In this document: in pieces, positions 1 through 35,499 of the stretch
How the letters are laid out: each line of letters begins with the position of its first letter
How positions within the stretch are numbered: the stretch's first letter is position 1
IMG/VR virus record: IMGVR_UViG_2541047894_000004
Reading direction: 5' to 3' (one strand)
DNA: 35,499 nucleotides
Source: a virus
Taxonomy: Duplodnaviria > Heunggongvirae > Uroviricota > Caudoviricetes
Program-made: the position numbers and the translations under genes
The notes under the pieces: model-generated
Told to the model about the DNA's origin: nothing
Databases searched by the model: none
What the model saw: only the letters and a program-made list of their open reading frames with translations

Positions 1-1236
1 CTACGATAACCGCGCATTCAACATAGCTACCTGTTCGTCGTTCATGTCATCAATCCACATACCGTAAATTTCATACACCATCTGCGCAGTTTCATGCCCC
101 ATCTGGCTGGCTATAAATGCCGGGTTCGCTCCTGCCGTCAACAGCCAGCAGGCAAAAGTATGTCGCGTATGGTACGGATTACGGCGGCGAATACCAGCAC
201 GTTTTACTGCTGCATTCCATCTCGCACCCAAACTGCTTACCGAGTAATAAGGTTTCTGTTTTCCGTTACACATCCTGGGCATGAAAACAAAATGCAGTTT
301 TTGCTTTTCGGTTCTGCCGTACTCCCGATGATAAAAAGTGATTTCGCTTTTGCGATGATGCCCGGTCAGTTTGTATTGCTCCTTCAGTGCTTCAAGAGCT
401 GGCTGTAGTAGTGTTACCGTCCGGATCCCCGCATTTGTTTTTGGGGGACCGAACATATCAAGTATCGTCAGGTTTCTTCTGACATTCACAATTCCCTTCT
501 CGAAATCCACATCCTCCCACGCCAGAGCTGCCAGTTCCCCGTGACGAAGCCCGGAGTAAACGGCAAATTTCCACAAGTTTTGGCTCTGTCCTTTTTCACT
601 TTCCATTAATGCATTGAATTCTGTTTTAGATAACGGGTCAGGCTTTATTCTGTTTCGCTGTAATTTTTTTACTCCTTCAAATGGTTTGGTTGATATAAAT
701 CCCGACTGATACGCAAAACGTAACAACGAACAGAGCAGGGCGATATAGTTATCAACTGTGCGCACGGTTCTTCCTTTTTTGTTGGATCTTGGATTATCCA
801 GGTAAAGCGTTTCTCCATGCAGCAGTTCATTCCGGTAGTTTAAGATATCGCTATAACGAATATGCGATATCGGGGTACTCTCACAAATTATTATCCTGAG
901 TGTTTTTAATTGTGATTTCGTTTTCTTCATTGTGTTTGTTGTTAACTCTGTCTCTTTAATTTTTGTCCAGATATCACAAAGCTCCCCGAACGTTTTTATG
1001 ACTCTCGTTGTCACCATTTTTGCCCCAGTGCTGGACTGGGGAAAACGTCTTAAATACTCAAATTCACCGGAACTGATTTCATGAACTATCAACGCTCTTA
1101 AATTCCCGGCCTTTTTAATGTTACTGTTAGTAATCTCCCAGCCTTTCAATGTTTCCCGACATCGTTTGCCTCGAAACATGAACCAGATGCGAATGTATTT
1201 ACCTCGAATCTCGACACCTGTTGGTAATTTAGACAT
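1..1236 (-). CDS. intR: Tyrosine-type site-specific integrase (IntR-like), 411 aa
   Basis: Full 411-aa ORF including stop; C-terminal HTRHTFA (HxxR) region typical of tyrosine recombinases; sits at prophage end next to xis. Confidence 0.93.
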   Translation of the reverse strand: MSKLPTGVEIRGKYIRIWFMFRGKRCRETLKGWEITNSNIKKAGNLRALIVHEISSGEFEYLRRFPQSSTGAKMVTTRVIKTFGELCDIWTKIKETELTTNTMKKTKSQLKTLRIIICESTPISHIRYSDILNYRNELLHGETLYLDNPRSNKKGRTVRTVDNYIALLCSLLRFAYQSGFISTKPFEGVKKLQRNRIKPDPLSKTEFNALMESEKGQSQNLWKFAVYSGLRHGELAALAWEDVDFEKGIVNVRRNLTILDMFGPPKTNAGIRTVTLLQPALEALKEQYKLTGHHRKSEITFYHREYGRTEKQKLHFVFMPRMCNGKQKPYYSVSSLGARWNAAVKRAGIRRRNPYHTRHTFACWLLTAGANPAFIASQMGHETAQMVYEIYGMWIDDMNDEQVAMLNARLS

Positions 1237-1237
1237 A

Positions 1238-1453
1238 TCATGAGTCTTTGATAAACTGATTTATCTTCGGATAGTTGTACCAGATAATCCCTCGCTTACT
1301 GTCTGGCTTCCCTAAAGGAGATACTCGTTTGAAGTGGAAGCCTTCCACCCAACAGTTCTGGCGGTATGCTTCAATTTGTCTGGCACCCAGACCAGTGCGA
1401 AGCATCAGGCCGTATTCAACCATCCACTCTTCATTAAAGATTACTTGTGCCAT
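1238..1453 (-). CDS. xisR: Excisionase (XisR/YdaQ-like), 71 aa from the internal ATG
   Basis: Small ORF immediately upstream of int; the ORF-track start at 1477 is TTG, the ATG at 1453 gives 71 aa ([10 protein letters not shown]...). Confidence 0.8.
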
Positions 1454-1552
1454 CGCATCACCTCTGGCAGGCGCCAATGTTAGGCTGAAATTGACGCCCG
1501 ATGTTGATTATTAATAATCAGCTATGAAGTTTTAATTTGAATACAATGCAAT

Positions 1553-1741
1553 TCACGAGGACTGAAGTTTCTCGCAATTAAAATTTATCAGTTTTACTTT
1601 CTGCTCTCTGGAAACGCCCGCTTCTTTTTTACCTGAGAGCATTTTTTCGCATTCTGATTTCGTTAGTTTAGATTTTGAATATCTTGTCCAGTTAGTAGGA
1701 GTGCCACCTTCCTTTTCAATAGTGGCGGTAATTTTATACAT
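1553..1741 (-). CDS. ydaC: Small Rac early protein (YdaC/RcbA-like); start uncertain (ATG at 1741 or 1753)
   Basis: ORF between xis and ralR; GGAGG 5 nt upstream of the ATG at 1741; that start codon overlaps the last ralR codons. Confidence 0.55.
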   Translation of the reverse strand: MYKITATIEKEGGTPTNWTRYSKSKLTKSECEKMLSGKKEAGVSREQKVKLINFNCEKLQSS

Positions 1742-1928
1742 GAACACCTCCATTATTATTTCCAGTGGTTCGTTTATTCCATCTTTCGAGTGCTTCTTTT
1801 TCACTTCCACCATAACCGGTTCGGGATTCGCATCCGTTACACTTCGCTCGGTAATATCCTGAAATGGCTTTCACCGTTACTGATGGACAACCACAAAATG
1901 GACATGGTTTAACATTGTCATATCTCAT
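1734..1928 (-). CDS. ralR: Restriction-alleviation protein Lar/RalR, 64 aa, Cys4 zinc ribbon
   Basis: MRYDNVKPCPFCGC...CNGCESRTGY with CxxC...CxxC; length and position match recalled Rac RalR. Confidence 0.88.
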   Translation of the reverse strand: MRYDNVKPCPFCGCPSVTVKAISGYYRAKCNGCESRTGYGGSEKEALERWNKRTTGNNNGGVHV

Positions 1929-1984
1929 AATTTTTCTCATAAAAAATATTTCAAGTTGGCGGTGCATTACACCGCCAGGCTGAA

Positions 1985-2530
1985 TTATTCCTCTGAATTA
2001 TCGATTACACTGTATTCCCCGGTTAATACAGAGGAATCTGCAGGATCGATTGTCAGTGGTTCCTTTTCATCCATTGATACTGCACGCTGGATCTCAATTG
2101 ATACGGGCAGATATTTGAACAGGCGACGAATAGCCGTTTTCTTTGCCATTTCTTCCCAGTGAGTTACCCACGGCCCGTTATTACCAGCTTTACTCAGGCT
2201 GCGCACCAGCTCAATCTGTTTGCGCGTCATAACTTCAAACTGAGTACCTCCGTCTTTCAGTCTTGCGACAGCATAGACGTGGGTAACCGGGGCATCTTCG
2301 TTTTCTCCCGGGCGGTGTATTAACTTTTCATCAAGGCCAAATTCGAAGCTAAACTCGTCACCTTCACGGACAACACGGGCTGACAGGCTGGCGATTTTAC
2401 CTGACTTAACGATCAGGTAGTCCAGAGTGGCACAGGTCGATTCAAAATCGTTGCTTGCCCACAGGACGACGTCAGGTTCACCGGATGATTTTTTCGCTTT
2501 CCGTAACAGGAAGAGTGGTTTTGTGCTCAT
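1985..2530 (-). CDS. recT: Truncated RecT-family annealing protein: RecE-like N-terminal 45 aa fused in frame to RecT C-terminal ~136 aa
   Basis: 181-aa ORF; C-terminal part ([31 protein letters not shown]...[35 protein letters not shown]...[12 protein letters not shown]) matches recalled RecT; N-terminal [45 protein letters not shown] matches recalled RecE start; junction near 2396. Confidence 0.7.
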
Positions 2531-2631
2531 TGTTTTTTAACCTCAACTCAGATTAAAATTCGTTTTGTTCAGTGAATGATCTTGCCGGATACACACTGTT
2601 CATAGCCTGCGCCATACGCAGGCTATTTCTT

Positions 2632-2907
2632 TCAGATTTCACCTTTTAATTTCATTGCAATCAGAGTTGCCAGAAATCCGGCTTTTTTTTCTGCGGGCAG
2701 ATTCTTTCCGATATGCACCAGGCTCATTTTTTTGACACCTTCGTGAAGTGTTTTAACGTTGCCTGATGGACCGTCGATATCAACTACAGTGAATGGGGTT
2801 TCTTTATTTTCTGTTTTAATCACGTAGCCAATACGCTTTCCTTCCAGATTAACCTCGTGAACAATGTCATCAGTAGTTACAATAGTGGTTTCATAATTAG
2901 TAATCAT
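2632..2907 (-). CDS. racC: RacC-like small protein, 91 aa
   Basis: AAGGAG 6 nt upstream of the ATG at 2907 (MITNYETTIV...); the ORF-track start at 2955 lacks an RBS. Confidence 0.78.
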   Translation of the reverse strand: MITNYETTIVTTDDIVHEVNLEGKRIGYVIKTENKETPFTVVDIDGPSGNVKTLHEGVKKMSLVHIGKNLPAEKKAGFLATLIAMKLKGEI

Positions 2908-2981
2908 GTTTTTCTCCTTAATTAAGGTTGAGCGAATCCCTGCCATTGCTGGCATGAATTCAGTTTCGCATAGTCAGTTAA

Positions 2982-3152
2982 TTAAAGTTCGTGTGCCATC
3001 TGGTCTTTTTCGGCACAGATTTCACTACAATATTTTTTCATTTCCGTCGTTGGTATAACTCCACGCATGAAATGAAGTGGTCTTTTAATGCTTTTGCTTT
3101 CTTCAACTCCTTTATTGCAAAGGTGGTAAGCACATTTTATTTTCTCAGTCAT
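2982..3152 (-). CDS. ydaE: YdaE-like Cys-rich small protein, 56 aa
   Basis: Hand-translated: [56 protein letters not shown]; its ATG overlaps the kilR stop (ATGA); below the ORF-track size cutoff. Confidence 0.65.
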   Translation of the reverse strand: MTEKIKCAYHLCNKGVEESKSIKRPLHFMRGVIPTTEMKKYCSEICAEKDQMAHEL

Positions 3153-3373
3153 CACCATGATTCCGCCTTTACAGGTAAGCCATCACGACCGAGGAAAACT
3201 TTAATCATGCAGTCAGTAATGCATGTTTTTGTGGTCAGGTTACGAATATAAAGTTTTCGCTTTTTAATATTGTTTGCCGAGGCAATATATGTCCGGCCGT
3301 TATGAAGAACATAATCACCAGGAGTCACACACTGACGTGGTATTTCATCAGTTCCGAAGTGATGAGCAATCAT
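3152..3373 (-). CDS. kilR: KilR-like cell-division inhibitor, 73 aa
   Basis: [46 protein letters not shown]... matches recalled KilR; first gene of the leftward early operon. Confidence 0.82.
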
Positions 3374-3803
3374 AATTATCTCCATTTTCACAAATGAACT
3401 TTGTTGATGCGGTGCCTGGTGCCTCCAGGTGACGTTAACCAGTTAACAATTAACGCCGGATAATCCACCCATAACTCTGATGCTTTTAACTGTTCCGCGT
3501 GCGCTTAGCCGCATTCACCGCATCACAAAATTCACTTTAAAAAGGGCGGACATCAGCCGAACTTCAAGAAAAAACTGATGCCGCCAAGGCTACACACAGC
3601 AATGTCGTTATTTACAACCGGAGGCGCACTCCCACCATTTAAATTTAACAGACAAGACCGACTCTTTATGGATACCGGAAATGCGCCTTCGTGTTGTGCC
3701 CGGTTTTATTTCACCACCTCCGGGCTTCGGTGGTCTCGGCTATACCCCTACAGCGAGAGCTTGTGTTAACATTTCAATACCCTTACAGTTGAGAGTTATT
3801 GAT

Positions 3804-4292
3804 ATGTTGGATGTATTTACTCCATTGTTGAAACTTTTTGCTAACGAGCCACTCGAAAGACTTATGTATACGATTATCATTTTTGGTCTCACTCTCTGGC
3901 TGATACCGAAAGAGTTTACTGTCGCATTCAATGCTTATACTGAAATACCTTGGCTCTTTCAGATTATCGTTTTTGCCTTTTCTTTCGTGGTCGCCATTTC
4001 CTTCTCAAGATTGCGAGCACATATTCAAAAGCATTATTCATTACTACCAGAGCAACGTGTATTGCTTCGTTTATCTGAGAAAGAAATCGCTGTATTTAAA
4101 GATTTCCTTAAAACAGGAAATCTTATTATCACTTCTCCTTGCCGTAACCCGGTTATGAAAAAATTAGAACGGAAGGGCATCATTCAACATCAGAGTGATA
4201 GCGCAAACTGTTCTTATTATCTCGTCACCGAAAAATACTCCCATTTTATGAAGTTATTCTGGAACAGCAGGAGTAGACGTTTTAATCGTTAG
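3804..4292 (+). CDS. sieB: Superinfection exclusion protein B, 162 aa
   Basis: From the ATG at 3804 (MLDVFTPLLKLFANEPLERLMYTIIIFGLTLWLIPK...), hydrophobic N-terminus; the ORF-track N-terminal extension was discarded. Confidence 0.88.
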   Translation: MLDVFTPLLKLFANEPLERLMYTIIIFGLTLWLIPKEFTVAFNAYTEIPWLFQIIVFAFSFVVAISFSRLRAHIQKHYSLLPEQRVLLRLSEKEIAVFKDFLKTGNLIITSPCRNPVMKKLERKGIIQHQSDSANCSYYLVTEKYSHFMKLFWNSRSRRFNR

Positions 4293-4455
4293 CTTACTGT
4301 GTGCTTCTCCAACCATCGGCGCGCACCAGTTTCGGTTTTAAATGTTTTGCTTTTTGTATACGTCATCGCGGTGAACGTACCGTCCTGGTTGGGTAACACG
4401 CCGCACACCAGGGATTAGTTGTTGCCGAGGTCGATTTTTTGCATTTTGGGAACTC

Positions 4456-4590
4456 TCACATCTTGTTGTTGCGGATAGAGGCTTCTGCTTGCCAGAGATC
4501 CCAGTCGTTGCTGCGTAAAGCCTGCACAGCCTGGTTGTAAGTGATACCGCAACAATCCATCAAATACTGAATTACTTCGTAATGCACCAT
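4456..4590 (-). CDS. Small prophage protein, 44 aa (YdaF/YdaG-like)
   Basis: ATG at 4590 preceded by AAGGGG; product MVHYEVIQYLMDCCGITYNQAVQALRSNDWDLWQAEASIRNNKM. Confidence 0.5.
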   Translation of the reverse strand: MVHYEVIQYLMDCCGITYNQAVQALRSNDWDLWQAEASIRNNKM

Positions 4591-4780
4591 CTTTTTTCCC
4601 CTTAACGCCGGGGGGCGGAACGTTTTATCTACTGCGCTTTGTATCAATCAACAACTGCCGTCATGTTCGTATGCCTCAGGCTGGCTACTTAGCCCTGTTC
4701 AGTGGCTGGATAACTCGAGGTATTGTCCTGCCGTTCTCCGGTGGGGCGTTGTTTGGATATGCTTATTAAACACAATTGGT

Positions 4781-4805
4781 TTTTGTGTGTCAACACAAAA
4801 TGTGT
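4781..4805. promoter_or_regulatory. Operator-like overlapping palindromes TTTTGTGT-GTCA-ACACAAAA-TGTGT downstream of racR
   Basis: Perfect inverted repeats read directly from the sequence; same ACACA/TGTGT half-site as in the racR-ydaS intergenic region. Confidence 0.45.
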
Positions 4806-4837
4806 TTTTATAGTGGCGTGTCATATGATGATGGTAC

Positions 4838-4861
4838 AAAAAAAGCCCGCCGATAGCGGGC
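4838..4861 (-). terminator. Rho-independent terminator downstream of racR
   Basis: On the minus strand: GCCCGC-tatcg-GCGGGC stem-loop followed by a U7 tract, 32 nt after the racR stop. Confidence 0.75.
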
Positions 4862-4892
4862 TGATTGGCATATTACTGTGATAGCAAGATCA

Positions 4893-5312
4893 TTACTCCG
4901 GTGGGGGGGTATCTTTAAGCCTGCCCCTCAAATATTTTTCTACATACTCGTCGATTTCTTTTAGCCGGACTTCAAATAGCTCAATCATTCGTTGTTGTTC
5001 TGAGCCCGGTAGCTGGTTAAACAACTCAAGAAGTTTTCGTTGGGATTCATTTAACCACAATTCAGAAGAGTCTTTTTCCCCAAAGAGGAGCTCAGGAGGA
5101 GATATGCCCAGTGCCTTTCCCAGGACGACAGCATCATGCACTCCAACATTTCTGCTGCCCGCCTCATAGTTACCTATACGCGATTGCGTCCATCCGCAGA
5201 TTTCAGCAAGTTTTCCTTGAGATAAACCAAGCTTCTGCCTGCGCTCTTTAAGACGCATTGCAATTTTGTCATTGAGCCTACTAGCGGCAATTTTTTCGTT
5301 TTCTTTTTCCAT
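4893..5312 (-). CDS. racR: CI-like HTH (XRE family) prophage repressor, RacR-like, 139 aa
   Basis: HTH-like stretch LGLSQGKLAEICGWTQSRIGNYEAG; divergent from a cro-like gene; RBS AAGGA upstream. Confidence 0.82.
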   Translation of the reverse strand: MEKENEKIAASRLNDKIAMRLKERRQKLGLSQGKLAEICGWTQSRIGNYEAGSRNVGVHDAVVLGKALGISPPELLFGEKDSSELWLNESQRKLLELFNQLPGSEQQRMIELFEVRLKEIDEYVEKYLRGRLKDTPPPE

Positions 5313-5323
5313 TTCGTCCTTGT

Positions 5324-5390
5324 ATCACGAATCGTGATTTATATAAAACACAAAATAGCTTGACCGTAAAACACAAGATGTGTTTAAAAT
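5324..5390. promoter_or_regulatory. Divergent promoter/operator region between racR and ydaS
   Basis: Palindromes ATCACGA-A-TCGTGAT (5324-5338) and AAACACA-AGA-TGTGTTT (5369-5385) in the 96-bp gap between divergent HTH genes. Confidence 0.5.
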
Positions 5391-5408
5391 TGTCGTCGGA
5401 GGTTTTTA

Positions 5409-5651
5409 ATGAACAAAATTTCAACATATCGAAAACAACTTGGTCTGTCTCAAAGACAACTCGCTGTTCAGCTAGGGTGGATACAAAGCCGACTAGCAAA
5501 TTACGAAGCAAACTTTCGTACCCCTGGGCTAGAGGAGTGCAGAAAAATTGTTTCCACCCTTAATCGGCTTGGTGCTCATTGTGGACTTGACGATGTATTC
5601 CCCCCAGACGGTAAGCATAGCGAAAACAGCATAGGAGCGGTTGATTCATGA
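5409..5651 (+). CDS. ydaS: Cro-like HTH protein (YdaS-like), 80 aa
   Basis: GGAGG RBS; HTH-like LGLSQRQLAVQLGWIQSRLANYEA; divergent from the repressor. Confidence 0.78.
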   Translation: MNKISTYRKQLGLSQRQLAVQLGWIQSRLANYEANFRTPGLEECRKIVSTLNRLGAHCGLDDVFPPDGKHSENSIGAVDS

Positions 5652-6070
5652 AAATCAGGCATGAGCACATCGAATCAGTGTTGTTAGCCCTGGCAGCCGA
5701 AAAAGGGCAGGCGTGGGTTGCTAACGCAATTACTGAAGAATATCTGCGCCAGGGGGGCGGCGAATTGCCCCTGGTACCAGGCAAGGACTGGAACAATCAG
5801 CAGAATATCTATCACCGTTGGTTGAAAGGTGAAACGAAAGCGCAAAGGGAAAAAATTCAGAAACTGATCCCTGCGGTTCTGGCAATTCTTCCGCGCGAGC
5901 TGCGTCACCGACTCTGCATCTTCGATACCCTGGAACGCCGTGCATTACTGGCGGCGCAGGAAGCGTTGAGTACGGCAATTGATGCGCATGATGATGCAGT
6001 CCAGGCCGTTTACCGTAAAGCATATTTCAGCGGCGGTGGGTCGCCCGGCGATTCTGTCGTAGTGCATTGA
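5648..6070 (+). CDS. ydaT: YdaT-like (CII-like) protein, 140 aa
   Basis: Start overlaps the ydaS stop (ATGA); length matches recalled YdaT; position equivalent to lambda cII. Confidence 0.75.
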   Translation: MKIRHEHIESVLLALAAEKGQAWVANAITEEYLRQGGGELPLVPGKDWNNQQNIYHRWLKGETKAQREKIQKLIPAVLAILPRELRHRLCIFDTLERRALLAAQEALSTAIDAHDDAVQAVYRKAYFSGGGSPGDSVVVH

Positions 6071-6114
6071 TTGAAATTAATCGTGCCGGACTGTTTTGTT
6101 CGGTATCAGTTAAA

Positions 6115-6558
6115 TGTAACGCTTACAGCGTTACAAGGTGAAAACAATATGGCTTCAAACTGGATAAAGCTCGAGGTTATTACGCCGGATAAGCCGGAAA
6201 TATTCAGGCTTGCTGAGATTCTGAATATTGATCCAGATGCCGCATTAGGGAAAGTCATTCGCTTCTGGGCATGGGCGGATCAACAAATGATAGACGGTAA
6301 CGCAGAGTGTAACGCTCGCGGCGTTACAAAAAGTGCAATAGATCGCATCACTTTTATGGCTGGTTTTGCTGATGCGTTAATTCAGGTTGGATGGCTGGTC
6401 GAAAATAACGGTGGGCTTTCTCTACCTAACTTTGAACGTCATAACGGAAAAAGCTCTAAAAAACGGGCGATTACAAACGAGAGGGTTACAAAAATACGCG
6501 AACTGAAACGAAAAGGTAACGCTGCCAGCGTTACACAAACGGATCAAAAAGCGTTACC
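6115..6558. repeat. Ori-like array of GTAACGC/GCGTTAC palindromes and half-sites with phased A-tracts
   Basis: Palindromes TGTAACGCT-TAC-AGCGTTACA (6115-6135), TGTAACGC-TCGCG-GCGTTACA (6308-6328), GTAACGCTG-C-CAGCGTTAC (6516-6534); half-sites at 6470, 6484, 6551; A-tracts 6440-6515; GAGGAA x3 at 6560-6577. Confidence 0.5.
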
Positions 6559-6937
6559 AGAGGAAGAGGAAGAGGAAGATATAAATACTGATCTCCCCCT
6601 AAATCCCCCTCGCCAAAAACGAGCATCTAAAAAATTCGAGCCGGAGGCTATTGAGTTGCCCGATTGGTTGCCGGAAACACTCTGGCATGAGTGGGTCCGG
6701 TTCAGGCAGGCATTGCGAAAACCGATTCGAACGGAGCAGGGCGCTAACGGGGCGATACGGGAACTGGAAAAATTCCGCCAGCAGGGTTTTACCCCTGAGC
6801 AGGTGATTCGACATAGCATCGCCAATGAATACCAGGGCTTGTTCGCGCCGAAAGGTGTTCGGCCTGAGACGTTGCTCAGACAGGTTAACACTGTCTCGTT
6901 GCCGGACAGTGCGATCCCGCCAGGCTTCAGGGGGTAA
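6149..6937 (+). CDS. ydaU: Replication initiator O-like protein (YdaU-like); start taken at the ATG at 6149 (AAGGTG RBS)
   Basis: Sits just upstream of the DnaC-like gene; carries internal palindromic repeats and an acidic EEEEEED linker as in lambda O; the ORF-track start at 6071 is TTG. Confidence 0.75.
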   Translation: MASNWIKLEVITPDKPEIFRLAEILNIDPDAALGKVIRFWAWADQQMIDGNAECNARGVTKSAIDRITFMAGFADALIQVGWLVENNGGLSLPNFERHNGKSSKKRAITNERVTKIRELKRKGNAASVTQTDQKALPEEEEEEDINTDLPLNPPRQKRASKKFEPEAIELPDWLPETLWHEWVRFRQALRKPIRTEQGANGAIRELEKFRQQGFTPEQVIRHSIANEYQGLFAPKGVRPETLLRQVNTVSLPDSAIPPGFRG

Positions 6938-6943
6938 CGAACC

Positions 6944-7690
6944 ATGAAAAATATTGCGACAGGCGGCGTTCTGGAACGCATCCGCCGACTGACCCCGCCA
7001 CATGTAACCGCCCCATTCAGAACGGTAGCGGAGTGGCGCGAGTGGCAACTTGCTGAAGGCCAGAAACGTAGCGAGGAGATCAACCGCCTGAATCGCCAGT
7101 TGCGGGTGGAAAAAATTCTGAATCGCTCAGGCATCCAGCCGTTGCACCGTAAATGCTCGTTTGCGAATTACCAGGTGCAGAACGACGGTCAGCGATACGC
7201 GTTGAGCCAGGCGAAATCTATCGCTGATGAACTGATGACCGGGTGTACAAATTTTGCGTTCAGCGGAAAACCTGGTACCGGAAAAAACCATCTGGCGGCG
7301 GCTATCGGGAATCGCCTGCTGAAAGATGGCCAGACAGTGATTGTGGTTACCGTGGCTGATGTCATGAGTGCTCTACACGCCAGCTATGACGACGGGCAAT
7401 CAGGCGAAAAATTTTTGCGGGAACTGTGCCAAGTGGATCTGCTGGTTCTTGATGAAATTGGCATTCAGCGCGAGACAAAAAACGAGCAGGTGGTGCTGCA
7501 CCAGATTGTTGATCGCCGGACAGCGTCGATGCGCAGCGTGGGGATACTGACAAACCTGAACTATGAGGCCATGAAAACATTGCTCGGCGAGCGGATTATG
7601 GATCGCATGACCATGAACGGCGGGCGATGGGTGAATTTTAACTGGGAGAGCTGGCGTCCGAATGTCGTCCAGCCAGGAATTGCGAAGTGA
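6944..7690 (+). CDS. ydaV: DnaC-like helicase loader, AAA+ ATPase (YdaV-like)
   Basis: Walker [11 protein letters not shown], Walker [10 protein letters not shown]; follows the O-like gene. Confidence 0.9.
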
Positions 7691-7712
7691 TTTTTACCGG
7701 GAGGAAATTTTA

Positions 7713-8474
7713 ATGGAAACCGTTTTTGATGCACTGAAAGCAATGGGAAAAGCCACGTCGGTAGAACTGGCTGCGCGACTTGATATCAGTCGTGAAGAAG
7801 TGCTGAATGAGCTGTGGGAACTTAAAAAGGCTGGCTTCGTTGATAAAAGCGTATACACCTGGCGTGTGGCTGATAACAACGTTCAGCAGGAACAGCCAGA
7901 GCAGGCAGAACTGCCGGAAGAAACCACCACGGCAACAGTAGCGAAAATCTCAGAGTGCGATTTAACCGCGACGATTGAACAACGTGGCCCACAAACGGCG
8001 GATGAACTGGCTACGTTTTTCGGCACCACATCACGCAAAGTGGCTTCAACGCTGGCAATGGCAATCAGCAAAGGCCGTCTGATTCGCGTTAATCAGAACG
8101 GTAAATTTCGTTACTGCATGCCGGGCGATGATTTACCAGCAGAGCCGAAAGCTGCATCGGTAACGGAAACTGATGGTAAAGCCTTTCCTCAACCAGCAGG
8201 TGTTGCGTTACCGGGACAGGAAGCTGCAACACAGGAAGATATTAAAACAGAAACTGTGGCGGACATTGTGCAGTCGTTGCCATCGTTTACCGAAACGCGA
8301 GCGGATGACCTCGTTCTGCCATCGCTGCATATGGCAAACCGCGAACTGCGTCGGGCGAAAAATCATGTCCAGAAGTGGGAGCGTGTCTGCGCCGCGCTGC
8401 GGGAGCTGAACAAGCACCGGGATATTGTTCGACAGATTACTGATTCTTCTCGCTGTGTTGCATCGGAAAAGTGA
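7713..8474 (+). CDS. Hypothetical nin-region protein, 253 aa, with two winged-helix-like repeats
   Basis: GGGAGG RBS before the ATG at 7713; internal repeat [19 protein letters not shown] / [19 protein letters not shown]; function unknown. Confidence 0.6.
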
Positions 8475-8489
8475 TTGCCGGAGGCGCTT

Positions 8490-8888
8490 ATGGCAAAAGT
8501 ATTTACACAAGAAGAGCGGGAAAAAATCAAGGGACAGGTTGTTGAGCTAGTACGCCGGAGTGGGCGCGAGACGTTACGGCAACTGGAAGCCAAGACAGGT
8601 GCGACAAGATATCTGATGAGCGTTCTCGCCAGAGAGCTGGTTGCCAGTGGCGATGTATATAACTCTGGCTACGGGTTATTCCCGTCTGAACAGGCTCGTA
8701 AGGACTGGCAAAACGCCCGCAAAAAACTCTCGAGGGCAAAGGTGAAGAAAACATCTGTGGTTGATCCGGACCTTATCTGGTCATTACCTGACGGAGAAAT
8801 ACGTCGTTATGACAGGCACCAAAACATAATTTGCTGTGAGTGCCGGAAGAGCGAAGTTATGCAGCGCATACTGGCATTTTATCAGTGA
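8490..8888 (+). CDS. Hypothetical protein, 132 aa
   Basis: GGAGG RBS; ORF with protein-like composition immediately downstream of the previous gene; function unknown. Confidence 0.55.
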   Translation: MAKVFTQEEREKIKGQVVELVRRSGRETLRQLEAKTGATRYLMSVLARELVASGDVYNSGYGLFPSEQARKDWQNARKKLSRAKVKKTSVVDPDLIWSLPDGEIRRYDRHQNIICCECRKSEVMQRILAFYQ

Positions 8889-9069
8889 AATTTTCGTTAT
8901 TTATAGACGTAACTAGATTAAAGAGCATTAGTTCAGATGTGAATTGACATTTTCACGGCACAGGATTGAGCTAGCGTGGTTGTCTGCTTTGCGTCAAAAG
9001 CAGATATTACAAGATTTAGACATCTATTCCCGATAGCCCTGCTCTGATGCTACACTCTGTGCTATTTTC

Positions 9070-9756
9070 ATGACCCCAATAAAAATATTTATGACTATTG
9101 CTGATTTCAAACGGCCTAAATTGGAGCTCCCAAACGGGGCAAACAAACTACTACTGCACTCTTGCTGTGCTCCATGTTCCGGTGAAGTGATGGAGGCGCT
9201 TCAGGCCTCGGGAATCGACTATACCATCTTTTTCTACAACCCGAACATTCATCCTCAGAAAGAGTATTTAATTCGTAAGGATGAGAATATTCGCTTTGCT
9301 GAACAACACGGCGTGCCATTTATTGATGCTGATTACGACACAGACAACTGGTTTGAACGTGCCAAAGGAATGGAATGGGAGCCCGAGAGGGGGATCCGTT
9401 GTACCATGTGTTTTGACATGCGTTTTGAGCGGACAGCGCTGTACGCTGCTGAAAATGGTTTCAGTGTGATCAGCAGTTCACTGGGCATTTCACGCTGGAA
9501 AAATATGCAGCAGGTTAACGACTGTGGGCGGCGAGCCGTCGCGCATTATCCGGGCATGGTGTACTGGGATTATAACTGGCGCAAGCAGGGCGGCTCGTCC
9601 CGCATGATTGAAATCAGCAAGCGCGAAAAATTCTATCAGCAGGAATATTGTGGCTGTGTGTATTCTCTGCGCGATACCAATCTACACCGCAAATCTCAGG
9701 GACGCCCTCTTATCAAAATTGGTCAACTCCACTACGGTAAAGAAGAGAAGGAGTGA
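9070..9756 (+). CDS. queH: QueH-like epoxyqueuosine reductase (DUF208 family)
   Basis: [20 protein letters not shown], EPERGxRC and C-terminal YCGC motifs as recalled for QueH/DUF208; own upstream region and downstream terminator. Confidence 0.72.
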
Positions 9757-9788
9757 TTTTATGGAGCACCTTTCTTATTGATTTCATA

Positions 9789-9817
9789 TTGGCGAGGTAG
9801 CGGGAGTTAAGTAAAAT
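9789..9817 (+). promoter_or_regulatory. Putative sigma70 promoter of the hok-like mRNA (TTGGCG-N17-TAAAAT)
   Basis: -35/-10 hexamers with 17-bp spacing about 6 nt upstream of GGGTGCTTGAGGCTATCTGCCTCA, which resembles the 5' end of plasmid R1 hok mRNA. Confidence 0.4.
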
Positions 9818-9884
9818 TGCTGCGGGTGCTTGAGGCTATCTGCCTCAGGCATGAACACCAAAAGGCAGATAGAGAAAAGCCCCA

Positions 9885-9950
9885 GTTAACATTACGCGTC
9901 TCTGCAAGACGCTTAACATTAATCTGAGGCTCAATCTATGCTGAACACAT
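9885..9950 (-). ncRNA. Possible Sok-like antisense RNA overlapping the mok initiation region (approximate)
   Basis: Inferred from hok/sok architecture; candidate minus-strand promoter TTGCCT-N17-TAACCT (rc of plus 9976-9981 and 9953-9958); hairpin GCGTCT/AGACGC at 9902-9918. Confidence 0.25.
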
Positions 9951-10143
9951 GCAGGTTAGCCTCTTACGTGCCGAAAGGCAAGGAGAAGCAGGCTATGAAG
10001 CAGTAAAAGGCGATGTTAATCGCCCTGATCGTCATCGGTTTAACCGTCATAGTGACGGCACTGGTAACGAGGAAAGACCTCTGCGAGGTACGAATCCGAA
10101 CCGGGCAGACGGAGGTCGCTGTCTTCACAGCTTACGAACCTGA
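9949..10143 (+). CDS. mok-like overlapping reading frame
   Basis: 64-aa ORF starting upstream of and overlapping the hok frame, as mok does in hok/sok loci. Confidence 0.4.
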   Translation: MQVSLLRAERQGEAGYEAVKGDVNRPDRHRFNRHSDGTGNEERPLRGTNPNRADGGRCLHSLRT

Positions 10144-10150
10144 GGAGTAA
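9995..10150 (+). pseudogene. hokD: Hok/Gef-family toxin gene (HokD/RelF-like) with an in-frame TAA at codon 4; 45-aa ORF possible from the internal ATG at 10013
   Basis: Reads MKQ*KAMLIALIVIGLTVIVTALVTRKDLCEVRIRTGQTEVAVFTAYEPEE; AGGAG RBS 9 nt before the ATG at 9995; the internal ATG lacks a good SD. Confidence 0.7.
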
Positions 10151-10220
10151 GAGACCGGGCGGGAGAGTAATCTCCCGCCACCTCTGATATGTCAGGCATC
10201 CTCAACGCACCCGCACTTAA

Positions 10221-10240
10221 CCCGCTTCGGCGGGTTTTTT
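10221..10240 (+). terminator. Rho-independent terminator of the hok-like transcript
   Basis: CCCGC-ttcg-GCGGG stem-loop followed by T6. Confidence 0.75.
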
Positions 10241-10358
10241 CACGTACTGTGGTTGTGAATACGATTGGTATTAGGCTATGCTAACAACATTAGCCTGACT
10301 AATTTTGTATTGACTTAATTTTTGTTAAAGAACAGGACGAAGACGTAAGGGTACACCA

Positions 10359-10538
10359 ATGAGCTACGCACTAAAAAAACACCCGCGATTGACTATTCCC
10401 CCTCGCGATAAAAGCGTTGTGGCAGCTCCGCGCCCGGCTATCGATGAAAATTGCACTCATCGTGAGCAGGTGAAAAATGCTTTCGATTTCGGTTTTTCTC
10501 GTTACGAGAAGGCAATGGAAGATCTTTCAAAAGTGTAA
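10359..10538 (+). CDS. Small protein upstream of doc, candidate antitoxin, 59 aa
   Basis: Hand-translated: MSYALKKHPRLTIPPRDKSVVAAPRPAIDENCTHREQVKNAFDFGFSRYEKAMEDLSKV; stop 10-19 nt before the doc start; no family assigned. Confidence 0.5.
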   Translation: MSYALKKHPRLTIPPRDKSVVAAPRPAIDENCTHREQVKNAFDFGFSRYEKAMEDLSKV

Positions 10539-10556
10539 TGATGGGTATTGTGCTCT

Positions 10557-11042
10557 ATGGCTGAGATTGTTGAAGGAGTGCACTACCTTTCGGTTGATGA
10601 TCTTACTGAAATTAATCGCCTTTTAATTGAGCTTCAAACACCAGATGAACCTGTTGGTGTGCTGAGTGTTGATAATTTAAGTTCTTCTCAGTCTCGTCCC
10701 AGTATGGTTCGATGGTATGAGCAAACCAACGACATGTTTGTACTGGCATCGGTATTGATTGAAAGTCTGATTCAGAATCATCCATTTGCCAATGCAAACA
10801 AGCGCACAGCAATGATGGCTGGTGCGGTTTTTTTATTGTTAAATGGATACGAATTAACCGCACCAGGCGATGAAGTTGTGGAGATGGCTGAGGGGCTGGC
10901 CTGTAAAATTTATACACGAGAAGAGCTTGAAAATTGGTTGTGTTATTGGTCTCGTGCGTATGACAGTCGGGAATTATGTAAAACAGGCGCAACTATTGTT
11001 TTGTATGAAACTATCAAGCTTAAAATAGAACAGCAAAACTAA
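10557..11042 (+). CDS. doc: Doc-family toxin (Fic/Doc fold), 161 aa
   Basis: HPFANANKR fits the Doc signature H-x-F-x-(D/N)-(A/G)-N-K-R; small gene immediately upstream; alternative TTG start at 10548. Confidence 0.78.
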   Translation: MAEIVEGVHYLSVDDLTEINRLLIELQTPDEPVGVLSVDNLSSSQSRPSMVRWYEQTNDMFVLASVLIESLIQNHPFANANKRTAMMAGAVFLLLNGYELTAPGDEVVEMAEGLACKIYTREELENWLCYWSRAYDSRELCKTGATIVLYETIKLKIEQQN

Positions 11043-11060
11043 AGATGCTTCTAATGAAAA

Positions 11061-11080
11061 CTCGCTTCGGCGGGTTTTTT
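11061..11080 (+). terminator. Rho-independent terminator after doc
   Basis: CTCGC-ttcg-GCGGG followed by T6; shares the 18-mer cgcttcggcgggtttttt with the hok terminator. Confidence 0.65.
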
Positions 11081-11265
11081 GTTGCGTGCTGAATATGCAG
11101 GGTGAAAAATAACCATATATTTGATTATATACACAGCCAAAAATAAAAGTCATTGTACCTGCACATTAAACAATCAAATATACGACGTGAAATAAATATT
11201 TTTCAGATTAATATTTTTGTCTCTATGTGGATATAACCTTTTGTACTTATAAACCTGGAGGCATC

Positions 11266-11478
11266 GTGGAAAAAATAAAGAAACTATTTAGTAGCAAATA
11301 CGCAGTCATACGTCGTGATGACCTGTCAGTTATAGTCGAAATGGATTACTTCCCTGAAACCCCAAAATCAATGATGTATCGTAATGGTCGAAAGGCAATT
11401 TTTTTACCGATGAGGGTAAGTGACATTATGGGAAATGATAAACTGCTGGATGAATTGCGAGTCAGAGCATCCTGTTAG
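11266..11478 (+). CDS. Hypothetical small protein, about 70 aa, GTG start, in an AT-rich segment
   Basis: GGAGG 4 nt upstream of the GTG at 11266; could be spurious. Confidence 0.3.
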   Translation: MEKIKKLFSSKYAVIRRDDLSVIVEMDYFPETPKSMMYRNGRKAIFLPMRVSDIMGNDKLLDELRVRASC

Positions 11479-11549
11479 TATTGGCATTAATTCTGATATA
11501 CTACATAACGGGCTGAACACCCATTCTACTGCGCCAGCGGAGAACTACG

Positions 11550-12149
11550 ATGGCGCATATACAACTGGTCAAACAAACCTCTTCCGGATTACTTCTCCCG
11601 GCGACGCCGGAGAGTTGCGATTTTCTGCATCAAATCAAAATAGGCGAGTGGATACACGCTGACTTTAAGCGTGTTCGTAACTACGCATTCCACAAGCGTT
11701 TTTTCAAACTCCTGCAACTCGGATTCGATTACTGGACTCCGGTCGGTGGGGCGATCACTCCTCGCGAACGAAAACTGGTGTCCGGTTTCGTTGATTATCT
11801 GTGTGAATCAGTAGGCCGGGAACATACGCCAGCTCTGAGCGAAGCCGCAGAGCAATATCTGAATACAGTTGCGACACGCAGAACCCGAGATACAGCATTG
11901 CTAAAGTCGTTTGAGGCTTTCCGCGAGTGGGTAACCATTCAGGCCGGATTTTACACCGAGCATATTTATCCGGACGGTAGCCGTGGGCGCAGGGCGAAAT
12001 CCATCTCGTTTGCGAATATGGACGAAACCGAGTTTCAGCAGGTTTATAAATCTGTGCTGAATGTACTGTGGAACTGGATTCTGTTCCGTAAATTTTCCTC
12101 TCCGGAACAAGTCGAAAATGTGGCCGCGCAGCTACTGGAGTTTGCGTAA
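11550..12149 (+). CDS. DUF1367-family phage protein (YbcN-like), 199 aa
   Basis: Sits upstream of the DUF1364/Q genes as in DLP12-type nin regions; family assigned from memory. Confidence 0.6.
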   Translation: MAHIQLVKQTSSGLLLPATPESCDFLHQIKIGEWIHADFKRVRNYAFHKRFFKLLQLGFDYWTPVGGAITPRERKLVSGFVDYLCESVGREHTPALSEAAEQYLNTVATRRTRDTALLKSFEAFREWVTIQAGFYTEHIYPDGSRGRRAKSISFANMDETEFQQVYKSVLNVLWNWILFRKFSSPEQVENVAAQLLEFA

Positions 12150-12439
12150 TGGTGGATTTACGTAAAGCGGCGCGGGGGCAGATGTGCACCGTCAGAATTC
12201 CTGGCTACTGCAATCACGATCCGGAAACGTCTGTGCTGGCGCATTACCGACTGGCGGGAACGTGCGGAACAGCGATAAAGCCACACGATATGCAGGCAGC
12301 GATTGCCTGTAGCTCGTGCCACGATTTAATCGACGGGCGGGTAAAAACCAGCGATTACACCAAAGAAGAATTACGCCTGATGCATGCAGAAGGTGTTTTT
12401 CGCACGCAAGAAATCTGGAGAAAGGAAGGTTATTTATGA
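12149..12439 (+). CDS. DUF1364-family Cys-rich protein (YbcO-like), 96 aa
   Basis: Start overlaps the upstream stop (TAATG); Cys-rich (C13, C21, C39, C54, C57). Confidence 0.65.
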   Translation: MVDLRKAARGQMCTVRIPGYCNHDPETSVLAHYRLAGTCGTAIKPHDMQAAIACSSCHDLIDGRVKTSDYTKEELRLMHAEGVFRTQEIWRKEGYL

Positions 12440-12972
12440 TTTACCCAACAAATACAGGCAAAAGCGGGGAACACCTTCGTCTCACCACGCTGGAAAGTGT
12501 CTGGATTCAGGGAAAACTGCGCATGTGGGGGCGCTGGTCGTATATTGGCGGCGGTAAGACGGGGAATATGTTTAACCAGTTGCTGGCGTCAAAAAAATTG
12601 ACGAAAACAGCCATCAATGAAGCCCTGCGCAGAATGAAAAAAGCGGGAATAGAGAAAGCTGAGCTGGAAGCGTTTTTGCGAGAGATGATCAACGGCAAGC
12701 AAAAGAGCTGGCTGGCGCATTGTACTGATGCAGAGGCACTAAAAATTGATAGTGTTATAGGTGAAGTTCTGGCGGATCATCCAGGACTACTAAATGTCCT
12801 GAGTCAGCGTTATGTGGGGCGAGGGATGAGTAAGAGAAGGATGGCCGAGTTATTAAACGAACAGTACCCAGAGTGGGCGTTGATTACATGCCGACGTCGT
12901 GTTGATCAGTGGTTGCGTGTTGCTGAGTTCATTTTGTATTCACCTATGAGAGAAGCGTTCGATTATGCTTAA
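12436..12972 (+). CDS. Late-gene antiterminator Q-like protein, 178 aa from the ATG at 12436
   Basis: Position immediately upstream of the late promoter/tRNA/lysis region; start overlaps the upstream stop (ATGA); AGGAAGG RBS. Confidence 0.75.
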   Translation: MIYPTNTGKSGEHLRLTTLESVWIQGKLRMWGRWSYIGGGKTGNMFNQLLASKKLTKTAINEALRRMKKAGIEKAELEAFLREMINGKQKSWLAHCTDAEALKIDSVIGEVLADHPGLLNVLSQRYVGRGMSKRRMAELLNEQYPEWALITCRRRVDQWLRVAEFILYSPMREAFDYA

Positions 12973-13068
12973 AAAATCATTGCAAAATGAGCCACAAACT
13001 GCTTCAATTTCGGTACGCTTCGCATAGCTGTATCGCGAGGCAAATTAAGCGCATGAACTTTAATACAA

Positions 13069-13088
13069 CCCGCCATTGAGCGGGTTTT
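13069..13088 (+). terminator. Terminator-like hairpin downstream of Q
   Basis: CCCGC-cattga-GCGGG followed by TTTT. Confidence 0.5.
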
Positions 13089-13227
13089 GTTGTTTCTGTG
13101 GCGTGATATCAGAAACGACATTTAATAATCGCCTTCAAAATAAATTTGTTTATACATTGTCATGTATATTTTAAGTGAAAGTGAATTATTCACATAAAAT
13201 AAAAACACATAAATAAATTTACATAAC

Positions 13228-13258
13228 TTGACGCAAAGTGTTGTTGCGATTGGAATAT
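13228..13258 (+). promoter_or_regulatory. Candidate late promoter (pR'-like); -10 not clearly resolved
   Basis: TTGACG -35-like hexamer in an AT-rich stretch downstream of Q and upstream of the tRNAs. Confidence 0.25.
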
Positions 13259-13334
13259 TAAATCGTATCATCGAAAACGGTTCTGAGGGGGAACTCTTCT
13301 TTGCTCGGTGATATCGCTCCCCTGAAGAACCAAT

Positions 13335-13410
<76 letters not shown>

Positions 13411-13413
13411 TAT

Positions 13414-13488
<75 letters not shown>

Positions 13489-13793
13489 GCATTTGAAACA
13501 AGCCTTATTGTATTGCGGCACTGGCGTATTTTTTTATTACGTGGGAGCAGGTTGTTTTGAAAAAGCATTCTGTTCTCTGGCTATGATTTGAGGCCGAGTG
13601 TAGCCTCAGTGCTGATTTTTTACGGCAGCAGAATGGTGCATTATCGGTGGAGATTTTGTATTTCCTGGCAGGGTCGGTGATGCATCATTCTGGTGTTGTA
13701 AAAGCACCGCAGAGGCGTTCCTCAGGGCGAGGGTGGTTTAAAGAGTCGGTTTAGCGGGAAACCACAGTATCCATACGGCACGGAATACTTCGG

Positions 13794-13816
13794 GAGGCAC
13801 CCGACGCCTCGGTTTT
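13794..13816 (+). terminator. Terminator-like hairpin
   Basis: GAGGC-acccgac-GCCTC followed by GGTTTT. Confidence 0.45.
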
Positions 13817-13851
13817 ATAACAATTAAATAATTCATCCCTTAATTGACCAA

Positions 13852-13876
13852 CCGCCGTATCAGGCGGTTTTTTTTA
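13852..13876 (+). terminator. Strong Rho-independent terminator (candidate tR')
   Basis: CCGCC-gtatca-GGCGG followed by T9. Confidence 0.7.
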
Positions 13877-14264
13877 TTCCTTTCTCAGGACAAAAAAATA
13901 CACGAGCATCCAGGAATACTCGTGGGACAACGTCCTTTGGATAGCAATTTGCGAGAGGGTGAAAAGTAGCGCGGTCGTCGGATTAAGACCGCGGGACAAA
14001 GTCCATGAAGAAGAATAAGTATCGGTCTCCTTCCGGAGACGAGTTGATATTACTAAGCTTTAAAAATGGTTTAAATCCTCAGATCAACCTTAATTTCAGA
14101 TAAGGTTTATTTCATTTTCTCCGCGTCACATCCGACGCACATCACATCAGATAACACCACACAAAAGGCATCTGCGGGTGTCTTTGACGGGGTGTTTTTT
14201 ACGGGCCGCTGGTGGCCATTTTTTGTTTCCATTACACAGCGCCCGCATCTGCGAGGTGGGGGTT

Positions 14265-14480
14265 ATGAAATCCATGGATAAGTTAACAACGGGTGTCGCC
14301 TATGGCACCTCCGCAGGCAGTGCTGGCTACTGGTTTTTACAGCTGCTCGATAAAGTCACGCCCTCACAGTGGGCAGCAATAGGTGTGCTGGGTAGCTTGG
14401 TATTTGGCCTGCTGACGTACCTGACAAACCTTTATTTCAAGATTAAAGAAGATAAGCGCAAGGCTGCGAGAGGTGAATAA
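14265..14480 (+). CDS. S: Class II holin, phage-21 S21-like pinholin, dual start M-K-S-M, 71 aa
   Basis: [71 protein letters not shown] closely resembles recalled S21; two TMDs; GAGGTGGGGG RBS. Confidence 0.88.
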
Positions 14481-14977
14481 TGCCTCCATCATTACGAAAA
14501 GCCGTTGCTGCTGCTATTGGTGGCGGAGCAATTGCTATAGCATCAGTGTTAATCACTGGCCCAAGTGGTAACGATGGTCTGGAAGGTGTCAGCTACATAC
14601 CATACAAAGATATTGTTGGTGTATGGACTGTATGTCACGGGCATACAGGAAAAGACATCATGCTCGGTAAAACGTATACCAAAGCAGAATGCAAAGCCCT
14701 CCTGAATAAAGACCTTGCCACGGTCGCCAGACAAATTAACCCGTACATAAAAGTTGATATACCGGAAACAACGCGCGGCGCTCTTTACTCGTTCGTTTAC
14801 AACGTGGGCGCTGGCAATTTCAGAACATCGACGCTTCTTCGCAAAATAAACCAGGGCGATATCAAAGGCGCATGTGATCAGCTACGTCGCTGGACATATG
14901 CTGGCGGTAAGCAATGGAAAGGTCTCATGACTCGTCGTGAGATTGAGCGTGAAATCTGTTTGTGGGGTCAGCAATGA
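14480..14977 (+). CDS. R: SAR endolysin (R21-like lysozyme), 165 aa
   Basis: N-terminal Gly/Ala-rich weakly hydrophobic SAR segment ([20 protein letters not shown]); start overlaps the holin stop; length matches R21. Confidence 0.88.
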
Positions 14978-15438
14978 ACAGAGTAACCGCGATTATCTCC
15001 GCTCTGGTTATCTGCATCATCGTCTGCCTGTCATGGGCTGTTAATCATTACCGTGATAATGCCATTACCTACAAAGCGCAACGCGATAATGTGAAGGAAA
15101 AACTCAACCAGGCGACCGCAATCATTACTGACATGCAGATACGCCAGCGTGATGTTGCTGCACTCGATGCAAAATACCTGAAGGAGTTAGCTGATGCGAA
15201 AGCTGAAAATGATGCTCTGCGTGATGATGTTGCCGCTGGTCGTCGTCGGTTGCACATCAAAGCAGTCTGTCCGTCCGTGCGTGAAGCCACCATCGCCTCC
15301 AGCGTGGATAATGCAGTCTCCCCCAGACTGGCAGACACCGCTGAACGGGATTATTTCACCCTCCGGGAACGACTGGTAATGATGCAGGCCCAACTTGAAG
15401 GTGCTCAGCAATACATAACCGAACAGTGTTTAAAGTAA
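14974..15438 (+). CDS. Rz: i-spanin Rz
   Basis: N-terminal TMD ([20 protein letters not shown]) followed by a coiled-coil-like region; start overlaps the endolysin stop (ATGA). Confidence 0.85.
15194..15379 (+). CDS. Rz1: o-spanin Rz1 lipoprotein embedded in Rz in the +1 frame
   Basis: Signal peptide with lipobox (LPLVVVGC), Pro-rich mature part; lies wholly inside Rz. Confidence 0.8.
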
Positions 15439-15575
15439 AATCTTAACTACAATATGATTCATTTTGATGATTGTTTCATAAGGAACAGTGAAGTAAGATC
15501 TAAGATGAGTTAAATTTTATACAGTATAATCATAATGTTGCAGCAAGGTGGTTATAATTGAAAGAATATTTAGAT

Positions 15576-17033
15576 ATGAATACATCTCATGTAAGAGTTG
15601 TTACTCATATGTGTGGGTTCCTGGTTTGGCTCTATAGTCTTTCAATGTTGCCACCAATGGTTGTAGCATTGTTTTATAAAGAAAAAAGCCTGTTCGTTTT
15701 CTTTATAACTTTCGTTATATTTTTTTGCATTGGTGGCGGAGCGTGGTATACAACTAAGAAATCTGGTATTCAATTACGTACCCGTGATGGGTTTATTATA
15801 ATTGTAATGTTTTGGATTTTGTTTTCTGTTATTAGTGCATTCCCTTTATGGATTGACTCAGAACTTAATTTAACGTTTATTGATGCTCTATTTGAAGGGG
15901 TTTCTGGAATAACAACAACAGGAGCAACTGTAATTGATGATGTTAGTTCATTACCTCGGGCATATTTGTACTATCGGTCACAGTTAAATTTTATAGGTGG
16001 CTTAGGAGTTATTGTTCTGGCGGTTGCTGTATTGCCATTATTGGGTATTGGTGGTGCAAAGCTTTATCAGTCAGAAATGCCAGGGCCATTTAAGGATGAC
16101 AAACTTACTCCCCGCCTGGCCGATACGTCACGGACACTTTGGATAACTTATTCTTTATTAGGTATTGCTTGTATTGTCTGTTATAGACTTGCAGGAATGC
16201 CTTTGTTTGATGCTATTTGTCACGGGATATCCACAGTTTCGCTTGGTGGTTTCTCAACTCATAGCGAGAGTATCGGATATTTTAATAACTATTTGGTTGA
16301 GCTGGTGGCTGGTTCTTTTTCCCTGCTATCGGCTTTCAACTTCACCCTTTGGTATATTGTTATTAGCAGGAAAACGTTAAAACCTTTAATCAGAGATATT
16401 GAACTTCGTTTCTTTCTGTTAATAGCCTTAGGGGTGATCATTGTTACCTCTTTCCAGGTCTGGCATATAGGTATGTATGACTTGCCTGGAAGTTTTATTC
16501 ATTCGTTTTTTCTTGCCAGCTCCATGCTCACTGATAATGGTTTAGCTACGCAGGATTATGCAAACTGGCCCACGCACACGATAGTGTTTTTGCTGTTGTC
16601 AAGTTTCTTTGGGGGATGTATAGGTTCAACTTGTGGTGGAATTAAGTCACTTCGATTTCTTATACTTTTCAAACAAAGCAAACACGAGATAAACCAGCTT
16701 TCTCATCCCAGAGCGTTGTTGAGTGTAAATGTAGGAGGGAAGATAGTTACAGATCGTGTAATGAGGTCTGTATGGAGTTTCTTTTTTCTTTATACTCTCT
16801 TCACGGTGTTTTTTATACTGGTGTTAAATGGTATGGGATATGATTTTCTTACATCATTTGCAACAGTGGCTGCATGTATTAATAATATGGGATTAGGTTT
16901 TGGGGCTACTGCATCGTCATTCGGAGTGCTTAATGACATTGCAAAATATTTAATGTGCATAGCTATGATTCTTGGTCGCCTTGAAATTTATCCTGTTATT
17001 ATATTGTTTTCAGGTTTTTTTTGGCGCTCCTAA
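15576..17033 (+). CDS. trkG: Potassium uptake protein TrkG (TrkH family), 485 aa
   Basis: Polytopic membrane protein; MNTSHVRVVTHMCGFLVWLYSLSMLPPMVVALFYKEKS... matches recalled Rac TrkG; AT-rich relative to its neighbours. Confidence 0.93.
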   Translation: MNTSHVRVVTHMCGFLVWLYSLSMLPPMVVALFYKEKSLFVFFITFVIFFCIGGGAWYTTKKSGIQLRTRDGFIIIVMFWILFSVISAFPLWIDSELNLTFIDALFEGVSGITTTGATVIDDVSSLPRAYLYYRSQLNFIGGLGVIVLAVAVLPLLGIGGAKLYQSEMPGPFKDDKLTPRLADTSRTLWITYSLLGIACIVCYRLAGMPLFDAICHGISTVSLGGFSTHSESIGYFNNYLVELVAGSFSLLSAFNFTLWYIVISRKTLKPLIRDIELRFFLLIALGVIIVTSFQVWHIGMYDLPGSFIHSFFLASSMLTDNGLATQDYANWPTHTIVFLLLSSFFGGCIGSTCGGIKSLRFLILFKQSKHEINQLSHPRALLSVNVGGKIVTDRVMRSVWSFFFLYTLFTVFFILVLNGMGYDFLTSFATVAACINNMGLGFGATASSFGVLNDIAKYLMCIAMILGRLEIYPVIILFSGFFWRS

Positions 17034-17170
17034 TATATGGCTGATTTATAATTGTGAGTTTAATATTATATTGACTCACTCATTGATCCAATACCTAACT
17101 TTACCAGCAACACCTCCGCCCCCAGTAGCACTGGCTGCTGGGGTGCGTTTTATTCATAAAGCAAGGCTGT

Positions 17171-17962
17171 ATGAGCGAGAAATTGAAGATCGTCTATCGC
17201 CCTTTACAAGAACTGTCTCCGTATGCACACAACGCCAGGACACACAGCCCTGAGCAGGTGGCACAACTGGTAGAAAGCATTAAGCAATTCGGCTGGACTA
17301 ATCCGGTGCTGATTGATGAAAAGGGCGAAATTATTGCTGGTCACGGTCGCGTTATGGCGGCTGAAGTGCTCAAAATGGATTCCATTCCGGTCATCGTTCT
17401 GTCTGGTTTGATGGATGATCAGAAAAAGGCGTACCGCCTGGCAGATAATCGCCTGCCGATGAATGCTGGCTGGGATGAAGATCTGTTACGGATGGAGCTG
17501 TCGGACCTAATCAATGCTGATTTTGATGTCTCCCTGACAGGCTTCAGCCCGACAGAAATTGATGAACTGTTGACGGATGTTTTGCCCGGTACAGAAAATG
17601 AGGAGGAGCCGTATACGACGAAAATTGATACGCCTGTTTATGAGCCGTCGGGCGGTAAACCGGATATCAGTGAACTGTACGACGATACGAAAACTCAGGA
17701 GCTGATCAGCCGGATACGTTCGGCGTCTCTTGAGCCTGATATTGAGAAATTCCTCCTGTGTGCGGCAGAACGTCACACGGTGTTTAATTTCAGCAGAATT
17801 GCGGACTATTACGCTCACGCCCCCGCTGAAATTCAGTGTTTTTTCGAGGAGTCGGCGCTGGTGATCATTGATTATCAGCAGGCTATTGAAAATGGATTTG
17901 TCCGGATGACGCAGCGCATGGTGGAGATCATGCATGGTGGTGAGGAGGAGGAATATGCGTGA
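17171..17962 (+). CDS. ParB-like nuclease domain (ParB/Srx fold) protein, 263 aa
   Basis: N-terminal ParB-like motifs (YAHNARTHSPEQV..., GHGRVMAA); acidic C-terminus; located upstream of terminase. Confidence 0.75.
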   Translation: MSEKLKIVYRPLQELSPYAHNARTHSPEQVAQLVESIKQFGWTNPVLIDEKGEIIAGHGRVMAAEVLKMDSIPVIVLSGLMDDQKKAYRLADNRLPMNAGWDEDLLRMELSDLINADFDVSLTGFSPTEIDELLTDVLPGTENEEEPYTTKIDTPVYEPSGGKPDISELYDDTKTQELISRIRSASLEPDIEKFLLCAAERHTVFNFSRIADYYAHAPAEIQCFFEESALVIIDYQQAIENGFVRMTQRMVEIMHGGEEEEYA

Positions 17963-18887
17963 TGATTTTTGCGCCTTTATTCTGACTCACGGGCGACCGG
18001 ACAAAGTTCTGACTTACCGGACGTTGCGTCGTGCTGGCTATACCGGGAAAATTTTTATCGTTGTTGATGATGAAGATAAGACACGGCATCAGTACATGGC
18101 TGAATTTGGTGAACAGGTGCTGGTGTTTTCCAAAGCCGATATCGCCAGTCGTTTTGACGAAGCCGATAATTTCGGTGACCGCCGCTCAATTTTTTACGCC
18201 CGTAATGCCTGTTTCGACCTGGCAAAACTGGTCGGGTGTAAATACTTCATTCAGCTCGATGATGATTATCACGAGTTCCAGTTTCGGGTGGATCGCAACT
18301 ATGACCAGGCCTATTTTCCGATAAGGAAACTGGATGCGATCCTTTCTGAAATGCTGGCGTACTACGAATCAATACCTGCTCTTTCCATCGCTATGTCGCA
18401 GGGCGGGGATTTTCTTGGTGACAATGGCGGCCATGCTTCGTGGGTAAAACGCAAGGCAATGAACAGCTTTATCTGTTCGGTTGACCGACCGTTCTCATTC
18501 ATGGGGCGCATTAACGAGGATGTGAATACGTACACGAATCTCGGTCGCCGTGGTGAATTGTTTATGACGATCGGTGCTGTCCAGTTAGGGCAGAAACAGA
18601 CGCAGAAAAACAGCGGCGGAATGACCGAGCTGTATCTGGATTCCGGAACCTACGTTAAAAGTTTTTACTCCGTCATGTATGCGCCGTCGTGCGTAAAAAT
18701 CTCACTGATGGGAGCCAGCCATAAACGCATTCACCATCAGGTCACCTGGAACAACGCTGCAGTAAAAATCCTTCACGAAAAATACAGGAAGAAGACACCC
18801 TGCATATCAATAGGGGTGACAAATGATTCCGTATTCGAAAGTCGAGTCTCTGGCAGCGTGCCGGATGACTGCACAACAAATCGCTGA
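17955..18887 (+). CDS. Hypothetical protein, about 310 aa, possible GT-A-fold nucleotide-sugar transferase
   Basis: GAGGAGGAGG RBS; KIFIVVDDEDK and QLDDDYHE motifs resemble GT-A DxD signatures; assignment is tentative. Confidence 0.55.
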   Translation: MRDDFCAFILTHGRPDKVLTYRTLRRAGYTGKIFIVVDDEDKTRHQYMAEFGEQVLVFSKADIASRFDEADNFGDRRSIFYARNACFDLAKLVGCKYFIQLDDDYHEFQFRVDRNYDQAYFPIRKLDAILSEMLAYYESIPALSIAMSQGGDFLGDNGGHASWVKRKAMNSFICSVDRPFSFMGRINEDVNTYTNLGRRGELFMTIGAVQLGQKQTQKNSGGMTELYLDSGTYVKSFYSVMYAPSCVKISLMGASHKRIHHQVTWNNAAVKILHEKYRKKTPCISIGVTNDSVFESRVSGSVPDDCTTNR

Positions 18888-19074
18888 CGTTCTGGATGTT
18901 GATCTGAACCGACTGAAAGAAAATCGGGAAGCAATGACAGATTTTTATGCGGCCATCCGTAAGGGCAGAGCGAAAGGTGAAGCCGAGTTACGGGCGGCAT
19001 TGTTTAAGCTTGCCAGAAAAGGGGATGCCTTTGCTCTGCGCGAACTACTCAGGGTGGATAAAAATCAGGACTAA
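18823..19074 (+). CDS. Hypothetical small protein, 83 aa, upstream of terS
   Basis: AGGGG RBS; overlaps the 3' end of the preceding gene by 65 nt; basic C-terminal half. Confidence 0.4.
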   Translation: MIPYSKVESLAACRMTAQQIADVLDVDLNRLKENREAMTDFYAAIRKGRAKGEAELRAALFKLARKGDAFALRELLRVDKNQD

Positions 19075-19077
19075 CTG

Positions 19078-20172
19078 ATGAGCAGACCGGACTGGGGGGC
19101 GTTGCAGCAGGAGTATATTGCTGAATACACCCGCTCCGGTATATCTCCGGTGGCATGGTGTGAAGCAAGGGGACTGAATTACGCAACAGCCCGTCGTTAC
19201 ATCAAAAAACCTCCGAAAAATGCGCAGACAGAAATGCGCAAAACTGCGCAAAAAAGTGCGCAGAAAAAATCTGCGCAGACTGCACAAAAGCGGAACGAAA
19301 AATCTCAGGAAAAAAAGCCAGTATTCGATGCGGGCCTGAATGAGGGCGACGCGGAGGAATTTTCGTTCTGTCCCGATGAATTCGGCATTTCTGACCAGCA
19401 GGCTAAGTTTGCGATGCTTGTTGCTCAGGGGAAAAAGCCGACAGAGGCGTACCGACTAGCCGGTTATGAGGGGCAAGGTGCGACAGCTAACAGCAACGCC
19501 AGTCGTATGCTTAGAAATGCCAGGGTTTTTCGCGCTATCAGCTACTTCCGCAATCAGTACCAGAAACGCTATACCGCAGACCTGGATTTACTGGTGAGTC
19601 AGTTGATGGCCATTGTCCTGGCCGACCCCAATCAGCTTGCACAATTTCGCCGTGTTAACTGCCGTTATTGCTGGGGCGAGAATCATCTCTACCAGTGGCG
19701 CGATATAGCAGAATTCGACAAGGCAGCGGCGCAGGCTTCCAGAGATGGCAAACCCGAACCGGAATATGGAGGCCTCGGCTTTGTTGATAACGCCATACCC
19801 AATCCGGACTGCCCGAAGTGCTGCGGTGAGGGAACGGGACAGCTTTATATGGCTGATACCACTCTGCTTGATGGGGATGCGCGGCAATTATATGCAGGGG
19901 CAAAACTCGGAAAATTCGGCGTTGAGATCCTGCTGGAGGATAAGGCTGCCGCCCGGCGTGAATTGTTGCGTTTGCTTTCTGCTGGTGGGGCTTTATGTGC
20001 AGATAAGCGGCTACAGGAACTGGAAATTGAACGGCGCAGAATGGAAAACCAGAAGCTGCGCAAAGAGATCGAAACGGTGGAAGATAATGAACATCCCCAG
20101 CCTGTGGCGATCAATATTAATGTGGTTGATGCCAGAGTAAGGAGTGATGAAGATGATCTCTCCGACGCTTAA
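19078..20172 (+). CDS. terS: Terminase small subunit candidate, 364 aa
   Basis: Immediately upstream of and overlapping terL; N-terminal HTH-like region; contains an internal TGCGCA repeat array. Confidence 0.65.
   Translation: MSRPDWGALQQEYIAEYTRSGISPVAWCEARGLNYATARRYIKKPPKNAQTEMRKTAQKSAQKKSAQTAQKRNEKSQEKKPVFDAGLNEGDAEEFSFCPDEFGISDQQAKFAMLVAQGKKPTEAYRLAGYEGQGATANSNASRMLRNARVFRAISYFRNQYQKRYTADLDLLVSQLMAIVLADPNQLAQFRRVNCRYCWGENHLYQWRDIAEFDKAAAQASRDGKPEPEYGGLGFVDNAIPNPDCPKCCGEGTGQLYMADTTLLDGDARQLYAGAKLGKFGVEILLEDKAAARRELLRLLSAGGALCADKRLQELEIERRRMENQKLRKEIETVEDNEHPQPVAININVVDARVRSDEDDLSDA
19221..19286 (+). repeat. Array of five TGCGCA hexamers plus one degenerate copy within terS
   Basis: TGCGCA at 19221, 19235, 19245, 19257, 19272 and TGCACA at 19281, spaced 10-15 bp; encodes the low-complexity peptide NAQTEMRKTAQKSAQKKSAQTAQK. 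Confidence 0.6.
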
Positions 20173-21454
20173 TGTGCCTCAGGCGCGATTTCTTTCAATG
20201 CCCCATAAATTTAAAGCCTATATTGCTGGTTTTGGCTCGGGCAAAACATGGGTTGGGTGTGGCGGCATATGCAAGGGGATTTGGGAGCATCCAGGTATAA
20301 ATCAGGGATATTTTGCGCCAACGTATCCCCAAATTCGCGATATTTTTTACCCTACAGTGGAAGAAGTTGCTGCTGACTGGGGATTGAACGTAAAAATTAA
20401 TGAGGGAAATAAAGAGGTTCACTTTTATTACGGACGCCAGTATCGGGGAACCACTATCTGCAGATCGATGGAGAAGCCACAAACGATCGTCGGTTTCAAA
20501 ATTGGTAATGCGCTGGTGGATGAACTGGACATTTTGCCGAAGGAAAAAGCCAGAACGGCGTGGCGCAAGATAATTGCGCGTATGCGTTATAAGATTGATG
20601 GACTTCGCAACGGTATTGACGTTACAACCACGCCGGAAGGATTCAAATTTGTCTACGAGCAGTTTGTTAAAGCCGTGCGTGAAAAAACAGAGCTGGCCTC
20701 ACTGTATGGTCTGGTGCAGGCATCTACTTTCGATAATGAAAAGAACCTGCCAGCAGATTACATTCCTTCGCTTCTTGAATCATACCCTCCAGAGCTGATT
20801 AAAGCCTATCTTCGAGGACAGTTTACTAACCTGACAAGTGGTACTGTTTACCATCAGTTTGACCGGAAACTGAATAATTGCGAAGAAGTGGAGCAGCCAG
20901 GGGAGCCGATTTATATTGGGATGGATTTTAACGTTGGAAAGATGGCGGGGATCGTCCATGTGCTGCGTTTGGGGCTTCCATGTGCGGTAACTGAAATCAT
21001 CAATGCCTACGATACGCCGGATATGATCCGCATCATTAAAGAACGCTTCTGGCTGTATGACGGGAATGATTACCGGAAAGTGAGGGAGATTTATATTTAT
21101 CCAGATGCTTCCGGAGATTCCAGAAAATCAAGTAACGCAAGTACGACGGATATAGCCCAGCTTAAGCAGGCTGGTTTTAACGTTGTGGTGAACAGCTCGA
21201 ACCCGCCAGTAAAAGATCGCGTTAACTCAATGAATGCAATGTTCTGCAATGCCAATGGTGAGCGTCGCTATAAAGTTAATGTGAAGCGTTGTCCGGTATA
21301 TGCCGAATCTCTGGAGCAACAGGTCTGGGATGATAAGGGGGAGCCTGATAAAAAATCTGGCAATGATCACCCGAATGATGCCGGAGGTTATTTCATCGTT
21401 AAGCAATTCCCTATTGTCAAACCGACCGGAAGAGTCACATCACTTCGGATTTAA
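20153..21454 (+). CDS. terL: Terminase large subunit
   Basis: Walker A-like AGFGSGKT near the N-terminus; AAGGAG RBS 8 nt before the ATG at 20153; position between terS and portal. Confidence 0.85.
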   Translation: MISPTLNVPQARFLSMPHKFKAYIAGFGSGKTWVGCGGICKGIWEHPGINQGYFAPTYPQIRDIFYPTVEEVAADWGLNVKINEGNKEVHFYYGRQYRGTTICRSMEKPQTIVGFKIGNALVDELDILPKEKARTAWRKIIARMRYKIDGLRNGIDVTTTPEGFKFVYEQFVKAVREKTELASLYGLVQASTFDNEKNLPADYIPSLLESYPPELIKAYLRGQFTNLTSGTVYHQFDRKLNNCEEVEQPGEPIYIGMDFNVGKMAGIVHVLRLGLPCAVTEIINAYDTPDMIRIIKERFWLYDGNDYRKVREIYIYPDASGDSRKSSNASTTDIAQLKQAGFNVVVNSSNPPVKDRVNSMNAMFCNANGERRYKVNVKRCPVYAESLEQQVWDDKGEPDKKSGNDHPNDAGGYFIVKQFPIVKPTGRVTSLRI

Positions 21455-21456
21455 TT

Positions 21457-22863
21457 ATGGCTGATATATCAACACCCAACCTCGACTATAACGATATGCT
21501 GGAGGCGTGGGATATTAACGACGCATTGATGGGCGGTACGCTTGAAATGCGCAGGCAGGGGGAAAATTATCTCCCCAAATGGCCTAATGAAGATGAAGAC
21601 GCTTATAAAAAACGCCTGTCTGTGGCTACGCTACTTCCTGTGTATGAAGAAAGCATCAAACAAAATATTGGGCGCATATTTGCAGAGCCGACAGTATTGA
21701 GTGAGGAAACGCCGGAAAAAATCAGGGAATATGCAGAAAATATCGACATGGAGGGGAGCCGACTGGATGTGTGGGCGCAGCAATTTTTCAGTCTCGCATT
21801 TCAGTATGGTGTGGCACATGCGCTGGTGGACTATCCACGAACGGATATGAAAGAGATTCGGACAAAAGCCGATGAAAACGCGGCCGGTGGTCGCCCGTAC
21901 GTTACGATGCTGAATCCACGCCAGGTTATTGGATGGAAATCGAAAGTTGAAAAAGGGAAAGTTGTTCTCACTGATTTGCGTATAAAAGAGGTCATCATTA
22001 TTGATGGTGATGATTTCGGGCAGAAGAAGGTGGAGCAGATCCGCCATATTATGCCCCGTCGAGTTGAAATTTATCGACGCAGCGAAGGTACTAATGGCGA
22101 ATCTGTCTGGACGCTTCATGAGTCATGGAATACCAGCCGTGATGATATTCCTCTGGTAACACTGTATACGAAGAAAACAGGGTTTATGCGTGGTACACCG
22201 CCATTGCTTAATCTTGGCTTGCTGAATATCAAGCACTGGCAAAGCCAGAGCGAGCAGGACAATATTCTTCATGTTGCCCGCGTTCCATTGCTGGTGGCCT
22301 ACGGGCTGGACAGGAATGAAGAACTGACGGTTGGTGCATCCACCGCTACGATTTTTGAGGACAGAACAAAAAATGGCCTCGAATATGTTGAACATAGTGG
22401 CGCAGCGATAGAATCTGGCGAAACATCACTTGAGAAGCTGGAAAATCAGATGCGTCATGCCGGCGCTAAACTTCTGCGGGCTGAAAATACATCCACCAAA
22501 TCTGTTGATCAGACTAATGAAGAGCGGATGCAGGAACACTCGCCGCTTTATACAATGGCGAACTCCCTCGAAGATGCCCTCGATAATATTCTCCAGATAA
22601 TGGCGGAATGGAGCGGAGAGAGTTGCGGTGGCAATGTGGATGTGCGCACTGAACTGGATGTATCTGCCCAGGTGTTTGACTCATCCTCCGCGCTGGCTGT
22701 TCAGTCATTGCGTCAGGGCGGTGATATACGTCAGATTGATGCGGTTCGGGTGTTGCAGGCGTTGAAATTTATCGATCAGGATTCCCGTCCAGAGGAAGTG
22801 ATCGATGAATTAAAAAATCAGAGTGTAATGCTGATGGAAATCAATGATGCAAACCGTGAATGA
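21457..22863 (+). CDS. Portal protein, 468 aa
   Basis: Size and position immediately after terL. Confidence 0.8.
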   Translation: MADISTPNLDYNDMLEAWDINDALMGGTLEMRRQGENYLPKWPNEDEDAYKKRLSVATLLPVYEESIKQNIGRIFAEPTVLSEETPEKIREYAENIDMEGSRLDVWAQQFFSLAFQYGVAHALVDYPRTDMKEIRTKADENAAGGRPYVTMLNPRQVIGWKSKVEKGKVVLTDLRIKEVIIIDGDDFGQKKVEQIRHIMPRRVEIYRRSEGTNGESVWTLHESWNTSRDDIPLVTLYTKKTGFMRGTPPLLNLGLLNIKHWQSQSEQDNILHVARVPLLVAYGLDRNEELTVGASTATIFEDRTKNGLEYVEHSGAAIESGETSLEKLENQMRHAGAKLLRAENTSTKSVDQTNEERMQEHSPLYTMANSLEDALDNILQIMAEWSGESCGGNVDVRTELDVSAQVFDSSSALAVQSLRQGGDIRQIDAVRVLQALKFIDQDSRPEEVIDELKNQSVMLMEINDANRE

Positions 22864-23959
22864 ACGGCTGCGTGATGAATCAATTGCTCATGCAGTCTGG
22901 ATATCCCGCTATAGCACTGGTGTGGCTGCCAGAATGGTGAAAATACTGAATGACAGCGATGCGGAGCTTACAGCTCGCCTGCTGGTAGCACTGGACAGCC
23001 TCGATCCTGGTAGTTTTACCGTTACGCGCCTGGAGTCACTTCTGGCGAGTGTCAGAGAGGTTAACCGCGCTGCTATTAACAGCATGTTTACCAGTCTCTC
23101 CGGAGAGCTGAACGAGCTGGCAATTTATGAGGCTGGTTATCAGTTAAGTCTGTTTGATTCTCTGCTACCTGATTTTGTTGCTGATGTTCACCCTCTGGTT
23201 GGTATCTCTTCTGATGCACTTTACGCCGCTGCAATGGCGCGACCATTCCAGGGACGACTGCTCAGTGAGTGGGCCTCAGATCTTGAGGCGGATCGGCTCA
23301 GACGCATAACAAATACGGTGCGTCAGGGTTTTTTGCTGGGGGATACCAATGAGCAGATCGCAAGAAAAATTCGGGGACATGTCAGTAAGGGATTTCAGGA
23401 TGGTGCATTGCAGATGAGCCGGGCTAATGCGGCCAGCATTGCAAAAACAGCGGTTGGACATCTTGCTGCTACTGCTCGTGAGAGTTTTGCACGCGCGAAT
23501 AATGATTTGATTAAGGGTAAGCAATGGTTATCAACGCTTGATAATCGTACTACGCCACAATGTCGAATCAGGGATCGCCTCAAATATACGCTGGATAATA
23601 AACCTGTAGGTCACAGCGTGCCTTATTTGCAGGGGCCGGGAAAAATTCATTTCTGCTGCCGCTCAACGGAAACGTTCATTCTGAAATCAGCGAAGGAACT
23701 GGGTATTGATGTTCGTGATATTTCCCCGGTTGAGCGGGCCAGCATGGATGGCGTGGTGGCCGGAGATACAACCTACAGGGAATGGTTTTTGCGTCAGCCT
23801 TACACCAGACAAAAACAGATTGTGGGGGAAACCCGGGCAAAGCTGATTCGGGATGGTGGTATGTCGCCAGATGAATTTTACACCGATAAAGGCGAATGGC
23901 TGACGCTGAAGCAACTCCGTGAGCGTGATGCACAGGTATTCAGAAAAGCAGGGATTTAA
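22844..23959 (+). CDS. Head morphogenesis / minor capsid protein (Mu gpF-like)
   Basis: Position after portal, overlapping its 3' end; family assignment is from general resemblance only. Confidence 0.65.
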   Translation: MMQTVNERLRDESIAHAVWISRYSTGVAARMVKILNDSDAELTARLLVALDSLDPGSFTVTRLESLLASVREVNRAAINSMFTSLSGELNELAIYEAGYQLSLFDSLLPDFVADVHPLVGISSDALYAAAMARPFQGRLLSEWASDLEADRLRRITNTVRQGFLLGDTNEQIARKIRGHVSKGFQDGALQMSRANAASIAKTAVGHLAATARESFARANNDLIKGKQWLSTLDNRTTPQCRIRDRLKYTLDNKPVGHSVPYLQGPGKIHFCCRSTETFILKSAKELGIDVRDISPVERASMDGVVAGDTTYREWFLRQPYTRQKQIVGETRAKLIRDGGMSPDEFYTDKGEWLTLKQLRERDAQVFRKAGI

Positions 23960-23979
23960 ATAAATCATTTATTACAACA

Positions 23980-24003
23980 GGCTACCTTCGGGTGGCCTTT
24001 TTT
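23980..24003 (+). terminator. Terminator-like hairpin between the head morphogenesis and scaffold genes
   Basis: GGCTACC-ttcg-GGTGGCC followed by T6. Confidence 0.55.
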
Positions 24004-24063
24004 ATTGCTGCGATCCGGATGGTGAGCAGCGTAACTGTCAGAAGACTTAAACCAGGTACTAAT

Positions 24064-24828
24064 ATGAAACTGAAAACGGTCGAGATTAACGGAAAACAAT
24101 ACGCAGAAATTGATACTGCTGGCCTGCCAGTCTATGTGCACGACGATGGTAAAGAAATCGGCTTCGATGCACCGCTGGCGACAAAAAAAATTACAGAGCT
24201 TAATGGCGAGGCAAAAAATCATCGCCTGGCTAAAGAAGCTGCAGAGGAAAAACTGGCTAAGTTTGCCGCTATCGAAGACCCGAAGAAGGCGATTGAGGCA
24301 CTGGAAATGCTGTCAAAAATCGACCAGAAAAAGCTGATCGATGCGGGACAGGTTGACCAGGTTAAGGCAGAAATTACGAAAAATTTTCAGCAGCAATTAG
24401 ATGAAGAAAAGCAACACTCTCAGATGCTGGAGAAGCAGCTTTACGATTCTATGATTGGCGGTAGTTTTGCGGGTTCAAAATATATTGCCGATAAAATTGC
24501 GATCCCGGCAGATTTATTACAAGCCCGCTTCGGACAGGCATTCAAAGTGGAAGAAGGGAAGATCGTTGCTTATGACGCTTCCGGCAACAAAATTTATTCC
24601 CGCGCGAAGCCAGGAGAACTGGCGCAGTTTGATGAGGCGCTGGAGTTCCTCGTCGAAAATTACCCTCAGAAAGACTACATCCTGAAAGCCAGTGGCAACA
24701 ATGGCTGCGGCTCCCGTCCGACACAGCATGATATTGGTCAGAAAACGATGAAACGCTCTGCTTTTGATGCACTGGATGTTGCCGGTAAGCAAAACGCACT
24801 GAAAGACGGTATCACAATCGTTGATTAA
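24064..24828 (+). CDS. Scaffolding protein candidate, 254 aa
   Basis: Acidic, Ala/Glu/Lys-rich, predicted helical; directly upstream of the coat gene. Confidence 0.55.
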   Translation: MKLKTVEINGKQYAEIDTAGLPVYVHDDGKEIGFDAPLATKKITELNGEAKNHRLAKEAAEEKLAKFAAIEDPKKAIEALEMLSKIDQKKLIDAGQVDQVKAEITKNFQQQLDEEKQHSQMLEKQLYDSMIGGSFAGSKYIADKIAIPADLLQARFGQAFKVEEGKIVAYDASGNKIYSRAKPGELAQFDEALEFLVENYPQKDYILKASGNNGCGSRPTQHDIGQKTMKRSAFDALDVAGKQNALKDGITIVD

Positions 24829-24926
24829 TACATTTGCCAGCTTCCGGATGGGAACTGGTGTCAGGGCTGGATAGCTCACTACTCAATCAATTCACAATTA
24901 CGCAAATTTTTAAGGAATATTTAATT

Positions 24927-26066
24927 ATGGCTGGAAATACCCTGACCGGGTTGATCCCGACTATTTACACCGCCCTGGATGTTGTATCCCGTGAGCAGGT
25001 AGGTTTTATCCCTGCGGTAGCAAAAAACGCAAAAGCTGACGCCGCAGCAAAAGATCAGACGGTAACCGCGCCAGTTGCGCCTGAGGCGAGAACCGAAGAT
25101 ATCGTACCGGGGCCGTCAGCTCCGAATACCGGTGATCAAAATATTGGCACTGTTGATGTGAAAATTACTAAATCCAAAATGGCACCGGTTAAATGGAATG
25201 GTGAAGAACAACTGGCTCTTGGCCCTTCAGGGACTTACAACACCATTCTGGCTGATCAGTTCAAGCAGGCTTTTCGCGCCCTTGCAAACGAGGTTGAGGC
25301 TGATCTTGGTGCGTTGTATTTCGGTGCTTCCCGCGCCGTGGGAACCGCAGGGACAACGCCGTTTGGTGTTAAAGATGATCTTTCTGATGCTGCTCTGGCT
25401 CGTCAGGTTCTGGAGGATAACGGCGCACCGACAACCGATCTGCAGATGGTGCTTGGCTCCACTGCCATTGCTAATTTGCGCGGAAAACAGTCTGTACTGT
25501 TTAAAGTGAATGAATCCGGCACTGAACAGCTACTGCGTGAGGGCGTGTTGGGGCGTCTGGAGGGATTCAATATTCACAGTTCGGCAGGTGTAAAACGAGC
25601 GCCAAAGGTTGCTGCAACTGGTTATCTCGTGAATGGCGAGAAAAAAGAAGGCGATGTTCTTATTTCCATTGATACTGGTTCGGGGAGTATTTCTGCAGGT
25701 CAGATTGTTACGTTCGTTGGCGATCCGAATCAGTATGTTGTGGCAGCAGCGACCAGCAATCTGATTACTCTTGCAGCGCCCGGACTGCGTCAGGATCTGG
25801 CCGATGATACTGCAATCACAGTTGTTGGCTCCTTTACTGCAAATATGGCGTTTGATCGCAACGCGTTTCTGCTGGCATCCCGTACTCCGGCAATGCCGGA
25901 AGGTGGCGATAATGCTGATGATGTAATGAATGTTACGGACCCGATTTCAGGGATTACGTTCCAGATTGCACTGTATCGTCAGTATCGCCAGGTGCGCTAT
26001 GAAGTTGGACTGGCATGGGGTGTTTCATCAGTGAAGCCGGCACATGGTTGTCTGATTCTTGGTTAA
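24927..26066 (+). CDS. Major capsid protein, 379 aa
   Basis: AAGGAA RBS; position after the scaffold gene; followed by a strong hairpin. Confidence 0.75.
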   Translation: MAGNTLTGLIPTIYTALDVVSREQVGFIPAVAKNAKADAAAKDQTVTAPVAPEARTEDIVPGPSAPNTGDQNIGTVDVKITKSKMAPVKWNGEEQLALGPSGTYNTILADQFKQAFRALANEVEADLGALYFGASRAVGTAGTTPFGVKDDLSDAALARQVLEDNGAPTTDLQMVLGSTAIANLRGKQSVLFKVNESGTEQLLREGVLGRLEGFNIHSSAGVKRAPKVAATGYLVNGEKKEGDVLISIDTGSGSISAGQIVTFVGDPNQYVVAAATSNLITLAAPGLRQDLADDTAITVVGSFTANMAFDRNAFLLASRTPAMPEGGDNADDVMNVTDPISGITFQIALYRQYRQVRYEVGLAWGVSSVKPAHGCLILG

Positions 26067-26076
26067 ACATTCAAAC

Positions 26077-26096
26077 GGGGCTTCGGCCCCATTTTT
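26077..26096 (+). terminator. Terminator hairpin after the major capsid gene
   Basis: GGGGC-ttcg-GCCCC followed by ATTTTT. Confidence 0.65.
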
Positions 26097-26108
26097 AATG
26101 GAGGGCAT

Positions 26109-26285
26109 ATGGCCGGATTAACTAAAGAGCAAAGAGCACAGCGTGAAGCCGCACAAAAAACGCAAATTGAGTTAGTGGTTATGGTGACCGATTATCAGAT
26201 GTTTCCCGGCGCACCAACTATCGCTAATGTTCATCCTGATGAAGTTGACAACTGGAAAGCTATGGGCTGGAAAACTCAGGAGTAA
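26109..26285 (+). CDS. Hypothetical small protein, 58 aa
   Basis: Hand-translated (MAGLTKEQRAQREAAQKTQIELVVMVTDYQMF...); GGAGGG RBS; fills the gap between coat and connector genes. Confidence 0.4.
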   Translation: MAGLTKEQRAQREAAQKTQIELVVMVTDYQMFPGAPTIANVHPDEVDNWKAMGWKTQE

Positions 26286-26288
26286 CAC

Positions 26289-26684
26289 ATGATCACTTAC
26301 GTGACCTGTGATGACGTTGATAATGCGTTTGGGAACGCCTGGACGAGTGAGAACGCTAAAAATAAAGCTGTTTTAATGGCTAATGCCTGGCTTAATGGCT
26401 TCAACCTGAAAATTAACCCATCCCGTATTCCGGAAGAGGTAAAACTTGCGGGAGCATATGCAGCCAGAATTGCCTCATTCGGTAAGTTGTTTCAGCAGAA
26501 AAATGATTCTGGCGTTGTTATCAGTAAAGCCGTGTCGGCTGACGGGGTCAGTGTATCGAAATCATTTGCTGAGTTGCCAGCAAACAGCACTGCATTGCTT
26601 GAACCCGATTTACAGCTTGCGATAGCACTGCTGAAACCGTACGGACTTAGTCGCTCACAAGTCAGGGTTGTGAGGGGGGGATAA
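26289..26684 (+). CDS. Head-tail connector / head completion protein candidate
   Basis: Position and size within a tightly coupled run of head-tail joining genes. Confidence 0.5.
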   Translation: MITYVTCDDVDNAFGNAWTSENAKNKAVLMANAWLNGFNLKINPSRIPEEVKLAGAYAARIASFGKLFQQKNDSGVVISKAVSADGVSVSKSFAELPANSTALLEPDLQLAIALLKPYGLSRSQVRVVRGG

Positions 26685-27067
26685 TGGGGCTTCGTGAAGA
26701 GATTCAGTCAGAGGTTGCCGCTGCTTTTGATGAGGATTTAGCGGACGCCGTGAGTGATTTTTCTGGTTCTTACGTTACGCACCGGCACTGGGATCCTGTG
26801 ACGGAAACTGGCGGCGAATCCACCGCAATCTATACCGGGCGAGGCGTGTTGACACGTTATAAGCTGGGCAGAATTGATGGGATTAATATTTTGCATGGTG
26901 ACCTTAAATTAACCGCTCTGGTATGCGAGGTTACGGATAAACCCGCTGTCGACCATATTATTGAGATTTATGATCCTGTATCAAGGCAGTTACAACGATA
27001 CGAGGTAATTACAGCGAGTGTAGATCCTTCCGCATCAGTTTACTCTATCCAGTTAAGGAGAGCGTAA
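26684..27067 (+). CDS. Head-tail adaptor candidate
   Basis: Start overlaps the upstream stop; position. Confidence 0.5.
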   Translation: MGLREEIQSEVAAAFDEDLADAVSDFSGSYVTHRHWDPVTETGGESTAIYTGRGVLTRYKLGRIDGINILHGDLKLTALVCEVTDKPAVDHIIEIYDPVSRQLQRYEVITASVDPSASVYSIQLRRA

Positions 27068-27448
27068 ATGGCAAAGGCATGGGATATAGAACCGTCAATA
27101 TTTGCCGGGATGATTGAGGAAGATGTGGGGCTGAAGATTCGCTACATCGCTATGCAGATTCTTACTGCTATTGATATTGCTGCTCCGGTTGATACCGGAC
27201 GTTTCAGAAATAACAACCTGGTGTCGTTACAGCATCCCGATTTTGGTATATCTGATAACGTGGATCCGAACGGTACGATTGCGGTTCAGCGTGGGATCGG
27301 GGTTATTTCGAAAGCTGCAAATTACGGAGTTATTTATATCCAGAATAACCTTCCTTATGCAGAGGCTCTTGAAAACGGTCATTCACAACAAGCGCCAACT
27401 GGCGTGTATGCCAACGCTTTTCATGGTGTTTTACAGGCTTACAAATGA
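27068..27448 (+). CDS. Tail-associated structural protein candidate
   Basis: AAGGAG RBS; position. Confidence 0.5.
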   Translation: MAKAWDIEPSIFAGMIEEDVGLKIRYIAMQILTAIDIAAPVDTGRFRNNNLVSLQHPDFGISDNVDPNGTIAVQRGIGVISKAANYGVIYIQNNLPYAEALENGHSQQAPTGVYANAFHGVLQAYK

Positions 27449-27837
27449 CGTTTACTGAAATCAGAAATACGGTTATTTCCAGAATGACGGCACAGACGAT
27501 TATTGATGGAAAAGACGTATTGTATCCGAACGGGCCAACGTTCGATCCTTCCGGTAAATTAATCTGGGCGCGGTTAAGTAATATTCCCGGGCAGGCTGGA
27601 GTTAATGAAATTGGCGCGGGGCCGGTTGTTTATCGCACGGGGATAATCATTATTCAGTTATTTGTCCCCGCAGGTTCTGGTTCAAAACTCATTACTGAGA
27701 CAGCCGATAAATTGCGGGAACTGTTTGAGTTTCAGGATGACGATCGTCTCAGTTACCAGGCTGTTTCCTCAATAGCCGTTGGCGAAAAGAATGGCTGGTT
27801 CCAGCTTAATCTTCAAATTCCATATCGCGCGCTCTAG
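27445..27837 (+). CDS. Tail completion / tail terminator candidate
   Basis: Start overlaps the upstream stop (ATGA); precedes the major tail gene. Confidence 0.5.
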   Translation: MTFTEIRNTVISRMTAQTIIDGKDVLYPNGPTFDPSGKLIWARLSNIPGQAGVNEIGAGPVVYRTGIIIIQLFVPAGSGSKLITETADKLRELFEFQDDDRLSYQAVSSIAVGEKNGWFQLNLQIPYRAL

Positions 27838-27863
27838 CGCAATTAATGACATAGGAGGCTCCT

Positions 27864-28826
27864 GTGAGTTCAGGTGCAAAGGTTATCTCGGCATTTATCC
27901 GGGAGACAGTTGCAGGCACTACGCCAGCAAGTGGTGACTGGAGTTTATTAAAACGAACAAGCTGGGGAGTAAAACCCACCCAGAATAAAGGCGAAAATAA
28001 TGAGATTGGTGGCTCCCGGATGGCTCAGGGGGCGACGCCTGGCACTGTGGATGTCGGCGGTGATGTTGGTACCAAATTTCGCTGGGGTCAACATGATGAT
28101 TTTCTTGCATCCTGTTTCGGCGCGGAATGGTCAGGCGATTCTCTGACAATGGGGAATGAGCGAATAACATTTTCTCTGGCGACCTATGCGTCCGATGTCG
28201 GAATTGCCTCTGTCGTCAGAGGAGCGCAGGTTGGCTCATGGAAAATGCAGATCCCTAACGACGGCGATATTACAGCGACCGTAACCTTTGCCGGGCTGGA
28301 CTGGGAATCAAAGGCCGATGATACGAATTTTATCAAAGGCGAACCTGTGGATAGTGCAGGAAAGCTACGTTATTCGTTTAAGGAGGTTTCAGCAGTAAGC
28401 CTGAATGGTGTTGCCGGAGGTAACGGTTTTTGTATCGACAGTTTTGATATTCAGTTCGATAACAAACTCCAGACACAGCGTTGTATCGGGACTGGCTCGC
28501 CTTATGCAGGAGCAAATATTCCGACTACTTTTACACCGTCCGGTACGGTGACGCTTTCATGGTCTAAAGCTGCGTGGGAAATCTGGAGTAAAACACTGAC
28601 TGGAGAAACAGTTCCGTTCAGCTTCACGCTTTCGAATGGAGAGGGGGCATACACTTTCAGTTTCCCGAAGGTTCAGGTGTCAGGTGAATGGCCTGATGGG
28701 GGTAATACCGACATTATCCAGGTTCAATTGAGCATTACCGCAGCAGATGAAGCACCTACGATAACCAGAAAAAAAGCCTCCCCGGCTGCCGTGATCGCAA
28801 AAGCCAGTGCTGAGGCGATTAGTTGA
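27864..28826 (+). CDS. Major tail (tube) protein, 320 aa, GTG start
   Basis: AGGAGG RBS; position immediately before the tail assembly chaperone G/GT. Confidence 0.7.
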   Translation: MSSGAKVISAFIRETVAGTTPASGDWSLLKRTSWGVKPTQNKGENNEIGGSRMAQGATPGTVDVGGDVGTKFRWGQHDDFLASCFGAEWSGDSLTMGNERITFSLATYASDVGIASVVRGAQVGSWKMQIPNDGDITATVTFAGLDWESKADDTNFIKGEPVDSAGKLRYSFKEVSAVSLNGVAGGNGFCIDSFDIQFDNKLQTQRCIGTGSPYAGANIPTTFTPSGTVTLSWSKAAWEIWSKTLTGETVPFSFTLSNGEGAYTFSFPKVQVSGEWPDGGNTDIIQVQLSITAADEAPTITRKKASPAAVIAKASAEAIS

Positions 28827-28874
28827 TTTTCCGTTATTCCCCCTGTGGTACTGCACTACAGGGGGGCGCATTGA

Positions 28875-29336
28875 ATGAGGTTATGGATGTTTATTCTTAA
28901 TCAGAAAATTATCATCGGTGGTGAACGCTGGTTTACCCCAATGAAGGACTTAAAACCTGTAGACGGGTTAAAACTGTTGGTGGCAAGCAGCGATAACGAT
29001 CAGTATCGCTCCCGTAATGCATTAATCCGTCGCCACATTGAGAAAATGGATGCCAGTTTGCACGTCGGAACGAAGGAGTTTGATATTGCAAAGGTTTCCG
29101 AGGTGGATTCTGTTGATGATTTACTCATTGATAATGCTGCTCGTTATCTGCTGAAAGACTGGAAAGGGGTTGGTGAACTGGTTGATGGTGTTGAGGTTGC
29201 ACTGGAATATACGCCAGAACGAGGGATCGCGCTGCTTAAGCAGAATCCGGAGTTGTACTGGCAGATCCTTGCAGAAGCAGCCAGCATCGCCCAGGGTAAA
29301 GAGCAGCAGAAGCAGGATACGATAAAAAAGCCATAG
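28875..29336 (+). CDS. Tail assembly chaperone G-like (start uncertain)
   Basis: Ends just after the slippery heptamer A-AAA-AAG at 29324-29330; precedes the tape measure gene. Confidence 0.7.
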   Translation: MRLWMFILNQKIIIGGERWFTPMKDLKPVDGLKLLVASSDNDQYRSRNALIRRHIEKMDASLHVGTKEFDIAKVSEVDSVDDLLIDNAARYLLKDWKGVGELVDGVEVALEYTPERGIALLKQNPELYWQILAEAASIAQGKEQQKQDTIKKP

Positions 29337-29644
29337 CCGCCCAGCGGTGGTTATCGGAGTTCGGGGGAGAAAAGGGTGAAAAGGCAAGATGGAAGCGAGA
29401 AAAACTCAGGTTGCCACCGATACCGGAACCAGAAATAGACCCGGTGCTTAAGGAATTGTTGTACGCCTATTCGGTAATATCCCGTGCCCGACGTTATGCT
29501 GGAATGACTGGGGTGCCTTTGCCTTTATCTCTGACAGAGATAAATGAATATTTAGCCACTCATCCGGTATTGATTGAGCGCGATGAATTTGAAGCAGTGA
29601 TCTTTGCACTGGATGACCAGTATTTTCAGGAGCAGTGTGTGTAG
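28875..29644 (+). CDS. Tail assembly chaperone GT-like fusion made by a -1 programmed frameshift at 29324-29330
   Basis: The -1 frame after A-AAA-AAG is open with no stop from 29330 into the 29411-29644 ORF (both positions are 2 mod 3). Confidence 0.6.
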
Positions 29645-29767
29645 TTGTTAATTACGTACACTCTGTTACAGAGATGTGATGGTGTCTTTAATTAAATCGA
29701 TGATGCTCCTGGAGAAAAGCATTGCGTGGCCTCGTAATCGCTATATCTACTATTATGTCGCCTGAAA

Positions 29768-29787
29768 CCCACTTCGGTGGGTTTTTT
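29768..29787 (+). terminator. Terminator-like hairpin upstream of the tape measure gene
   Basis: CCCAC-ttcg-GTGGG followed by T6. Confidence 0.5.
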
Positions 29788-29807
29788 GTTGTCAGGAGTT
29801 TTAATAA

Positions 29808-32800
29808 ATGGCAGAGCAAACCTCGCGTCTCGCAATAATTATTGATAGCACTGGAGCGAAAAATAATGCTGACAATCTGACCTCCTCATTAGTCAAAATG
29901 ACGCAGGCTGGGAAAACTGCTGCAAATAGCGCAGGGAAAGTGACTAAGGCAACAGAAGATGAGAAGAACGCGCTCGCAAAATTAAAAGCAGCTATTGATC
30001 CAGTTGGTGCCGCAATTGATACTGTCGGTCGACGCTATTCTGAATTAAAGAAATTTTTCGATAAAGGGCTTATTGATAAAGAAGAATATGAATTTCTTGT
30101 CCGTAAACTTAATGAAACCACAGAGGAATTGAGCGGGGTTGCGCAAGCGCAGAGAGAAGCCGAGAAGGCCGGAAAACTTGCTGCCGCCCAGCAGGAAGCG
30201 CAGGCTCAGGCCTTTCAAAGAATGCTGGACAAGATCGACCCTCTGGCTGCGGCGCTAAGAAATCTTGAACAACAGCAGGATGAACTTAATGCTGCGTTTG
30301 CATCCGGGAAAATAAATGGTTCTCAGTTTGAGAATTATAGCCGAAAAATACAGGAAACACGGCGAGAGCTTACCGGAGAGGCTCAGGCAGAGCGAGAAGC
30401 AGCAAAAGCGCATGATGAACAGGTTGTTGCTTTGCAACGTCTGATTGCTCAACTTGACCCTGTCGGAACTGCTTTTAACCGCCTGACAGAGCAGCAAAAG
30501 CAACTCAGCGAAGCAAAAGCCAAGGGGATGCTTTCTCCTGAAATGTATGAGGAGCTTTCAGGAAAACTTCGTGCTATGCGGAGTGAGCTTGAGGCTACTC
30601 AATCGCAACTAAGCAAAACCGGAATGTCGGCAAAACAAACGGCTTTTGCTATGCGCATGTTGCCTGCACAAATGACGGATATTGTTGTTGGGTTGTCCAC
30701 TGGTCAGTCGCCATTTATGGTGTTAATGCAGCAGGGCGGCCAGCTAAAAGATATGTTCGGTGGGATTGGCCCGGCAATCAAAGGTGTAGGTTCTTATGTG
30801 CTGGGATTAATTAATCCTTTTACCCTGGCCGCAGCAGCCGTTGGCGTCTTAGGGCTGGCTTACTATAAAGGCTCTCAGGAGCAGAACGAATTTAATAAAT
30901 CTCTTATTCTTACCGGAAATCAGTTGGGGACAACCAGCGGGCAATTGGCCGATATAGCTCAACGTGCCGGGAATGCGGCTGATTCGACAACTGGCGCTGC
31001 GGCGGCAGTATTAAACCAGCTTGTGCGTTCGGGAAAGGTAGCGAGCAGTTCGCTGGAGCAAGTGACGACAGCGATAGTAAAAACGAGCGAAGTAACAGGA
31101 ATATCAACCGAACAACTGGTTAATGACTTCAATGAAATTGCAAAGGATCCTGTCAGTGCTATATCAAAACTTAATGATCAGTACCATTTTCTGACACTTG
31201 CGACTTATAACCAAATTAAGGCGCTACAGGATGAAGGGAACCAGCAGGAGGCCGCCCGCATTGCGACAGAAGCATACTCATCCTCAATGATCCAGCGCAC
31301 CAACCAGATTAAAGAAAATCTTGGTTATCTTGAGACTGCATGGAAAGCTGTCGCAGACTCCGCAAAATGGGCATGGGATTCCATGCTGGATATTGGCCGT
31401 GAGGCCTCCCTTGATCAAAAAATCTCAGATGTTCTCCGTCAAATTGATGAAATAGAAAAAAATACCCGACCCGGAGTTTTCGGGTTAGGTGGCATTGGAG
31501 ATGGCGGAGCTCAAAATAAAAAGCTGGCACGATTAAAGCAGCAATTGGGCGTACTTCAAGCAGAAAAAATTGCTCAGGACGTACTAAATTCATCAATAAA
31601 CGATTACAACAAGCGACAACAGGAAGGAATTGAACTCAGACAGAGAGCAGATGCTTTTTCAAAACAATATCAGACCCGGGAGCAGCAGAGAGCTAGTGAA
31701 CTTGCAAAACTGGAAAAGCTAAAGAATCAGTATTCAAAGGAAGAATATAATAATCTTATCGCTCAAATAAATGAGCGTTACGAAGATCCAAAGCAACCAA
31801 AGGCGAAAGGTTATTCGGATGATGCTGCCCAACGAATGATTGATCATCTGAATCAACAGAATGCGTTACTAAGTTCACAAGCTGAATTGACCGTTAAATT
31901 AAGTTCCTCTGAACAGGAACTGGTTAAGTGGCGTCAGCAGATTGCCGACCTGGAGTCACGACCGTCATCGAAATTAACCCAAGAGCAGAAATCACTTCTC
32001 TTACACCGGGAAGAAATAACCGCGTTGATGGAGAAAAATGTTGCGATTGAAAAAAATAACAGGCTAATCAAAGAATCCGCCGAAATAGCCGCATGGCGTG
32101 ATTCATTGCAGGCTTCGATTGATAATCGTCAGCAGGGGTATGATATTCAGATTGCTGGTTATGGGGTTGGCGATAAAAATCAGCAACGCCAGCAGGAATT
32201 ACTGCGGATTGAACGTGAATATAACAATCAGCGTCTGCAACTTGAACGTGACTATGCAGATAAATCCCGTGGAATGTCAAATCATGTTTTTCAGGAGAAA
32301 ATGCAGGCTCTGAATGATGCTCTGGAACGAGAAAAAGAAATTGTCAGCCAGAAAAACGAGCAGCTCGATATTCTGGCAGGAGACTGGATTAGTGGTGCCT
32401 CCCAAGGATTCAATAACTGGCTGGATGACACTAAGGATATCGGTGCGCAGATAAAATCAACCACGACTCAGATGTTTGATGGGATGACCGATGCGCTAGG
32501 TGATTTTGTCACGACAGGCAAGGCAAATTTTCGTTCTTTCGCTACTTCCGTGATTTCGGATCTTAGTCGAATTGCATTAAAGGCTTCAATTACTGGGATT
32601 TTCGACAGCATTAGTAACAGTTCTTCTGGGGGTATTTTAGGAACTATCGGGAGTGCTATTAGTAAATTTATTCCGAATGCAAAGGGCGGTGTTTATGAGT
32701 CTCCGTCATTGAGTACATATTCGAACGGTATTTATGACTCCCCGCAATTTTTTGCTTTTGCAAAAGGAGCTGGTGTTTTTGGTGAGGCTGGACCGGAAGC

Positions 32801-33041
32801 TATTATGCCATTAACGCGAACTTCCGATGGTTCTCTTGGTGTCAGAGCTATTAATAGTAAAAGTGGTAATGGAGGCAGAGATATTACTTATGCCCCTGTA
32901 TACCAAATCACTATTCAAAATGACGGCCAGAATGGAGAGATTGGTCCTCAGGCAATAAAAGCACTTATGGGGATGGTTGATCAGCGGGTGCAGGGCGCTC
33001 TGTTAAATATGCGACGTGATGGAGGAATGTTAAGTGGCTAA
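29808..33041 (+). CDS. Tail tape measure protein, 1077 aa
   Basis: Size, coiled-coil-rich N-terminal half, Gly-rich C-terminal region; position after G/GT. Confidence 0.9.
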
Positions 33042-33372
33042 TACGGAAGAATTTTACTGGTTACCAGAGGATGGAATGAAAACAGAAAATAAGCCATCGA
33101 TAAAAACTGTAAGATTTGGCGATGGTTATGAACAACGAAGCCCAAACGGACTTAATCATTCTCTGCGTGTTTTTACCTGTGATTTCAGGGTTGAGGCGAA
33201 TGAACGTAATTCATTTGAACTGTTTCTGGCTCGGCATGGAGGCTATAAATCTTTTTTTTGGCGCCCGCCGGGTATTAACAGAAAAATCAGAGTGGTGTGT
33301 CGAACGTGGTCAGCGACAGAACATATCACCTATACCGATTTTTCATGTCAGTTTGACGAAGTGGTGATCTGA
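33034..33372 (+). CDS. M: Minor tail protein M (lambda gpM-like), GTG start
   Basis: [16 protein letters not shown]... aligns with recalled lambda gpM (VRFGDGYSQRAPAGLN). Confidence 0.85.
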
Positions 33373-34070
33373 TGCAGGACATACGACAGGAAACACTGAA
33401 TGAATGTATCCGTGCGGAGCAGTCGGCCAGCGTGGTGCTCTGGGAAATTGATCTGACAGAGGTCGGTGGGGAGCGTTACTTTTTCTGCAATGAGCAGAAC
33501 GAAAAAGGTGAACCGGTTACCTGGCAGGGGCGAAAGTATCAGGCGTACCCCATTCAGGGAAGCGGCTTTGAGATGAACGGTAAGGGCAGCAGCGCACGTC
33601 CCACACTTAAGGTATCAAACCTGCACGGCATGGTCACCGGGATGGCGGAAGATCTGCAGAGTCTGGTCGGCGGAACAGTGGTCCGGCGTAAGGTTTACGC
33701 CCGTTTTCTGGATGCGGTGAACTTCGTCAACGGAAACAGCGAAGCCGATCCGGAGCAGGAGGTGATCAGCCGCTGGCGCATCGAGCAGTGCAGCGAACTG
33801 AACGCGGTTAGCGCGGCCTTTGTGCTGTCCACGCCGACGGAAACGGATGGTGCTGTTTTTCCGGGGCGCATCATGCTGGCCAACACCTGCACCTGGACCT
33901 ATCGCGGTGATGAGTGCGGTTATAGCGGTCCGGCGGTCGCGGATGAATATGACCAGCCGACGTCCGATATCACGAAGGATAAATGCAGCAAATGCCTGAG
34001 TGGCTGTAAGTTCCGCAATAACGTCGGCAACTTTGGCGGCTTCCTTTCCATTAACAAACTTTCGCAGTAA
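33372..34070 (+). CDS. L: Minor tail protein L (lambda gpL-like), 232 aa
   Basis: Length and sequence resemble lambda gpL; C-terminal Cys cluster (CSKCLSGCKF). Confidence 0.88.
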   Translation: MQDIRQETLNECIRAEQSASVVLWEIDLTEVGGERYFFCNEQNEKGEPVTWQGRKYQAYPIQGSGFEMNGKGSSARPTLKVSNLHGMVTGMAEDLQSLVGGTVVRRKVYARFLDAVNFVNGNSEADPEQEVISRWRIEQCSELNAVSAAFVLSTPTETDGAVFPGRIMLANTCTWTYRGDECGYSGPAVADEYDQPTSDITKDKCSKCLSGCKFRNNVGNFGGFLSINKLSQ

Positions 34071-34075
34071 ATCCC

Positions 34076-34819
34076 ATGACAGAGACAGAATCAGCGATTC
34101 TGGCGCACGCCCGGCGATGTGCGCCAGCGGAGTCGTGCGGCTTCGTGGTGAGAACGCCGGAGGGGGAAAGATATTTTCCCTGCGTGAATATTTCCGGTGA
34201 GCCGGAGGAGTATTTCCGGATGGCTCCGGAGGACTGGCTGCAGGCAGAGATGCAGGGTGAGATTGTGGCGCTGGTCCACAGCCACCCCGGTGGTCTGCCC
34301 TGGCTGAGTGAGGCCGACCGGCGGCTGCAGGTGCAGAGTGATTTGCCGTGGTGGCTGGTCTGCCGGGGGGCGATTCACAAGTTCCGCTGTGTGCCACATC
34401 TTTCCGGGCGGCGCTTTGAGCACGGGGTGACGGACTGTTACACGCTGTTCCGGGACGCTTACCATCTGGCGGGGATTGAGATGCCGGATTTTCATCGCGG
34501 GGATGACTGGTGGCGTAACGGCCAGAATCTCTATCTTGACAATATGGAGGCGACTGGTTTTTACCGTGCCGCACTGACAGAGGCGCAGCCGGGCGATGTG
34601 CTGCTGTGCTGCTTTGGTTCATCGGTGCCGAATCATGCCGCCATTTACTGCGGCGACGGCGAGCTGCTGCACCATATTCCTGAACAACTGAGCAAACGAG
34701 AGAGGTATACCGACAAATGGCAGCGACGCACACACTCCCTCTGGCGTCACCGGGCATGGCGCGCATCTGCCTTTACGGGGATTTGCAACGATTTGGCCAC
34801 CGCATCGACCTTCGTGTGA
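34076..34819 (+). CDS. K: Tail assembly protein K (lambda gpK-like; MPN/JAB plus NlpC/P60 domains)
   Basis: HSHP JAMM-like motif and Cys/His peptidase-like region; position between L and I. Confidence 0.88.
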   Translation: MTETESAILAHARRCAPAESCGFVVRTPEGERYFPCVNISGEPEEYFRMAPEDWLQAEMQGEIVALVHSHPGGLPWLSEADRRLQVQSDLPWWLVCRGAIHKFRCVPHLSGRRFEHGVTDCYTLFRDAYHLAGIEMPDFHRGDDWWRNGQNLYLDNMEATGFYRAALTEAQPGDVLLCCFGSSVPNHAAIYCGDGELLHHIPEQLSKRERYTDKWQRRTHSLWRHRAWRASAFTGICNDLATASTFV

Positions 34820-35364
34820 AAACGGGAGCCGAAGCTATCCGGGCGCTGGCCACGCAGCTCCCGGCGTTTCGTCAGAAACTGAATGAGGGCTGGTATCAGG
34901 TGCGCATTGCCGGGCGTGATGCAGGCGAAAACGAATTATCTGCCCGTCTTAATGAGCCGCTGGCAAATGGTGCCGTGATCCACATCGTACCGCGTCTGGC
35001 GGGTGCCAAAAGTGGCGGTGTTTTTCAGGCAGTGCTGGGGGCTGCGCTGATTGCGGTGGCATGGTGGAACCCTGTGGGCTGGCTGGGTGCCGCGGCTGTA
35101 TCGGGTATGTATGCGGCAGGGGCCAGTATGATCCTGGGCGGTGTGGCGCAGATGCTGGCACCGAAAGCCAGAACTCCCCGCACACAGACAACGGATAACG
35201 GCAAACAGAACACGTATTTCTCCTCACTGGATAACATGGTTGCCCAGGGGAATGTTCTGCCCGTTCTGTACGGTGAAATGCGCGTGGGGTCACGCGTGGT
35301 ATCTCAGGAGATCAGCACGGCAGACGAAGGGGATGGTGGTCAGGTTGTGGTGATTGGTCGATGA
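34717..35364 (+). CDS. I: Tail assembly protein I (lambda gpI-like)
   Basis: MAATHTLPLASPGMARICLYGDLQRFG... and the C-terminal YFSSLDNMVAQGNVLPVLYGEMRVGSRVVSQEISTADEGDGGQVVVIGR match recalled gpI; overlaps the K 3' end as in lambda. Confidence 0.9.
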   Translation: MAATHTLPLASPGMARICLYGDLQRFGHRIDLRVKTGAEAIRALATQLPAFRQKLNEGWYQVRIAGRDAGENELSARLNEPLANGAVIHIVPRLAGAKSGGVFQAVLGAALIAVAWWNPVGWLGAAAVSGMYAAGASMILGGVAQMLAPKARTPRTQTTDNGKQNTYFSSLDNMVAQGNVLPVLYGEMRVGSRVVSQEISTADEGDGGQVVVIGR

Positions 35365-35385
35365 TGCAAAATATTTTATGTGAAA

Positions 35386-35404
35386 CCGCCTCCGGGCGGT
35401 TTTG
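35386..35404 (+). terminator. Hairpin between I and J
   Basis: CCGCC-tccg-GGCGG followed by TTTTG. Confidence 0.4.
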
Positions 35405-35424
35405 TCGTTTATGGAGCATGACGA

Positions 35425-35499
35425 ATGGGTAAAGGCAGCAGTAAGGGGCATACCCCGCGCGAAGCGAAGGACAACCTGAAGTCCACGCAGTTGCTGAGT
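35425..35499 (+). CDS. J: Host specificity / central tail fibre protein J, 5' partial (first 25 codons)
   Basis: MGKGSSKGHTPREAKDNLKSTQLLS matches the recalled start of lambda gpJ; truncated by the window end. Confidence 0.9.
   Translation, partial: MGKGSSKGHTPREAKDNLKSTQLLS

Follow-up and report, generated by a model that had tools for sequence, protein, structure and literature searches.

A ParB-fold partner protein and a TAGT-family glycosyltransferase form a conserved two-gene module, a candidate DNA-glycosylating system, in an Escherichia coli prophage

The two-gene cassette and its products

The window analyzed here, a 35,499-nucleotide stretch of DNA, comes from an intact Rac-like E. 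coli prophage with a whole length of 45–50 kb that is integrated at the Rac site beside ttcA and carries its own integrase. Directly 5′ of terS and terL lies a cassette of two genes, the first encoding a ParB-like partner protein and the second a glycosyltransferase (GT), and both open-reading frames, their overlap and their placement ahead of the terminase genes were confirmed to the base as given in the initial annotation (Table 1). The two frames share 8 nt (ATGCGTGA) and are translationally coupled. The mechanically called frame for the GT runs from 17934 to 18887 (317 aa); the start used here, at 17955 (MRDDFCAF..., 310 aa), is conserved among homologues and is the one used by RefSeq, where the protein is named "GREB1-related protein". 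The hairpin that precedes the cassette sits 3′ of the trkG moron and 28 nt 5′ of the start codon of the partner gene, and no good match to a promoter consensus was found between the hairpin and this start codon, which makes the Q-antiterminated late transcript the probable source of cassette expression. A search of positions 16900–19300 for a parS-like palindrome near the cassette gave nothing convincing. The small ORF that follows the GT gene resembles the central portion of certain small terminase subunits (PHROG 309, 8e-23) and is kept at this position in enterobacterial loci, and the last ~21 residues of the GT are an E. coli-specific extension overlapping this ORF. Strain K-12 presumably has no intact copy of the cassette and retains ynaK only as a stump, annotated as 87 aa.

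Table 1 Features of the cassette and its surroundings (positions in the window)
Feature	Position	Strand	Remarks
Terminator-like hairpin and T-run	17120..17150	+	10-bp stem, 7 G-C pairs
Partner protein, 263 aa	17171..17962	+	Full-length form of ynaK; ATG start
ParB/Srx nucleotide-binding domain (NBD), aa 1–135	17171..17575	+	ParB-CTPase fold
Acidic linker, aa 136–169	17576..17677	+	Disordered in AF2 model
Helical C-terminal domain (CTD), aa 170–255	17678..17935	+	Conserved; no Pfam family
Coupling junction	17942..17962	+	Shine-Dalgarno-like GAGGAGGAGG at 17942–17951, ahead of GT ATG 17955; ParB TGA 17960–17962
TAGT-family GT-A glycosyltransferase, 310 aa	17955..18887	+	Pfam, PHROG, RefSeq WP_020245001.1
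DxD codons (D102-D103-D104)	18258..18266	+	Family-invariant
Small TerS-like ORF	18823..19074	+	83 aa from first ATG; RefSeq start 18865, 69 aa
TerS	19078..20172	+	Packaging gene, context only, outside the cassette
TerL	20144..21454	+	Packaging gene, context only, outside the cassette

The ParB/sulfiredoxin-like assignment of the 263-aa partner was borne out by a match to Pfam ParB_N (27.9 bits, above the cut-off of 26.3; E = 2.5e-6), by PHROG 620 (3e-89), by Foldseek matches to ParB (ParB-CDP), Noc, KorB, PadC and sulfiredoxin (Srx), and by a profile search of PDB chains in which Noc and ParB were matched at 4e-5. In the NBD, Box II reads GHGR (G57, R60), a degenerate P-motif in which GHGR replaces GERR, and Box III reads ADN (N93); 95% or more of the partners keep G57 and N93, and 70% or more keep R60. 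The partner has the N-terminal fold of the chromosomal and plasmid ParB proteins of ParABS systems, Noc and KorB and partly keeps their Box II and Box III, but, unlike these proteins, it is strongly acidic, and no helix-turn-helix (HTH) DNA-binding domain, canonical dimerisation domain, parS or ParA was detected. The acidic tail noted in the initial annotation is present (GGEEEEYA), but acidity is not confined to it, as the whole protein is acidic (pI 4.5–4.6, net charge about −26). By profile comparison, the NBD comes closest to the ParB domains that stand at the N-terminus of N6/N4 DNA methyltransferase fusions in phages and prophages (PHROG 498, phrog_498), and among the PADLOC defence-system models the only match of the cassette was that of the ParB domain to the N-terminus of MTase_II (1.8e-38), with no match for the GT. 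Within the linker, the peptide P-Y148-T-x-K-I-x-x-P155-x-Y157-E-P, encoded at 17606–17650, is invariant over 55 partners.

The tentative GT-A call for the second protein proved right, as the GT is a clear member of the Pfam family TAGT (PF20691; E = 6.8e-36, 124.6 bits against a cut-off of 27.5) over residues 15–229 of the 317-aa translation, equal to residues 8–222 of the 310-aa protein, and PHROG 842 covers it entirely (1e-103). Both motifs on which the call had been based are present, KIFIVVDDEDK at residues 31–41, with D38 and D41 invariant, and QLDDDYHE at residues 100–107, in which D102-D103-D104-Y105 do not vary across 56 homologues drawn from many phyla. All family-invariant residues (R14, D38, D41, R83-N84, D102-D103-D104, N187-E188-D189 and H260-H261) are found in the cassette GT, and these include the signature R...DDD...ED (R14, D102–104, E188-D189), invariant in the same 56 diverse homologues and known from earlier work on DNA-modifying GT-A enzymes of phages. 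The AF2 model gives residues 1–150 pLDDT values mostly above 84, and the C-terminal half is poorly modelled from a shallow alignment. The top Foldseek matches in the PDB were the GT-A enzymes SpsA, COLGALT1, glycogenin and SunS/ThuS (E of 3e-5 to 1e-3), the exceptions to the GT-A fold being a few nucleotidyltransferases, and a profile sequence search against PDB chains gave no hit at E ≤ 1. Because the confident half of the model matches GT-A enzymes, the unrelated fold that the initial annotation had named as the outcome speaking against its call was not what structure prediction returned. The GT is basic (pI 8.4–8.8), giving the two proteins complementary charges.

Conservation of the pair and of the partner C-terminal domain

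In a sampling of one genome per species, the partner ORF lies directly 5′ of the GT gene, usually overlapping it, in 58 of 62 loci, and in one protein the two are fused, indicating that partner and GT form a conserved module and are not chance neighbours; the functional coupling proposed in the initial annotation is thereby strongly supported. Among the groups represented by the loci are Proteobacteria, Bacteroidota, Firmicutes, Planctomycetota, Actinobacteria and Ignavibacteria, and the same pair is present in phages of Lactobacillus, in Nocardia phage NTR1 and in HHTV-2, an archaeal virus for which a literature search gave no report of DNA modification. Where enough downstream sequence was available, the pair stands immediately 5′ of terS/terL in 33 of 44 loci, a slightly uncertain figure because it counts as terminase a family (F31) that proved to be portal, and this position is independent of the terminase family. 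In phage c5 the pair starts 79 nt after the cos site. When neighbouring ORFs of the 62 loci were clustered, no third conserved gene family beyond terminase and portal accompanied the pair, and genes for DNA methylases, SSB, VRR-NUC and PcfJ/K were lineage-specific neighbours. C5-cytosine methylase genes occur within 6 kb in 6 of the 62 loci and N6/N4 methylase genes in 7, a radical-SAM gene follows the GT gene in two loci (L134, L143), and sugar-nucleotide genes for a UDP-glucose dehydrogenase and an epimerase adjoin it in another (L139). One locus (L148) has separate GT2 genes 3′ of its capsid gene, and here the ParB-TAGT pair stays 5′ of terS.

The strictly conserved part of the partner is the CTD (~100 aa) and not the NBD, with about 11 positions invariant over 55 proteins, among them L195, R201, A211, Y214, E226, D234, A238 and G242, while the NBD is much more variable. 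The CTD matches no Pfam family, and its AF2 confidence, from a shallow alignment, is low. The CTD family comprises 1178 cluster representatives, and in the 150 listed the domain is at or near the C-terminus. It is the portion of the partner that is invariably present beside the GT, and in some phages it stands alone (~133 aa); such CTD-only partners were found in L101, L106, L109, L120, L136, L139 and Vibrio phage pv27, and in 191-kb Vibrio phages the CTD-only partner precedes the GT. CTD-GT pairs of this kind lie between genes for PolA and a DnaN-like protein or beside genes for a primase-helicase, a 5′-3′ exonuclease and SSB. An xLF motif is present within the first 12 residues in most CTD-only partners as compared to 1 of 100 NBD-bearing partners. 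Fusions also occur: protein P0388 has the order TAGT-NBD-CTD and is followed by a second TAGT, and one locus (L107) encodes a methyltransferase-domain-ParB-CTD fusion followed by a GT, according to weak Pfam hits below the curated cut-offs.

Acceptor supply and comparison with known systems

Every characterized TAGT-type enzyme O-glycosylates a hydroxymethyl group or a sugar, and a DNA target for the cassette would therefore demand either a chemistry without precedent or a precursor enzyme that has stayed hidden. Across the whole prophage, the complete phages c5 and phi jlb1, and 10 kb on either side in six contexts with precomputed Pfam hits, no gene is annotated as a TET/JBP dioxygenase, a thymidylate-synthase-like hydroxymethylase or a DNA methylase. 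Pfam searches with ten proteins of the early and nin regions of the window identified DnaC-like, DUF1627, DUF977, QueH, Doc, DUF1367, YbcO, a Q-like antiterminator and a RecE′-′RecT fusion, and no dioxygenase, ThyS or methylase. The two prophage ends, which were read in a genome with 99.9% identity, contribute nothing beyond int, xis, ralR, tail fibres, lom and cdtABC, and the unannotated ORFs of the prophage, c5 and phi jlb1 are mostly short. Three neighbour families (F38, F22 and F23), checked as hidden dioxygenases against Pfam and PHROGs, gave no informative match. The cassette is self-contained and has no annotated source of hydroxymethyl-pyrimidine.

Roles for TAGT and ParB proteins were reportedly first predicted by Iyer and colleagues in 2013. 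TAGT is the GT-A family that contains the beta-glucosyl-HMC-alpha-glucosyltransferase of T2/T6 (PMC13216743), and this enzyme and the phage TAGTs (Pyle et al. 2024; PMC13216743) share with the cassette GT the Pfam family, the GT-A fold, the R...DDD...ED signature and a phage origin. The T2/T6-type enzymes use 5hmC or a first glucose supplied through a dCMP hydroxymethylase or a C5-MTase and 5mYOX, whereas no such supplier is annotated here, and, unlike them, the cassette GT is tied to a CTD-bearing partner. The T4-like (Aeromonas phage) members of the family reach only 23–26% similarity to the cassette GT, and the T6 enzyme was not matched at E ≤ 1e-3 in the GT homologue search. The eukaryotic base-J glucosyltransferase (JGT) and GREB1, to which the RefSeq name refers, have GT-A domains described in the literature as distantly related to TAGT; JGT needs 5hmU made by JBP, and GREB1 reportedly acts on protein.

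The pairing itself has parallels among DNA-modifying enzymes. The 5mYOX T-dioxygenases of phages require, on dsDNA, ParB-like NBD + CTD proteins that have no DNA-binding domain (PMC13229309). In the 5mYOX176/ParB176 system (O'Toole et al. 2026, PMC13229309) a DNA-modifying enzyme gene likewise stands beside an orphan ParB-like gene, ParB176-type proteins share by description the layout of the cassette partner (NBD, short helical segment, long disordered linker and CTD), and 5mYOX/ParB contigs, like those with the cassette, often carry terminase genes. The enzymes differ, being a 5-methylpyrimidine dioxygenase in that system and a TAGT glycosyltransferase here, where a dependence on the partner would be the corresponding property. 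ParB-methyltransferase fusions (bioRxiv 10.1101/2025.10.10.680097) follow the same logic of joining a ParB fold to a DNA-modifying catalytic unit, but there the parts are fused, whereas in the cassette the GT is separate and joined via a dedicated CTD, P0388 being the exception. T4 alpha-glucosyltransferase binds the gp45 sliding clamp (PMC13216743), and the CTD-only variants, with their DnaN-like neighbours and xLF peptide, look analogous; the T4 enzyme has a GT-B fold and 5hmC as its acceptor, unlike the cassette GT, and the CTD-only partners may bind a clamp in a similar way.

Proposed function and alternatives

Given the DNA-methylase-type ParB domains, the replisome neighbourhoods and the 2026 precedent of ParB-dependent dioxygenases, context appears to favour DNA modification among the three functions put forward in the initial annotation (DNA modification, anti-restriction or packaging accessory). 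Our best explanation, in which we have about even confidence, is that the cassette encodes a DNA glycosyltransferase that is expressed late and depends on its partner, by analogy with the phage thymine dioxygenases that depend on ParB. The two genes would specify a single two-component enzyme system, most likely glycosylating DNA, with the basic 310-aa protein as the catalytic subunit using a nucleotide sugar through the DxD/Mn site and the acidic 263-aa protein as its obligatory partner. The CTD and the invariant Y-T-x-K...P-x-Y-E-P peptide would bind or activate the GT, and the NBD, with its ParB-CTPase fold, would act as a nucleotide-controlled, clamp-like module that keeps the GT on duplex DNA, mirroring the ParB-like activators (NBD + CTD and no DNA-binding domain) of the phage thymine dioxygenases. 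Phages with their own replisome lack the ParB domain and have short CTD-only partners with an N-terminal xLF(G) peptide, which, together with the adjoining DnaN-like clamp gene, suggests that tethering in these phages could occur through the sliding clamp instead. Since late transcription probably includes the prophage cassette, marking of progeny DNA would take place shortly before packaging, presumably weakening restriction or other DNA-targeting defences in the next host. We infer DNA as the substrate, the adaptor and clamp roles, the late timing and the anti-restriction benefit alike. Counting against a DNA substrate are the extreme acidity of the partner, the lack of a recognisable DNA-binding domain and the degenerate P-motif, as well as the missing supply of a hydroxylated base acceptor and the report of GREB1 as a protein glycosylator (PMC7968844).

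A protein target is unlikely, in our estimate, and would mean transfer of sugar onto the Tyr/Thr peptide of the partner linker, onto the small terminase or a virion protein, or onto a host defence protein; self-modification of the partner would resemble glycogenin-like priming. Such a target would fit the invariance of the Y148-T149...Y157 peptide over 55 partners despite its place in a disordered acidic linker, the absence of an evident DNA acceptor, the position next to virion and packaging genes, and the reported O-GlcNAcylation of ER-alpha by the TAGT-domain protein GREB1 (PMC7968844). The Foldseek matches do include glycogenin and two peptide S-glycosyltransferases, SunS and ThuS, but they are generic for the GT-A fold, the CTD-only versions sit in replication modules distant from structural genes, and the ParB domain is of the type fused to DNA methylases. 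Also against a protein target, the GT2 genes behind the capsid gene in L148 may serve virion glycosylation, with the ParB-TAGT pair upstream of terS there. It is improbable that the GT is a conventional TAGT acting on 5-hydroxymethyl-pyrimidines or a first sugar made by an unrecognised phage or host enzyme. No other chemistry has been demonstrated for family members from phages and kinetoplastids, there are thousands of divergent 5mYOX-like sequences that carry no TET/JBP annotation (O'Toole et al., PMC13229309), and the C5 and N6/N4 methylase genes and the radical-SAM genes mentioned above could be read in the same direction. However, neither the whole prophage nor the two complete small phage genomes contain a candidate, their unannotated ORFs being mostly short, and no third gene family co-occurs across loci. 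E. coli itself is not known to make hydroxymethyl-pyrimidine.

The frequent position ahead of terS/terL whatever the terminase family, and the 79-nt distance from the cos site in phage c5, would suit a packaging accessory in which the ParB-like protein is a nuclease or a pac/cos-recognition factor working with terminase and the GT is a passenger, but conservation of the GT equals that of the partner, to which it is translationally coupled or fused, some replication modules with no terminase nearby contain CTD-only versions, and it is the CTD rather than the putative nuclease fold that is conserved, leaving this role a distinctly poor prospect. Eukaryotes glycosylate queuosine, and the genes of the prophage include QueH (Pfam, 1.9e-65) as well as two for tRNAs, so that queuosine in tRNA could be imagined as the target, as could the O-antigen, which prophage GTs often modify in seroconversion; no QueH gene was seen beside the pair in other loci, no GtrA- or GtrC-like partner is present, and the ParB/CTD pairing and replisome contexts point to DNA, making an RNA or cell-envelope target very unlikely. 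Some database records name the partner a "chromosome (plasmid) partitioning protein", as would befit segregation of a plasmid-like prophage, but the TIGR00180 score is 36 bits against a cut-off of 58.45, the window contains neither ParA nor an HTH, the prophage is integrated at the Rac site with its own integrase, and virulent phages, c5 among them, also have the gene. With ParA and a DNA-binding domain missing, the TIGR00180 score below its cut-off and the prophage integrated, a partition function is effectively refuted.

Returning to DNA as the substrate, a bolder proposal, which we regard as doubtful, is that the CTD/ParB-TAGT pair needs no hydroxymethyl precursor and adds sugar to ordinary DNA that carries no modification, either at a canonical base or at the DNA ends. 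If so, this would be a new chemistry of DNA modification, carried by thousands of bacterial and archaeal phages, temperate as well as virulent, and by roughly one-sixth to one-third of complete E. coli genomes. Its delivery would rely on DNA-tracking modules that can stand in for each other, namely a clamp of the ParB type or a peptide that binds the sliding clamp.

Phages often carry solitary TAGTs, which are uncharacterized (PMC13216743). A survey found solitary TAGT genes in 288 of 753 GT-bearing phage genomes, and ~65% of GT contigs had no 5mYOX or ThyS gene. A large and tightly conserved subset of these "solitary" enzymes proves to be paired with a dedicated adaptor domain, usually together with a ParB-CTPase fold. 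Since an E. coli prophage is the natural home of the system and an intact copy is presumably absent from K-12, standard genetic methods and mass spectrometry of nucleosides can be used to test it. Should DNA be the target, the pair would represent either a novel DNA modification or a novel way of making one, would extend ParB-like delivery or activation of DNA-modifying enzymes from dioxygenases to glycosyltransferases, and might provide a tool for enzymatic sugar-tagging of DNA. The cassette also bears on possible sequencing artefacts with induced prophage DNA and on restriction evasion by temperate phages.

Layout of the cassette and of the prophage around it

An intact E. coli prophage, lambdoid and Rac-like, makes up the window; it is matched at 99.9% identity over 33 kb by a prophage that is integrated beside ttcA in strain CH4811. 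Both genes of the cassette, a ParB-like protein followed by a glycosyltransferase (GT), were found with the coordinates, lengths and motifs reported for them in the initial annotation. The preceding trkG moron region (15558-17150) is low in GC (0.39-0.40) and closes with a strong hairpin resembling an intrinsic terminator, which is separated from the start codon of the ParB-like gene by only 28 nt. Homologues and RefSeq start the GT at ATG 17955 (MRDDFCAF...), with GAGGAGGAGG just 5′ of it and an 8-nt overlap with the stop codon of the ParB-like gene; an alternative ATG at 17934 would give a protein of 317 aa. No promoter-like site was found between the hairpin and terS, so the cassette is probably expressed with the late genes and would mark DNA that is soon to be packaged.

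Features of the prophage and CTD-only partner genes at homologous GT loci (L numbers)
Feature	Location	Strand	Remark
ORF joining first ~45 aa of RecE to C-terminal part of RecT	1985-2530	-	product of recE deletion
QueH-type epoxyqueuosine reductase	9070-9756	+	Pfam QueH, 1.9e-65
Fic/Doc-family toxin gene	10548-11042		nin-like region (~10000-11042)
tRNA-Thr(tgt)	13335-13410		upstream of lysis genes
tRNA-Gly(tcc)	13414-13488		upstream of lysis genes
trkG moron	15558-17033		between lysis genes and cassette
Terminator-like hairpin	17120-17143
ParB-like partner ORF	17171-17962	+	263 aa
GT ORF	17955-18887	+	310 aa
TerS-like small ORF			69-83 aa, directly after GT gene
TerS	19078-20172		downstream of TerS-like small ORF
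TerL	20144-21454		followed by portal gene and remaining late genes
CTD-only partner, L109	5607-6011
CTD-only partner, L106	3848-4252
CTD-only partner, L136	2007-2414
CTD-only partner, L101	2748-3146
CTD-only partner, L120	19-420
CTD-only partner, L139	5610-6011

The 5′ part of terS contains five copies of A-rich direct repeats with a TGCGCA(GA) core (19203-19279), spaced 14-36 nt start to start within families and also forming minus-strand hairpins; they could be a pac or TerS-binding site or merely reflect a Lys/Ala/Gln-rich coding repeat. Compared with CH4811, the window copy has lost ~2.85 kb of recE. The nin-like region also holds a Hok/Gef-family toxin gene, according to the annotation of the near-identical locus. 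E. coli normally employs QueG, and the phage QueH and tRNA genes hint that decoding and the modification of tRNA matter to the phage; no connection of these genes to the cassette was found.

Identity of the two proteins

The GT matches Pfam PF20691 (TAGT, TET-associated glycosyltransferase; 124.6 bits, E = 6.8e-36) and PHROG 842, the confident N-terminal half of its AF2 model retrieved mainly GT-A enzymes, and the protein keeps the R...DDD...ED signature described for phage GT-A enzymes that modify DNA (R14, D102-104, E188-D189). These results confirm a GT-A assignment that had been made tentatively from two motifs, both of which sit on invariant positions of the family. By HMM score, fold and catalytic motifs, the enzyme, named 'GREB1-related protein' in RefSeq, is a TAGT member. 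It lacks the TET/JBP association after which the family is named. It is basic, with a pI of 8.4 (family median 8.8).

The first ~135 aa of the partner adopt a ParB/Srx (ParB-CTPase) fold, as the earlier description of a ParB/sulfiredoxin-like N-terminus had proposed: Pfam ParB_N (just over its cut-off), PHROG 620 (3e-89), a profile search matching Noc and ParB structures, and Foldseek matches to ParB-CDP, Noc, KorB, PadC and sulfiredoxin all agree. In profile comparisons it is closest to the ParB domains that form the N-termini of phage DNA methyltransferase fusions, represented by PHROG 498 (2.5e-50) and PADLOC MTase_II (1.8e-38). Its Box II reads GHGR, not GERR, and the Asn of Box III is retained. 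It belongs to the ParB/Srx superfamily and is not a partition ParB; a role in partition is effectively refuted, since the protein has no HTH domain, there is no ParA gene and the partition-ParB model TIGR00180 scores it under its cut-off. Beyond the fold, an acidic, disordered linker carries an invariant P-Y-T-x-K...P-x-Y-E-P peptide and leads into a helical C-terminal domain (CTD, aa 170-255) and an acidic tail. That tail had been singled out before; it is present, but the whole protein is very acidic (pI 4.5, net charge about -26).

This 263-aa protein is the full-length form of ynaK, of which K-12 retains just an N-terminal stump, and it is under-annotated in RefSeq. At L001:18001-18258 (window 17171-17428), in a genome with 100% sequence identity to the window, PGAP labels the intact 263-aa ynaK frame a pseudogene truncated at its C-terminus; the apparent reason is a naming model built on the K-12 stump. 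This remnant contains no more than part of the ParB domain, and its over-expression was reported to increase the MICs of six antibiotics 3-6-fold (PMC12924614).

Conservation of the pair and variants of the partner

A scan for GT relatives in one genome per species gave 62 loci, which belong to widely differing phyla; identity is 39-60% in those that are not enterobacterial. A partner-related frame lies immediately upstream of the GT in 58 of the 62, usually overlapping it, and the other four lie at contig ends or are truncated. The two genes form a conserved module. The pair is present in Lactobacillus phages c5, LL-Ku, Ld17, phiLdb, PMBT4, phi jlb1 and JNU_P11, in Nocardia phage NTR1, in haloarchaeal virus HHTV-2 and, with a CTD-only partner, in 191-kb Vibrio phages. 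Among 5426 complete E. coli genomes, 1566 match the cassette, 889 of them with at least 80% coverage. A large-terminase gene from one of several unrelated families follows within ~2 kb 3′ of the pair in 33 of the 44 loci with enough downstream sequence, a count in which neighbour family F31 was taken as terminase but is portal. Contexts with precomputed Pfam hits show a matching layout with GpA-type, HK97-type and T4-type terminases. In the virulent cos phage c5 (L155, 1-1713) the pair is ORF1 and ORF2 and begins 79 nt after the annotated cos site; loading of the partner onto DNA might take place at the packaging site or close to it.

Across 55 partners, the CTD and the peptide before it hold eleven invariant residues (Y148, P155, Y157, L195, R201, A211, Y214, E226, D234, A238 and G242), and in the ParB domain only N21, G57, N93 and D102 are comparably conserved. 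Judged from sequence, the CTD is the real partner of the GT. A search with the CTD alone against 1.8 billion representatives returned 1178 clusters; among the 150 matches listed, the CTD lies at or near the C-terminus, and most of these proteins are 250-300 aa long (ParB-fold nucleotide-binding domain, NBD, plus CTD) and some ~130 aa. A CTD-only gene precedes the GT at six loci (L101, L106, L109, L120, L136, L139) and in Vibrio phage pv27, whose CTD is 52% identical to that of the window. Six of these seven pairs are embedded in a replication module: in L109, L106 and L136 the gene order runs SSB, PolA, CTD, GT, DnaN-like clamp (SSB called for L109 and L106 only, L136 starting at a contig end), and the modules include a primase-helicase in L101, an SNF2 helicase and 5′-3′ exonuclease in L139, and a processivity factor, primase and helicases in pv27. 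The odd one out is L120, with a terminase gene about 2 kb downstream of the pair. Most CTD-only proteins start with an xLF/LFG peptide (e.g. MKQSELF, MIQKTLF, MQMELFGF), noted also for proteins P0343 and P0384 but found in only 1 of 100 NBD-bearing partners. It resembles the bacterial sliding-clamp (beta-clamp)-binding motif, which suggests that these proteins may bind the clamp.

Other arrangements were also observed. P0388 (L146, L147) is a single 534-aa protein combining TAGT, ParB NBD and CTD. Its gene is followed by a second TAGT, TerL and portal, and two genes ahead of it there is one for a Dam methylase. Two GT paralogues also occur in L106, L136 and L143, and may make a disaccharide product. 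L107 encodes a methyltransferase-domain-ParB-CTD fusion before the GT, on weak Pfam hits under curated cut-offs. In L139 (6844-9104), UDP-glucose dehydrogenase and NAD-dependent epimerase/dehydratase genes 3′ of the GT fit a nucleotide-sugar donor. A radical-SAM protein gene (family F99) directly follows the GT in L143 (6860-7819) and L134, and four GT2 genes behind the capsid gene in L148 (17837-20316) may serve virion protein glycosylation.

Proposed function and alternatives

The best-supported model, to which we give about even chances, is that the cassette is a two-component glycosyltransferase with DNA as the putative substrate. The basic GT would be the catalytic subunit and would probably supply DNA contact, and the acidic partner would bind it through the CTD and preceding peptide, acting as an adaptor whose link to DNA would be a nucleotide switch or clamp of the ParB type or, where the phage encodes its own replisome, the sliding clamp. 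The presumed benefit would come from marking DNA shortly before packaging. Among systems examined by experiment, the nearest parallel, published in 2026, is a subclass of thymine dioxygenases from phages whose activity on dsDNA requires a neighbouring orphan ParB-like protein with NBD, disordered linker and CTD and without a DNA-binding domain; in structure predictions the dioxygenase occupies the place of the DNA-binding domain of canonical ParB (PMC13229309). The window partner shares this architecture, and the cassette may work like such ParB-dependent 5-methylpyrimidine dioxygenase (5mYOX) systems, but its different enzyme places it outside that group. The model is further supported by a ParB domain type otherwise fused to DNA methylases, by the replisome contexts of the CTD-only variants and by the binding of T4 alpha-GT to the gp45 clamp (PMC13216743). 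Earlier work had remarked that genes for ParB-like proteins and terminases are frequent neighbours of GT-A genes, and that TAGTs are commonly solitary (PMC13229309, PMC13216743); our literature search found no paper defining the pair, its CTD or its substrate.

All characterised members of the TAGT-type family glycosylate a hydroxymethyl-pyrimidine or the first sugar on it (PMC13216743). No source of this base was found by Pfam among ten early-region proteins of the window, in what PGAP annotates across the whole of the near-identical prophage (intR through tail fibres), within +/-10 kb in six Pfam-annotated contexts, or in two complete phage genomes, those of c5 and phi jlb1, which encode neither a DNA polymerase nor a methylase. 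A conventional TAGT served by a hidden precursor enzyme is quite improbable, being hard to square with small complete genomes that lack candidates. Nor does any third gene family accompany the pair throughout the 62 loci; taken together, these results make the module self-contained. There is a substantial, though less than even, chance that the pair glycosylates DNA without a hydroxymethyl precursor, by a chemistry not yet described. Glycosylation of protein is unlikely: the invariant Tyr/Thr peptide in the disordered linker resembles a self- or partner-glycosylation site and the family member GREB1 is reported to act on protein (PMC7968844), but a ParB domain of the type found with DNA methylases and the replisome settings speak against it. 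A packaging accessory would account for the position of the cassette and leave unexplained both the conserved, coupled GT and the replication-module variants, making it very improbable, and an envelope or tRNA-queuosine target, with little support, is more improbable still.

The finding is real, and its initial interpretation as a possible DNA modification cassette was largely right. The two-component DNA glycosyltransferase model concerns a cassette that is extremely widespread and self-contained, that is tied to a very recent mechanistic theme, and that is directly testable in E. coli.

Follow-up and report, generated by a model that had tools for sequence, protein, structure and literature searches.

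Within the gene for the small terminase subunit (terS) of a Rac-type lambdoid prophage lies a 66-bp array of closely spaced hexamers, comprising five exact copies of TGCGCA and one TGCACA (positions 19221-19286), which we propose is probably the portion of the pac site that the terminase recognizes to begin headful packaging. The array was found in a window of 35,499 nucleotides (35.5 kb), this being the whole stretch of viral DNA that was analyzed. The initial annotation of this DNA had singled out the same copies at the same positions as a candidate pac or terminase-recognition site within terS. That suggestion is supported by signs of selection on the array at the DNA level, by its linkage to an N-terminal helix-turn-helix (HTH) domain of TerS, by the covariation of its word with residue 39 of that domain, and by the homology of the domain to phage P1 PacA together with the matching layout of the P1 pac site.

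The prophage and its packaging genes

The window holds a complete Rac-type lambdoid prophage of E. coli with int, a recET remnant, sieB, a repressor, a replication module, Q, lysis genes and trkG. The 5' region of terS is identical in E. coli 042, and the Rac-type version occurs in approximately 17% of complete E. coli genomes (914/5,426). Downstream of terS are genes coding for a Terminase_6 large subunit (TerL), a DUF4055 portal, a MuF protein and a P22-like coat protein, and counterparts of lambda Nu1/A are absent from the head module, in agreement with the earlier description of this module as non-lambda. A T4-like Terminase_6 TerL, a DUF4055 portal and a MuF protein are typical of headful phages; the relatives of the TerL encoded here belong to K1H-, Jersey- and Dhillonvirus-type siphophages. 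Literature searches recovered neither published virion-end, cleavage or binding data for phages carrying the HTH and array described below nor useful packaging literature for Rac-type phages or isolated phages of this kind. The starts of the GenBank records of related phages are arbitrary or follow the prophage order and carry no information on the ends. A TET-associated glycosyltransferase is encoded nearby, yet the window encodes no TET. The coordinates of the features under discussion are collected in Table 1.

Table 1. Features of terS, its hexamer array and terL, in window coordinates
Feature	Position	Strand	Basis or remarks
terS, small terminase subunit, 364 aa	19078..20172	+	Pfam Terminase_2 at aa 122-321, E 2.5e-8; phrog_51 'terminase small subunit', E 1.7e-76
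Extra N-terminal PacA-like HTH domain, aa 1-45	19078..19212	+	Conserved in 10 diverse loci; PacA homology; AF2
Codon 39 (CGT, Arg) in helix 3, putative specificity residue	19192..19194	+	Sole class-separating HTH column
Lys/Gln/Ala-rich linker, aa 46-94, holding the array	19213..19359	+	AF2 pLDDT <50 for aa 48-94
Hexamer 1	19221..19226	.	TGCGCA, aaT GCG CAg = N-A-Q
Hexamer 2	19235..19240	.	TGCGCA, other reading frame, aTG CGC Aaa = M-R-K
Hexamer 3	19245..19250	.	TGCGCA, T-A-Q
Hexamer 4	19257..19262	.	TGCGCA, S-A-Q
Hexamer 5	19272..19277	.	TGCGCA, S-A-Q
Degenerate copy 6	19281..19286	.	TGCACA, T-A-Q
Canonical Terminase_2 domain with CxxC...CxxC insertion	19441..20040	+	Pfam; AF2 confident at aa 99-160; cysteines invariant in TerS alignment
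terL, large terminase subunit, presumed nuclease/motor	20144..21454	+	Pfam Terminase_6N and 6C

Domain architecture of TerS

The body of TerS matches PF03592 with 35.1 bits (gathering cut-off 26.1), the match being broken by the Cys4 insertion. Ahead of it, an alignment of 10 diverse loci delineates a conserved 45-residue N-terminal domain with the consensus MAKPDWGALQ..FL..H...GISPKDWCEAQGLNY.TARRYIKK. Pfam searches with the isolated domain gave only sub-threshold matches to HTH_23/HTH_29, and a sequence search of the PDB with the HTH profile gave no meaningful match. In an AlphaFold2 (AF2) model, built from a shallow alignment and with a mean pLDDT of 49.7, residues 1-45 (pLDDT 74-84) form helices at 6-20, 24-30 and from 35 onward, i.e. 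an HTH with residue 39 in its third helix. The segment encoded by the array (aa 48-94, pLDDT <50) fits a flexible tether, and residues 99-160 (pLDDT 77-91) correspond to the canonical TerS DNA-binding domain. As the model is poor overall, the placement of residue 39 in a predicted recognition helix is only moderately supported.

Clustering of the hexamer within the window

The array occupies terS nucleotides 144-209, i.e. codons 48-70 of the 364-residue ORF, and encodes the peptide PKNAQTEMRKTAQKSAQKKSAQTAQK, which is indeed the low-complexity Lys/Gln/Ala-rich linker previously described. Two reading frames are used by the hexamers of the window: one copy is read in a frame of its own, and the four other exact copies are read as xxT-GCG-CAr (X-Ala-Gln). 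Individual copies vary among alleles: hexamer 2 is missing from some E. coli alleles (M-C-K variants), hexamer 4 is TGCGCG in the allele of MRSN346647, and copy 6 is an exact TGCGCA in many alleles (e.g. MB07081, L017 and L019). A count of the word elsewhere in the prophage, proposed earlier as a check, shows that TGCGCA itself is not enriched, with 19 occurrences in the whole window against 14.9 expected, and that no second pair of copies lies within 66 nucleotides anywhere else in it. Across 200 windows simulated under a first-order Markov model, the maxima for complex hexamers were 2-4 copies per 66 bp, and five copies were never reached. The clustering of TGCGCA is thus far beyond chance. 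The initial annotation had further proposed a spacing of roughly one copy per helical turn. The copies are indeed close (mean 12 bp) and, loosely speaking, fall about once per turn, but since the successive spacings are 14, 10, 12, 15 and 9 bp they are not helically phased; across 77 non-redundant loci the common spacings are 7, 9, 12 and 14 bp.

Selection on the array as a DNA element

The comparison covered about 250 related loci, the sources being E. coli variants, phage isolates, contigs of IMG/VR and a single genome for each species. Related arrangements of HTH and array are found in prophages of Klebsiella, Proteus, Providencia, Yersinia, Pantoea, Pasteurella, Aeromonas and Vibrio, and relatives from viral contigs number about 600. 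TerS proteins of only 36-42% identity carry 3-6 copies of TGCGCA at the same place (about terS nucleotides 135-205), among them those of Klebsiella ST846-OXA48phi9.2 and ST16-OXA48phi5.1, Escherichia PHB10 and the E. coli 'mussel' prophage. Across the 77 non-redundant loci, the density of the cognate hexamer within terS nucleotides 100-330 is 40 times that in the remaining approximately 270 kb of the same loci.

The simplest alternative to a DNA element would be that the repeats merely reflect a low-complexity Ala-Gln/Lys linker peptide, or slippage during replication, and that the DNA as such is functionless. Such an origin would suit the low-complexity and probably disordered nature of the linker, the weak periodicity detected in the array region by Tandem Repeats Finder, and the differences in copy number among E. 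coli alleles, in which small in-frame deletions occur. However, the hexamer is maintained in all three reading frames (262, 63 and 19 of the 344 copies in the Arg-class loci), in which it encodes X-Ala-Gln, [Leu/Val/Met]-Arg or Cys-Ala, and in the other class of loci Ala-Asn or Cys-Glu, so that the linker peptide varies among lineages as AQ, LR, CA, AN or CE repeats with the DNA word retained. Moreover, the Ala codon of the linker Ala-Gln/His pairs is GCG in 248/267 cases, as against 55/100 elsewhere in TerS, and the codon before it ends in T, at a silent position, in 254/267 cases, as against 32/100 elsewhere, even though the residue encoded there spans 14 amino acids. This fixation of silent sites beside variable residues is the reverse of what protein-level constraint would produce and argues that the array is selected as DNA. 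In addition, the A-rich spacers are unequal in both length and sequence, and the repeat has the consensus AAA(C)TGCGCA(A/G)AA. Likewise, the by-product reading does not account for the covariation of the word with an HTH residue (see below) or for the decay of the array in the terS pseudogenes of L137, L164 and L168 and in the Rac-SA53 deletion fusion. We consider it highly improbable that the array arose merely in this way and, on the strength of these sequence comparisons, take it to be a DNA element selected as such.

As the copies are palindromic, they might instead act as mRNA hairpins that modulate translation or as terminators against antisense transcription. Neighboring copies do form terminator-like hairpins on the minus strand, and the RNA folds better than shuffled controls both for the array of the window (z -4.7 and -4.6) and for that of a Klebsiella locus, L007 (z -3.4 and -3.2). 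Any repeated palindrome would fold so, however, and both the pairing partners and the loop sizes vary among loci. In the Pasteurella phage Pmp11, the TGCGAA array at the same position consists of direct copies only and is less well folded than its shuffled controls (z +1.5 and +2.2); structure is therefore not a conserved property of these arrays. A hairpin function in RNA or DNA, which we regard as extremely unlikely, was accordingly rejected, the good folding being a side effect of repeating a palindrome and not occurring in the TGCGAA class.

Linkage of the array to the HTH and covariation with residue 39

The TerS proteins of Klebsiella RothC, Pasteurella Pmp11 and Aeromonas phiARM81mr share only the HTH domain with that of the window, and their bodies lack any Pfam match; nonetheless, an array follows directly after the HTH in each. 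These comprise six copies of TGCGAA in RothC (helix 3 AKRY), nine copies of TGCGAA, encoded as Cys-Glu and Ala-Asn, in Pmp11 (helix 3 AKRY), and seven copies of TGCGCA in phiARM81mr (helix 3 ARRY). From these comparisons it appears that the array belongs to the N-terminal HTH rather than to the TerS body. The reverse search gave a consistent picture: among the matches listed, 77 of 121 clusters of three TGCGCA copies in viral contigs have the HTH within 400 bp, the non-HTH clusters are mostly perfect tandem repeats or high-GC DNA, and no satellite-like array lacking an adjacent terS was found among them.

When the hexamer with the strongest clustering past the HTH was determined de novo, it proved to be (C)TGCGCA in 101/103 loci with an ARRY helix and TGCGAA/TTCGCA in all 15 of the 15 loci with an AKRY helix. 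Column 39 is the only one among the 44 HTH columns that discriminates between the two classes, with Arg in 63/64 TGCGCA loci (the exception being a His) and Lys in 14/14 TGCGAA loci. No discordant combination of helix and array was seen among intact array-carrying loci; the sole anomaly is a Psychrosphaera locus (L174), which combines an ARRY helix with a AAAGTTAAA repeat and has no TGCGCA. In a pair of Providencia loci, L011 (Lys) and L158 (Arg), 41 of 44 HTH residues are identical, the three differences lie in or near helix 3, and every repeat differs. Their nucleotide sequences are identical at 89 of 90 positions over nucleotides 1-90, unrelated upstream and divergent from about nucleotide 93, which marks a mosaic junction and thus indicates that the array moves together with helix 3 as a linked unit, around which helices 1-2 and the TerS body have been shuffled. 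The Lys loci are scattered on the HTH tree, as repeated independent switches between Arg and Lys would produce, but this explanation was rejected since the junction near nucleotide 93 points to block transfer. Given this joint inheritance of helix 3 and the array, only a small number of evolutionary events may underlie the covariation.

The same comparisons bear on whether some protein other than the TerS HTH could bind the array. Two candidates are encoded just upstream of terS in the Rac-type prophage, namely a ParB_N protein (17171-17962) and a 69-residue ORF resembling a TerS fragment (18865-19074), and a host factor might also be envisaged. Binding by the neighboring proteins is unlikely because they are missing from the Klebsiella, Yersinia, Pasteurella, Aeromonas and other loci that retain the array; only the N-terminal HTH of TerS co-occurs with the array everywhere and covaries with it. 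Taken as a whole, we deem a binder of this kind very unlikely, and favor the TerS HTH as the probable reader of the array.

Comparison with the pac site and PacA of phage P1

The pac site of P1 is a 161-162-bp segment within pacA that contains seven TGATCA/G hexamers in two groups (HEX4 and HEX3), is bound by the pacase with IHF/HU, and is regulated by Dam (PMC10028697; also PMC11260489). Synonymous mutation of these hexamers lowers packaging about 9-fold (PMC10028697). In the P1 record (pacA at L015:6530-7723), TGATCR hexamers lie in mixed frames at +194, 201, 213 and 228 and at +324, 336, 347 and 375, the annotated cleavage sites at +276 to +285 and the IHF site at +256 to +268; the hexamers follow an HTH, NLNPNTARRYLR, at codons ~10-44. 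Profile comparison with hhalign aligned the N-terminal domain of the window TerS with that of P1 PacA (aa 1-57; aligned aa 3-41, 39 columns) with a probability of 93.3% and an E-value of 2.8e-7. Consistently, residues 1-91 of the window TerS match phrog_1711, the P1 PacA family, with E 4.9e-6, and P1 PacA matches phrog_370, the family of the RothC-type TerS, with E 1.9e-4. Pairwise BLASTP by itself is weak (E 0.12). The profile comparisons lead us to conclude that the HTH at the start of TerS and the N-terminal part of P1 PacA are homologous.

The two systems are also alike in layout. In both, an array made of multiple copies of one 6-bp element, irregularly spaced and in mixed reading frames, lies within the 5' portion of the gene that encodes the DNA-recognition subunit, starting about 60-80 bp past the HTH coding region of that same gene. 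Many relatives additionally have a second, smaller cluster, giving a bipartite arrangement like HEX4/HEX3; it lies 100-170 bp downstream in the Klebsiella type (+138-196 / +348-398), in the type with a TerS of approximately 240 residues, in Pmp11 and in Vibrio. The window, in contrast, has a single cluster where P1 has two around its cleavage region; no second one was detected in it even with one mismatch allowed, the next exact TGCGCA being at +980.

Other differences concern both the control of the site and the terminase that would use it. Unlike the TGATCA/G of P1, the TGCGCA of the window and the TGCGAA of sister lineages contain no Dam site, so that a methylation switch is lacking. No GATC occurs in terS nucleotides 1-520, and although TGCGCA contains GCGC, the window encodes no methyltransferase for it. 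Control by Dam or other methylation was therefore ruled out, since the array and its surroundings lack GATC and the window encodes no cytosine methyltransferase and no TET. The IHF consensus WATCAANNNNTTR was not found on either strand between positions 18901 and 19800, either exactly or with one mismatch. The remainder of TerS is a Terminase_2 domain with a Cys4 insertion and is not PacA-like, and the Terminase_6N/6C TerL has no detectable similarity to PacB (BLASTP E 0.81), which itself has no Pfam match. Finally, the present element belongs to a lambdoid siphovirus-type prophage, as opposed to the myovirus plasmid prophage P1. What emerges is a probable P1-type hexamer pac design without methylation or IHF control, set on a different terminase and widespread.

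The comparison with P1 also helps to weigh an autoregulatory role, in which the hexamers would be operators through which TerS, or a short HTH-only product, acts on terS/terL, with packaging starting elsewhere. The linkage of the HTH to its cognate sites fits such a role equally well, and an in-frame slippery heptamer at 19311-19317, found in 31 of 32 Rac-type alleles, could give an 88-residue product consisting of the HTH and linker. The slippery site is, however, limited to close relatives, the vicinity of the array contains no promoter-like site, and many lineages have a second cluster, located 100-170 bp downstream, that recalls P1 HEX4/HEX3. Furthermore, the homologous arrangement in P1 is an experimentally established pac site (PMC10028697). 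We hence regard an exclusively regulatory role as unlikely, though an operator function could possibly coexist with the pac function, the two being compatible.

A model for recognition by TerS and its implications

In light of these observations, we posit that the three-helix PacA-like HTH, carried ahead of the Terminase_2 domain on a flexible linker, would be the module by which TerS recognizes phage DNA. Each HTH of the TerS oligomer would read one 6-bp TGCGCA, with Arg39 likely reading the fifth base pair, and the 5-6 closely spaced words with their A-rich, bendable spacers would allow several subunits to bind cooperatively. The array thus occupied would mark phage concatemers, with TerL perhaps making its first cut nearby and headful packaging ensuing. 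We infer physical binding, the contact of Arg39 with the base, the place of the cut, the direction of packaging and its headful nature from comparative evidence.

The role of such an additional domain may be understood by comparison with SPP1/SF6, whose G1P is a Terminase_2 TerS of the same Pfam family as the TerS body of the window. There, short direct repeats and A/T-rich bendable DNA characterize the pac site (pacL box a, pacR box c), which coincides in part with the terS region, and several HTHs of the TerS ring are thought to engage DNA (PMC4737164). The canonical Terminase_2 DNA-binding domain of SF6 is reported to bind weakly and in an essentially sequence-independent manner, favoring bendable DNA in which GC is scattered among runs of A/T (PMC4737164), a description that also fits the array of the window. 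The window TerS differs in having a separate, additional N-terminal HTH and in that the array word covaries with one residue of this HTH, which implies sequence-specific reading. Given that the canonical domain is reported to be weak and non-specific (PMC4737164), the addition of a specific domain would make functional sense.

More tentatively, we put forward the possibility, which we would stop short of calling probable, that helix 3 of the PacA-like HTH and the array following it constitute a mobile packaging-specificity cassette. Here Arg39 would read C:G at position 5 (TGCGCA) and Lys39 would read A:T (TGCGAA). Recombination would have joined the cassette to two or more unrelated TerS bodies in Enterobacterales, Pasteurellaceae, Aeromonas and Vibrio, where it would confer specific pac recognition on otherwise non-specific TerS rings. 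A literature search, conducted mostly outside the subscription journals, found no description of TGCGCA/TGCGAA arrays as pac signals or of a PacA-like domain on a Terminase_2 TerS.

How the small terminases of pac phages choose viral DNA is still poorly understood, the best-studied Terminase_2 domain being almost non-specific (PMC4737164). The present family offers a simple model readable from sequence, in which the HTH is a separate domain, the 6-bp word recurs 4-10 times, and specificity switches naturally through Arg/Lys39 paired with C/A at position 5. Were the proposed code of the cassette to hold, packaging specificity would be predictable from sequence and reprogrammable by changing one codon and the array. 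A known pac signal would also help predict where generalized or lateral transduction starts, interpret read pile-ups in viromes, and design packageable phagemids for these hosts, as has been done with P1 pac (PMC10028697).

Parallels in other phages and in replication initiators

A pac signal embedded in the terS coding sequence of a headful lambdoid phage has a precedent in P22/Sf6 (PMC11260489). That signal, however, is a single asymmetric, non-repeated site of approximately 22 bp in gene 3/terS of another TerS family, as opposed to the 5-6 hexamers and extra HTH seen here.

An array of a protein's binding sites inside its own gene, in a linker-encoding segment after the DNA-binding domain, is likewise a feature of iteron-type replication initiators. 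The lambda origin, for instance, is an iteron array inside gene O. The hexamers might by this token be origin iterons located by chance within terS, and TGCGCA arrays do occur inside replication-initiator-like ORFs of two unrelated viral contigs (L274 and L202). The gene concerned here is nevertheless a terminase subunit gene beside terL and the portal gene, the prophage's own replication module (6071-7690) is 12 kb from the array, and the array is tied to the terminase HTH and to no initiator, all of which leaves an origin function with an almost negligible likelihood beside the proposed pac function. The arrays in the initiator-like genes of L274 and L202 do indicate that TGCGCA is not unique to packaging.

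Mosaicism and the helix 3 codons

Comparison of terS nucleotides 1-135 between two Providencia loci, L011 with Lys39 and L158 with Arg39 in helix 3 of the PacA-like HTH, revealed a sharp mosaic junction at about nucleotide 93. Over nucleotides 1-90 the two genes agree at 89 of 90 positions, with divergence past the junction and unrelated sequence upstream of terS; the block coding for helices 1 and 2 thus acts as a joint at which packaging cassettes recombine. The codons of helix 3 (terS codons 37-40; 19186-19197 in the window) themselves look like the cognate word, as they also do in loci L011, L012, L013 and L079: TGCGAA lies inside ACT-GCG-AAG (Thr-Ala-Lys), and the ACT-GCG-CGT of L158 (Thr-Ala-Arg) holds TGCGCG. 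The R39H allele, L079, would contribute one more exact TGCGCA if its His codon is CAT.

Related arrangements in other loci

The arrays of fetched loci L274 and L202 follow the same design as the terS array, in which a protein's binding sites lie within its own coding sequence, here in a replication context (see table). In the Psychrosphaera locus no TGCGCA occurs across the region listed, despite the ARRY helix of the same HTH; the copies of AAAGTTAAA keep a single reading frame throughout, encoding Lys-Val-Lys, and this repeat may represent either a further specificity class or a peptide repeat only. Locus L178 suggests that the HTH-plus-array design may reach past the family detected by profile A1, our HTH alignment of 10 diverse loci. 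The terS of Rac-SA53 has lost the HTH together with the first hexamers, and its surviving copies are mutated to TTCGCA, TGCGCT and TGCCCA.

Coordinates of features in the window and in fetched loci
Feature	Locus	Position	Description
ParB_N protein and TET-associated glycosyltransferase	window	17171-18887	adjoin terS on its upstream side
Small ORF between glycosyltransferase and terS	window	18865-19074	83-aa version from 18823; phrog_309 match
Slippery heptamer A_AAA_AAG, in frame	window	19311-19317	terS codons E78-K79-K80, just 3' of the array
CxxC...CxxC motif	window	19660-19824	TerS C195, C198, C245, C248; within Terminase_2 domain
Irregular TGCGCA array	L274	2896-2979	in ORF resembling a replication initiator (HTH and repeat-encoding linker)
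Irregular TGCGCA array	L202	10434-10517	as L274
HTH with ARRY helix	L174 (Psychrosphaera)	1501-1800	AAAGTTAAA about 4 times in place of TGCGCA
More divergent N-terminal HTH (…SNRQIAKKHGVAESTLRKRI…)	L178	1949-2581	followed by 5-6 TGCGCA in linker-coding region
terS	L006 (Rac-SA53)	2417-3445	annotated as gpO-terS deletion fusion

Additional features of terS

A -1 shift at the heptamer would meet a stop 8 codons on, giving a predicted 88-aa protein composed of the HTH plus linker. Of 32 distinct alleles of the Rac type, themselves close relatives, 31 have the heptamer; it is missing from the Klebsiella type. Further downstream, the four cysteines of the CxxC...CxxC motif are invariant among 15 aligned relatives. 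The insertion bearing them, which AF2 models with low confidence, could give this small terminase a zinc ribbon.

Gene neighborhood

The genes for the ParB_N protein and the glycosyltransferase (PF20691; phrog_842, 'beta-glucosyl-HMC-alpha-glucosyltransferase') were found with the Rac-type cassette only, and the window encodes neither a TET/JBP dioxygenase nor a cytosine methyltransferase. The small ORF matches another small-terminase family, phrog_309, but only the middle of its profile (E 1e-17; positions 157-218 of 319). Such an ORF could be what is left of a terS that has been displaced, or could encode an accessory protein that binds DNA.

Elsewhere in the prophage, a QueH (epoxyqueuosine reductase) homologue and a Fic/DOC protein are encoded as cargo (9070-9756 and 10548-11042) between the replication and Q regions. 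A 181-aa ORF on the minus strand (1985-2530), in which residues 1-45 of exonuclease VIII (RecE) are fused to central RecT, seems to be what a deletion has left of the recET module.
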